Virus record (IMG/VR): IMGVR_UViG_3300007102_000044
Coordinates: 1 to 40,253 of that record
Strand: one strand, 5' to 3'
Length of the DNA: 40,253 bases
Source: a virus
Shown: positions 1-40,253 of the stretch, piece by piece
Layout of the letters: each line of letters opens with the position of its first letter
How positions within the stretch are numbered: position 1 is the stretch's first letter
Translations under genes and position numbers: made by a program
The notes under the pieces: model-generated
What the model was told of the DNA's origin: nothing
What the model saw: the letters and a program-made list of their open reading frames with translations, nothing else
The model's database searches: none

Positions 1-90
1 ATGAACAGGATGAATCTGATGAACAGGATGAATCTGATGAACAGGATGAATCTGATGAACAGGATGAATCTGATGAACAGGATGAATCTG
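1..90 (+). repeat. Perfect 18-bp tandem repeat ATGAACAGGATGAATCTG x5 (may continue upstream of the window)
   Basis: Read directly; encodes DEQDES. Confidence 0.95.
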
Positions 91-239
91 AGAAAAAAGA
101 AGACCTCATTCAAGCTGATATGAGTATGTCAAAAGATGACCTTCAAGAACTTTGTGAACTTTACGGACTTGATAAGTATGGTAATAAACCAGAACTTGTT
201 GAAAGAATCAACAAATATGTAGAAGAGAAAGGGGCTTAA
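1..239 (+). CDS. Partial (5'-truncated) protein: acidic DEQDES repeats followed by a SAP/HeH-like DNA-binding domain
   Basis: Frame from nt 3 reads (EQDESD)n-EKKEDLIQADMSMSKDDLQELCELYGLDKYGNKPELVERINKYVEEKGA*, stop 237-239. L..LC..YGL...G.K.ELV.RI fits the SAP pattern. Not in the ORF track. Confidence 0.7.
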   Translation, partial: EQDESDEQDESDEQDESDEQDESDEQDESEKKEDLIQADMSMSKDDLQELCELYGLDKYGNKPELVERINKYVEEKGA

Positions 240-258
240 TAGCCCCTTTTATTTTTTT
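229..258 (+). terminator. Rho-independent terminator
   Basis: AAGGGGCT-TAAT-AGCCCCTT hairpin followed by a T-rich tract, at the stop of the upstream gene. Confidence 0.8.
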
Positions 259-270
259 GTAAACTTCTTA

Positions 271-282
271 AAAAGATAAATA
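271..282 (+). promoter_or_regulatory. Putative T4-type late promoter variant AAAAGATAAATA for terL
   Basis: Same 12-mer at 702, 5525 and 10566, each before a + strand gene; resembles T4 TATAAATA. Confidence 0.7.
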
Positions 283-309
283 TAGATATATAAGGAGTTT
301 ATAATTAAA

Positions 310-675
310 ATGGTTAAAAATGAGATTAAAGGGTATAGAGGAAATACAACTCTAAGAGCACCTGAAGACAAACTTGTTTATGATAAGAAACAAATCAAAG
401 AACTTGCCAAATGTCGAAAAGACCCAATATATTTTCTTAAAAATTATGTCAAGATAGTTTCTCTTGATGATGGTATAGTCAATTTCAATCTATATGACTA
501 TCAAGAAGAGATGATAAATCTCATCCATGAAAACACACGTATTATAGGAAGGTCTAGTAGGCAAAGTGGTAAATGTGTTGTTGATAAATCTGACATTACA
601 ATCAGAGATAAAGAAACTGGTGACATTAAAACATTAACAATTAAAGAATTTTATGATATGGTTAATCTTGATTGA
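310..675 (+). CDS. terL: Terminase large subunit N-extein (88 aa) fused to split-intein N-fragment (33 aa)
   Basis: gp17-like KCRKDPIYF..NYVKI..LDDG...F.LYDYQ and Walker A start SRQSGK, then intein block A CVVDKSDITIRD and a stop. Confidence 0.92.
   Translation: MVKNEIKGYRGNTTLRAPEDKLVYDKKQIKELAKCRKDPIYFLKNYVKIVSLDDGIVNFNLYDYQEEMINLIHENTRIIGRSSRQSGKCVVDKSDITIRDKETGDIKTLTIKEFYDMVNLD
574..672 (+). mobile_element. Split intein N-fragment (IntN, 33 aa)
   Basis: Starts with Cys (TGT 574-576) directly after Walker A GK. Confidence 0.85.
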
Positions 676-692
676 TTATTATCTGTCTACTT

Positions 693-737
693 GAATCACC
701 AAAAAGATAAATAATAAAAAGATATCAAGGGTGATTT
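693..737 (+). promoter_or_regulatory. Late promoter (702-713) inside a hairpin that can occlude the endonuclease RBS
   Basis: GAATCACC (693-700) can pair with GGTGATTT (730-737), which overlaps the AAGGGTG SD; loop contains GATAAATA. Confidence 0.5.
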
Positions 738-739
738 TA

Positions 740-1945
740 ATGAATTGTAAAAGATGTGATAAGAAACTTGCGTATAACACAACATTATCATATTGCACAT
801 CGAATAAAGATTGTATAGAATTGGGTAAGTCTGAAAAGGCTTTAAAAGATGTTGTTGATTTTGATAATGAAACTGTTAAATGTCCTATATGTGGGATTGT
901 ATTTAAAAGTCTTATATCACATATTAAATTATATCATGATATGAGTGTTGACACTTTTAAAGAGATATATCCCAATTCTAATATATATAATTATAATTAT
1001 ATTAATAATGCTAGTGAAAAATTTAAGGGTGATAGAAACCCAGCATATAATCATGGTGGTAAATTATCACCTTGGTCTAAAAAAAGTAAATATTATTCAG
1101 AAGAAAGCGTTAAAAAAGCTAATAAAAATAGAACTTATATAAATAGGGTTAAATATTGGACTGATAAAGGATATAGTGAACAGGAAGCTCATGATAAAAT
1201 ATCAGAAAGACAGACAACTTTTAGTAAAGATATATGTATTGAAAAATATGGGGATACTGAAGGTTTAAAAAGATGGAAAGAACGACAGAATAAATGGCAG
1301 ACAACATTAAAAAATAAATCACCTGAAGAAATTCAGCGTATTAATGAAAAGAAAGGATTTCTAAATGATGATAATCATTTTAAGTCCAGAAAAGATTATT
1401 TAAACTATTTAATAAGAAGTAAAACAACTCCTAATAGACTATATTATAATAAGTTTTTGTCTAAAAATGAAATAATACAAATCATAAAAAATACAGACCA
1501 ATTAAATAATAAACCTCTTAAGAGTATTAAAAGGTATCTAACTACAAAAATGAGACTCATGAAAGCTTATTGTGAATACTATGATATAGATTTATCACAA
1601 TATGTTGTAATAGATGATAGTATAAAAAAATCTACTCATGGTTATGGTTATTCAAAATATGATGAACAAACTGGTAAATTGTTAAGGTCTAGTTATGAAA
1701 TTAAATTTTGCAACTTGTTAAAAGAGCTTGGAATAAAATATGATATTGAAAAATTTTACCCCAATAGTAAAATGAAATGTGACTTCTATTTATATGAATA
1801 TGATATTTATATTGAAATAGCAGGAATGATGGATGACATTGAATATGAATCAAAGATGTATTATAAAAGAGATGCATTCGGGGCTATTATAGTAACACCA
1901 GATTATATTAATAAAACGTTTATAAAAGAGATAATTAATGGCTGA
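740..1945 (+). CDS. Free-standing homing endonuclease with Zn-finger and C-terminal Vsr-like/PD-(D/E)xK nuclease domain
   Basis: CPIC..H..H finger, NPAY motif, C-terminal RSSYE..F...KCDFYL..IYIEIAG; lies between the intein halves. ATG 740 fits the SD better than GTG 731. Confidence 0.75.
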   Translation: MNCKRCDKKLAYNTTLSYCTSNKDCIELGKSEKALKDVVDFDNETVKCPICGIVFKSLISHIKLYHDMSVDTFKEIYPNSNIYNYNYINNASEKFKGDRNPAYNHGGKLSPWSKKSKYYSEESVKKANKNRTYINRVKYWTDKGYSEQEAHDKISERQTTFSKDICIEKYGDTEGLKRWKERQNKWQTTLKNKSPEEIQRINEKKGFLNDDNHFKSRKDYLNYLIRSKTTPNRLYYNKFLSKNEIIQIIKNTDQLNNKPLKSIKRYLTTKMRLMKAYCEYYDIDLSQYVVIDDSIKKSTHGYGYSKYDEQTGKLLRSSYEIKFCNLLKELGIKYDIEKFYPNSKMKCDFYLYEYDIYIEIAGMMDDIEYESKMYYKRDAFGAIIVTPDYINKTFIKEIING

Positions 1946-2288
1946 GTTTATAAAAGAAATAGAAACTAATAGATATGAAGTGTTAACACCAAATGGGTTT
2001 GAATCATTTCAAGGCATTGGAAAAACTATAAAATATGATGTTTATGAGTTGATACTTGATAATGACTATACAATGCAATGTGCTGATGACCATATAGTCA
2101 TGATATTGAATGGGTATGAAATTGAAGAAAGGTTTGTTAAAGAATTATCAGTGGGTGATTTGGTATTAACAGAATCGGGGTTCTCACCCGTTAGATATGT
2201 TCTAAAGTTGGATAATTCTGTCAATATGTATGATTTACTGGATGTTGATTCGCATATATATTATACAAATGGAATAGCTTCACACAAT
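1938..2288 (+). mobile_element. Split intein C-fragment (IntC, 117 aa)
   Basis: Ends His-Asn (2283-2288) followed by Ser+1. Confidence 0.88.
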
Positions 2289-3578
2289 TCACAATGCACG
2301 GCTGGTTATATCCTATATTATATATTATTCCATTCAAATAAGAATTGTGCCATATTAGCAAACAAACAAGACATTGCAGTTGAAATTTTATCAAGAGTGA
2401 AAATGATGTACGAATCATTACCTTTATGGTTACAAGAAGGCATAATTTCATGGAATAAAACATCTATTGCGCTTTCAAATGGTTCAACAGCGTTTGCAAG
2501 AGCTACAAGTGCTTCAGCTATAAGAGGAAAAAGTTGTAATATTTTGGTAATTGATGAAACAGCACATGTTAGCAATGGTTTATGGGATGAATTTTACACA
2601 TCATCATACCCCGTTGTATCTTCTTCAAAAGATGCTAAGATTATATTAATATCAACCCCATTAGGTATGAATTTTTATTATAAAATGTATATGGATGCTG
2701 TTAATGGTCGAAATGGTTTTAAACACTTTACATATGACTGGACTGTTGTTCCTAATAGAGATGAAGATTGGGCTGAAAAGACTAAGGCTGAAATAGGTGA
2801 ACGAAGATTCATACAAGAGTTTGCGGTGGAATTTCTTGGTTCTAATGGCACACTCGTTTCTGTTGCTAAATTGCAAGCTATGCCTATATTGGATGCAATA
2901 GAAAAACAAGATGATGAGAAATTAAAAATATATGAACAGCCTAAAAAAGATGGTCAGTATGTTATCATTGCAGATGTTGGTGAAGGTGTTGGATGTGATT
3001 CATCTACATGTCAAGTTTTGGATGTTTCTGAATTGCCATATAGACAAGTTGCAGTATACAGAGATAACCTAGTTAAAACAAACATGTTCCCATATGTAAT
3101 AGATAGAATAGGTAGATACTATAATAATGCTCTTGTTATAGTTGAATCGAATACATACGGTCAAGAAGTGTTAAACATTTTAAACTATGATATTGAATAT
3201 GAAAACATTTTTTATGATGATGCTAAAGATGGATTTGGTCTTAGAATGACCAAACTTAGTAAAAGACTTGGAAACTCATATCTAAAAGATTTAATAGAGT
3301 ATGACAAGATTCAAATATGTGACTATCAAACTGTAACAGAATTTAGCACATATATACAGATAAAAGGTAGTTATGGTGCTGAAGAAGGTAAAACTGATGA
3401 TATGATTACACCATTAGTATTATTTGCATTCTTTATTAACAATAATCAATACGTTGAAAACTGGTTAGATAAAGAAGATTTCAGCAAAACGCTACATAAA
3501 AATTACATTGACCGTGTTGAAGAACAAGTTTTACCTGAACCAATGGTATTCAATGGTAATGATGATGACTTCTTTTAA
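1938..3578 (+). CDS. terL: Split-intein C-fragment (117 aa) fused to terminase large subunit C-extein (429 aa)
   Basis: Intein block B CADDH, block F MYDL, block G NGIASHN/S; then Walker B ILVIDE, motif III ISTP, nuclease ADVGEG, VESN, DD. Confidence 0.93.
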   Translation: MAEFIKEIETNRYEVLTPNGFESFQGIGKTIKYDVYELILDNDYTMQCADDHIVMILNGYEIEERFVKELSVGDLVLTESGFSPVRYVLKLDNSVNMYDLLDVDSHIYYTNGIASHNSQCTAGYILYYILFHSNKNCAILANKQDIAVEILSRVKMMYESLPLWLQEGIISWNKTSIALSNGSTAFARATSASAIRGKSCNILVIDETAHVSNGLWDEFYTSSYPVVSSSKDAKIILISTPLGMNFYYKMYMDAVNGRNGFKHFTYDWTVVPNRDEDWAEKTKAEIGERRFIQEFAVEFLGSNGTLVSVAKLQAMPILDAIEKQDDEKLKIYEQPKKDGQYVIIADVGEGVGCDSSTCQVLDVSELPYRQVAVYRDNLVKTNMFPYVIDRIGRYYNNALVIVESNTYGQEVLNILNYDIEYENIFYDDAKDGFGLRMTKLSKRLGNSYLKDLIEYDKIQICDYQTVTEFSTYIQIKGSYGAEEGKTDDMITPLVLFAFFINNNQYVENWLDKEDFSKTLHKNYIDRVEEQVLPEPMVFNGNDDDFF

Positions 3579-3760
3579 TCTTTTTTAAGTGCTGAAATAA
3601 TATCCATAACCATTTTCGTTATAATTGGATTGACATTATAGTATATACCGTTACCAAGTTTTATATGATATTGAACATTCTTAGTTGGTGGTTCTGGTTG
3701 TTGTTCCCATATCTCTAATTCAACATCTTTATTTAGTTGTATCTTTTCAAATATTTTCAT
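3575..3760 (-). CDS. Hypothetical protein
   Basis: AGGT-type RBS; tightly packed operon. Confidence 0.6.
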   Translation of the reverse strand: MKIFEKIQLNKDVELEIWEQQPEPPTKNVQYHIKLGNGIYYNVNPIITKMVMDIISALKKD

Positions 3761-3768
3761 AATTATAC

Positions 3769-4131
3769 CTAATCTAATTTAAAAAATGTTATAAAGGTTA
3801 ATTCCTTTTCATATTCCATATACTTATAAACGTATTTAAAACCGTTTTTAACGATAGTTATCTTTTCATAAGGGGTAACACTATCAATACTGTCTATCGT
3901 GCTAAATATGACCTCTTTAACCGTTTTGAGAGTGGTTTTAAACTGTGTTAGTTTACTTTTAACTGTGTGAAACTTGTTTCCTTGTTCATCTTCAAATTCT
4001 ACAAAATTTACCAGAATATGTTTATAATAAAATAAGGGTGTATAAACAGTCTTTCGTCTTTTGTTCTGGATAACTCTTTTCTTACTTTGAGACTTTTTGT
4101 TCATCTGATTAATAAACGATTTTTTACCCAT
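3769..4131 (-). CDS. Hypothetical basic protein
   Basis: 120-aa ORF with AAGGA RBS. Confidence 0.6.
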   Translation of the reverse strand: MGKKSFINQMNKKSQSKKRVIQNKRRKTVYTPLFYYKHILVNFVEFEDEQGNKFHTVKSKLTQFKTTLKTVKEVIFSTIDSIDSVTPYEKITIVKNGFKYVYKYMEYEKELTFITFFKLD

Positions 4132-4143
4132 ATAATCCTTACC

Positions 4144-4362
4144 TCACATTTCAAAGGGATATATAACTATTTCCATATAGTGTCTAATTGTTGAAAAGTT
4201 AAAACCGTCAAGCAATACTTGACCAATTCCAAACGCATGATTGTTGCTAAAAGCAATACCATATTTACTACAGTTTTCATATTCAAAAATATAGAAATCT
4301 GTTGATTCGTCTAATTCGGTTGTTAGAATCTTTCTAATATAGTCTTTAAGTCGTTGTTTCAT
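4144..4362 (-). CDS. Hypothetical protein
   Basis: Start overlaps the upstream gene stop. Confidence 0.6.
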   Translation of the reverse strand: MKQRLKDYIRKILTTELDESTDFYIFEYENCSKYGIAFSNNHAFGIGQVLLDGFNFSTIRHYMEIVIYPFEM

Positions 4363-5129
4363 TTAACATCATATCTGATTTTTATCATCTCAATCAAGAG
4401 CTTATATTCAGCCTTTGATTTATCAGATTCATCTTTTTTATCAACGGCTTTTTCAAATTCTGCTAAAGTACCATTGAAACATCCTCTGTTACAAATGATT
4501 TCATCATCGGTGTTTTTAAAAACTGTTAATGTTCCTGATTCAGAACCAACATTTGAAAATGATATGGTTCGCTGGTTGTCTACACTTGAGTCGACTACAT
4601 GTGAGTTGTGTATACTTGATTTGTGTACACTTGAGTCGACTACACGTGAGTTGTTGTATACACTTGATTTGTGTACACTTGAGTCGACTACACTTGAGTT
4701 GTCTACACTTGAGTTGTGTATACTTGATTTGTGTACACTTGATTTGTGTACACTTGAGTCGACTACACGTGAGTTGTTGTATACACTTGAGTTGTCTACC
4801 CATGAGTTGTTGTATACACTTGAGTTGTGTATACTTGATTTGTGTACACTTGAGTCGACTACACGTGAGTTGTTTTCTACACGTGAGTTGGCTATCCATG
4901 AGTTGTCTACACGTGAGTTGTTGACCACACTTGAGTTGTCTACACGTGAGTTGTTGACCACACTTGAGTTGTCTACCCATGACCCATCTTGCGCAAGATT
5001 ATCTTCGGAGTCTATAAACCCCCCAAGCTGACCTTTTTTAATACCATTAAAGTCTATAACTGCTTCAATCTGATACAATGTTTTTCCAAACATTTTTTTA
5101 GTGTTTGATGTTAATTTAAAATATTTCAT
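4359..5129 (-). CDS. Phage beta-helix repeat protein (NSSV/NSRV penta- and hexapeptide repeats)
   Basis: N-terminus TLYQIEA..DF..IKKG.LGGFIDSEDNL.Q and C-terminus LTVF......CNRGCFNGTL.EF match a common phage LbetaH-like family; has its own promoter and RBS. Confidence 0.75.
   Translation of the reverse strand: MKYFKLTSNTKKMFGKTLYQIEAVIDFNGIKKGQLGGFIDSEDNLAQDGSWVDNSSVVNNSRVDNSSVVNNSRVDNSWIANSRVENNSRVVDSSVHKSSIHNSSVYNNSWVDNSSVYNNSRVVDSSVHKSSVHKSSIHNSSVDNSSVVDSSVHKSSVYNNSRVVDSSVHKSSIHNSHVVDSSVDNQRTISFSNVGSESGTLTVFKNTDDEIICNRGCFNGTLAEFEKAVDKKDESDKSKAEYKLLIEMIKIRYDVK
4575..4980. repeat. Degenerate 15/18-bp tandem repeat array
   Basis: Units such as ACACTTGAGTTGTCT, ACACTTGATTTGTGT and ACACTTGAGTCGACT recur over ~400 bp. 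Confidence 0.9.
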
Positions 5130-5195
5130 AATATTACCTCTCTTGTTTAGTTTATGTTTATTTATATTATATCACACTGATTTACATTTGCCAAC
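5127..5195 (-). promoter_or_regulatory. Early sigma70-like promoter and RBS cassette
   Basis: Minus strand TTGGCA-17-TATAAT then AGAGGTAATATTATG; near copy at 29941-30003. Confidence 0.8.
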
Positions 5196-5200
5196 AATTT

Positions 5201-5443
5201 TTAATCAATAACTGGAACATTGAGACATGTTGTAAGATAAGCTTTAACTTTATCCATTGCAATACCTTTTTGAGATTCTTTTCCACGATATTGAGCAGAA
5301 CAACCAGCCATATATTCATTGTTAAAAATAGACCAGAAATAAACATTACATGATTTAACTATTTTGATTTCAATGTTATCAAATCCTTTGACTTGATATT
5401 TCCAATTTCCTGTTAATCCAGTTGGTATTGATTTAATTTTCAT
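5201..5443 (-). CDS. Hypothetical early protein (start revised to MKIKS)
   Basis: Conserved AGAGGTAATATT RBS precedes ATG at 5443, not the track start at 5485. Confidence 0.65.
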   Translation of the reverse strand: MKIKSIPTGLTGNWKYQVKGFDNIEIKIVKSCNVYFWSIFNNEYMAGCSAQYRGKESQKGIAMDKVKAYLTTCLNVPVID

Positions 5444-5573
5444 AATATTACCTCTCATGTTTAATTTAACCTTATATAGACACATTATTATAAATAATAT
5501 TATGTGTCAACCCATAAATGTAAAAAAAGATAAATAATAAAAAGATTATAAATTAAAGGAGAAATATAAATGG
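5441..5573. promoter_or_regulatory. Bidirectional early(-)/late(+) promoter cassette, copy 1
   Basis: Minus strand TTGACA-17-TAATGT; plus strand AAAAGATAAATA and AAGGAG; 41 bp identical to 10546-10586. Confidence 0.8.
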
Positions 5574-7477
5574 CACAATTTTTATCCCCTAATTATTTTT
5601 TTAGGGAAAAAGACCTTTCAGGTAGAGTCCCAGCTGTATCGACTTCCATAACTGGTGTTGTTGGTAAGTATGATTGGGGTGCTTGCTATGAAAGAATAAT
5701 TTTAACACAGCCTACTGATGTTGTTGGTAAAATTGGTTATCCTACTGATGACAATTATAACCACTGGTATCAAGTTAGAAATAACCTTGATTATAACAAC
5801 ATGCTTTATGCTGTGAGAGTTGTTGACACTGGTACAGCTGTCAATGGTGGTTTTAAAGTATTTGAAGATGGTGATTATGTTACTATAACTTATGCAAGTC
5901 TTACAGGAACATTTGCTGATGATGAATCACTCACATTTTCAGGTGGTGCTACTGGTATAATAGTACAAGATAATGGTACTGATATTATGACTATTCAAGT
6001 CACATCTGGAACTGTTGTTGTTGCTGATGGTATTACAGGTGATACATCTGGTGCTACTGCTACAGTAAGTGTTGTTGGTGATGTATATGTTAACCATAAT
6101 GTAACAGAATACATTCCTAATGCTGATGCAATTGATGATGTGACACTTTCATTTGACCCAAAGGAAAGACTTTCAATATTTGCTAAATATCCATCAGATA
6201 CTTATGGTAATGCAATCAAAGTTGCAATAGCTAATTCAACTGATTTTAGTACAGCAAATATTATGACTGAGGATGACGGTTCTGAGATTAAATTCTCTTC
6301 ATACTTTGATAGAGAACCAGAATCAACAGAATTTGCAGTTGCGGTACTTTTCCCAGCTGACATTAATGATTCATCTAACACAGAATATGAAATAGTTGAA
6401 ACTTTTATAGTGTCTACTGTTTCAGGCACAAAAAATTTTGAAGGTAATGTAGTATATTTTGAAGATTATATTAATACTTCTTCACAGTATATCCTTATGT
6501 TCGATAACACAGGCAATACAAATGATGTAAAATCTTTTGAAGCTGAACAATTTGTTAATGGTGTTGCTGGTGATATCACTGATGCTGAAGTTATCAATGG
6601 TTATGACCTTTTTGCAAATCCAGAAGATGTGGAAGTTGACCTTCTTATTGACGGTGTGAACAATAGTGTAACAGTTCAACAATACCTTATTGATTCTATT
6701 GCAGAAGTTAGAAAGGATTGTTTTGTAATTCTTACACCTGAGAAAACTGATGTTGTTAATCAGATTGATGCTAGTACAGCTGTTTCAAATATGATAACAT
6801 ATAGAAAAGATACTCTCAGTAGGTCTTCAAGTTATGCTGGTTTCTATGGAAACTATAAGTATCAATTTGATAGATATTCAGGTAAATATAAGTGGGTGTC
6901 ACTTGCTGGTGATATTGCTGGTGTGTTTGCTGTTACTGATACTACAAATGATAGCTGGTTTGCTCCTGCTGGTGATGAAACTGGTAGAATTAAAAATGCA
7001 AAAAAACTTGCTTTTAAATCATCTCTTGGACTTAGAAACCTTATGTATGTTGCACAAATTAACCCTGTTGTACAATTTCCATCCGAAACACCTATGGTAT
7101 ACGGTCAGAAAACGCTTCAGGTTAAACCAAGTGCTTTTGATAGAGTGGAAGTGAGAAGACTGTTTATCTATATTGAGAAATCAATTGGTAAAGTTATGAA
7201 ATATTTTGTCTTTAAAAAGAACACAGATTTCACAAGAAACCAAATTGTTGGAATTATTGAACCAGCACTTAGAGATATTCAAGGTAGGGAAGGTCTTTAT
7301 GACTTTGCTGTTGAATGTTCAGCTAATAATAACACTGGTGAAGTGATTGACAGAAATGAGCTTGTATGTGACGTATATCTTCAGCCTACAAAGTCGGCAG
7401 AATTTTTGAACTTTACATACATAGCAACCAAAACTGGTGCTGATTTTAACGAGCTTAGAAAGCTTATAAACGGTTAA
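5570..7477 (+). CDS. 18: Tail sheath protein (T4 gp18-like)
   Basis: LSP...REKDLS start, WFAPAG..G.I, INPV, YGQKT....SAFDRVEVRRLF, QPTKSAEF. Confidence 0.95.
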   Translation: MAQFLSPNYFFREKDLSGRVPAVSTSITGVVGKYDWGACYERIILTQPTDVVGKIGYPTDDNYNHWYQVRNNLDYNNMLYAVRVVDTGTAVNGGFKVFEDGDYVTITYASLTGTFADDESLTFSGGATGIIVQDNGTDIMTIQVTSGTVVVADGITGDTSGATATVSVVGDVYVNHNVTEYIPNADAIDDVTLSFDPKERLSIFAKYPSDTYGNAIKVAIANSTDFSTANIMTEDDGSEIKFSSYFDREPESTEFAVAVLFPADINDSSNTEYEIVETFIVSTVSGTKNFEGNVVYFEDYINTSSQYILMFDNTGNTNDVKSFEAEQFVNGVAGDITDAEVINGYDLFANPEDVEVDLLIDGVNNSVTVQQYLIDSIAEVRKDCFVILTPEKTDVVNQIDASTAVSNMITYRKDTLSRSSSYAGFYGNYKYQFDRYSGKYKWVSLAGDIAGVFAVTDTTNDSWFAPAGDETGRIKNAKKLAFKSSLGLRNLMYVAQINPVVQFPSETPMVYGQKTLQVKPSAFDRVEVRRLFIYIEKSIGKVMKYFVFKKNTDFTRNQIVGIIEPALRDIQGREGLYDFAVECSANNNTGEVIDRNELVCDVYLQPTKSAEFLNFTYIATKTGADFNELRKLING

Positions 7478-7480
7478 AAG

Positions 7481-7509
7481 TTGACAATATAAATTTATTA
7501 TGATATTAT
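7481..7509 (+). promoter_or_regulatory. sigma70-like promoter for the endonuclease gene
   Basis: TTGACA-17-TATTAT. Confidence 0.7.
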
Positions 7510-7511
7510 AG

Positions 7512-7590
7512 TTTTTATGTGGGAAAAGAGTTAGCTACTCCTGTTATGAACTCCCTTCATAACTACCACATAAAAAACTTTTAAAGGGAG
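7512..7590 (+). ncRNA. Putative structured cis-regulatory leader RNA (three-way junction with anti-SD loop)
   Basis: P1 TTTTTATGTGG/CCACATAAAAA, P2 GAGT/ACTC, P3 GTTATGAA/TTCATAAC with loop CTCCC complementary to SD GGGAG. Confidence 0.6.
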
Positions 7591-7596
7591 AATTTA

Positions 7597-9408
7597 ATGG
7601 CTGTAAAAACACATCCTAATATAATTATTAAAAATAAAATAAACAAAATATTATATGATAAAACTATAGAACATATAGATGTTGAATTGTTGAAAGCTTT
7701 TATTAGAAATAATTTAGATATATCTAAGATAGCCAATTTCAATCTAGTATTATATAAATATGAAAATCCATCATATATAAAGACGTTTGAATATTTATAT
7801 AGAAAATATAGTTATAAAAATTATTCAGAATTGATTTATATACTCTATAATGATATAGAACCCCCCAAATGTTCAGTTTGTGGAATTCATAATCAGAATT
7901 TTATATCTTTTAAACGGGGGTATTCTGGATTCTGTTCAAAATCTTGCGCATCAAAAAAGGCTAATCAGATAAGAGCATATTCTGATTTAATTAAAGAAGA
8001 ATTGACAGAATATGAAATTAGGAAATTAGTTATCTTGTTAATGAAAAGTGATAAATATTCTTTATATTCACCTTCTCAATCTTTTAAAACGCATGATATA
8101 AATCTATACAATAATATAATAAATAGAACCAATTACTTACAAGAAAACTGTAAATTTACCGAAAGATTATATCATATTGTTAATGGTTTATATAAAAATC
8201 CTACATGTGTTAAATGTGGTAATACTATTGATGTGAAATTTAAAACTTTTAACAATGGGTATGGTAGTTATTGTAAAACATGTATTAACAAAAAAACTGG
8301 TATGAAAATTGGCAATTCTACATCTAAAACTAAAAGAGAACAAAACTTTCAACAAATTATAAATAAATTTTCTGATGATTATATATGTTTAACAAAAAAG
8401 AATGAATTTGTTGAAACTGGAATTATGTCAGTCTATCATCATACATGTGGTAAAACTATAAAGCGTGAGCAAGGATATTATAATTATGGATGTCCATATT
8501 GTAAAAAATCAGGACGGTCTAACATAGAAAAGGAAATTAGAGATTTCTTGACTCTTTTTATTAAGGGTGATATTTTATTAAATACTAAACCATTGAAAGA
8601 CGATTCTAAAATTGGTAACGCTGGTAACAGAGAAATAGATATATACATCCCTGATAAAAAGATTGGTATCGAATATCATGGTTTATATTGGCACACAGAA
8701 TCTAATGGTAAGAATAATAAATATCATTTAGATAAGTATAATATGGCAAATGAAAACGATATACAATTATTACAAATATTTTCTAATGAATGGATATATA
8801 AAAATGATATAGTCAAATCAATTATTAAATCTAAATTGGGTGTGTATGATAATCGTTTATATGCCAGAAAATGTGAAGTTAGAGAGATTGACAATCAAAC
8901 AAAGGATAAATTTCTTGATGAAAACCATTTACAAGGTAAAGATATATCTAAACATAGGTTTGGTTTATATTATAACGATGAGCTTATTTCAGTTATGACC
9001 TTTGGTAAAAGAAATATATCAGGGCAATCAACTTTTGAATTAATTAGATATGCTTGTAAACTTAATACACAAATTATAGGTGGTGCAAGTAAGCTGTTTA
9101 AATACTTTATAAATAACTATTGGAATGGTGAAGCTATTAAAACCTATGCCGATAAAAGATATAGTAATGGTTCTCTGTATCATCAGCTAGGGTTTAAATA
9201 TACTCACGATTCAAAACCTAACTATTGGTATACAAAGGATTATAAAACTGTTGAACATAGAGCAAACTATATGAAACATAAACTTAAAGACAAACTATCA
9301 AATTATGATGAAAATTTAACTGAATGGGAAAATATGAAATTAAATGGATATGACCGTATATGGGATTGTGGTAATATGGTATTTGAATATAACAATTTAA
9401 ACAATTAA
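7597..9408 (+). CDS. Hef-like homing endonuclease (Zn ribbons, Vsr-like nuclease, C-terminal GNAT-like domain)
   Basis: Multiple CxxC pairs; SNIEKEI, EIDIYIPDKKIGIEYHGLYWH; YARKC, NHLQG, ELIRYA, GGASKL, YADKR, IWDCG. Confidence 0.8.
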   Translation: MAVKTHPNIIIKNKINKILYDKTIEHIDVELLKAFIRNNLDISKIANFNLVLYKYENPSYIKTFEYLYRKYSYKNYSELIYILYNDIEPPKCSVCGIHNQNFISFKRGYSGFCSKSCASKKANQIRAYSDLIKEELTEYEIRKLVILLMKSDKYSLYSPSQSFKTHDINLYNNIINRTNYLQENCKFTERLYHIVNGLYKNPTCVKCGNTIDVKFKTFNNGYGSYCKTCINKKTGMKIGNSTSKTKREQNFQQIINKFSDDYICLTKKNEFVETGIMSVYHHTCGKTIKREQGYYNYGCPYCKKSGRSNIEKEIRDFLTLFIKGDILLNTKPLKDDSKIGNAGNREIDIYIPDKKIGIEYHGLYWHTESNGKNNKYHLDKYNMANENDIQLLQIFSNEWIYKNDIVKSIIKSKLGVYDNRLYARKCEVREIDNQTKDKFLDENHLQGKDISKHRFGLYYNDELISVMTFGKRNISGQSTFELIRYACKLNTQIIGGASKLFKYFINNYWNGEAIKTYADKRYSNGSLYHQLGFKYTHDSKPNYWYTKDYKTVEHRANYMKHKLKDKLSNYDENLTEWENMKLNGYDRIWDCGNMVFEYNNLNN

Positions 9409-9684
9409 AACCCTCTTTTTAGAGGGCTTTCTTTTTTCAAACATATCTATAGCGGTATCACATATAGTCTCATATTTCCAATATATTTCATCCATAAAAT
9501 ATTTAAATTTTTTAAATGTTTCATCACTCATAGATTCAAGAAGTTCATTTGTAATAGTATCAATATTTGTATATTCATCACTACTACCATAACATTCTGA
9601 CGAACAATATCCTTTGTCCATATGGTCTATTGAATCACATGATGAACAATAATGAAACTTTTTACCACATTTTTTACAGTTCAT
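9397..9684 (-). CDS. Hypothetical Cys-rich protein
   Basis: CKKC, CSSC, CSSEC motifs. Confidence 0.6.
   Translation of the reverse strand: MNCKKCGKKFHYCSSCDSIDHMDKGYCSSECYGSSDEYTNIDTITNELLESMSDETFKKFKYFMDEIYWKYETICDTAIDMFEKRKPSKKRVLIV
9411..9438 (+). terminator. Terminator hairpin at convergent junction
   Basis: CCCTCT-TTTT-AGAGGG plus T-tract; inverted near-copy of 15702-15725. Confidence 0.65.
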
Positions 9685-9692
9685 AACACCCC

Positions 9693-9887
9693 CTAATCAA
9701 ACACAACTTTTTCATATGCTTTATCGGTCAAATATTTTAAAGCTTTTTCTGGTTCTACAAACTCTTTAACCATTTTCACTTCGTCATAATATACAACCTT
9801 CCCTTCATGCATAAGCGTATACTGCATATAATTCCCTTTTGTAATACCAAAAAATGATTGCCACATTATATTATACCTCTTTTCCAC
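9693..9887 (-). CDS. Hypothetical protein (start possibly 9869)
   Basis: Operon packing; AGAGGTATAAT RBS precedes the internal Met. Confidence 0.55.
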   Translation of the reverse strand: MEKRYNIMWQSFFGITKGNYMQYTLMHEGKVVYYDEVKMVKEFVEPEKALKYLTDKAYEKVVFD

Positions 9888-10219
9888 ATTTTAAGGTTTC
9901 CATTAATTACTTCATTCTGAAGAACCTTTTCAAGTTTTTCGGTTGCTGTGTGTGAAACGATTTTGCCATATGTTTTTCCATCCATATCAACAAATGTGTA
10001 ACATACTTTATTCTTATAGTATGATGGTTCACGATTAAGATTGAACCATCTTTTAAGGTCTTTGTTATATCTTTCTTTACGATATGATATTTTGTTGAAT
10101 TTGTAACGATACATATAACCATCTTTTTCTTTTTTGAAATTACCGAAACGGTCTTCAGTCCAGTTACAAATTTTAAGGACTTCTTTGATTTGTTCTTTTA
10201 TATTCATAATTACATCCAT
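9866..10219 (-). CDS. Hypothetical protein
   Basis: 117-aa ORF in operon. Confidence 0.6.
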   Translation of the reverse strand: MDVIMNIKEQIKEVLKICNWTEDRFGNFKKEKDGYMYRYKFNKISYRKERYNKDLKRWFNLNREPSYYKNKVCYTFVDMDGKTYGKIVSHTATEKLEKVLQNEVINGNLKMWKRGII

Positions 10220-10485
10220 TCTTCTTTTGGAATACCAGCACTTTCAAGAAGTTCTATATTCACATAATAGTTCCAGATACCTTTATCAACATACCAAGCG
10301 GTTTGAATTATTCCATTTTTAGAACTTCTTCCATTAGTATGAGTGGATTCTCTCATATCTGGACTATGTTTCCATTTACCTTCTGTTCTGACAAAAAGAC
10401 CAACCATTGTCATGGTGTTAGCGTTAACTTTAATAATATTATCATCATTTTCCAGTCTTTTCATATAAGATTCTTTAAATTTCAT
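10210..10485 (-). CDS. Hypothetical early protein
   Basis: Conserved RBS and promoter upstream. Confidence 0.65.
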   Translation of the reverse strand: MKFKESYMKRLENDDNIIKVNANTMTMVGLFVRTEGKWKHSPDMRESTHTNGRSSKNGIIQTAWYVDKGIWNYYVNIELLESAGIPKEEWM

Positions 10486-10613
10486 AATATAACCTCTTTT
10501 GTTTAATTGACCTTACATGGATACAATATATAACATTCAATCTATTGTCAACCCATAAATGTAAAAAAAGATAAATAATAAAAAGAATATTATTAAAGGA
10601 GAAATATAAATGG
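10483..10613. promoter_or_regulatory. Bidirectional early(-)/late(+) promoter cassette, copy 2
   Basis: Minus strand TTGACA-17-TATTGT; plus strand AAAAGATAAATA; duplicate of 5441-5573. Confidence 0.8.
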
Positions 10614-11104
10614 ACGTTGGACAATTTTCAGCTAACTTTGCTCACGGTGCTAGGGCTAACTTATATAGTGTGTATATTGATGATATGCCTGAAAAGATTA
10701 AATTTCTTGTAAAGGCTACTTCTATCCCTTCAGTTGATGTTGGTGTTATAGAAGTTCCATTCATGGACAAAACTATTAAGATTGCTGGTGATTTAACATT
10801 TGCAGAGTGGAACACAACTCTCATGCTTGATGAAGATTATGCGGGTAGAATTCAACTTGAAGAATGGGCGCAAAAAATCAAGAACTTTAATGAAGTTGGT
10901 GGTTCAAATAATGTTGCAGACTATTTTAGAACAGCAACAGTCACACAACTTTCAGGTGATGGTGTAACTGAACTCAGGAAATATAAGATTTATAATCTTT
11001 TCCCACAAACAGTTCCTACAATTGACCTGTCATGGGAATCAAAAGATACTATATCTGAATATGAAGTTACATGGGCTTACACATACTGGACACCTGTTAG
11101 CTAA
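10610..11104 (+). CDS. 19: Tail tube protein (gp19-like)
   Basis: GARANLY, IEVPF....KIAGD.TFAEW, FP..V..IDLSW...DTI.EYEVTWAYTYW. Confidence 0.93.
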   Translation: MDVGQFSANFAHGARANLYSVYIDDMPEKIKFLVKATSIPSVDVGVIEVPFMDKTIKIAGDLTFAEWNTTLMLDEDYAGRIQLEEWAQKIKNFNEVGGSNNVADYFRTATVTQLSGDGVTELRKYKIYNLFPQTVPTIDLSWESKDTISEYEVTWAYTYWTPVS

Positions 11105-11107
11105 TAA

Positions 11108-11614
11108 ATGAATAGTATTGATGAGATGGTATCCAATATCACAGGATACCTTAGACCAAATTTATTTACGATTGACATTGTACCCCCTACAGCAATTAGT
11201 GGACTGTACAATAGAAAAATATCATTGAATGGGAATGCAACAACATTCCCATTCGCCACTTTCTCAGAAGGTAAATTTTACTATAATAACTTAGACCACA
11301 AATTTGCTACTGAGAAAGATTATGACCCTGTTTCTATGACTTTTTATGTTGATAATGATAGTGATGTTTTAGATTTCTTCATTGCATGGCAATCATTGAT
11401 TATAGGAAACCACCATCTTGTCAGTTATAAAAGAAATTACGTTGGAACAGGTATAATAACACTTGTTGATGAGTCAAAGCGTTTTAAAAAGAGTGCTAAA
11501 CTTATAAACATGTACCCAACAAATATTAATGGATTGGATTTGGCATATTCAAGTAACAATTCAATATTAGAATTAAGCATGAGTATGAATTTTGATGATG
11601 TAGAATACGTTTAA
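11108..11614 (+). CDS. 54: Baseplate tail-tube initiator (gp54-like, tube paralog)
   Basis: RPNLF, YDPVSMTFYVD, WQ.LI, NMYPTNI..L.L. Confidence 0.75.
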   Translation: MNSIDEMVSNITGYLRPNLFTIDIVPPTAISGLYNRKISLNGNATTFPFATFSEGKFYYNNLDHKFATEKDYDPVSMTFYVDNDSDVLDFFIAWQSLIIGNHHLVSYKRNYVGTGIITLVDESKRFKKSAKLINMYPTNINGLDLAYSSNNSILELSMSMNFDDVEYV

Positions 11615-11628
11615 AAGGAGAGGATAAA

Positions 11629-12345
11629 ATGAGTTTACCAGTTTTTAATTCAACAAATTATACAGTTGAATTACCTATTTCAAAGAAAAAGATTATATAT
11701 AGACCTTACAATATAGAAGAAGAGAAAGCATTACTGCTTGCTAAAGAATCTGAGAATGTTTTGGATTTGCTTGAATGTATGTTTAATATCACTGATAAGT
11801 GTGTTATTGACCCTAGTTCATTTGATTCAAAAACACTAAATTGGATAGATTTTACTAAGCTTATAATGTTGATTAGAAGTAAATCAATATCTGAAAAGAT
11901 TAGTCTTTCTTTTCCATGCCCTCATTGTGAAACATCTATTAGTTATGAAAATAAACTCGACAACCTATTCATCATTGAAAATATTGGTATATCCAAGAAA
12001 GATGTTGAAATGGGTAATGGGTTTTCATTCTCAATAGTAGTACCAAATATTCAATATATTACATCAATTGAGAAATCTGATAATAACATTGATAAGATGA
12101 AAGATACTCTCATGTACAGTATTGATAAAATCTGGCATGATGGAAAGATGTATCCTGTTGAAGATATAGAAGAGCTTAGAACAAAGATTATAAACAATCT
12201 TTCTTATAGTGATATAGTAAAGATTTTTGCTAATATTAAAGATATGGCAACAGCTTCATTTGTTATCAATACAAAGTGTACTAATGAAGATTGTGGAAAA
12301 GATATTAATATAGAACAGGAGAATGTTCTAAATTTTTTCGCTTAA
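11629..12345 (+). CDS. 26: Baseplate hub assembly protein (gp26-like)
   Basis: MSLP....Y...LP......YRP....EEKALLLAKES, IRSKSI.E, two Cys pairs, ends NFFA. Confidence 0.85.
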   Translation: MSLPVFNSTNYTVELPISKKKIIYRPYNIEEEKALLLAKESENVLDLLECMFNITDKCVIDPSSFDSKTLNWIDFTKLIMLIRSKSISEKISLSFPCPHCETSISYENKLDNLFIIENIGISKKDVEMGNGFSFSIVVPNIQYITSIEKSDNNIDKMKDTLMYSIDKIWHDGKMYPVEDIEELRTKIINNLSYSDIVKIFANIKDMATASFVINTKCTNEDCGKDINIEQENVLNFFA

Positions 12346-12530
12346 CGTATGCGTACAGAGATTTAAAGAGCTTATACGAAACTATCTCTAACATGCATAG
12401 GATAGGTAAATATAGCATGTTAGATGTATACATGATGTACCCATACGAATTATTAATATATAGAAATATATTAGAAGCTCAATTGATAGAAGAAGAAAAC
12501 GAAAGGAAACGTAAAAATGGCAGAAAATAA
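12336..12530 (+). CDS. 51: gp51-like baseplate hub assembly catalyst in the -1 frame of gp26, probably expressed by frameshift
   Basis: FRLTYAYRDLKSLYETISNMHRIGKYSMLDVYMMYPYELLIYRNILEAQLIEEENERKRKNGRK*; KYS......M.PYE..IY is gp51-like. Not in the ORF track. Confidence 0.7.
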   Translation, partial: FRLTYAYRDLKSLYETISNMHRIGKYSMLDVYMMYPYELLIYRNILEAQLIEEENERKRKNGRK

Positions 12531-14553
12531 AGGTGTTAGAAATACAAAGAACAACACGGGTGTTTCTAAAAGCGATTTAGATTTTTTGGCTGAAAATTTG
12601 ATTGAACTGAATGATAGTCAAACTGAAACGACTAAAACAGTTCAGGAAACAAATGAGTATGTCAATCTTCTTATAGACGAAATGAAACTGCTTAAAACAT
12701 TTTCTAAAGATTCTAAAAATATGGAATCATCTCTTATGTCAACTATGATGGGTATTGCTGATAATATTGAATCGCAAGTATCAGCTGATGAAGAAGATAG
12801 AGTGAAAGCAAAGATTTCCAATAATATAAGCTTGGAAAATGTTCAATATGTTAAGAAGACTGCTTCAGCAATGGATTTTCTTAAAGGAAAAATATTATCA
12901 CCTGAAACAGTTTTATCACCTAAATCAATTATTGGTATAGGTGGACTTTTAGCGGATGCGCCTATATTTCTTTTAATAGGTGATGCTGTTGACGGTCTGT
13001 TAAAAGATTTCAAAAAGTTTAAAGAAGAAAATAAATCGGCTGACGATAAAAATTTAGCAATGTTAAAAGGTCTTAAAGGTAAGGATTCTTTATCAAAAGA
13101 CCAAATGAAAACTATCATGGAACAAACTGCTAAACTTTCATCAACTGATTCTGATGAAATAAGAAAAGTTCTTATTCAAAATGGTGTGAATTCAGAGGAC
13201 ATTATATCTGATTTTATGTCAACTATTCAAACAGCGGAAGATACTGCAATATCCCAGAATGCTGGTATGGTAGATTTACTTAAGAGTATGGATAAGTCAG
13301 ATGAAGAGATTAGAAGTATTTTTAGAAATATTGAATCTGGTGAAATGTTAGATGATTTGAAAAAAGATTTAATCGAATCACAGAATACAATTTCACAAGA
13401 ACTTAAGATGATTAGAGATGATAATAATGCTACAGCATTTTGGGATGAGGACAATAAAGAAAAAGAAATTAGAGACAGAGAAGAGCAATTAGACCTACTT
13501 AGAGCAAATGTTGAATCTATTGGTAAACTTACTGATAGTGTTACCAAAGAAAATGATAGTATATTTAATCACTTATTCACACTTGCTGGTGTGTTAGGGC
13601 TTGGGTTTGGTGCTGTAGTTGGTAAAATACTTTTACCTTTCCAAGTGCTTTTTAAAGGTGTTTCAGCAATTATAAAACCTATTGAAATGTTTACAGGACT
13701 ATCTAAGATGATTCTAAAACCTATTACAATGGTAACAGAAGTATTTTCGACTCTTGCAAATACATCAAGCTCGTTAGGTAAATTTTTGTCTGCTTTTAAA
13801 TTTGGTTTCAAATTTTTAACAATACCACTTCAGATTATAATGTCTGTTGTAGATTTTGTTAGAGGTTTCATGAATACAGAAGGAACAGTTGTAGATAAGA
13901 TTAAAGGTGGTTTAACACAAGTTGTAAAAGGTTTTATTGAATTACCGTTAAAACTTATTGGATGGGTTGTTGATTGGTTCTTAGGGTTATTTGGTGTTAA
14001 CATTGAAGGTGGTGCTGGTAAAGCTATGTTGGATTCAGCTTTAGGTTTATTCACTGGTGCTATAAATACCCTGTTTAATTTGGCTAATATGGTATTTGGA
14101 CTTATAACAGCACCTTTTAGGTCTGCTATATCTGTTTTCACAAATATTAGAGATTGGTTCAAAGGTGATAAATCGTTTGGTGGTGCTTTAAGTGGTATAT
14201 GGCAAGATTTAATTAGTATTGCTGATAATATAAAGAATCTAGTTGTACAATGGTTTGGTTCTGCAATCTCTAAAATACCGTTTATAGGCAAAAAGATTGC
14301 TGAAAAGATAGGTTATACTGCAATGAGTGATAACATGGATTCTAACGCTATTGTAGACGATGCTACAGCTAATCAAAGATTAACTCAACAAGCGGTTAGA
14401 ACTGAATTAGCTGGTCAAGAGACTACACAACAAGAGCCAACTCAGAATATAACAAATATAAACAATCAGACTAATAGAATCTCTAACCAAGATATGTCTG
14501 TTAGAACTGATGACTATACATTAACACGAATAGGCGTGTTTCAATTTGGGTGA
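12517..14553 (+). CDS. Tape measure / baseplate hub (gp29-like)
   Basis: 678 aa, helical, hydrophobic W/F-periodic C-terminal half, N/T/Q-rich tail; position in tail cluster. Confidence 0.75.
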   Translation: MAENKGVRNTKNNTGVSKSDLDFLAENLIELNDSQTETTKTVQETNEYVNLLIDEMKLLKTFSKDSKNMESSLMSTMMGIADNIESQVSADEEDRVKAKISNNISLENVQYVKKTASAMDFLKGKILSPETVLSPKSIIGIGGLLADAPIFLLIGDAVDGLLKDFKKFKEENKSADDKNLAMLKGLKGKDSLSKDQMKTIMEQTAKLSSTDSDEIRKVLIQNGVNSEDIISDFMSTIQTAEDTAISQNAGMVDLLKSMDKSDEEIRSIFRNIESGEMLDDLKKDLIESQNTISQELKMIRDDNNATAFWDEDNKEKEIRDREEQLDLLRANVESIGKLTDSVTKENDSIFNHLFTLAGVLGLGFGAVVGKILLPFQVLFKGVSAIIKPIEMFTGLSKMILKPITMVTEVFSTLANTSSSLGKFLSAFKFGFKFLTIPLQIIMSVVDFVRGFMNTEGTVVDKIKGGLTQVVKGFIELPLKLIGWVVDWFLGLFGVNIEGGAGKAMLDSALGLFTGAINTLFNLANMVFGLITAPFRSAISVFTNIRDWFKGDKSFGGALSGIWQDLISIADNIKNLVVQWFGSAISKIPFIGKKIAEKIGYTAMSDNMDSNAIVDDATANQRLTQQAVRTELAGQETTQQEPTQNITNINNQTNRISNQDMSVRTDDYTLTRIGVFQFG

Positions 14554-14556
14554 TAA

Positions 14557-15285
14557 ATGTTAGGAAGTACATTTTATTTTAATACAAGTAAGAAATACAT
14601 AGTTGCATTTGCAAATCTTTTTAAAGGTATTCAAGTTCAGAGATTTGATAATGCTGGTAATGTTGTTAAAACTATAGATGTTCCTATATCATATGTTGGA
14701 AAGTCTAAACTGTTTTATCAGCTTGGTAGAGATAGTAATAAGGTTTCAACTGTTTTACCACGTATAGGATTTATACTTAGACCAGTATCAAGAGATGTGA
14801 CAAGACAGATATCAAAATATAATACTATTGATTTAACATCTAGTGTTACAGGTGAAGATATACAGATAACATATAATCCAGTTCCATATAACTTCACTTT
14901 TGAAGTTGCTATTCTCGCAAAGAACTATGATGATATGTTACAAATAACAGAGCAAATTTGTCCTTTTTTTACACCTGATTATGGAATATCAGTTAATGAA
15001 ATTCCTGAATTTGGTATCACAAGAGATTTAAATGTGACTCTTGGTGATATTTCCATAGGTGTTGAAAATGAGTTTGGTCAAGAAGAAGATAGAATAGTTA
15101 CAACTGATATGACTTTTACAATGAAAGGTTGGTTGTATCACCCTATCAGAGATTCAAAAGTTATTGAAACTATTAACACACATTTGATTAATAAAGAAAC
15201 ACTTACAGAGTATGAAACAATACAAACAGAATATAATGCTATAACTGATAGTATTGATACAACAATTATAGAAGGTGGTGCTTAA
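14557..15285 (+). CDS. 15: Tail sheath stabilizer/terminator (gp15-like)
   Basis: FY....KKYIVAF.NLF, VPISY..K.K, LPRI, PVPYN..FE, QITEQI.PFF.P, KGWLY.P. Confidence 0.9.
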   Translation: MLGSTFYFNTSKKYIVAFANLFKGIQVQRFDNAGNVVKTIDVPISYVGKSKLFYQLGRDSNKVSTVLPRIGFILRPVSRDVTRQISKYNTIDLTSSVTGEDIQITYNPVPYNFTFEVAILAKNYDDMLQITEQICPFFTPDYGISVNEIPEFGITRDLNVTLGDISIGVENEFGQEEDRIVTTDMTFTMKGWLYHPIRDSKVIETINTHLINKETLTEYETIQTEYNAITDSIDTTIIEGGA

Positions 15286-15713
15286 TGAAAAAACCAAGTA
15301 TAGGTGATGAACTCAATATTGAACCACCTAAACAAATTGATTTAGATGAAGTAAATGTTGAACATAAATCACAGTCAGAAGATTTTGAAGATGATTATAG
15401 ATTCATTAGAGAGAAACTACACTTAGCTATTGAAAGGGGTGCTGATGTCCTTGATGAATCTGTTAAGAATGCTAAAATGGATTTACATCCACGTATAGTA
15501 GAAGGTGTTGCAACTATTTTGAATCAAATGGTTAATGCAAACTCACAGCTGTTAAATCTCCATGAAAAGATGAATAAGATTCAATCTTTAAAGGATGATA
15601 AATCAGATGAAGATGTTGAAACTGTAAAAGAGACATCCAAATCTTTGAGTGATTTGTTACAAGAAATTGAAGATGCAGAGAACGAGCGTTTAGAAAAAGA
15701 AAAAGCCCTCTAA
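15285..15713 (+). CDS. terS: Terminase small subunit (gp16-like)
   Basis: EDDY..IR...H, AK...HPR..E..AT...QM..AN..LL.LH..M..I resembles T4 gp16. Confidence 0.85.
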   Translation: MKKPSIGDELNIEPPKQIDLDEVNVEHKSQSEDFEDDYRFIREKLHLAIERGADVLDESVKNAKMDLHPRIVEGVATILNQMVNANSQLLNLHEKMNKIQSLKDDKSDEDVETVKETSKSLSDLLQEIEDAENERLEKEKAL

Positions 15714-15725
15714 AAAGAGGGCTTT
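15702..15725. terminator. Bidirectional terminator between late and replication blocks
   Basis: AAAGCCCTCT-AAAA-AGAGGGCTTT. Confidence 0.8.
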
Positions 15726-15731
15726 AATCGT

Positions 15732-16697
15732 TTAAAGAGGTACATCATCCTCTTCTTCATCATCGTCATCAAATAGACTATCAAGCTCATCAAGGTCTTC
15801 CAGAAGGTCATCATCTTCTGTATTTGGTTCTTCACCAAGAAGTTCTTTTTCAAGCTCTTCTTCAGATTTCTTTGGAGTCGTTTTTTTCTTTTTTGGTTTT
15901 GGTTCTTCCTCATCGACATCATCAATGATTTCATCTCTTTCAAGAACATCATTTTTACCAACAAGTTTCTTATAGATTTTATCCACATCTTCAAGTGATG
16001 GATATTTACTCTCATCAAGGAACTCATTCAGGTCATACATTTGATTGTGGATAGCTTCACATTCATCATCTGATTCAGCAAGAACATCTTTACCATCAAC
16101 GATAAGGAATTCTGATTCACTATAGTTTGGTACTAAATCACCTGTTCTATCAGATTTAACTTCAGTAGCATTCCAGTTAAAGTTATATGAACCATCATCA
16201 TACCAATCAAACACTTAAATTGATTTCTTATCAGAATCATATTTATGTGGATTCATAGCTTTATCAATAGTCTTATAAATACATTTTTTAAATTTAAAAA
16301 GCTTTACCTTGCCATTATTTTCTGGATTTCCTTTATCATCAATAACATAAACGTTTGTAATCCATTCAGCGTTTCTAGTGAATTTTTTGAATGTATCGTT
16401 ATCATTATCCCATCCATACTTACCAGCTTGACAGAATGAACACCATTCACCATCTTTTACAGTTGTCGGACAATTAGTAAAAACTGTACTACCTTTATAT
16501 TTTACATAGTGGCTATACTTCATGATAAATGGTTTACCATCTTTACCACCCAGAAGTTTAAATGTAATAGACTTATATTTACCATCTACTTTTACAAGAT
16601 TGATGAATCTTTCATCCCTTGTTGATTTTGGTTTGTCTGCTTTCTCAACTGTTTCATTAACTTTTTCCATTTTTTTCTTATAATCTTTCCAACTCAT
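15732..16697 (-). CDS. 32: Single-stranded DNA-binding protein gp32, interrupted by one in-frame TAA at 16215-16217
   Basis: DERF, H..C..C..C zinc site, NVYVIDD...PENNGKV.LFKF, NYSESEF, acidic tail; the two track ORFs are in the same frame and abut. Confidence 0.9.
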
Positions 16698-16700
16698 AAA

Positions 16701-17390
16701 TTAAATTTCTCCTTTTGTCATAAAATTTTTGTTATTTCTCTGTTTTTCTTTGTTCAATATGTCTTTAAGTTTAAGTTTCCAATCAATACCCCCAATATAC
16801 CTTTTTAATATCATCCAATACTTTTTAAAGAACACTTTATAATAATCATATTTGCTTTGTTCAATAAAATTTAAAGAATCATAGTTCAACTTGTTAAAAA
16901 AGTCAAGACATTGATTCAATAAAATTATACTGTTTTTACTGATAAACTCAGTCCGTCTAATGTGATATAATGTGTCTGGTGAATAGAAATATTTTTTGAT
17001 AGTAATTTTCTTCTTTTCACAATATTCTAACACTTTATATACATCCGCTTCAAAAACTTTTTCAGCACGTTTAATACATGATACATTATCTTTAAAGGTT
17101 TTGTATTTATCCTGTATAATATCTCTGACAAAAAAATCAGGGGTTTGAATCCAGTATGAAGCAAATAAAAGTATCATATTGTTTCTGTTTGTATTATCCA
17201 TGTTTATTTTCTGAAATATGTGACCGTTTAAATCAATTTCTTCACGATTCCATTTATTAACAAGCCCCCTCCTGTTAGGTAACGTTTTACAACGAGTCAC
17301 ATCAAAATCATTATCAGCAAAATGAACATGTTTCATCGTATGAAAATACTGGTAAGCTTCAAACCCCGATATCAAAATAAACTCTCCCAA
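16701..17390 (-). CDS. 59: Helicase loader (gp59-like)
   Basis: GFEAY..F..MK..HF....FD N-terminus; T4-like synteny directly upstream of gene 32. Confidence 0.7.
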   Translation of the reverse strand: MGEFILISGFEAYQYFHTMKHVHFADNDFDVTRCKTLPNRRGLVNKWNREEIDLNGHIFQKINMDNTNRNNMILLFASYWIQTPDFFVRDIIQDKYKTFKDNVSCIKRAEKVFEADVYKVLEYCEKKKITIKKYFYSPDTLYHIRRTEFISKNSIILLNQCLDFFNKLNYDSLNFIEQSKYDYYKVFFKKYWMILKRYIGGIDWKLKLKDILNKEKQRNNKNFMTKGEI

Positions 17391-17396
17391 ATAAAC

Positions 17397-17615
17397 TTAA
17401 ATCATTTCATTCATATCATACATACTTGTGTCTTGACAATAACCATTTGCAATTAGATGTTCTTTGAATGATTTATCATTTTTGAGAAATGATATAAAAT
17501 CTTCAAAGTCTTCAAAATCTTCTTGATACTCATTATAAACATCTACCGCTGATGTGACAAGACCATCATTATGTATTTTAGCATATTCAAATATCTTTTG
17601 TATATATTTGTTCAT
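17397..17615 (-). CDS. Possible late transcription co-activator gp33-like
   Basis: Size and 33-59-32 synteny only. Confidence 0.4.
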   Translation of the reverse strand: MNKYIQKIFEYAKIHNDGLVTSAVDVYNEYQEDFEDFEDFISFLKNDKSFKEHLIANGYCQDTSMYDMNEMI

Positions 17616-17618
17616 ATT

Positions 17619-18089
17619 CTACTCATTTGTAGAACCAAGCATCCCTTCACCTCTTGCTGTTTTTTCACTATAAAGTTCTTCAATTGGAACTTCATTAAAT
17701 TCGACTTCAGGCACTTCAATAAGCAAACCTTGAATAATCTTTTCACCAGCTTTAATTTCGGTTGGGTATGTGGTTTCATTAATAAGGTTAAGAATTACTT
17801 CACCTTGAAATGGTTCATCAATTACACAAGCACCCACTGTAAGACCCTTTTTAACGGCTACACTACCACGATTAAAGAAAACAAGGGCATAACCTTTGGG
17901 AACTTGTACTTTGATTCCTAGAGGAATTACAACAGTCTCATTAGGGTTAACTACTATATCTTTGAAATCATTTGGAACATAGAAATCAATCCCCGCATCC
18001 TCTTTATGTTTTTTAAATGGTGGTTCAACATCTTTAATTCTGCTGAACCTAAATTCTAATTTCTTTGAACAATTGCACATATTAGACAA
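17619..18089 (-). CDS. dut: dUTPase (trimeric)
   Basis: DAGIDF, NRGS, VID..FQGE, GEKIIQ, RGEGMLGST. Confidence 0.93.
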   Translation of the reverse strand: MSNMCNCSKKLEFRFSRIKDVEPPFKKHKEDAGIDFYVPNDFKDIVVNPNETVVIPLGIKVQVPKGYALVFFNRGSVAVKKGLTVGACVIDEPFQGEVILNLINETTYPTEIKAGEKIIQGLLIEVPEVEFNEVPIEELYSEKTARGEGMLGSTNE

Positions 18090-18097
18090 ACACCTCC

Positions 18098-18193
18098 TTA
18101 GTTTAATTTGTATCCTATATAAAAAGCTATATAACCATAAATAATCATCCCTGAAAACATCATAACAATTCTAAACAGTCTATCATCTTTCAT
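18098..18193 (-). CDS. Small membrane peptide (31 aa)
   Basis: MKDDRLFRIVMMFSGMIIYGYIAFYIGYKLN* with AGAGGT RBS; not in the ORF track. Confidence 0.55.
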   Translation of the reverse strand: MKDDRLFRIVMMFSGMIIYGYIAFYIGYKLN

Positions 18194-18209
18194 ATAAATA
18201 CCTCTTTTA

Positions 18210-18426
18210 TTAATTAATATCATTGGATTCTATACGATATCCATGACATATCACACACTCTTCATAACCTTTATTGGACTTGATACTTATAGACATATGT
18301 TCCCCTGATATACCATGTGTATCAGAACAACTATCCATACCAAAATCTATACACGCATTATATCTATCCAACAACATTTTTAATTCCTTTTTGAAATTAT
18401 CCATTTTCATGGAACTACTACTCATA
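18210..18426 (-). CDS. Hypothetical protein (start revised to MSSSS)
   Basis: AGAGGT RBS before the internal Met. Confidence 0.6.
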
Positions 18427-18467
18427 TAAATACCTCTTTTTGTTAGTATATGGTAATAATATATCAT

Positions 18468-18725
18468 TTAATTGGTTATGTCAAGAGTAAAAACATCACC
18501 ATTTTCATAAATTTTAATATCTTCATATTTTGATGTAATCTTTCTATATAGTTCAAGTTTACAACATTCTAACACACCTGTAACTTCATTCATAATTCTA
18601 TAACTAACCCCACCTGATTGTTTGATGTAATCCTGAATCATCATGGTAATAGCATAGTTCAGCTCACCAGCTGTAACAGGTTTAGTTTTAGCTCGTTCTC
18701 TATCATCTTGATTTATATATGGCAT
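18468..18725 (-). CDS. Conserved phage helical protein (DUF6899-like)
   Basis: MPYI, GELNY.IT, LEC.KLE.YR, YED.KI.ENGDV. Confidence 0.65.
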   Translation of the reverse strand: MPYINQDDRERAKTKPVTAGELNYAITMMIQDYIKQSGGVSYRIMNEVTGVLECCKLELYRKITSKYEDIKIYENGDVFTLDITN

Positions 18726-18726
18726 A

Positions 18727-19032
18727 TCAACCTTCCTTATTAAGAATTTCTACAAGGTTTTCATATGTTAAACAGTCTTTATCACCTTCTTCTCTATATC
18801 TGTATAGAAGATTTCTAAGCTCTACCTCAACAGGACAATCAATTAGAACGGATTCAACGTCACTCTCATCAAAGTTGATATCATCTATAACATGTTTACC
18901 ATCTATATTTGAATGTACTGTCATACTACCTGACATGCCTCTTTCTGGTTCAAGTTCAACATAATCAACTTTTTGATAATCTTTAAAATTTGGATAATCC
19001 TTTCTTTTATAATATGATACCTGTACAAACAT
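18727..19032 (-). CDS. Hypothetical protein
   Basis: Operon packing. Confidence 0.6.
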   Translation of the reverse strand: MFVQVSYYKRKDYPNFKDYQKVDYVELEPERGMSGSMTVHSNIDGKHVIDDINFDESDVESVLIDCPVEVELRNLLYRYREEGDKDCLTYENLVEILNKEG

Positions 19033-19340
19033 TATTTCACCTCTTTACTTATTTTTCTATACCATTCCAGTTCTTCTTCAACATCATATAAATGATTAAA
19101 TATCTTTTCAAAAAATTCAACTGATGTTTGGTCTGTAACATTTTTGAGATGTTTTTCAAACTCTCTCGACCGTTCACATATCCAGCATGTACATTTATGT
19201 GTTGGTGTCTCTGGAACATTTATGTAACCCATACCGTTACAAACAGGACAATCGGTATATCCATTTATTTCTGGAATGTGTGTATATCCCCTACCATTAC
19301 ATTTATTACATTCAATCTTTTTCATCAATCCCCCTATCAT
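19032..19340 (-). CDS. DnaJ-type zinc finger protein
   Basis: CNKCNGRG and CPVCNGMG motifs. Confidence 0.7.
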   Translation of the reverse strand: MIGGLMKKIECNKCNGRGYTHIPEINGYTDCPVCNGMGYINVPETPTHKCTCWICERSREFEKHLKNVTDQTSVEFFEKIFNHLYDVEEELEWYRKISKEVK

Positions 19341-20016
19341 TAAAATATTTTATTACATCATACATAATTTCAGATGAAAACATTTCTTCACCTGAACAAT
19401 CATACCAATGTTTATTAAGACCTTCGAAATCTCTATAATAATTTTTATCATCCAATATAACAAATTTATTAACATATTTCTGGTTTTCAGCTAACCAAAC
19501 TGATATAAGATGTCCTCTTGGTTCTCCTGAAATCTTACGACCTGTTTTGTCAATTACTTCTATATCATATTGGTCAAAAAAGTCTGTAAATGTATTCAAG
19601 TTGAATTGATGTCTCCAATTTGAAACTATAACAATTTTTACATTTTCACACTCATGATTGACCAGTTGTAGTCTTAGCATTTTTGCATCATCTATAGTAT
19701 TGAAATAATCATACTTATCATTAATATCAATATCTGTTATTTCTATATCAGTAAATGTGATAACACCATCAAAATCCAGAAATATAATATTGAATGGTTT
19801 TGGTTCTTGGATATGGTCTTTATATTTGTCATAAGCTTCATCAAGTATATAATCTTTTAAAAACGTGCGACATGATTCAACAGCTTCTTCTTGTGAATCG
19901 CCTGAACCAACACAGAAACATTTTCCAAGTTCTGTGACATATGCTTCCCATCCACCACCCCAATCATCTTGAAGTTTTGTACTCCTTATAAAGAAATCAT
20001 CAGCATTTGGTTTCAT
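19312..20016 (-). CDS. HicB-like N-terminal domain fused to HAD-family phosphatase (Swiss-army-knife RNA-repair type)
   Basis: WEAYVTEL..C...GDSQEEAV; FLDFDGV, IVIVSNWR, FVILDD. Confidence 0.7.
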   Translation of the reverse strand: MKPNADDFFIRSTKLQDDWGGGWEAYVTELGKCFCVGSGDSQEEAVESCRTFLKDYILDEAYDKYKDHIQEPKPFNIIFLDFDGVITFTDIEITDIDINDKYDYFNTIDDAKMLRLQLVNHECENVKIVIVSNWRHQFNLNTFTDFFDQYDIEVIDKTGRKISGEPRGHLISVWLAENQKYVNKFVILDDKNYYRDFEGLNKHWYDCSGEEMFSSEIMYDVIKYFNDRGIDEKD

Positions 20017-20381
20017 TATTCCCCCTTTGTATTAATTATTACATATCCAATTACACCAAACGTAAAAAACAAAATGATAAATGCTCCGATAAGAGTACCA
20101 ACCCCAAACGCATCATCCACCAACCTTTTACTGATTTTATGATTTGGATATTTTTGTTTTATATACTGAACACATTCTTTTTTACTTGCTCTAAAATCAC
20201 ATTCACCTCTGAATGCATAATATATCTTGTCATCTCTTGTGAGTTTTCGGGGTGAACCACTCCCACCAGAATCAGAGGAATTGTTTATACTGTTGAAAAG
20301 CATCATACCACTGAATGCTGATGAATTTGCAAATACATTTACTGATATTAAAATTAATATCACAAATATCATAGGTTTCAT
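20016..20381 (-). CDS. Membrane protein with signal peptide
   Basis: N-terminal signal sequence and C-terminal hydrophobic helix. Confidence 0.65.
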   Translation of the reverse strand: MKPMIFVILILISVNVFANSSAFSGMMLFNSINNSSDSGGSGSPRKLTRDDKIYYAFRGECDFRASKKECVQYIKQKYPNHKISKRLVDDAFGVGTLIGAFIILFFTFGVIGYVIINTKGE

Positions 20382-20435
20382 CTCTCTTCACCTCTAAATA
20401 TTTTACGAAGTATAAATTTTTCAAGCTTTGTTATA

Positions 20436-20687
20436 CTATATTTCATAATTTGACCTCATTTGTTTTCTACAAAAATTATGTTCATAATATCGTCTTCTTT
20501 GGCGAATATTTTTCTTCGCTCCTCTTTTCCAAGCAACATCTATATGCGTTCCAAGTGAATGGCGATTAGCATCGGATGAAAATGTTTTGTCCATATCATA
20601 CTCAATAGCTTTATTTCCAAAAAATGCTTTATGTCTTTTACTGTATTTTTCTTTAAATCCTCTTTGATAATTTGTTTTCATAATCAA
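20436..20687 (-). CDS. Small basic protein
   Basis: K/R-rich ORF. Confidence 0.55.
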   Translation of the reverse strand: MIMKTNYQRGFKEKYSKRHKAFFGNKAIEYDMDKTFSSDANRHSLGTHIDVAWKRGAKKNIRQRRRYYEHNFCRKQMRSNYEI

Positions 20688-21578
20688 TCCCCCTGAAATA
20701 TATCTTCATTAAATGTAGCCATATATCCTTCATAATAGAATAATCTGTCATAGTAGTTTATTGGTTCATCCAAATACTTTTTATACACTTGCATAAACAG
20801 ATATGATGGAACGCCCTTAAACTCAATTTTACCATTATCATATTCTTTTACAAAGAATGGTCTATTTTCTACACATTGTAGCGTAAATTTTTCAATTGTA
20901 AATGGATATTTACAAAATTTATCTATTTCTATATCATCAAAATTCATACCATCAACATATTCAAAAACAAATTCATCTGGTGGTGATGCTTTTATATCTG
21001 TTATATCAAATTTTTCATTGAACAATTCTATATATTCAGATATAACATACTTCTGAATCTTCTGTTGTCTTTTTGGCATGAGGTTTCCAAAGATAACCTG
21101 TCTAAGATATTTTGACTTTTTGAAATAGTCATAATCCGTGACTTGACCAATCATATCTTCATATGTATCAGCATTCATAACAAGTTCAGGATGATAACCT
21201 TTCATCACATTAAAATTTGCTTTTTTCAGGTCAACTGAAACAAATGTTTTCTATGTTATTCATGTTATAAACATCAGTATTAGGATATAAACGTTTTGTA
21301 ATATATTCACCAAGTGAATCAGAACCAAGCTGTTTATATGCATCTGATTCAGATATAGTATTGATGATAACATCTTTCACACGATTATATTCTTTGAAAA
21401 ATGCATCTTCAGAACCTAACTTATTTAAAACTTGTTGTAATAGCAAATATGATTTATTTGTACCATATAAAGAATCGAGCATACTGATATAGTATTCAAA
21501 GTATTCTTCTTTTAAAACCTGTATAGGCAAATTATAATCTTTTACAAATCTTTTTCTAATAGCATTACTCATATTCAT
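20684..21578 (-). pseudogene. Single ~298-aa gene split by a frameshift near 21250 (possible palm-fold polymerase-like protein)
   Basis: The downstream ORF frame extends upstream as KTFVSVDLKKANFNVMKGYHPEL and overlaps the end of 21231-21578. Confidence 0.65.
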
Positions 21579-21951
21579 TGTTTACATACTCCTTATAACA
21601 TTCATCTAAATCTATTGTTTCATGGTTTTTAATCATCCAACCCTTACTAAAATAATATCTTCCACATTCTCTGACCAGATGGTATGATTTAACCTTTCCA
21701 AAGTGGTATAATGAATATATTACACCATGATTAATTTGTCTCAATACAACAACTTTATCACTACTATAGTCATTATCAAAATATTGTGGAAAGTTGTAAC
21801 TCTCATAAACATATTTAAACTTACCATATTTGATTCTACTTATCAATTCATCCAAATATTCAACAAACAATGCAAATGGGTATGTAAAGAATACTATAAC
21901 CATGATAATCATTTTGATTATTTTTAAAATTGTTTTTAATATCATACTCAT
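21565..21951 (-). CDS. Hypothetical membrane-anchored protein
   Basis: N-terminal hydrophobic segment. Confidence 0.6.
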   Translation of the reverse strand: MSMILKTILKIIKMIIMVIVFFTYPFALFVEYLDELISRIKYGKFKYVYESYNFPQYFDNDYSSDKVVVLRQINHGVIYSLYHFGKVKSYHLVRECGRYYFSKGWMIKNHETIDLDECYKEYVNNEYE

Positions 21952-22574
21952 GATTTCACAGCCTTTGGAGCTACTTTTCTAAACTTGCTCATTCTTTTAT
22001 TTACCTCACTTTTTAGTTCTCGTTCCCAATACTCCCAACCTAAATCCATATCATCAACTCTATAATCAAATAAATCTGTTCTAAATCTATAATTAATAAT
22101 TTTTCCTTGTGTTGCAATTTGTATACCGAAGTCAATCATTCTGAACACATGCCAAATTGATTTGAATCCAATATAAGTGTCTTCATATGGAATAGTCATT
22201 TTCTTTTTAGCCTTAACCCATGAATTAGATATTTCAGCCATAAAAGACTGTCTAAGCTTACTTTTATCTAGTTCAAAGGGGAATGCCTCTTTAAATGTGT
22301 TTCGTTCGTCAAACAGTATTTCTAGGGCTTCTACCTCATGGTTATTAATCTTTTCCTGAAACATTTGTTTAGGCATAATTTTAATATCATAATCCAGACA
22401 GTGTAGAAATGTGAATTCAAATTCATCTGATACTATAATGAACATATCAACATCAGATTGTGGTAATTCCATATCATATGACCATGAACCATAAATACCA
22501 TAACCGATTATATCATTTTGGGTAATGTCTAACTGTTCTTCAATTATTTCAAATATTGTTTTCATCATTTCCAT
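21948..22574 (-). CDS. Pol-beta superfamily nucleotidyltransferase
   Basis: IYGSWSY......SDVDMFIIV (GS..DxD); start probably at MEMMK. Confidence 0.8.
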   Translation of the reverse strand: MEMMKTIFEIIEEQLDITQNDIIGYGIYGSWSYDMELPQSDVDMFIIVSDEFEFTFLHCLDYDIKIMPKQMFQEKINNHEVEALEILFDERNTFKEAFPFELDKSKLRQSFMAEISNSWVKAKKKMTIPYEDTYIGFKSIWHVFRMIDFGIQIATQGKIINYRFRTDLFDYRVDDMDLGWEYWERELKSEVNKRMSKFRKVAPKAVKS

Positions 22575-23036
22575 CACAACTAACCTTTTTAAGTATTGTA
22601 TGTGTTTTACATGATTCACATTGTTTATCATTTTTAAAATGTTTCCAACAAGAAAAACACAATTCTTTTAGTTCTTCAATCATTTCAGGTACAAATGAAA
22701 TAGCAATTGCATCATAAATGTTATCACTCTTAACATTTGCAATATCTATATTATTTGTTACAACATAATGACCGCATTTATCCGAAACCTTAAACCATTT
22801 TCCTTCAGTAATAAACATCTCTTTCATTTCCAAACACCCCCAATAATCATTTTTTGTTTATATTGATTGATAGGACATATTCCTTCAGGTTTTGCTTTGC
22901 TATACCGTATAATCAATTCACCTCTCACTATACAACCATTATACTTTTGAAATGGTCTATGGTGTAGGCATGTCACACATGTATTTTTGTTTACATCTTT
23001 TACATAATCATTTTCATAGAACATAATTATATACAC
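22549..23036 (-). other. Two small hypothetical Cys-containing ORFs (22549-22833, 22824-23036)
   Basis: Overlapping operon arrangement. Confidence 0.55.
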
Positions 23037-23494
23037 CCCATCCTCATTTTTTCAATCATGCCGTTATAAAAAAGTTCCCAATCTTCATAACACATTTTAA
23101 CAGAACCATATCTGTACCAATCTGGTTTAGCTTTGATACGTTCCAGAATCCTTTCAACGTTTACTTCCATATCAGTAATTGTTGGTTCATAGCTATTATA
23201 GTGCGACTGTTCAAATCCGTCAATCTCAATTTCATCAGATTTAAAATCGAATCCTCTTCTTGCACACTCATAAAGAAGTTGGTCAAATCTAGTAATGATA
23301 AAATCAAGTTTATCATAGAAGAAATATCCATGTCCTGTATTAAGCGTATACTTTTTAGGTATCTTAGACCAGTTAAGCCCGTTCTTGCTGTTTAAGGTAC
23401 GTTTAAGGGCTTTAGGTAGCATTTTTATTTCCCTTGCTTCAGCAATAAGGTGTTGATTAGCCAGATAATCAACTGGTATAACATTAATCCTCAT
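23027..23494 (-). CDS. denV: Pyrimidine dimer DNA glycosylase / endonuclease V
   Basis: MRIN....L.NQHLIAEAREI, IP..YTL.TGH..FFYDKL, RGF, KPDWYRY. Confidence 0.93.
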   Translation of the reverse strand: MRINVIPVDYLANQHLIAEAREIKMLPKALKRTLNSKNGLNWSKIPKKYTLNTGHGYFFYDKLDFIITRFDQLLYECARRGFDFKSDEIEIDGFEQSHYNSYEPTITDMEVNVERILERIKAKPDWYRYGSVKMCYEDWELFYNGMIEKMRMGCI

Positions 23495-24556
23495 TTATAA
23501 CCTCTATATCAAATTTTTCATCATCATATTCTGCAATCCATCTACCATCAAGAAGACCGTTTTGAGGGTTTGCATTGATTGATTGTACATAGAAGAATCT
23601 ACCATGTCCAGTAGAATTGAACATAATATCAGAATCCGTTGAAAACTCTTTGATTATATATTCATTTCCATATGTTTTTATACGTTGTTTAGCTTGTTGT
23701 GTTTTTGGAATAAGTTTGACCTTATCACGAAGTTTCATAATTTTACCTCTTAAGAATATATCTATTTTATATCTGTTACTTCTATACCATTTTTGAAAAA
23801 TGTAATAAACGTTCCATCAATATTTGTATCAGACATTTGAATTAAGTCTGCTGTATTATCATAGTTACACATTTTAATAAATGTTATAGCACCAGCAATA
23901 TTTTTAAAATGCTTTTCAAATTTACCATTGCAACAAATATGATTGTTTGCATCTGTTATCACGACTTTGTAGTATATCATTATTTTACCTCTTTTACCAT
24001 TTAAGAATCATTATTCTTACCCCATCAGGAGTAAGGCATTCCATATGTTTTATCAGATTTGAAATCTTTTTCTTTGTCATGTTATCAAGAACTTTATGAA
24101 TACCTGATTCATCAGATATAGCAACTTGAAAAATGTTGTTAAATACTCTTGAACCGTTACTGTTGATAACACTGATATCAAACCCATTATCAAAGACCAT
24201 ACTAGCTTGCACATCAAAACATTCTGGGAATGCTTGTTTGAGTCTATGTTCTTTGAATACCAAATCTTTAAATGTTCTAACTTTTATCATAATATTACCT
24301 CTTTGATTTTTCTTTATCCAAATAACACGACTTTGCTTATAATGATATAATAAACACTATCATTATCTTTTACTTCATATTTCATTTTCCAGAAAGATAT
24401 ATCGTCACTACCGTTGAATTCGATAATTTCTCTTTCATCTTCTTTAAAATTCGATTCTACTATTTGTATAGCTTTACATTCGTCAACTGCATATTGAGCA
24501 AAGATTTCATTCCCTTTATCATCGTAACAAAAAATTTTACAGATTATTGAATTCAT
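23484..24556 (-). other. Four small early ORFs, each with the conserved AGAGGT..ATG leader (23484-23738, 23762-23980, 23994-24290, 24314-24556)
   Basis: ORF track plus repeated RBS. Confidence 0.65.
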
Positions 24557-24622
24557 AATATTACCTCTTATGTTTAATTAACCTTACATAATGAATATAT
24601 CACCACCTGAATTATATGTCAA
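24554..24622 (-). promoter_or_regulatory. Early promoter/RBS cassette
   Basis: TTGACA-17-TATATT; leader similar to the 5441 and 10483 cassettes. Confidence 0.8.
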
Positions 24623-24631
24623 CAACAAATT

Positions 24632-24847
24632 TTAAAATTCATTCACTTTATTTATATAAGCATGTCTAACGTATTTAACCTTTCCACACTTTTGACATTG
24701 CTCAGTCTCCATGTAACTATATAATTTATAATCACCTGAAGTATTATAATAACAAAGTGCTTGCGTATCATCATTCGTATATAGATATTCACGTTTGACA
24801 GTTTTATAAATGTGTCTACAGAATAATTCTTTTAGAAATTGTTTCAT
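24632..24847 (-). CDS. Small zinc-binding phage protein
   Basis: LFCRH...CQKCGK. Confidence 0.6.
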   Translation of the reverse strand: MKQFLKELFCRHIYKTVKREYLYTNDDTQALCYYNTSGDYKLYSYMETEQCQKCGKVKYVRHAYINKVNEF

Positions 24848-25437
24848 TATTCATCACCCTCAAATGGAATATATATAACACCTTCAGCTTGTTCATCTTT
24901 ACTATCACAGTTTACAACTTTATAACCATCCTCAAATCTTGCTATGGCTGTTTTGAACCCATTTGAAACGCCTGTGACATTATAAATATTTGCATTCTCT
25001 TTGTATATGAATTTCATACCTGCCATTTCTGAGAACCCAATTAGAGACAGCATATATGTTAAATCACCATCAAATATTTCTGTCATATATTTGTTAATGT
25101 CAATAATACCTCTTTTATAGGCTTCTGCATATATATGAATATTGTTATACCCATCTTTAATAATATTTTCAATATGTTCACCGCTTAATTCAAATATAAA
25201 CTGTGTATAGTATTTTCCATCTTTATCAATTGATGTCCATGATGGTTTGTTTACATACACGGATAGTTCTTCAAATGCGTCTGGTGTTCCTTGTCTCCTA
25301 ATATAAGATTTTCCACCATCCACTGCTACTTCACCACAGTGACAAAATTTGAAATCATGTTGATGAAATGATTCAATAATATCACCACATTTTTTACACC
25401 TTATAACGTTTCTATAGATATATTCTTTTACATGCAT
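24847..25437 (-). CDS. Protein with conserved N-terminal Zn domain
   Basis: NVIRCKKCGDIIES...HDFKFC.CG.VAVDGG, a motif common in phage proteins. Confidence 0.65.
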   Translation of the reverse strand: MHVKEYIYRNVIRCKKCGDIIESFHQHDFKFCHCGEVAVDGGKSYIRRQGTPDAFEELSVYVNKPSWTSIDKDGKYYTQFIFELSGEHIENIIKDGYNNIHIYAEAYKRGIIDINKYMTEIFDGDLTYMLSLIGFSEMAGMKFIYKENANIYNVTGVSNGFKTAIARFEDGYKVVNCDSKDEQAEGVIYIPFEGDE

Positions 25438-25450
25438 TTTTAACTCTCCT

Positions 25451-25876
25451 TTACATTATATTTAAATTGAATTTTTCTTCAAAATATTCTTTTATTAAAT
25501 TGTATATCATGGGTGATTTCTCTTTCAACTTTGCTAAACCTGTTCCAATTCCATCAATAGGGAATACAAGATTTCTACCCATATTATATAGTTTATTTAA
25601 TTTTACAAGCTCTTCCTCAACTGCAATACACTCATATGGTTTATCTGAAAAGAATGAACTTTCAGTCATTGCTGGTTTAACTTTTGTAGGAATTCCAAAG
25701 GTGTTTTTACAATCCCTGATAATAGCTTGACCACCTCTACCAGTTTTTTGAAGATTATCACCGAATACAAATATTTTATCGGGATGATTTCTACACAATT
25801 CAACAGAATATCTATCTGTTACAAAAATTCTTCCAATGTGTTCATTCATACTATTTGGTTTTGGCTGTAATATCAT
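25451..25876 (-). CDS. Macro-like phage protein
   Basis: IFVFGDN....G.GGQA, GIPTK, FP.DGIGTGLA. Confidence 0.6.
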   Translation of the reverse strand: MILQPKPNSMNEHIGRIFVTDRYSVELCRNHPDKIFVFGDNLQKTGRGGQAIIRDCKNTFGIPTKVKPAMTESSFFSDKPYECIAVEEELVKLNKLYNMGRNLVFPIDGIGTGLAKLKEKSPMIYNLIKEYFEEKFNLNIM

Positions 25877-25900
25877 TTTAATATAACCTCTTATATAATT

Positions 25901-26260
25901 TTATTCATATTCCTGATAAACTCTTTTAGCCACAATAGACCTTTCTTCATAGGGTACAAATTCATAATCTTCACAATACAATCCTATACAATTGTTACGA
26001 ATCCGTTCTTTAGCCATCCAATGATTAAGTTCTTTTGCACAATCATGTCCAGCATTTTCAAACCAATAATGACAAGAGTAACAAGTTTTATCATTCCTAC
26101 GTTCCCAATCTTTGTTTTTTCTACGTGGATTATCAGTGATGTTGTCTTCAATTTCCTTAGACTTTTCAATCTCTTCTTCAGGTTCTATATTTTTAGTGTT
26201 TTTTATAATTAATATAACTAACAACACCGCAATAATCATGATTGAAATAAACTCTGTCAT
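25901..26260 (-). CDS. Membrane-anchored Cys-rich protein
   Basis: N-terminal TM helix, CYSC. Confidence 0.6.
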   Translation of the reverse strand: MTEFISIMIIAVLLVILIIKNTKNIEPEEEIEKSKEIEDNITDNPRRKNKDWERRNDKTCYSCHYWFENAGHDCAKELNHWMAKERIRNNCIGLYCEDYEFVPYEERSIVAKRVYQEYE

Positions 26261-26799
26261 ATTTTACCCTCATTTAATTCTTTATTACAATAATATTCTT
26301 TTTCCAAACCTTTAACTCTTTTAATAGGCTGTCTTACACCCATTTGTATTTCTTTGCCATATTTACCTGAACAGGAACGACTACAACAAGAAGCAAGTTT
26401 TCTACCAGTATTCCTATTTATTATTTGGTTTACAGTTGCTTGAAATTCTTTTCCACAATAGTCACATAATAAAAATATAGGTTTACGTCTTTTACAATCT
26501 AATTTACCATGTTCAGACAATGTTAATACTTGTAAATTTGATATATCATTATTTAATGGATTTTTATCAATATGGTCTACTGTTTCATTTTTATCCAATT
26601 TTTTATTTAAATGAACTTCCATAATTGCTTTTGGGTAAGATATAGTTTTATTTCTTCCTTTATCATGTTTAGACATATAACTTTTGTTTAGTAAAATTGT
26701 TTGTCTTCCATCTTTTCTTGTGTGAACACCATATACTTTATCATATTCAGGATAAAGTAATAATATCTTTTCTTTAACTATTTTTTCTAACATAAACAC
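26257..26799 (-). CDS. HNH homing endonuclease
   Basis: VDHIDKNPLNNDISNLQVLTLSEH plus C-terminal CDYCG..CSRSC. Confidence 0.85.
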   Translation of the reverse strand: MFMLEKIVKEKILLLYPEYDKVYGVHTRKDGRQTILLNKSYMSKHDKGRNKTISYPKAIMEVHLNKKLDKNETVDHIDKNPLNNDISNLQVLTLSEHGKLDCKRRKPIFLLCDYCGKEFQATVNQIINRNTGRKLASCCSRSCSGKYGKEIQMGVRQPIKRVKGLEKEYYCNKELNEGKI

Positions 26800-26807
26800 T
26801 CCTTAAA

Positions 26808-26891
26808 TGCGGGTAGTGGGATTCGAACCCACACGGTGTTTCCACCAAAGAATTTTAAGTTCTTCATGAATACCAGTTCCACCATACCCGC
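26808..26891 (-). tRNA. tRNA-Leu (anticodon UAA), CCA not encoded
   Basis: Acceptor GCGGGTA/TACCCGC, anticodon arm AAGAA-CTTAAAA-TTCTT, long variable arm GGTG-GAAA-CACC, T-loop GTTCGAATC. Confidence 0.93.
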
Positions 26892-26907
26892 TTATTATTT
26901 ATATACT

Positions 26908-27591
26908 TTACAGCATATCAGGAGTTTTGTCAACAGCATATTGATGGCTTTTTCTTTTTAATGATTTAAAATATTTAGAACCCCTTGAAACAGTGTATAT
27001 CACTTGAATATGCGTCTCATTGATATAAAATATTTCCACAATGTTGATATCTTGAATGTCTTCTTCAACATCTTTATAATCAATATTTTCTACTCTTATA
27101 ATTTCTCGGTATATTTCTTCAAGGATATTAAAATTATTATCAATACCCATATACACATTTTTACAGTTTTGAAGATTTTTATATGTTTTCATGATTGTTT
27201 AACCTTTACGTGCATATTTCCAACTATAGCTATCACTCGCACTCCATGATGTTGTCCCATCCGCCCATGCAATGGGATTTCCATTTCCATTAATCCCAGC
27301 AAAATGTCTTTTTCTCCATTTTATACCATCATCACTGACTTCAATTTTATCATCAATTTTCCAATCTTCATATGGTGAAACTTCTACCAGTGTTTTATCA
27401 AATTCTGGGTGTGAGCAATCATTCAGGCATGAACCATCATTACCCCAAGCAAACGGTTCTTCCTCAAAGAACTCTTCGCCCTTTCTTTTAATGATTCCTA
27501 TAAATGGGTATGTTTTAGTACCATTATTACAAAGAAGTTTTACTTCATCACCAGCCCTTGTTCTATACTTTTTATCCATTGAAACATTCAT
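26908..27591 (-). other. Two hypothetical ORFs (26908-27192, 27199-27591)
   Basis: The second has phage-typical KYRTR.G and WRKRHFAG..TSWS modules. Confidence 0.6.
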
Positions 27592-27602
27592 AATTATACC
27601 TC

Positions 27603-28163
27603 CTACTTTACCTTTACAAAATTATTTTTAATTTGTGTCTCATATTGTTCTTCACACATAGTTTTATCTTCTCTGACTAAACGTGTTTCAAAACTTTCAA
27701 ACTTCCCTTGATTATATCTAAGAAGATATGGAAATAGCTCATTTGATGTAAACAGTTCTTCAAGTGTATACTGTTTATTAGCAGTAGTTGAAGCAATCAA
27801 TTCAAATTTCTCATCAATATTTCTAATGTGTTGAAATTTGAGTTGATTATTTTCATTCAGATTTCGAGTAAATCCAAATTCATCAAAAACAAAAATTGTA
27901 TTTGGTATTGAATTATTAATAATGCGTTCAACATCTTCAAAAAACATGGAATAACTATAGCAAACCATACCAATAGTATCCCTTCTTGGAACACCAATTT
28001 TATATATTTCATCCATAATATCTTTAGCATTATAACGATTACAGCTAACAATTATAATATTAATACAACCTGTTCTAAAATCATGTTTATGTACAAATTT
28101 GTTAACCATTCTTATCAGTCGTTCTGTTTTTCCTGATTGTCTTGCACTAATTTCAAAATACAT
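27603..28163 (-). CDS. Small P-loop ATPase (terminase-ATPase-like Walker motifs)
   Basis: SARQSGKT, IFVFDEF, IASTT. Confidence 0.7.
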   Translation of the reverse strand: MYFEISARQSGKTERLIRMVNKFVHKHDFRTGCINIIIVSCNRYNAKDIMDEIYKIGVPRRDTIGMVCYSYSMFFEDVERIINNSIPNTIFVFDEFGFTRNLNENNQLKFQHIRNIDEKFELIASTTANKQYTLEELFTSNELFPYLLRYNQGKFESFETRLVREDKTMCEEQYETQIKNNFVKVK

Positions 28164-28175
28164 ATTATACCTCTC

Positions 28176-29943
28176 TTAATTTATTTTAATATATACGTCT
28201 GTTTCTTCAATGAAGTAACTTGTTATAGAGTTATTAAATCCATTTACCCGTGAGACCATATATTTTGAGTTGTAAGGAACGTTTTGACCTTCAGCAATAG
28301 AATGTATCAAAACTTTTCTATATCCCTTTGTAGATGGATTAGGATGTTCTACATAGACAATATATCTATAAGCATCACTAAATATTAAATCTATTATATC
28401 AGCTTCTATTGGGATTTCTACAAACCCAATGTTTTCACTATAATCAATATAAACTTTTCTAACCTTTCCTTCACTGTAAATCGGTTTCATCAGTATATAA
28501 CCTCACTTTTAATATTAATTGTTTTTAGGGTTGCAATTTTACCCCCGTGTTCTTTGTCACAATGTCTTTCAGCTTTTGAAATAGCATCTTCGAAGCTATC
28601 AGCAACAACATCTACATAAACACGTTTAACCTTTGAGAAATTATATCTAACTTCCACTACACATTCAAATACATTACCTTTCTTCATTTGTCAAGTCCTT
28701 TAATAATCTATTGCGAATCTTTTAAGCTGTTTACGGTACATATCCATCATTACACATTCAAATGTAGGTTTATTTAATATTTTAAAATTTCTGAATGAAT
28801 CACAATACTTACCACATAGTTCAAATGAAACAATAGTTGTACCAAGATATACAACAGATACTTCATATTCAGAGTTTTTATTAAATTGTGTATCTTGTTT
28901 AATACAATCAACAATGTATACAAAATCATCATCAATGAAATCTTCATATGATATATAATCTCTGAACATTATTGGGTGTTCTTCAATGAGTAGTTCAACA
29001 AACTTAATTGCACTATCAATATTTGACCAGTTTTTCTCAACAAATCTAATATCAGTATCAAAATCTTGAATTCCCATATTAACCTCTCTTTATCATAAGT
29101 GGTATAACATCTATATTTTCAACATATTCAAAATAGCCTGTGAATGCGGAGGTAGAATAACTGTATTTTTCACTTCCATCACTGTTCCAAAGTTCAACAG
29201 ACCAATTATCATTCTTTCTGTGTTCTACATAATCTTCGATGGTTTGCTGATTTTCTTTAGCTATTTTTGGGTCATTATAGAGTCCTATAAATTCTGTATT
29301 ACCTGAACTTTTACCGAAACTGTCACCAGTTTCATAACTTACATAAAGAAGAAAATATACATCTTGTTCATCGGTATCAAAGTTGAAAGGAATTGTACCA
29401 TATACATCTTTTCCAACAACTTTAAATGTGTGGCTGTTAAATATCAAGCTGTGGCTTTCTGACCAGCTTCCAAATCTTTCAGAAGAACGTTCAGAATCCG
29501 TGCATACTGAGTAACAGTCTAATTTAGCATATTTCATAATATTAAACCCATTTAAGTTTGTATACTGTACCACTCTTTGTATAGAGTCTACTGTCTGTAT
29601 AGTTTGTTACAGGGGAAGTTCTGACTTCAGTCCCATCAGTAAATCTACCCTTTTTATCATTGTAAATTTTACCGAATGCTGGATAACCTGTTGCAAGATT
29701 CCTTTCGAATGATTTAGACACTTCCAGAACAGCATCAAATTCAATTTCATCATCACACATCACATCAACTTCAACAGGTTTAATAATCCAGACCTCTTTA
29801 TCAAGTTTGAGTGTTGTGATGATACCTTTAGCGGTTGCTTCCTTTTCATAGATTTTTTGTTCTTTACGACCTCTGTTACCGTTTGTTTTAAGAACCTCTG
29901 AACCGTCTTTTTTGATAATTACATATCCAATTACTTTTTTCAT
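28176..29943 (-). other. Five hypothetical early ORFs (28176-28490, 28490-28687, 28700-29077, 29079-29538, 29542-29943)
   Basis: Contiguous, same-strand ORFs. Confidence 0.6.
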
Positions 29944-30003
29944 AATATTACCTCTTTGTTTAGTTTATGTTTATTTATATCACACTGATTTACACTTGTC
30001 AAC
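29941..30003 (-). promoter_or_regulatory. Early promoter/RBS cassette
   Basis: TTGACA-AGTGTAAATCAGTGTGA-TATAAA; near copy of 5127-5195. Confidence 0.8.
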
Positions 30004-30007
30004 AGTT

Positions 30008-30824
30008 TTATTCGTAATTATATATTACAATAACAGTTTCAGTATCGATAATTTTAAAATCAATCACATCTATTATAAGACATTTAGTCCATGATTGCCA
30101 TTCAAAATATTCATATATCTGTTGAATGATATCTTTGTCGATTTCAACGTTTATTGTTTCTGTTTGGACTGATTTCCCTTGATATTTCATTACCATTTAT
30201 ATTTCCTCACTTTCAATATAATCTTTATAAACTATAGCAAACCCATTTTTAAACATGTCTTTCAGTGCCTCATTATCATTTTTATCAGAGTATTTTCCAA
30301 TAATTCTTCCAGACCATTTACCACTCTCATATAATTCATAATCATATGGAGCTTCGATGATAGATTTATTAATACCATATTTATCATGATTGCAGACAAT
30401 TGTCTTATTATGAAGTGGGTTCTCAATTTCTAAAATCTGTCTAACAATTGCAACCCTTTCATCATCGTTACATGTTTTCCATTGTTCTTTAAGATTTTCA
30501 ACTTTAGTCATAATATAACCTCTCTTAATCTATATTGTTTTTACAAAGTTCCATATAGTATAACTCAGATGGACTGTAAGATTCAATATCAATTATCCAT
30601 GAGTTATAACCAGTTTTGTATGCTATAACGCTTTCAAAATATTTGTTTTCCAGTAGAAACGCACAAACATCATTGGACATTACTTCTGTTTCTTCATAGT
30701 CAGCAACCCTTTCATCATCTTCTGAAGGGATAAACACTTCAATAGTTTTTGCAGACTTTTTTCTGATAAAACCAAACTTTTCTTCAAGTTCTTTCATGAT
30801 TTTCTTTGTAAATGATTTAGCCAT
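30008..30824 (-). other. Three hypothetical early ORFs (30008-30196, 30197-30511, 30525-30824)
   Basis: ORF track and RBS motifs. Confidence 0.6.
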
Positions 30825-30882
30825 GTTATAACCTCTCTTTGTTTTGATAAATAATATTACCAGAAGATTTCAAACATGTCAA
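30822..30882 (-). promoter_or_regulatory. Early promoter
   Basis: TTGACA-17-TAATAT. Confidence 0.7.
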
Positions 30883-30925
30883 TAACAAATTCAAAAATAT
30901 TTCAAAAAAGTTTACAAATCCATCT

Positions 30926-32980
30926 TTAACCCTTTTCATCTAGTATCCTTACTATATCATTTTGAATCTGCACGAATCTTTTAAACTCTGAAAAACAATA
31001 ATTATACAGCCCTTCAATTGTTTCTCTATCTTCACATGTGTTGTATGAATCATCATACAGAATTATATCATTGAAATTGATTGTGAATGTCCAATCCCAA
31101 TATCTATAATTGAAATTGATTGCTGATAAATCTTCATCACTATAATCAACATGTTCAAAAAATGAATTCAACTTTTCAACAACTTTCAGAATATCTTCTA
31201 CTTTCATTTTTGAGCCTCTTTTTGACCTTCCAGAATTTGATTAAAAGGTGTGATACATGGATAATCTATTATCATAAACCCCTTTTCATTTGAACAAACA
31301 ATGTCAACTATATAAAAATTTGATTCACCGCTTTTGCAACGATATACATCAACACCCATACCATTTTGAGTACACTGTTTAATTTTACTGACAGTTGTTT
31401 GAGCATCTAAACCATAATCACAACTAATTATTGTTATTGCTATTAAAATTATCATTATTACTTTTTTCATCATACACCTCTTTTTTATATTTTCTTCTTT
31501 TATAATTTTTCTTACTTCTATCATCTCGTATATCCATGAGATAATCATCTAATGCCCATGATGGGATAGTACCTTTTCTATTCTTTTTACCATACAATTT
31601 ACGCATCTTTTTTATCCAATCTTTATACTGTTTGCATGCATTCATCATTTACTCTCAATCATTAGAATCCCATTCATACTGTTATAAAAATCTGAACTTG
31701 AATCAATTGCTTCTGGTATTGCATAATCAAGAAAAATCTTACCAATATCTTTGTCAAATTTAAAAGTGTGTGATACATAATCTCCATCCAAATCATCACC
31801 ACTCACATCTATATTAACCGTGCTTAATGTTTTAAGTTTTGTAACAGCTTTTTCAGCCCAACTGGAAATCTCTTCAGGATGTTTAAAGTTACGACACCAT
31901 ATTTGCATATGACTTCCAAAACCATCATTTCCAACAGCAACAATATTAATTTTAACAGTGGACATAGCATTTATTCTATCATAACATTCTGATAAAGTTT
32001 TTTGCATAATAATTTTACCATTTTTAACAATTGAATCGGATGACTTACCATTTTTGGTCTTTTTATTCCATATCATAATTATACCTCTTATAGTTTTAAT
32101 TGTTTCTTATACTCATTCCAAAGATTTTCTTGTTGGTTTCTAAGGATATCACGTTCAAAACAAGATGATGTGTTATGCAACCATTTTGTAAATATTTTTC
32201 TGAAATCTTTATACGCAGGATGGTCAAATCTATATTCATACTCTACATCATCTGAAAAATATGAGCATTCTTCTGCACATTTAACGTTTGAAATCTTTAT
32301 TTGCATTATTTTACAATAGTTATATTCATTATCCATGTTACATACATGTTTAGAATGTGTACAAGATTCACATGTTTTACTCATTATTATATCTCCTATG
32401 TTTAGGAATTTTTATATCAATAACCTTACCACAATTCAAGCATTTTATTTTACCATGTTTCCAGTTTACCTTATATTCATCTGAATTACAAGTATAACAT
32501 GAAAAAACAAATTTACTCATTTTCTTTTAACCATTTACAGCCCATTCTTATCATCTTTTTAATCTGGGTTCTTGCGTGTTTTTCAGCAGTTTCACGTTTT
32601 CTAAACTTTTTATCAATGTCTATAAGCCAACAAAACGGTTGACTAAGTGTATCACAATGGAACATGAGATACCCATCACCATACATATCTTCAAGTAAAA
32701 GACTTATTTCAATCTCATCATTGATTTCAATTGTTATATAACAATCATCAAATGTCATATCAGATACTTTCATTCTTTAAACCTCCGATTATTCCATTGT
32801 TATCTCTTCTATAGTCTTATTCACCATTTTTCTAATATCTTCAGGGTATGAGGAACATAAAATACTAATACCCCTCCTATCTAACATAGTTAAAAATGTT
32901 TGCACTTCAAACAAAGTTTTTAACATTTGTCTATGTTCTGAATCTTTAAGTAATAATGATTCATGCTCAATATAACTCAT
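30926..32980 (-). other. Cluster of small ORFs, including a predicted lipoprotein (31204-~31473, IISC lipobox-like) and an unlisted Zn-ribbon ORF starting at 32520
   Basis: ORF track plus manual translation MSKFVFSCYTC...CLNCGK. Confidence 0.55.
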
Positions 32981-33229
32981 TATTCTCCCACCTTTACCTT
33001 TCTATATTTGTTATTCCATTCCTCATGACAATTCTGAACAAAACCTCTTTGATTATATGCAACAGTAATACCACCAGCTTTACCCATATTATTTTCATAT
33101 ACATAATAATAATATACACCTTCCAAACACACCTTGTATACATTTTTAGATTTTATAATAGGTGGGTTACTGGCAAAATGTATTAATAGCCATAAGAATT
33201 GTTAGTATAATTATAAATACTTTTCTCAT
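32980..33229 (-). pseudogene. Secreted protein gene with a 1-nt frameshift in a T4 run (33175-33178)
   Basis: Removing one T gives MRKVFIIILTILMAINTFASNPP...VCLEGVYYYY...GGITVAYN...VGE*, whose stop overlaps the next ATG (TAATG). Confidence 0.7.
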
Positions 33230-33231
33230 AA

Positions 33232-34072
33232 TTAATCAACTCCTGTTATTGAAGACAGTTTATGATAACAATAATGAATTGGATATTCCTCCGAACAAAA
33301 TTCATCTTCAACATCTAAGTCATCTGGGTCTGTATCACCCAGATAAATATCCAGTATTTCAATCACTTCTTGTATAATTTTTCTTTCTTCTTCTCTCATT
33401 CTTTAAACCTCCTTCATATCATTTATAAGATGTTGTGCTTTAACCCTTACAACATTTTTACCATCAAAGAAAAACAAGCCACGCTTTTTAATATCATCAA
33501 CAAGACCATCCAATGCATCTTTAACAGTTTCACCATATGCAATATTTCTAAAATTGGTACTGATAAACCCATTTTGAATCATTTCAACCCTGTATAAGTT
33601 TGAACCACGTTTACATTTGTTTATAGTATATTTGTTTGTTTGTATGACTTTTGAAAGCCCATATTCTTTTAATTTGAATTTCATACATCCTCCTGAATTA
33701 GCTTCATTATTTAACACCACCTTCAACACGTGATACTCTTTCAAATTTTTGTTTATCTTTTATGGGTTTCAGTTTTCGTTTTTCCCTGTTGTATAATCTG
33801 AAATAAATTTTATTTAATTTTTGAATTGTCCTTCTAATTGTATCAGATTTATTATAATCCATGTTCAAATGAAACCCGTTATGGTTAGAAAAATGACCAA
33901 TATATATGTCACCAGCCATAATTTCACCAGAATCCAATACATCACCTCTACCTGTAAATAACCCACCACTGTTATAAATATAGTATTTGGTATACTTTTT
34001 AAGCATTCTATTAGCTATTTTATACCATGATAAGCTTAACCATTTTTCTTTAGCTTTTTTATAATTTGACAT
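33232..34072 (-). other. Three hypothetical ORFs (unlisted ORF starting 33399, 33403-33744, 33707-34072)
   Basis: Manual translation MREERKIIQEVIEILD... and ORF track. Confidence 0.55.
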
Positions 34073-34129
34073 AATATTACCTCTTTGTTTAGTTTATAAG
34101 AATATACACTGTTTAAAAACGATTGTCAA
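34070..34129 (-). promoter_or_regulatory. Early promoter/RBS cassette
   Basis: TTGACA-17-TATATT plus AAACTAAACAAAGAGGTAATATTATG. Confidence 0.8.
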
Positions 34130-34800
34130 CCTTTTATTCTGATTTGTTCAGGTAAACATCCCTTTTTATTTGCTATAATTTTCATAACCTCTTTTAGTGT
34201 TATTTCAACTATTTTAGGTTCATCATCTAATATGATATAATCTTTTGCTAAAACATCTTTTATGATAATAATTTCATCATTTTTATTAATAAAGAATCGA
34301 CCATCTTGATAAAATAAGGAATAATCTGGGTATCCACTCAGAACTGGTGTTACTCTTTTACCATTATACATTGCTATTTTAGCAAGATTTTTATTTACAA
34401 CTGGTAGAATACCTCTAACCATGTCTGTACAATCCCCAGATTGCATTGTATAAACAGTTTTATTTATGGGTAAATAGAGCGTATCACCCTCTGCAAAATG
34501 TTTCTTAAACAGTCTATCAAGCTTAAGAGTGTCATCCACATTTCCTATCACTTCTAAATCTTCAATATCAACATTATGACTCATTCCATCTGTAAAATAT
34601 GCAACATGGAATGTATTACTAACATTACAACCAAATCTACACTTTACAATCTTTGATATCTGTTTTATACCCAGAAATTGACATGAAATCCAATTTCCTA
34701 CTTGGATAAATGTGTTAAATTTGTTAACACAAAATTCAACTTCTGCTTCAATACATTCAGACCAGTTTCTACCTCTTGAACCATTGTTACTACATGCCAT
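34126..34800 (-). CDS. Hypothetical protein
   Basis: 224-aa ORF with RBS. Confidence 0.6.
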   Translation of the reverse strand: MACSNNGSRGRNWSECIEAEVEFCVNKFNTFIQVGNWISCQFLGIKQISKIVKCRFGCNVSNTFHVAYFTDGMSHNVDIEDLEVIGNVDDTLKLDRLFKKHFAEGDTLYLPINKTVYTMQSGDCTDMVRGILPVVNKNLAKIAMYNGKRVTPVLSGYPDYSLFYQDGRFFINKNDEIIIIKDVLAKDYIILDDEPKIVEITLKEVMKIIANKKGCLPEQIRIKG

Positions 34801-34816
34801 GATTATTACCTCTCTT

Positions 34817-35545
34817 TTAATTTACATATATAAAATAGTTTACAATAGCTTGTTCAAACTTTTTGTAATATTCTATACTACTTTTTGTTGGTTTACCATT
34901 TTTAATTGTTATACCAAAGTATTTACGACTTGCACATTCTTCAACACTGTGAAAGCCAAGCCCTCTAAGTCTATTTTCACTTTTATATTCATCACATATG
35001 TCTTTATAGTGTTGATAAACATATCTACCAGCATCAATACCATTGTAAACGTTATAAATATCTCTCTTCTGTTTGATTATCCCTTCTTCAACAAGTTTAT
35101 CATACCATACTGATAGATTTACTTGCATAGAACCCGAAGCCTGACCTGAATCAGCATCAATTCTGAAATCAGATTCAGCATCAGCAATGAAAACAAGTGT
35201 TAATGGATTCATATTGTTATCTTTACCAATCTTAATGAAAGCAGTAGCCATATCATTAGCAATTGATTCAGGTATCCGTCTGTTTATTTCCATTATATAG
35301 GATTTGATATTTTGATGTTGTTTTTCATCAATAGCTGATAGTTTATCCATAAGATTATCAATGGATTTTTCTTTATCAACTATATCAAGTTTTAGTGATT
35401 TGACTTGATTGTCATACCGTTCTGTGATATTTTTGCTTGTATTGCTGGTAATAACTGTATATATTATCATTATTATAACAAAAATACCACAGATAGTATA
35501 AACTTCAATAATACGATTTAGTTTGTCTTTTATTTCTTGTTTCAT
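34817..35545 (-). CDS. Membrane-anchored lytic transglycosylase (SLT domain)
   Basis: TM helix, coiled coil, AESDF catalytic Glu motif, GSMQV, NGIDAG. Confidence 0.8.
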   Translation of the reverse strand: MKQEIKDKLNRIIEVYTICGIFVIIMIIYTVITSNTSKNITERYDNQVKSLKLDIVDKEKSIDNLMDKLSAIDEKQHQNIKSYIMEINRRIPESIANDMATAFIKIGKDNNMNPLTLVFIADAESDFRIDADSGQASGSMQVNLSVWYDKLVEEGIIKQKRDIYNVYNGIDAGRYVYQHYKDICDEYKSENRLRGLGFHSVEECASRKYFGITIKNGKPTKSSIEYYKKFEQAIVNYFIYVN

Positions 35546-35565
35546 AATATAACCTCTTATAATTT

Positions 35566-36792
35566 TTAGTTACCGAAATAATGATTTCGTATAGCTCTTC
35601 TTGAAGTTAGCACATAGTTTAGCCATGTGTCAACAATTAATTTCAGATTATCTACATATTTTAAATCGGCATAACGTTTAAATATTACCAATTCCAGATT
35701 ATTCATACAGATATAACCTACATGAATCTCTTTGAATATCACATTAATACCTTTAAACATATTGTCTGCATATTCAACATCAAATTGAACATTCTTTACA
35801 GATAATCTTTTAAGCTTATGAACTATATATTCCCATTCTTTCAGGTCTATATATTGTTTACGCAGTTTCTTGAACTTCTTCCCTTTCTTGAATATCATTT
35901 TGCTTATCCAGTATATTAATTATTTGTACTATTCTATCTCTTTGCGCTCTTGTGAGAGTTGATTCTTTGTTTAGAATCTTTTCATATTCTGCTCTGATTT
36001 GTTCAGGACTCCACCCAGCCATTTCACGGAACTTGGGTGGAATCATGTTTTTAATGTACTCATCAGGTGTCATTCTATGTCTATAGTTAGTATCCATAAC
36101 TATTTATCCTTTGTAAGTTTTCTAATTGGGGTGCGAACATATTCTTGTTTACAAAAATCTGTTAAACATTCATTAACTCTATATTTTTGTTTATCATCAT
36201 CAATATTGATAAAAGATGATATTGATTCAATCCCTTCAAATTCAATAGCTTCACCCATAAAACTATATACAGTCTTAACTTCCACTGCACGTTCTTTTGC
36301 AAATTGAATACTCTTCTTTTTAGAGAAATCATCATCAGGTGCGCATCTTGACCATCCAATATATGGAATATTATCTTTTTCAAAGAGAACCATTGTGATA
36401 CCTCTTTCTTTAATATAAGTATGATTCATTCCACATTCAGAACATTCTTTATCATATTCATAGTTATATCTTTTAATAGCAAGAAGATTATAATTATCTT
36501 CAACTTTATCTTCAACTATACATTCAGGTATAACACCCTTTCCTCTTTCCCAAATGAGTTTAAGAGACCTTTCAACTTTTCCATTTACAAACGAGTATTC
36601 AGGGAGAAAAACTTTCATAATAGTATGATTATATTGTTTATCAATTAGATTATCATTAAAATATCTACCCTCACAGATATATTGACCTCCCGCATCTGTT
36701 ATAAGGTCTCCATCTTCATCAATTCTAAGAAGCCCATTAATACCACCAACTTCAATAAGTACACCGTGTTTAAGTATATCTTCACATTTCAT
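35566..36792 (-). other. Three hypothetical ORFs (35566-35898, 35858-36097, 36100-36792)
   Basis: Contiguous ORFs. Confidence 0.6.
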
Positions 36793-36804
36793 AATACATC
36801 CTCC

Positions 36805-37482
36805 TTATATTAATTCTTTTATCCAAGTTTTATTAACTTCATCTTCAGTTTGACATGCAACACTATTAATCTCAAAATGTGCATATTCAGATTTTCTAAG
36901 CTTAAGAAAGTTTCTATAGCTTCTGAGATTGATTGTCCATGTCATATTAATTCTAAAATTTTCTACTATGAAATATTTCAGAATATCATTTTGACTGATT
37001 CCATTAGACATCAATTCTCTCATTGTGTCAATAGATTTTTTATCAATGTCATAAAGATTGTTATAGTACATCGTAATCTGTTCTGTTGACAATCCTTTAT
37101 TGACAAGTATATCATTTTCTGGAAATAGGAAATATTTCTCTATTGCATTACGACATGCATTCTCATCATCATCACCAGATTTAATAATCTCATCAAAATG
37201 TTTTAAAATCTTTTTGAGACTGAATCTAGTTGATTCTACTGTTGGTGATGCAATTCGATGTCTTGCCATTTCCTGAAGAAAACATCTACTAGCACCAAGT
37301 ATATCAAATGTCATATATACATGTTCTAATACTGAACCATGTTTTTCTTCATAATTTTCATCGCAACAAATCTTTTTAACAAGTTCTATAGATGGATTTT
37401 CATTTTTATATGGTTTCCCAATTGCTGATAATACCCCATCAACTGAACTATGTGAAATCAGTTTAACCTTTATATTGTGCAT
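36805..37482 (-). CDS. thyX: FAD-dependent thymidylate synthase
   Basis: HGSVLEH, RHRIASPTVES (RHRx7S), NLRS..NFLKLR...AHFEI. Confidence 0.93.
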   Translation of the reverse strand: MHNIKVKLISHSSVDGVLSAIGKPYKNENPSIELVKKICCDENYEEKHGSVLEHVYMTFDILGASRCFLQEMARHRIASPTVESTRFSLKKILKHFDEIIKSGDDDENACRNAIEKYFLFPENDILVNKGLSTEQITMYYNNLYDIDKKSIDTMRELMSNGISQNDILKYFIVENFRINMTWTINLRSYRNFLKLRKSEYAHFEINSVACQTEDEVNKTWIKELI

Positions 37483-38054
37483 TATTTCACCATATTTACT
37501 GAAGCTTTACCAGCCCTTTTAACACGGTTTTTATCATAGTCTACCTTTACAGGGTATGGGTATACTGTTACTTTTGTTTCAACATATATTGGTTCAATAG
37601 ATGTTCCAGTTTCACTAAGACACATTACCCATGTAGCCGATGTATTTTTTGATGCAAAAATACCATTTGGTTCTGCTTGTTCAACAGATGTGAGCGCACC
37701 AGCACCACCTCCGTAACCTCTACTATCTTCATGTGTTGCCACAAGTGGATTTGTAAGTGATGTGTCATAAGGTATTCCATATCCAAATGATGGACAATCA
37801 CCCTCTATAAAACCATAATCACTTCTCCATACAGAATGGGTTGCAACCTTTTTATTCCTTACTTGATATAGCTGAATAACTAAATCTCTTTCAAGTGACC
37901 AATCAAAATATGGAATTGGTTGACCAATTGAATATTGTCTTTGCTGTTTTGCTACTTTTTGAGCCTCTTGTGATTCTTGTGAATCACTGCCCCATCCCGC
38001 AAATGCAGTTGTAGCAAATGCGATAATTAGTAGTACAATAAAAAGTTTTCTCAT
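37482..38054 (-). CDS. Conserved secreted/periplasmic phage protein
   Basis: Signal peptide ..AFA; SLER, GYGIPY.T.LTNP, QAEPNG. Confidence 0.7.
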   Translation of the reverse strand: MRKLFIVLLIIAFATTAFAGWGSDSQESQEAQKVAKQQRQYSIGQPIPYFDWSLERDLVIQLYQVRNKKVATHSVWRSDYGFIEGDCPSFGYGIPYDTSLTNPLVATHEDSRGYGGGAGALTSVEQAEPNGIFASKNTSATWVMCLSETGTSIEPIYVETKVTVYPYPVKVDYDKNRVKRAGKASVNMVK

Positions 38055-38371
38055 CGTTTCATATCCTCCTTCATCATAAGTATTCTAATTCCAGAAAGCT
38101 GTGATTCAAGATTTGTTCTTGTAGTCCCATCAATTTCTGGGTTTCTAAGTTGTCTTTCAATTTCAGCAATTTGCGCTTTATATGTATATACAGCATCTTT
38201 TCTTGCTTCTGAATATTGATAACTATTCTCATAGATTTTTCTTTCCACGATAGTTTGACCAAACATTCCAAGATATCCAAGTACACTAAATATGATAATT
38301 GTTACAATGAGTATACCAATTCCATATCGCCATATAGCCCAACCTTCTCTTTTTTCTTCTTTTGTTAACAT
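38051..38371 (-). CDS. Membrane protein, translationally coupled to the downstream gene
   Basis: TM helix, ERKIYENSYQY, ATGA overlap. Confidence 0.65.
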   Translation of the reverse strand: MLTKEEKREGWAIWRYGIGILIVTIIIFSVLGYLGMFGQTIVERKIYENSYQYSEARKDAVYTYKAQIAEIERQLRNPEIDGTTRTNLESQLSGIRILMMKEDMKR

Positions 38372-38388
38372 TATTCATCCTCCTTTAA

Positions 38389-39181
38389 TTAATATATTTC
38401 CCATATATCAGATACAGACTGATTCTTTTCATTCCAGACCATATCATCAATATCAAGTATATCATTTTTTATTCTGTTAATAACATTTTTAAATTTTGTA
38501 CGTCTTCTTTTACTCACATCACGCTTCCAAAGTTTATCAGAGCTAAGACCGTATATACCGAATTTGTATTGTTTTCTTTTGCTATGGTCTTTCATTTTAC
38601 CAATTTTAGTATACCAATCTTTTTCTGTCATTCTCAACCTCTTTTATCCATGTATGTTATCTGGTATTATCTCTTTAATCCTATCATATAGATGCCCAGA
38701 ATCACTAAATCCAGCATATTGATATTTCTCCATGAGTATTCTCAATTCTTTGATAAAGTCGATTAGAGCATCCTTGCCTCTTGGTGGTAATTGTGATATA
38801 TACAATTCTAAATCATATTCATAAGAACCCATCAATGGTCTATATTTTGAAGGAATATCTTCAAATTTCATATCATTCATAAAGTCGTGTGCTATACCAT
38901 GTACAAGAGATTCCATGATAATATTTTTCACACTGTCTATAGGTATCGAGGAATCGTTCATAAATTCTTTTGTTATACTATATACTCTACGTCTAATATC
39001 ACCCATTAATTACCTCATATAGTTTATCGAAAAGTCGTTCCATTGCATAATTATATTCACTGGATACACAGAATACGCCTTTAAGTTCATCAATATCAGC
39101 TTTAAGCTTTTTCTTATGTTCCTGAATACCAATTTCAACCTGTTTTTCAATATACTCTGAAAGTTTTTCATCAAAAATCAT
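38389..39181 (-). other. Three hypothetical ORFs (38389-38637, 38644-39006, 38999-39181)
   Basis: ORF track. Confidence 0.55.
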
Positions 39182-39293
39182 GTATATATCCTCCTATAGC
39201 AATAGTTAGAACCAATACCAATACAATATATTCTATGATGGTCAAGTTCATAAATTTGTTAATTATATATATCACTTCTTTCATAATTTTACC

Positions 39294-40010
39294 TTAATTG
39301 TTATTTATTATATATTCTTTTTCAAGCTTGTCAATGATAATCCCGACTTCTTGTTCAGATTTATGTGAATCTAGGACTTTAAGTTCATCCATAGTCATAT
39401 TGCGTCTTTCACATCTAACTTCATCAGAACATTCAACCCCATAACATTCAAATTTATATCCATACACATTTGCAAAATTAGATATAGTATCATATTCTGT
39501 AGCAAACCTCATATCATCGATGTAAACATGTAGCTCAGAGTCGATAAAATTGAGGTCTAAGAGCTTAAAAAGTTTTTTAAGTAGGAAGTCTACCCAAATT
39601 GAATTACTGAACGTGTGAGCAACCTCAGTACCGTACAGTTGCAAACATTTTCTAATGTCTTTATTCTTTATAGCTTCAATAACCTTTGGAACATGTTTGC
39701 TCGCTTCCTGAATCTTTTCATTTAGTATAGTATAATCATATCCATAAGTTCTATTGTATATACCCGCTGTATAATCAAGTATACCCTTTCCAATGTTTAC
39801 ATCATGTGCTGTTTCCAGATACTTATAAACATCTTCATCAATTGAACCATCTCTATACATTCCAAAGTTTTTTCTAAACAGTTCTTTTAGTGGGTCTGCA
39901 AGACTCATGCACATAACAGGATACCCATTAGATTTAACATCCTCTAAATGTTTCATCATTTGATAACCTTTACCAGAACCAGCTTTACCAACAAAACTAA
40001 TTATCTTCAT
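39294..40010 (-). CDS. Deoxynucleoside monophosphate kinase (T4 gp1-like)
   Basis: GKAGSGK, SLADPLKE, RKCLQ.YGTEV, DDMRF.TE, H.SE. Confidence 0.85.
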   Translation of the reverse strand: MKIISFVGKAGSGKGYQMMKHLEDVKSNGYPVMCMSLADPLKELFRKNFGMYRDGSIDEDVYKYLETAHDVNIGKGILDYTAGIYNRTYGYDYTILNEKIQEASKHVPKVIEAIKNKDIRKCLQLYGTEVAHTFSNSIWVDFLLKKLFKLLDLNFIDSELHVYIDDMRFATEYDTISNFANVYGYKFECYGVECSDEVRCERRNMTMDELKVLDSHKSEQEVGIIIDKLEKEYIINNN

Positions 40011-40194
40011 CTTCTATAACCTCCAATCTGCATTTTTTACCAATTGTCAATCCATCATGATATGGAATTAGTATTTCAATATAACATTCCTTTGGTTTAT
40101 AATCAACAGGTAAAAAATCACCATTTTTTCTAAACTCAAAAAATGTCTCAGGTGTGTCATTATTTGTATCAACAATTATACCTTCTATAATCAT
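39997..40194 (-). CDS. Hypothetical protein
   Basis: ORF track; AAGGA RBS. Confidence 0.5.
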   Translation of the reverse strand: MIIEGIIVDTNNDTPETFFEFRKNGDFLPVDYKPKECYIEILIPYHDGLTIGKKCRLEVIEDEDN

Positions 40195-40253
40195 GTTATT
40201 TCCTTATAAATATCATACATTTAGGCTTTTTAACCATTTTCATTACTTGACCA

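What the first reader, a model, noticed from the sequence alone, without database searches (positions are those of the whole stretch)
7481..7599. Candidate novel cis-regulatory RNA: three-way junction whose loop can pair with the endonuclease Shine-Dalgarno
Seen: right after a TTGACA-17-TATTAT promoter lie P1 (7512-7522/7566-7576, 11 bp), P2 (7528-7531/7537-7540, loop UAGCU) and P3 (7543-7550/7556-7563, 8 bp, loop CUCCC). CUCCCUU (7551-7557) is exactly complementary to SD AAGGGAG (7584-7590), 6 nt before the ATG. It does not match the tRNA, hammerhead or riboswitch cores I can recognise. Inference: a pseudoknot translational switch (autoregulatory, protein-binding or ligand-sensing) limiting a toxic nuclease, or an RNA that travels with this endonuclease family.
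Basis: partly seen in the sequence, partly recalled or inferred. Interest (0 to 1): 0.72.

Follow-up and report, generated by a model that had tools for sequence, protein, structure and literature searches.

The report
Anti-Shine-Dalgarno RNA scaffold beside homing endonucleases
The leader of this phage's homing-endonuclease gene holds a conserved three-stem RNA, absent from Rfam, whose loop matches the gene's ribosome-binding site; relatives sit beside several unrelated mobile nuclease genes in T4-like phages and most likely keep their translation low.

Summary
On its own it is only weakly significant (fold z -1.5 to -1.9), but comparison makes it strong.

- **Orthologous leaders.** The five closest homologues of the 603-aa Hef-like homing endonuclease (44-51% identity) lie in comparable leaders. 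In three the flanking tail sheath and tube genes are both seen. All five carry the same three-way junction.
- **Wider family.** A covariance model found more members in IMG/VR T4-like contigs. They precede zinc-finger/Endo-I-like nucleases inside group I introns of the capsid gene, precede an IscB element, or lie back-to-back with SegE-type GIY-YIG and DUF7487 nuclease genes.
- **Covariation.** In a 16-sequence alignment, 97.7% of pair cells pair, against 35-44% when partners are slid. 17 of 22 pairs show compensatory changes.
- **Loop-SD match.** The loop tracks the local Shine-Dalgarno: own 6.8 nt against cross 4.3 nt, with 0 of 20,000 permutations reaching the observed total. In the back-to-back group the P2 loop matches the SD of the divergent gene instead.
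- **Databases.** Rfam 15 has no match, and four literature searches found no description.

Best reading: an SD-sequestering scaffold that limits nuclease translation. This is a new structural variant of the RBS-masking control known for T4 homing endonucleases. Function is inferred, not shown.

The parts
5570..7477 (+). Tail sheath gene (gp18-like), upstream neighbour. No intrinsic-terminator-like site was reported between its stop and the RNA, so read-through into the RNA is inferred.
   Evidence: Pfam Phage_sheath_1, Phage_sheath_1C and Gp18_domIII_N. No terminator-like site between 7477 and 7597.
7481..7509 (+). Sigma-70-like promoter: TTGACA, 17 nt, TATTAT, with TG (extended -10). It holds a T4-late-like box TATAAATT at 7488-7495. 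The word TTGACAAT(A/T)TAAAT recurs upstream of the intron-borne members.
   Evidence: TTGACAATTAAATA upstream of L111, L115 and L117 copy b; L117 copy a has TTGACAAC. Consensus match only; no transcript data.
7512..7576 (+). Three-way-junction RNA core, a member of the family modelled by R1 and R2.
   Evidence: RNAfold MFE. R1, built from L009 and L010 only, scores it 26.9 bits, E = 4.7e-5. It is a single copy in its 130.5-kb genome.
7512..7522 (+). P1 5' arm (UUUUUAUGUGG). Pairs with 7566-7576. The closing G-C pair is invariant across the family and the next is G-C in 14 of 16.
   Evidence: In A7, helix 1 has 9 of 10 pairs with changes on both sides.
7523..7527 (+). Junction J1/2 (GAAAA). The family consensus here is GGGACAG.
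   Evidence: Alignment A7.
7528..7540 (+). P2 hairpin (GAGU / UAGCU / ACUC). In group 2 relatives the P2 loop carries the anti-SD.
7543..7563 (+). P3 hairpin (GUUAUGAA / CUCCC / UUCAUAAC).
   Evidence: In A7, helix 3 is 100% paired and 5 of 6 pairs have changes on both sides.
7551..7557 (+). Anti-SD CUCCCUU: the P3 loop plus two stem bases.
   Evidence: Exact complement of 7584-7590. Duplex energy -10.9 kcal/mol. The only CUCCCUU on the + strand of the window.
7564..7576 (+). Junction J3/1 (UA) and P1 3' arm (CCACAUAAAAA). The family consensus is AUCU(A/U)ACC.
7584..7590 (+). Shine-Dalgarno AAGGGAG of the endonuclease gene, ending 6 nt before the ATG.
7597..9408 (+). Hef-like homing endonuclease gene, 603 aa, free-standing between the sheath and tube genes.
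   Evidence: phrog_3339 at 2.3e-108 and phrog_559 at 4.9e-105. tblastn to Campylobacter phage and Bacillus phage AR9 Hef at 36-48%. Single copy in the genome.
9407..9430 (.). Two-way GC-rich hairpin with T runs that closes the endonuclease transcription unit.
10502..10613 (+). Second copy of the gp18 upstream cassette, with an identical SD and ATG 22-mer, in front of the tube gene gp19 (10610-11104).
   Evidence: Pfam Phage_T4_gp19.

Best explanation
Positions 7512-7576 encode a structured RNA in the 5' leader of the Hef-like homing endonuclease mRNA. It is a three-way junction with a conserved core. The family consensus is GGGACAG ... GUUGAU ... AUCU(A/U)ACC; this window has GGGAAAAG ... CUACC. 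The P3 loop displays an anti-Shine-Dalgarno sequence.

The loop (CUCCCUU) pairs with the gene's own SD (AAGGGAG), which starts 7 nt beyond the foot of P1. The resulting pseudoknot hides the ribosome-binding site. This would keep nuclease translation low on transcripts that carry the element, including the abundant late read-through from the sheath gene inferred here.

The element belongs to a mobile leader module (promoter-like box, junction, SD) found beside several unrelated homing-endonuclease families in T4-like phages.

Shown here: the structure, its conservation and covariation, the covarying loop-SD complementarity, the link to nuclease genes, and the absence from Rfam.

Inferred: that the pairing forms in vivo, that it represses translation, and which transcripts carry it.
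For: 1. The MFE fold gives P1, P2 and P3.
2. The five nearest Hef homologues (P0002-P0006, 44-51% identity) lie in comparable leaders. Sheath and tube flanks are both seen for L009-L011; L012 shows the sheath end only, and the L014 contig begins inside the element. Their 105-119-nt leaders (where complete) hold the same junction with different helix sequences.
3. A model built from L009 and L010 alone finds the window at 26.9 bits, E = 4.7e-5. L012 and L011 are the next plus-strand matches.
4. Covariation in 9 sequences: 99% of cells paired against 34-47% when slid, 17 of 22 pairs compensatory, 0 of 500 shuffles as high on all five measures.
5. Covariation in 16 sequences: 97.7% against 35-44% when slid. 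RNAalifold returns the same three helices. A G-U pair conserved in 15 of 16 fixes the strand.
6. Loop-SD match in 11 members: own Watson-Crick run mean 6.8 against cross 4.3. Own duplex energy -10.95 against cross -6.9 kcal/mol. 0 of 20,000 permutations reached the observed total.
7. Seven loop-SD types covary, for example CUCCCUU/AAGGGAG, AACUCCGA/UCGGAGUU, CCCCAAA/UUUGGGG and CUCUCACUU/AAGUGAGAG. The matches end 1-9 nt before the start codon.
8. Eighty sheath relatives in IMG/VR run from sheath to tube without an endonuclease. Most have spacers too short for the element, and the model finds none there.
9. T4 I-TevI, I-TevII, I-TevIII and segB, and Aeh1 mobE, are known to be held down by RNA structures that sequester the RBS (PMC2988022, section 12).
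Against: - There are no expression, probing or transcript-mapping data for any member.
- The window's own fold is only modestly better than shuffles (z -1.5 to -1.9).
- Its loop is 5 nt, so a 7-bp pairing requires two stem pairs to open.
- The pseudoknot cannot be scored by the folding tools used.
- The alignments used for pair counts were fitted to the model's structure, and some members are close kin.
- Loops and SDs are both drawn from a narrow C/U-rich and purine-rich vocabulary, which raises the background match. The cross-pair control allows for this.
- The strongly conserved junction bases are not explained by plain SD masking.
- No route for relieving repression is evident in the window.
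Confidence: 0.7

Rival explanations
1. The junction is a scaffold for a trans-acting or factor-controlled regulator. It would be a small stable RNA, or a protein- or ligand-binding domain, that presents a programmable anti-SD loop. It would act on the neighbouring nuclease mRNA as an antisense or antitoxin-like RNA, and be switchable rather than a passive cis damper.
For: - In seven group 2 members the nuclease gene is divergent and its start lies 15-32 nt from the element's 5' end.
- In those members the P2 loop, not P3, is complementary over 7-10 nt to that gene's SD. Own mean 7.9 against cross 4.5; only 2 of 5,040 permutations reach the observed total.
- G-U pairs place the RNA on the strand opposite the gene.
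- T4-late-like (N)ATAAAT(A/T) boxes end 0-8 nt before P1 in eight members.
- L192 has a tRNA-Leu 16 nt downstream, which would allow release by RNase P.
- The junction bases are nearly invariant while the helices vary.
Against: - In the window and all group 1 members the element is on the same strand as the nuclease gene and 19-34 nt upstream of it, so cis action is the simplest reading.
- No terminator follows P1.
- No candidate ligand or protein is known.
- Group 2 rests on seven sequences of five types.
Confidence: 0.15
2. The structure serves the sheath mRNA rather than the endonuclease. It would be a 3' stabiliser, a processing site or an atypical terminator after a highly expressed late gene.
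For: It starts 35 nt after the sheath stop codon. P1 is followed by AACUUUU. In six loci it lies directly after a sheath gene (window, L009-L012, L110).
Against: - Sheath relatives without an inserted nuclease lack it.
- The same RNA occurs inside group I introns of the capsid gene and in tRNA regions, far from any sheath gene.
- This phage's terminator-like sites are short GC-rich hairpins with T runs, which this is not.
- This reading does not explain the covarying loop-SD match.
Confidence: 0.06
3. It is a DNA-level feature of a mobile cassette. It would be a recombination or homing signal like the PeSL promoter/stem-loop cassettes, or a protein-binding inverted repeat, conserved by gene conversion rather than by RNA function.
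For: It travels with a promoter-like box, next to mobile nuclease genes, at insertion hot spots. PeSL cassettes in T4-type phages pair a sigma-70-like promoter with a stem-loop (PMC2839356, seen in abstract only; PMC4122927).
Against: - Helix sequences differ almost completely between members while pairing is kept, and a G-U pair is conserved. That argues for selection on RNA, on one strand.
- It is a single copy in its own genome, unlike PeSLs.
- The loop-SD covariation has no DNA-level rationale.
Confidence: 0.05
4. It is a chance hairpin cluster in AT-rich intergenic DNA.
For: The single-sequence statistics are weak.
Against: Conservation in position and structure across at least 16 distinct sequences, with covariation.
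Confidence: 0.02

Closest known systems
RBS-sequestering hairpins that control T4-family homing endonucleases (I-TevI, I-TevII, I-TevIII, segB; mobE of phage Aeh1)
   Same: A structured RNA directly upstream of a phage homing endonuclease gene whose sequence is complementary to that gene's Shine-Dalgarno. It occurs both in free-standing and in intron-borne genes. The rationale is the same: keep a nuclease low on long read-through transcripts (PMC2988022).
   Different: - Those are simple, idiosyncratic hairpins with the SD in the stem, relieved by a late promoter placed inside the hairpin.
- Here a conserved three-way junction presents the anti-SD in a hairpin loop (pseudoknot geometry).
- The same scaffold is shared by unrelated nuclease families.
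- In the window the promoter-like site does not remove the anti-SD.
- Some members face the nuclease gene from the other strand.
PeSL (promoter-early stem-loop) mobile regulatory cassettes of T4-type phages
   Same: A small promoter-plus-structure module at the borders of variable or mobile genes in T4-like genomes. The window has a near-consensus sigma-70-like promoter next to the structure.
   Different: - PeSL stem-loops are simple hairpins with short G/C-containing stem consensus, described as terminators, and present in many copies per genome (PMC4122927).
- This is an AU-rich three-way junction with a conserved core, no T run, an anti-SD loop, and one or two copies per genome.
Loop-mediated antisense regulators and type I antitoxin RNAs that mask an SD
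   Same: A short exposed loop complementary to the SD region of a potentially harmful gene encoded next door. The group 2 arrangement is divergent, like many such pairs.
   Different: There is no extended antisense overlap. The toxin here is a homing endonuclease. Most members act in cis within the same mRNA. The weak Rfam SIB_RNA hit (16.5 bits against a gathering score of 56, E = 0.71) rests largely on the promoter word TTGACA and on short hairpin matches, and is not homology.
HEARO / omega RNA of IscB (RF02033)
   Same: A structured RNA tied to a mobile nuclease gene. In one relative it lies 29 nt downstream of the junction.
   Different: It is unrelated in sequence and fold. HEARO is a ~210-nt guide-RNA scaffold (Rfam model 211 positions), whereas this is a ~65-nt leader element. 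In that locus the IscB unit looks like a later insertion between the cassette's SD and its gene.

Membership tests
T4-type RBS-sequestering regulator of a homing endonuclease | Lies immediately upstream of a homing endonuclease ORF | tested here: met
   The element ends 20 nt before the ATG of a phrog_3339/phrog_559 Hef-like gene. The spacer is 19-34 nt in the 11 members with a downstream ORF analysed.
T4-type RBS-sequestering regulator of a homing endonuclease | The SD is complementary to a nearby segment of the same RNA, so it can be base-paired | tested here: met
   CUCCCUU with AAGGGAG, -10.9 kcal/mol. The match covaries across members: 0 of 20,000 permutations. Actual pairing in RNA was not testable.
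T4-type RBS-sequestering regulator of a homing endonuclease | A late promoter inside the structure, so that late transcripts lack the inhibitory arm | tested here: not met
   In the window both promoter-like boxes (7481-7509 and 7488-7495) lie upstream, and the anti-SD stays in any transcript from them. L011 and L012 do have a TTGTTATAAT box between the junction and the SD. This feature is variable.
T4-type RBS-sequestering regulator of a homing endonuclease | Repression of translation shown experimentally | not testable with these tools
   Needs reporter, toeprint or probing experiments.
PeSL cassette | Sigma-70-like early promoter in the cassette | tested here: met
   TTGACA, 17 nt, TATTAT with TG; 11 of 12 consensus positions.
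PeSL cassette | Simple stem-loop with a short G/C-containing stem consensus, acting as a terminator | tested here: not met
   It is a three-way junction with an AU-rich P1 and no T run. It is not among the terminator-like sites.
PeSL cassette | Many copies per genome in variable regions | tested here: not met
   One copy in the 130.5-kb genome, by BLAST and by covariance model.
Any Rfam 15 family | Covariance-model score at or above the gathering threshold | tested here: not met
   The only window hit at gathering score is a tRNA-Leu elsewhere. The best hit in 7380-7700 is SIB_RNA at 16.5 bits against 56, E = 0.71. Nothing falls on the element in six related loci at E <= 1.
Hammerhead or other three-way-junction ribozyme | Conserved catalytic core (CUGANGA, GAAA, and cleavage-site NUH in the junctions) | tested here: not met
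   The junctions are GAAAA, CU and UA in the window, and GA(CA) and CU(A/U)A in the family. There are no Rfam ribozyme hits. CUGAUCA occurs only as a P2 loop in one subgroup.
tRNA or tRNA-like element | Cloverleaf detected by ARAGORN or by the Rfam tRNA model | tested here: not met
   ARAGORN and Rfam find only the tRNA-Leu at 26808-26891.
Riboswitch | Conserved aptamer core joined to an SD-masking expression platform, upstream of genes tied to one metabolite | tested here: inconclusive
   A conserved junction core and SD masking are present. The downstream genes are mobile nucleases of unrelated families, not a metabolic regulon. No alternative fold was found.
Intrinsic terminator | GC-rich hairpin followed directly by a T run | tested here: not met
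   No site was reported here. The sequence after P1 is AACUUUUAAAG.

The most novel reading that the evidence does not exclude
A previously undescribed family of about 65-75-nt three-way-junction RNAs acts as a portable, programmable anti-Shine-Dalgarno scaffold for selfish nuclease genes in T4-like phages. The conserved junction forms a fixed fold, possibly bound by a phage or host factor. One variable loop is rewritten to match the SD of whichever homing endonuclease lies next to it. P3 serves a gene downstream on the same RNA, and P2 serves a gene transcribed divergently (action in trans, like an antitoxin RNA). The module moves between Hef-like, zinc-finger/Endo-I-like, DUF7487 and SegE GIY-YIG genes, into group I introns, and is itself a landing site for an IscB element.
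Probability: 0.4. Interest if true: 0.85.

Novelty: new variant of a known kind. Interest (0 to 1): 0.74.

Why it matters
Homing endonucleases must be expressed enough to spread but not enough to harm the phage that carries them. In T4 this balance is kept by one-off hairpins over the ribosome-binding site.

Here a single conserved RNA fold appears to do that job for several unrelated nuclease families. Its loop sequence is retuned to each gene's SD, and in some loci it is apparently aimed at a gene on the other strand.

- **Regulation travels with the gene.** If confirmed, this would be a clear case of a regulatory RNA module that moves with selfish genes.
- **A candidate for Rfam.** It would be a new RNA family with unusually strong covariation for its size.
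- **An engineering template.** It is a natural model for compact, retargetable translational repressors.
- **Better phage annotation.** It flags insertion hot spots: sheath/tube, the capsid gene, and tRNA clusters.

Tried and rejected
- **Rfam.** Gathering-score and permissive searches on the window and six relatives found no family on the element. The SIB_RNA and RF_site9 hits are noise.
- **ARAGORN.** No tRNA-like call at the element.
- **Repeat within the genome.** Rejected: one copy only. The Hef gene is also single copy.
- **Close relatives of Hef in IMG/VR by peptide patterns.** None found. The whole-sheath query reached only 32-36% relatives.
- **MAFFT alignment of the leaders.** It misaligned the divergent members. 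I replaced it with covariance-model alignments.
- **Infernal default filters.** They missed the window with R1, so filters were switched off where size allowed.
- **A mis-specified scan pattern.** It caught only the L115a type.
- **Metagenome scan.** It returned only duplicates of known members.
- **Campylobacter phages CP8 and CP30A and Bacillus phage AR9.** No model match. A weak blastn hit in the CP8 tRNA cluster (E = 0.3) was not confirmed.
- **blastn of two members against cultured phages.** Nothing convincing.
- **L013 minus-strand hit (18.7 bits).** A two-stem degenerate look-alike; left out.
- **Terminator, ribozyme and tRNA-like readings.** Rejected; see the membership tests.
- **Literature.** Four searches found the T4 paradigm and the PeSL papers, but no description of this motif.
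Full report
**Setting**

The window is the first 40 kb of a 130.5-kb IMG/VR myovirus record with terminal repeats and about 29% G+C. The finding lies in the 119-nt gap between two genes.
- Upstream is a tail sheath gene at 5570-7477 (Pfam sheath domains).
- Downstream is a 603-aa ORF at 7597-9408. It is a Hef-like homing endonuclease: phrog_3339 at 2.3e-108 and phrog_559 at 4.9e-105. tblastn gives 36-48% identity to Hef genes of Campylobacter phages and Bacillus phage AR9.
- The tail tube gene follows only at 10610.
- In 80 IMG/VR relatives the sheath gene runs almost straight into the tube gene. The endonuclease and its leader are therefore an insertion.
- The insert ends with a two-way terminator at 9407-9430.
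- The tube gene has its own copy of the sheath gene's upstream cassette.

**Checking the observation**

RNAfold returns P1, P2 and P3 as the minimum-energy structure.

Taken alone the signal is modest.
- The fold z-score is -1.9 or -1.5, depending on the stretch folded.
- 18% of shuffled cores hold some 7-nt complement to the AU-rich leader.
- The SD-specific heptamer CUCCCUU is rarer: 1.2% of shuffles, and a single occurrence on the + strand of the window.

Rfam 15 gives nothing at gathering scores or at E up to 10. ARAGORN gives nothing at the element.

**Relatives**

The endonuclease has no close homologue; the best is 51% identical over 69% of the query (P0003) and 47% over 94% (P0002).
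- The five nearest (P0002-P0006) lie in comparable leaders. Both the sheath and tube flanks are seen for L009-L011. L012 shows only the sheath end, and the L014 contig begins inside the element.
- The sheath C-termini are 44-55% identical to the window's.
- Their leaders, 105-119 nt where complete, hold the same three-way junction.
- P1 has a different sequence in each but always pairs. It ends in GG followed by GA. The 3' junction reads CU(A/U)A or UA(A), then CC.
- A homologue in a different context (P0009, L013) has no clear junction in front of it. A degenerate look-alike lies on the opposite strand there.

**Building the family**

MAFFT could not align the divergent leaders. I therefore built a covariance model from L009 and L010 only (R1).
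- With filters off, R1 found the window at 26.9 bits (E = 4.7e-5). L012 and L011 were the next plus-strand matches.
- A pattern scan of IMG/VR followed by R1 gave new members: L110; L111; L115 (two copies); L117 (two copies).
- A metagenome scan added only duplicates.
- A second model (R2, nine sequences) scores L012 at 20.9 bits and L011 at 17.2 bits. It finds one copy in the window's genome and one or two in other whole records.
- A looser scan plus R2 added seven more divergent members, here called group 2.

**Covariation**
- Nine-sequence alignment: 99% of pair cells are standard pairs, against 34-47% when the 3' partners are slid by 1-3 columns. 17 of 22 pairs show changes on both sides. 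No shuffle of 500 reaches the observed values.
- Sixteen-sequence alignment: 97.7% against 35-44%, again with 17 of 22 compensatory pairs.
- RNAalifold predicts the same three helices on that alignment.
- One G-U pair is conserved in 15 of 16 sequences. This fixes the transcribed strand.
- Caveats: the alignments were fitted to the model, and some members are close kin.

**The loop-SD pairing**

In the 11 members with a gene downstream, the P3 loop (plus or minus 2 nt) is complementary to the stretch just before the start codon.
- The pairs include CUCCCUU/AAGGGAG (window), AACUCCGA/UCGGAGUU, AUCCU/AGGAU, AACCCUC/GAGGGUU, CCCCAAA/UUUGGGG, CUCUCACUU/AAGUGAGAG and UUUUCC/GGAAAA.
- The own-pair Watson-Crick run averages 6.8 nt, against 4.3 for mismatched loop and leader pairs.
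- Own duplex energy averages -10.95 kcal/mol, against -6.9 for mismatched pairs.
- None of 20,000 permutations reaches the observed total.
- The matches end 1-9 nt before the start codon.
- The distance from the foot of P1 to the start codon is 19-25 nt in nine members and 31-34 nt in two.

**Gene neighbours**

The RNA is not tied to the Hef family.
- In L111, L115 and L117 it precedes proteins of 259-310 aa. They have a zinc-finger N-terminus and a Phage_endo_I-like or PvuRts1I-like nuclease domain.
- Those genes sit inside group I introns that interrupt the major capsid gene.
- Each is also preceded by TTGACA; in four of the five copies the word reads TTGACAATTAAATA. The window has the near-identical TTGACAATATAAAT.
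- In L110/G003 the junction follows the sheath gene. The next features are a HEARO/omega RNA and an IscB gene, then a 217-aa ORF and the tube gene. This looks like an IscB unit that landed between the cassette's SD-like UGGAGG and its gene.
- Campylobacter phages CP8 and CP30A and Bacillus phage AR9 carry Hef genes but give no match to R2.

**Group 2**

In seven members a gene starts divergently, 15-32 nt from the 5' end of the element.
- Here the P2 loop is complementary over 7-10 nt to that gene's SD region. Examples are UUGUUACCUU/AAGGUAACAA, ACCUCCA/UGGAGGU, UUCCUGUA/UACAGGAA and GGUUCUC/GAGAACC.
- The own mean is 7.9 nt against 4.5 for cross pairs. Only 2 of 5,040 permutations reach the observed total.
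- The divergent genes include a DUF7487 zinc-finger protein, a SegE-type GIY-YIG endonuclease and a NUMOD3/PD-(D/E)xK-like nuclease.
- G-U pairs in P2 would become A-C mismatches on the other strand. The RNA is therefore read away from the gene, which implies action in trans.
- These loci lie in or near tRNA clusters.
- Many members have a T4-late-like (N)ATAAAT(A/T) box ending just before P1.

**Mechanism**

The best-supported reading is that the junction presents an anti-SD loop that masks the nuclease gene's ribosome-binding site and so limits translation.

In the window this would matter most on read-through from the sheath gene, because no terminator-like site was found between the two genes.

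This is the logic established for T4 I-TevI, I-TevII, I-TevIII and segB, and for Aeh1 mobE (PMC2988022). The architecture differs in three ways.
- It is a conserved three-way scaffold rather than an ad hoc hairpin.
- It is shared by unrelated nucleases.
- In the window no promoter is placed so as to remove the anti-SD.

The sigma-70-like promoter would start transcription near 7516-7518, which shortens P1 but keeps P3. L011 and L012 do have a -10-like box between the junction and the SD, so relief by an internal promoter may exist in some members.

The near-invariant junction bases suggest a specific tertiary fold or a bound factor. Neither was tested.

**Comparison and novelty**

The closest known systems are the T4-type RBS-masking hairpins (same job, different structure) and the PeSL promoter/stem-loop cassettes. 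PeSLs have the same modular, mobile flavour, but they are simple terminator hairpins present in many copies (PMC4122927).

No Rfam family matches, and four literature searches found no description.

I rate this a new structural variant of a known kind of control. It has a substantial chance of being a broader programmable cis/trans anti-SD RNA family.

All functional statements are inference from sequence. The decisive experiments are compensatory loop and SD mutants in a translational reporter, structure probing, and transcript mapping.

Noticed in passing
L145 (G003) 133-1773; L110 4854-5243: An IscB gene (RRXRR + HNH, 416 aa) with its HEARO/omega RNA sits between the junction RNA's SD-like UGGAGG and a 217-aa ORF that starts 6 nt after the IscB stop. 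The heptamer ACTAAAG is found on both flanks. This looks like an IscB unit inserted into the leader of the cassette's original gene, in the sheath-tube gap of a T4-like phage.
   Followed up: partly
L111 775-2641; L115 2851-5477; L117 1054-3726: The gp23 major capsid gene of several T4-like IMG/VR contigs is interrupted by group I introns (RF00028; three hits in a row in L111). The intron ORFs are zinc-finger plus Endo-I-like nucleases, each with the TTGACA box and the junction RNA in front.
   Followed up: partly
window 5461-5573 and 10502-10613: There is a 96-nt direct repeat (77% identical) plus an identical 22-mer carrying the SD and ATG in front of both the sheath and the tube genes. The tube gene therefore keeps its own promoter and SD copy downstream of the inserted island (7478-10500).
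   Followed up: yes
window 9397-10485, minus strand: Three small minus-strand ORFs (95, 117 and 91 aa) lie between the endonuclease terminator and the tube gene. Their function is unknown; one has a faint HNH-family PHROG hit (E = 0.0065).
   Followed up: no
L013 2116-4524: The Hef homologue P0009 translates only with TGA read as Trp, which suggests a recoded phage. A degenerate two-stem look-alike of the RNA (R2 18.7 bits) lies on the minus strand in front of a DUF7487 ORF.
   Followed up: partly
L153 4313-10528; L192 120-196; L224 (CP8) 1631-2392: Group 2 elements lie in or near phage tRNA clusters: 16 tRNAs plus a tmRNA-like call in L153, and a tRNA-Leu 16 nt after the element in L192. Campylobacter phage CP8 has an unannotated 350-nt gap in its tRNA cluster with a weak blastn match (E = 0.3) that the model did not confirm.
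   Followed up: partly
window 227-250, 9407-9430, 15702-15725: Three terminator-like sites are near-identical: AAAGCCCTCT-loop-AGAGGGCTTT type GC-rich hairpins with T runs. Two of them share almost the same stem.
   Followed up: no
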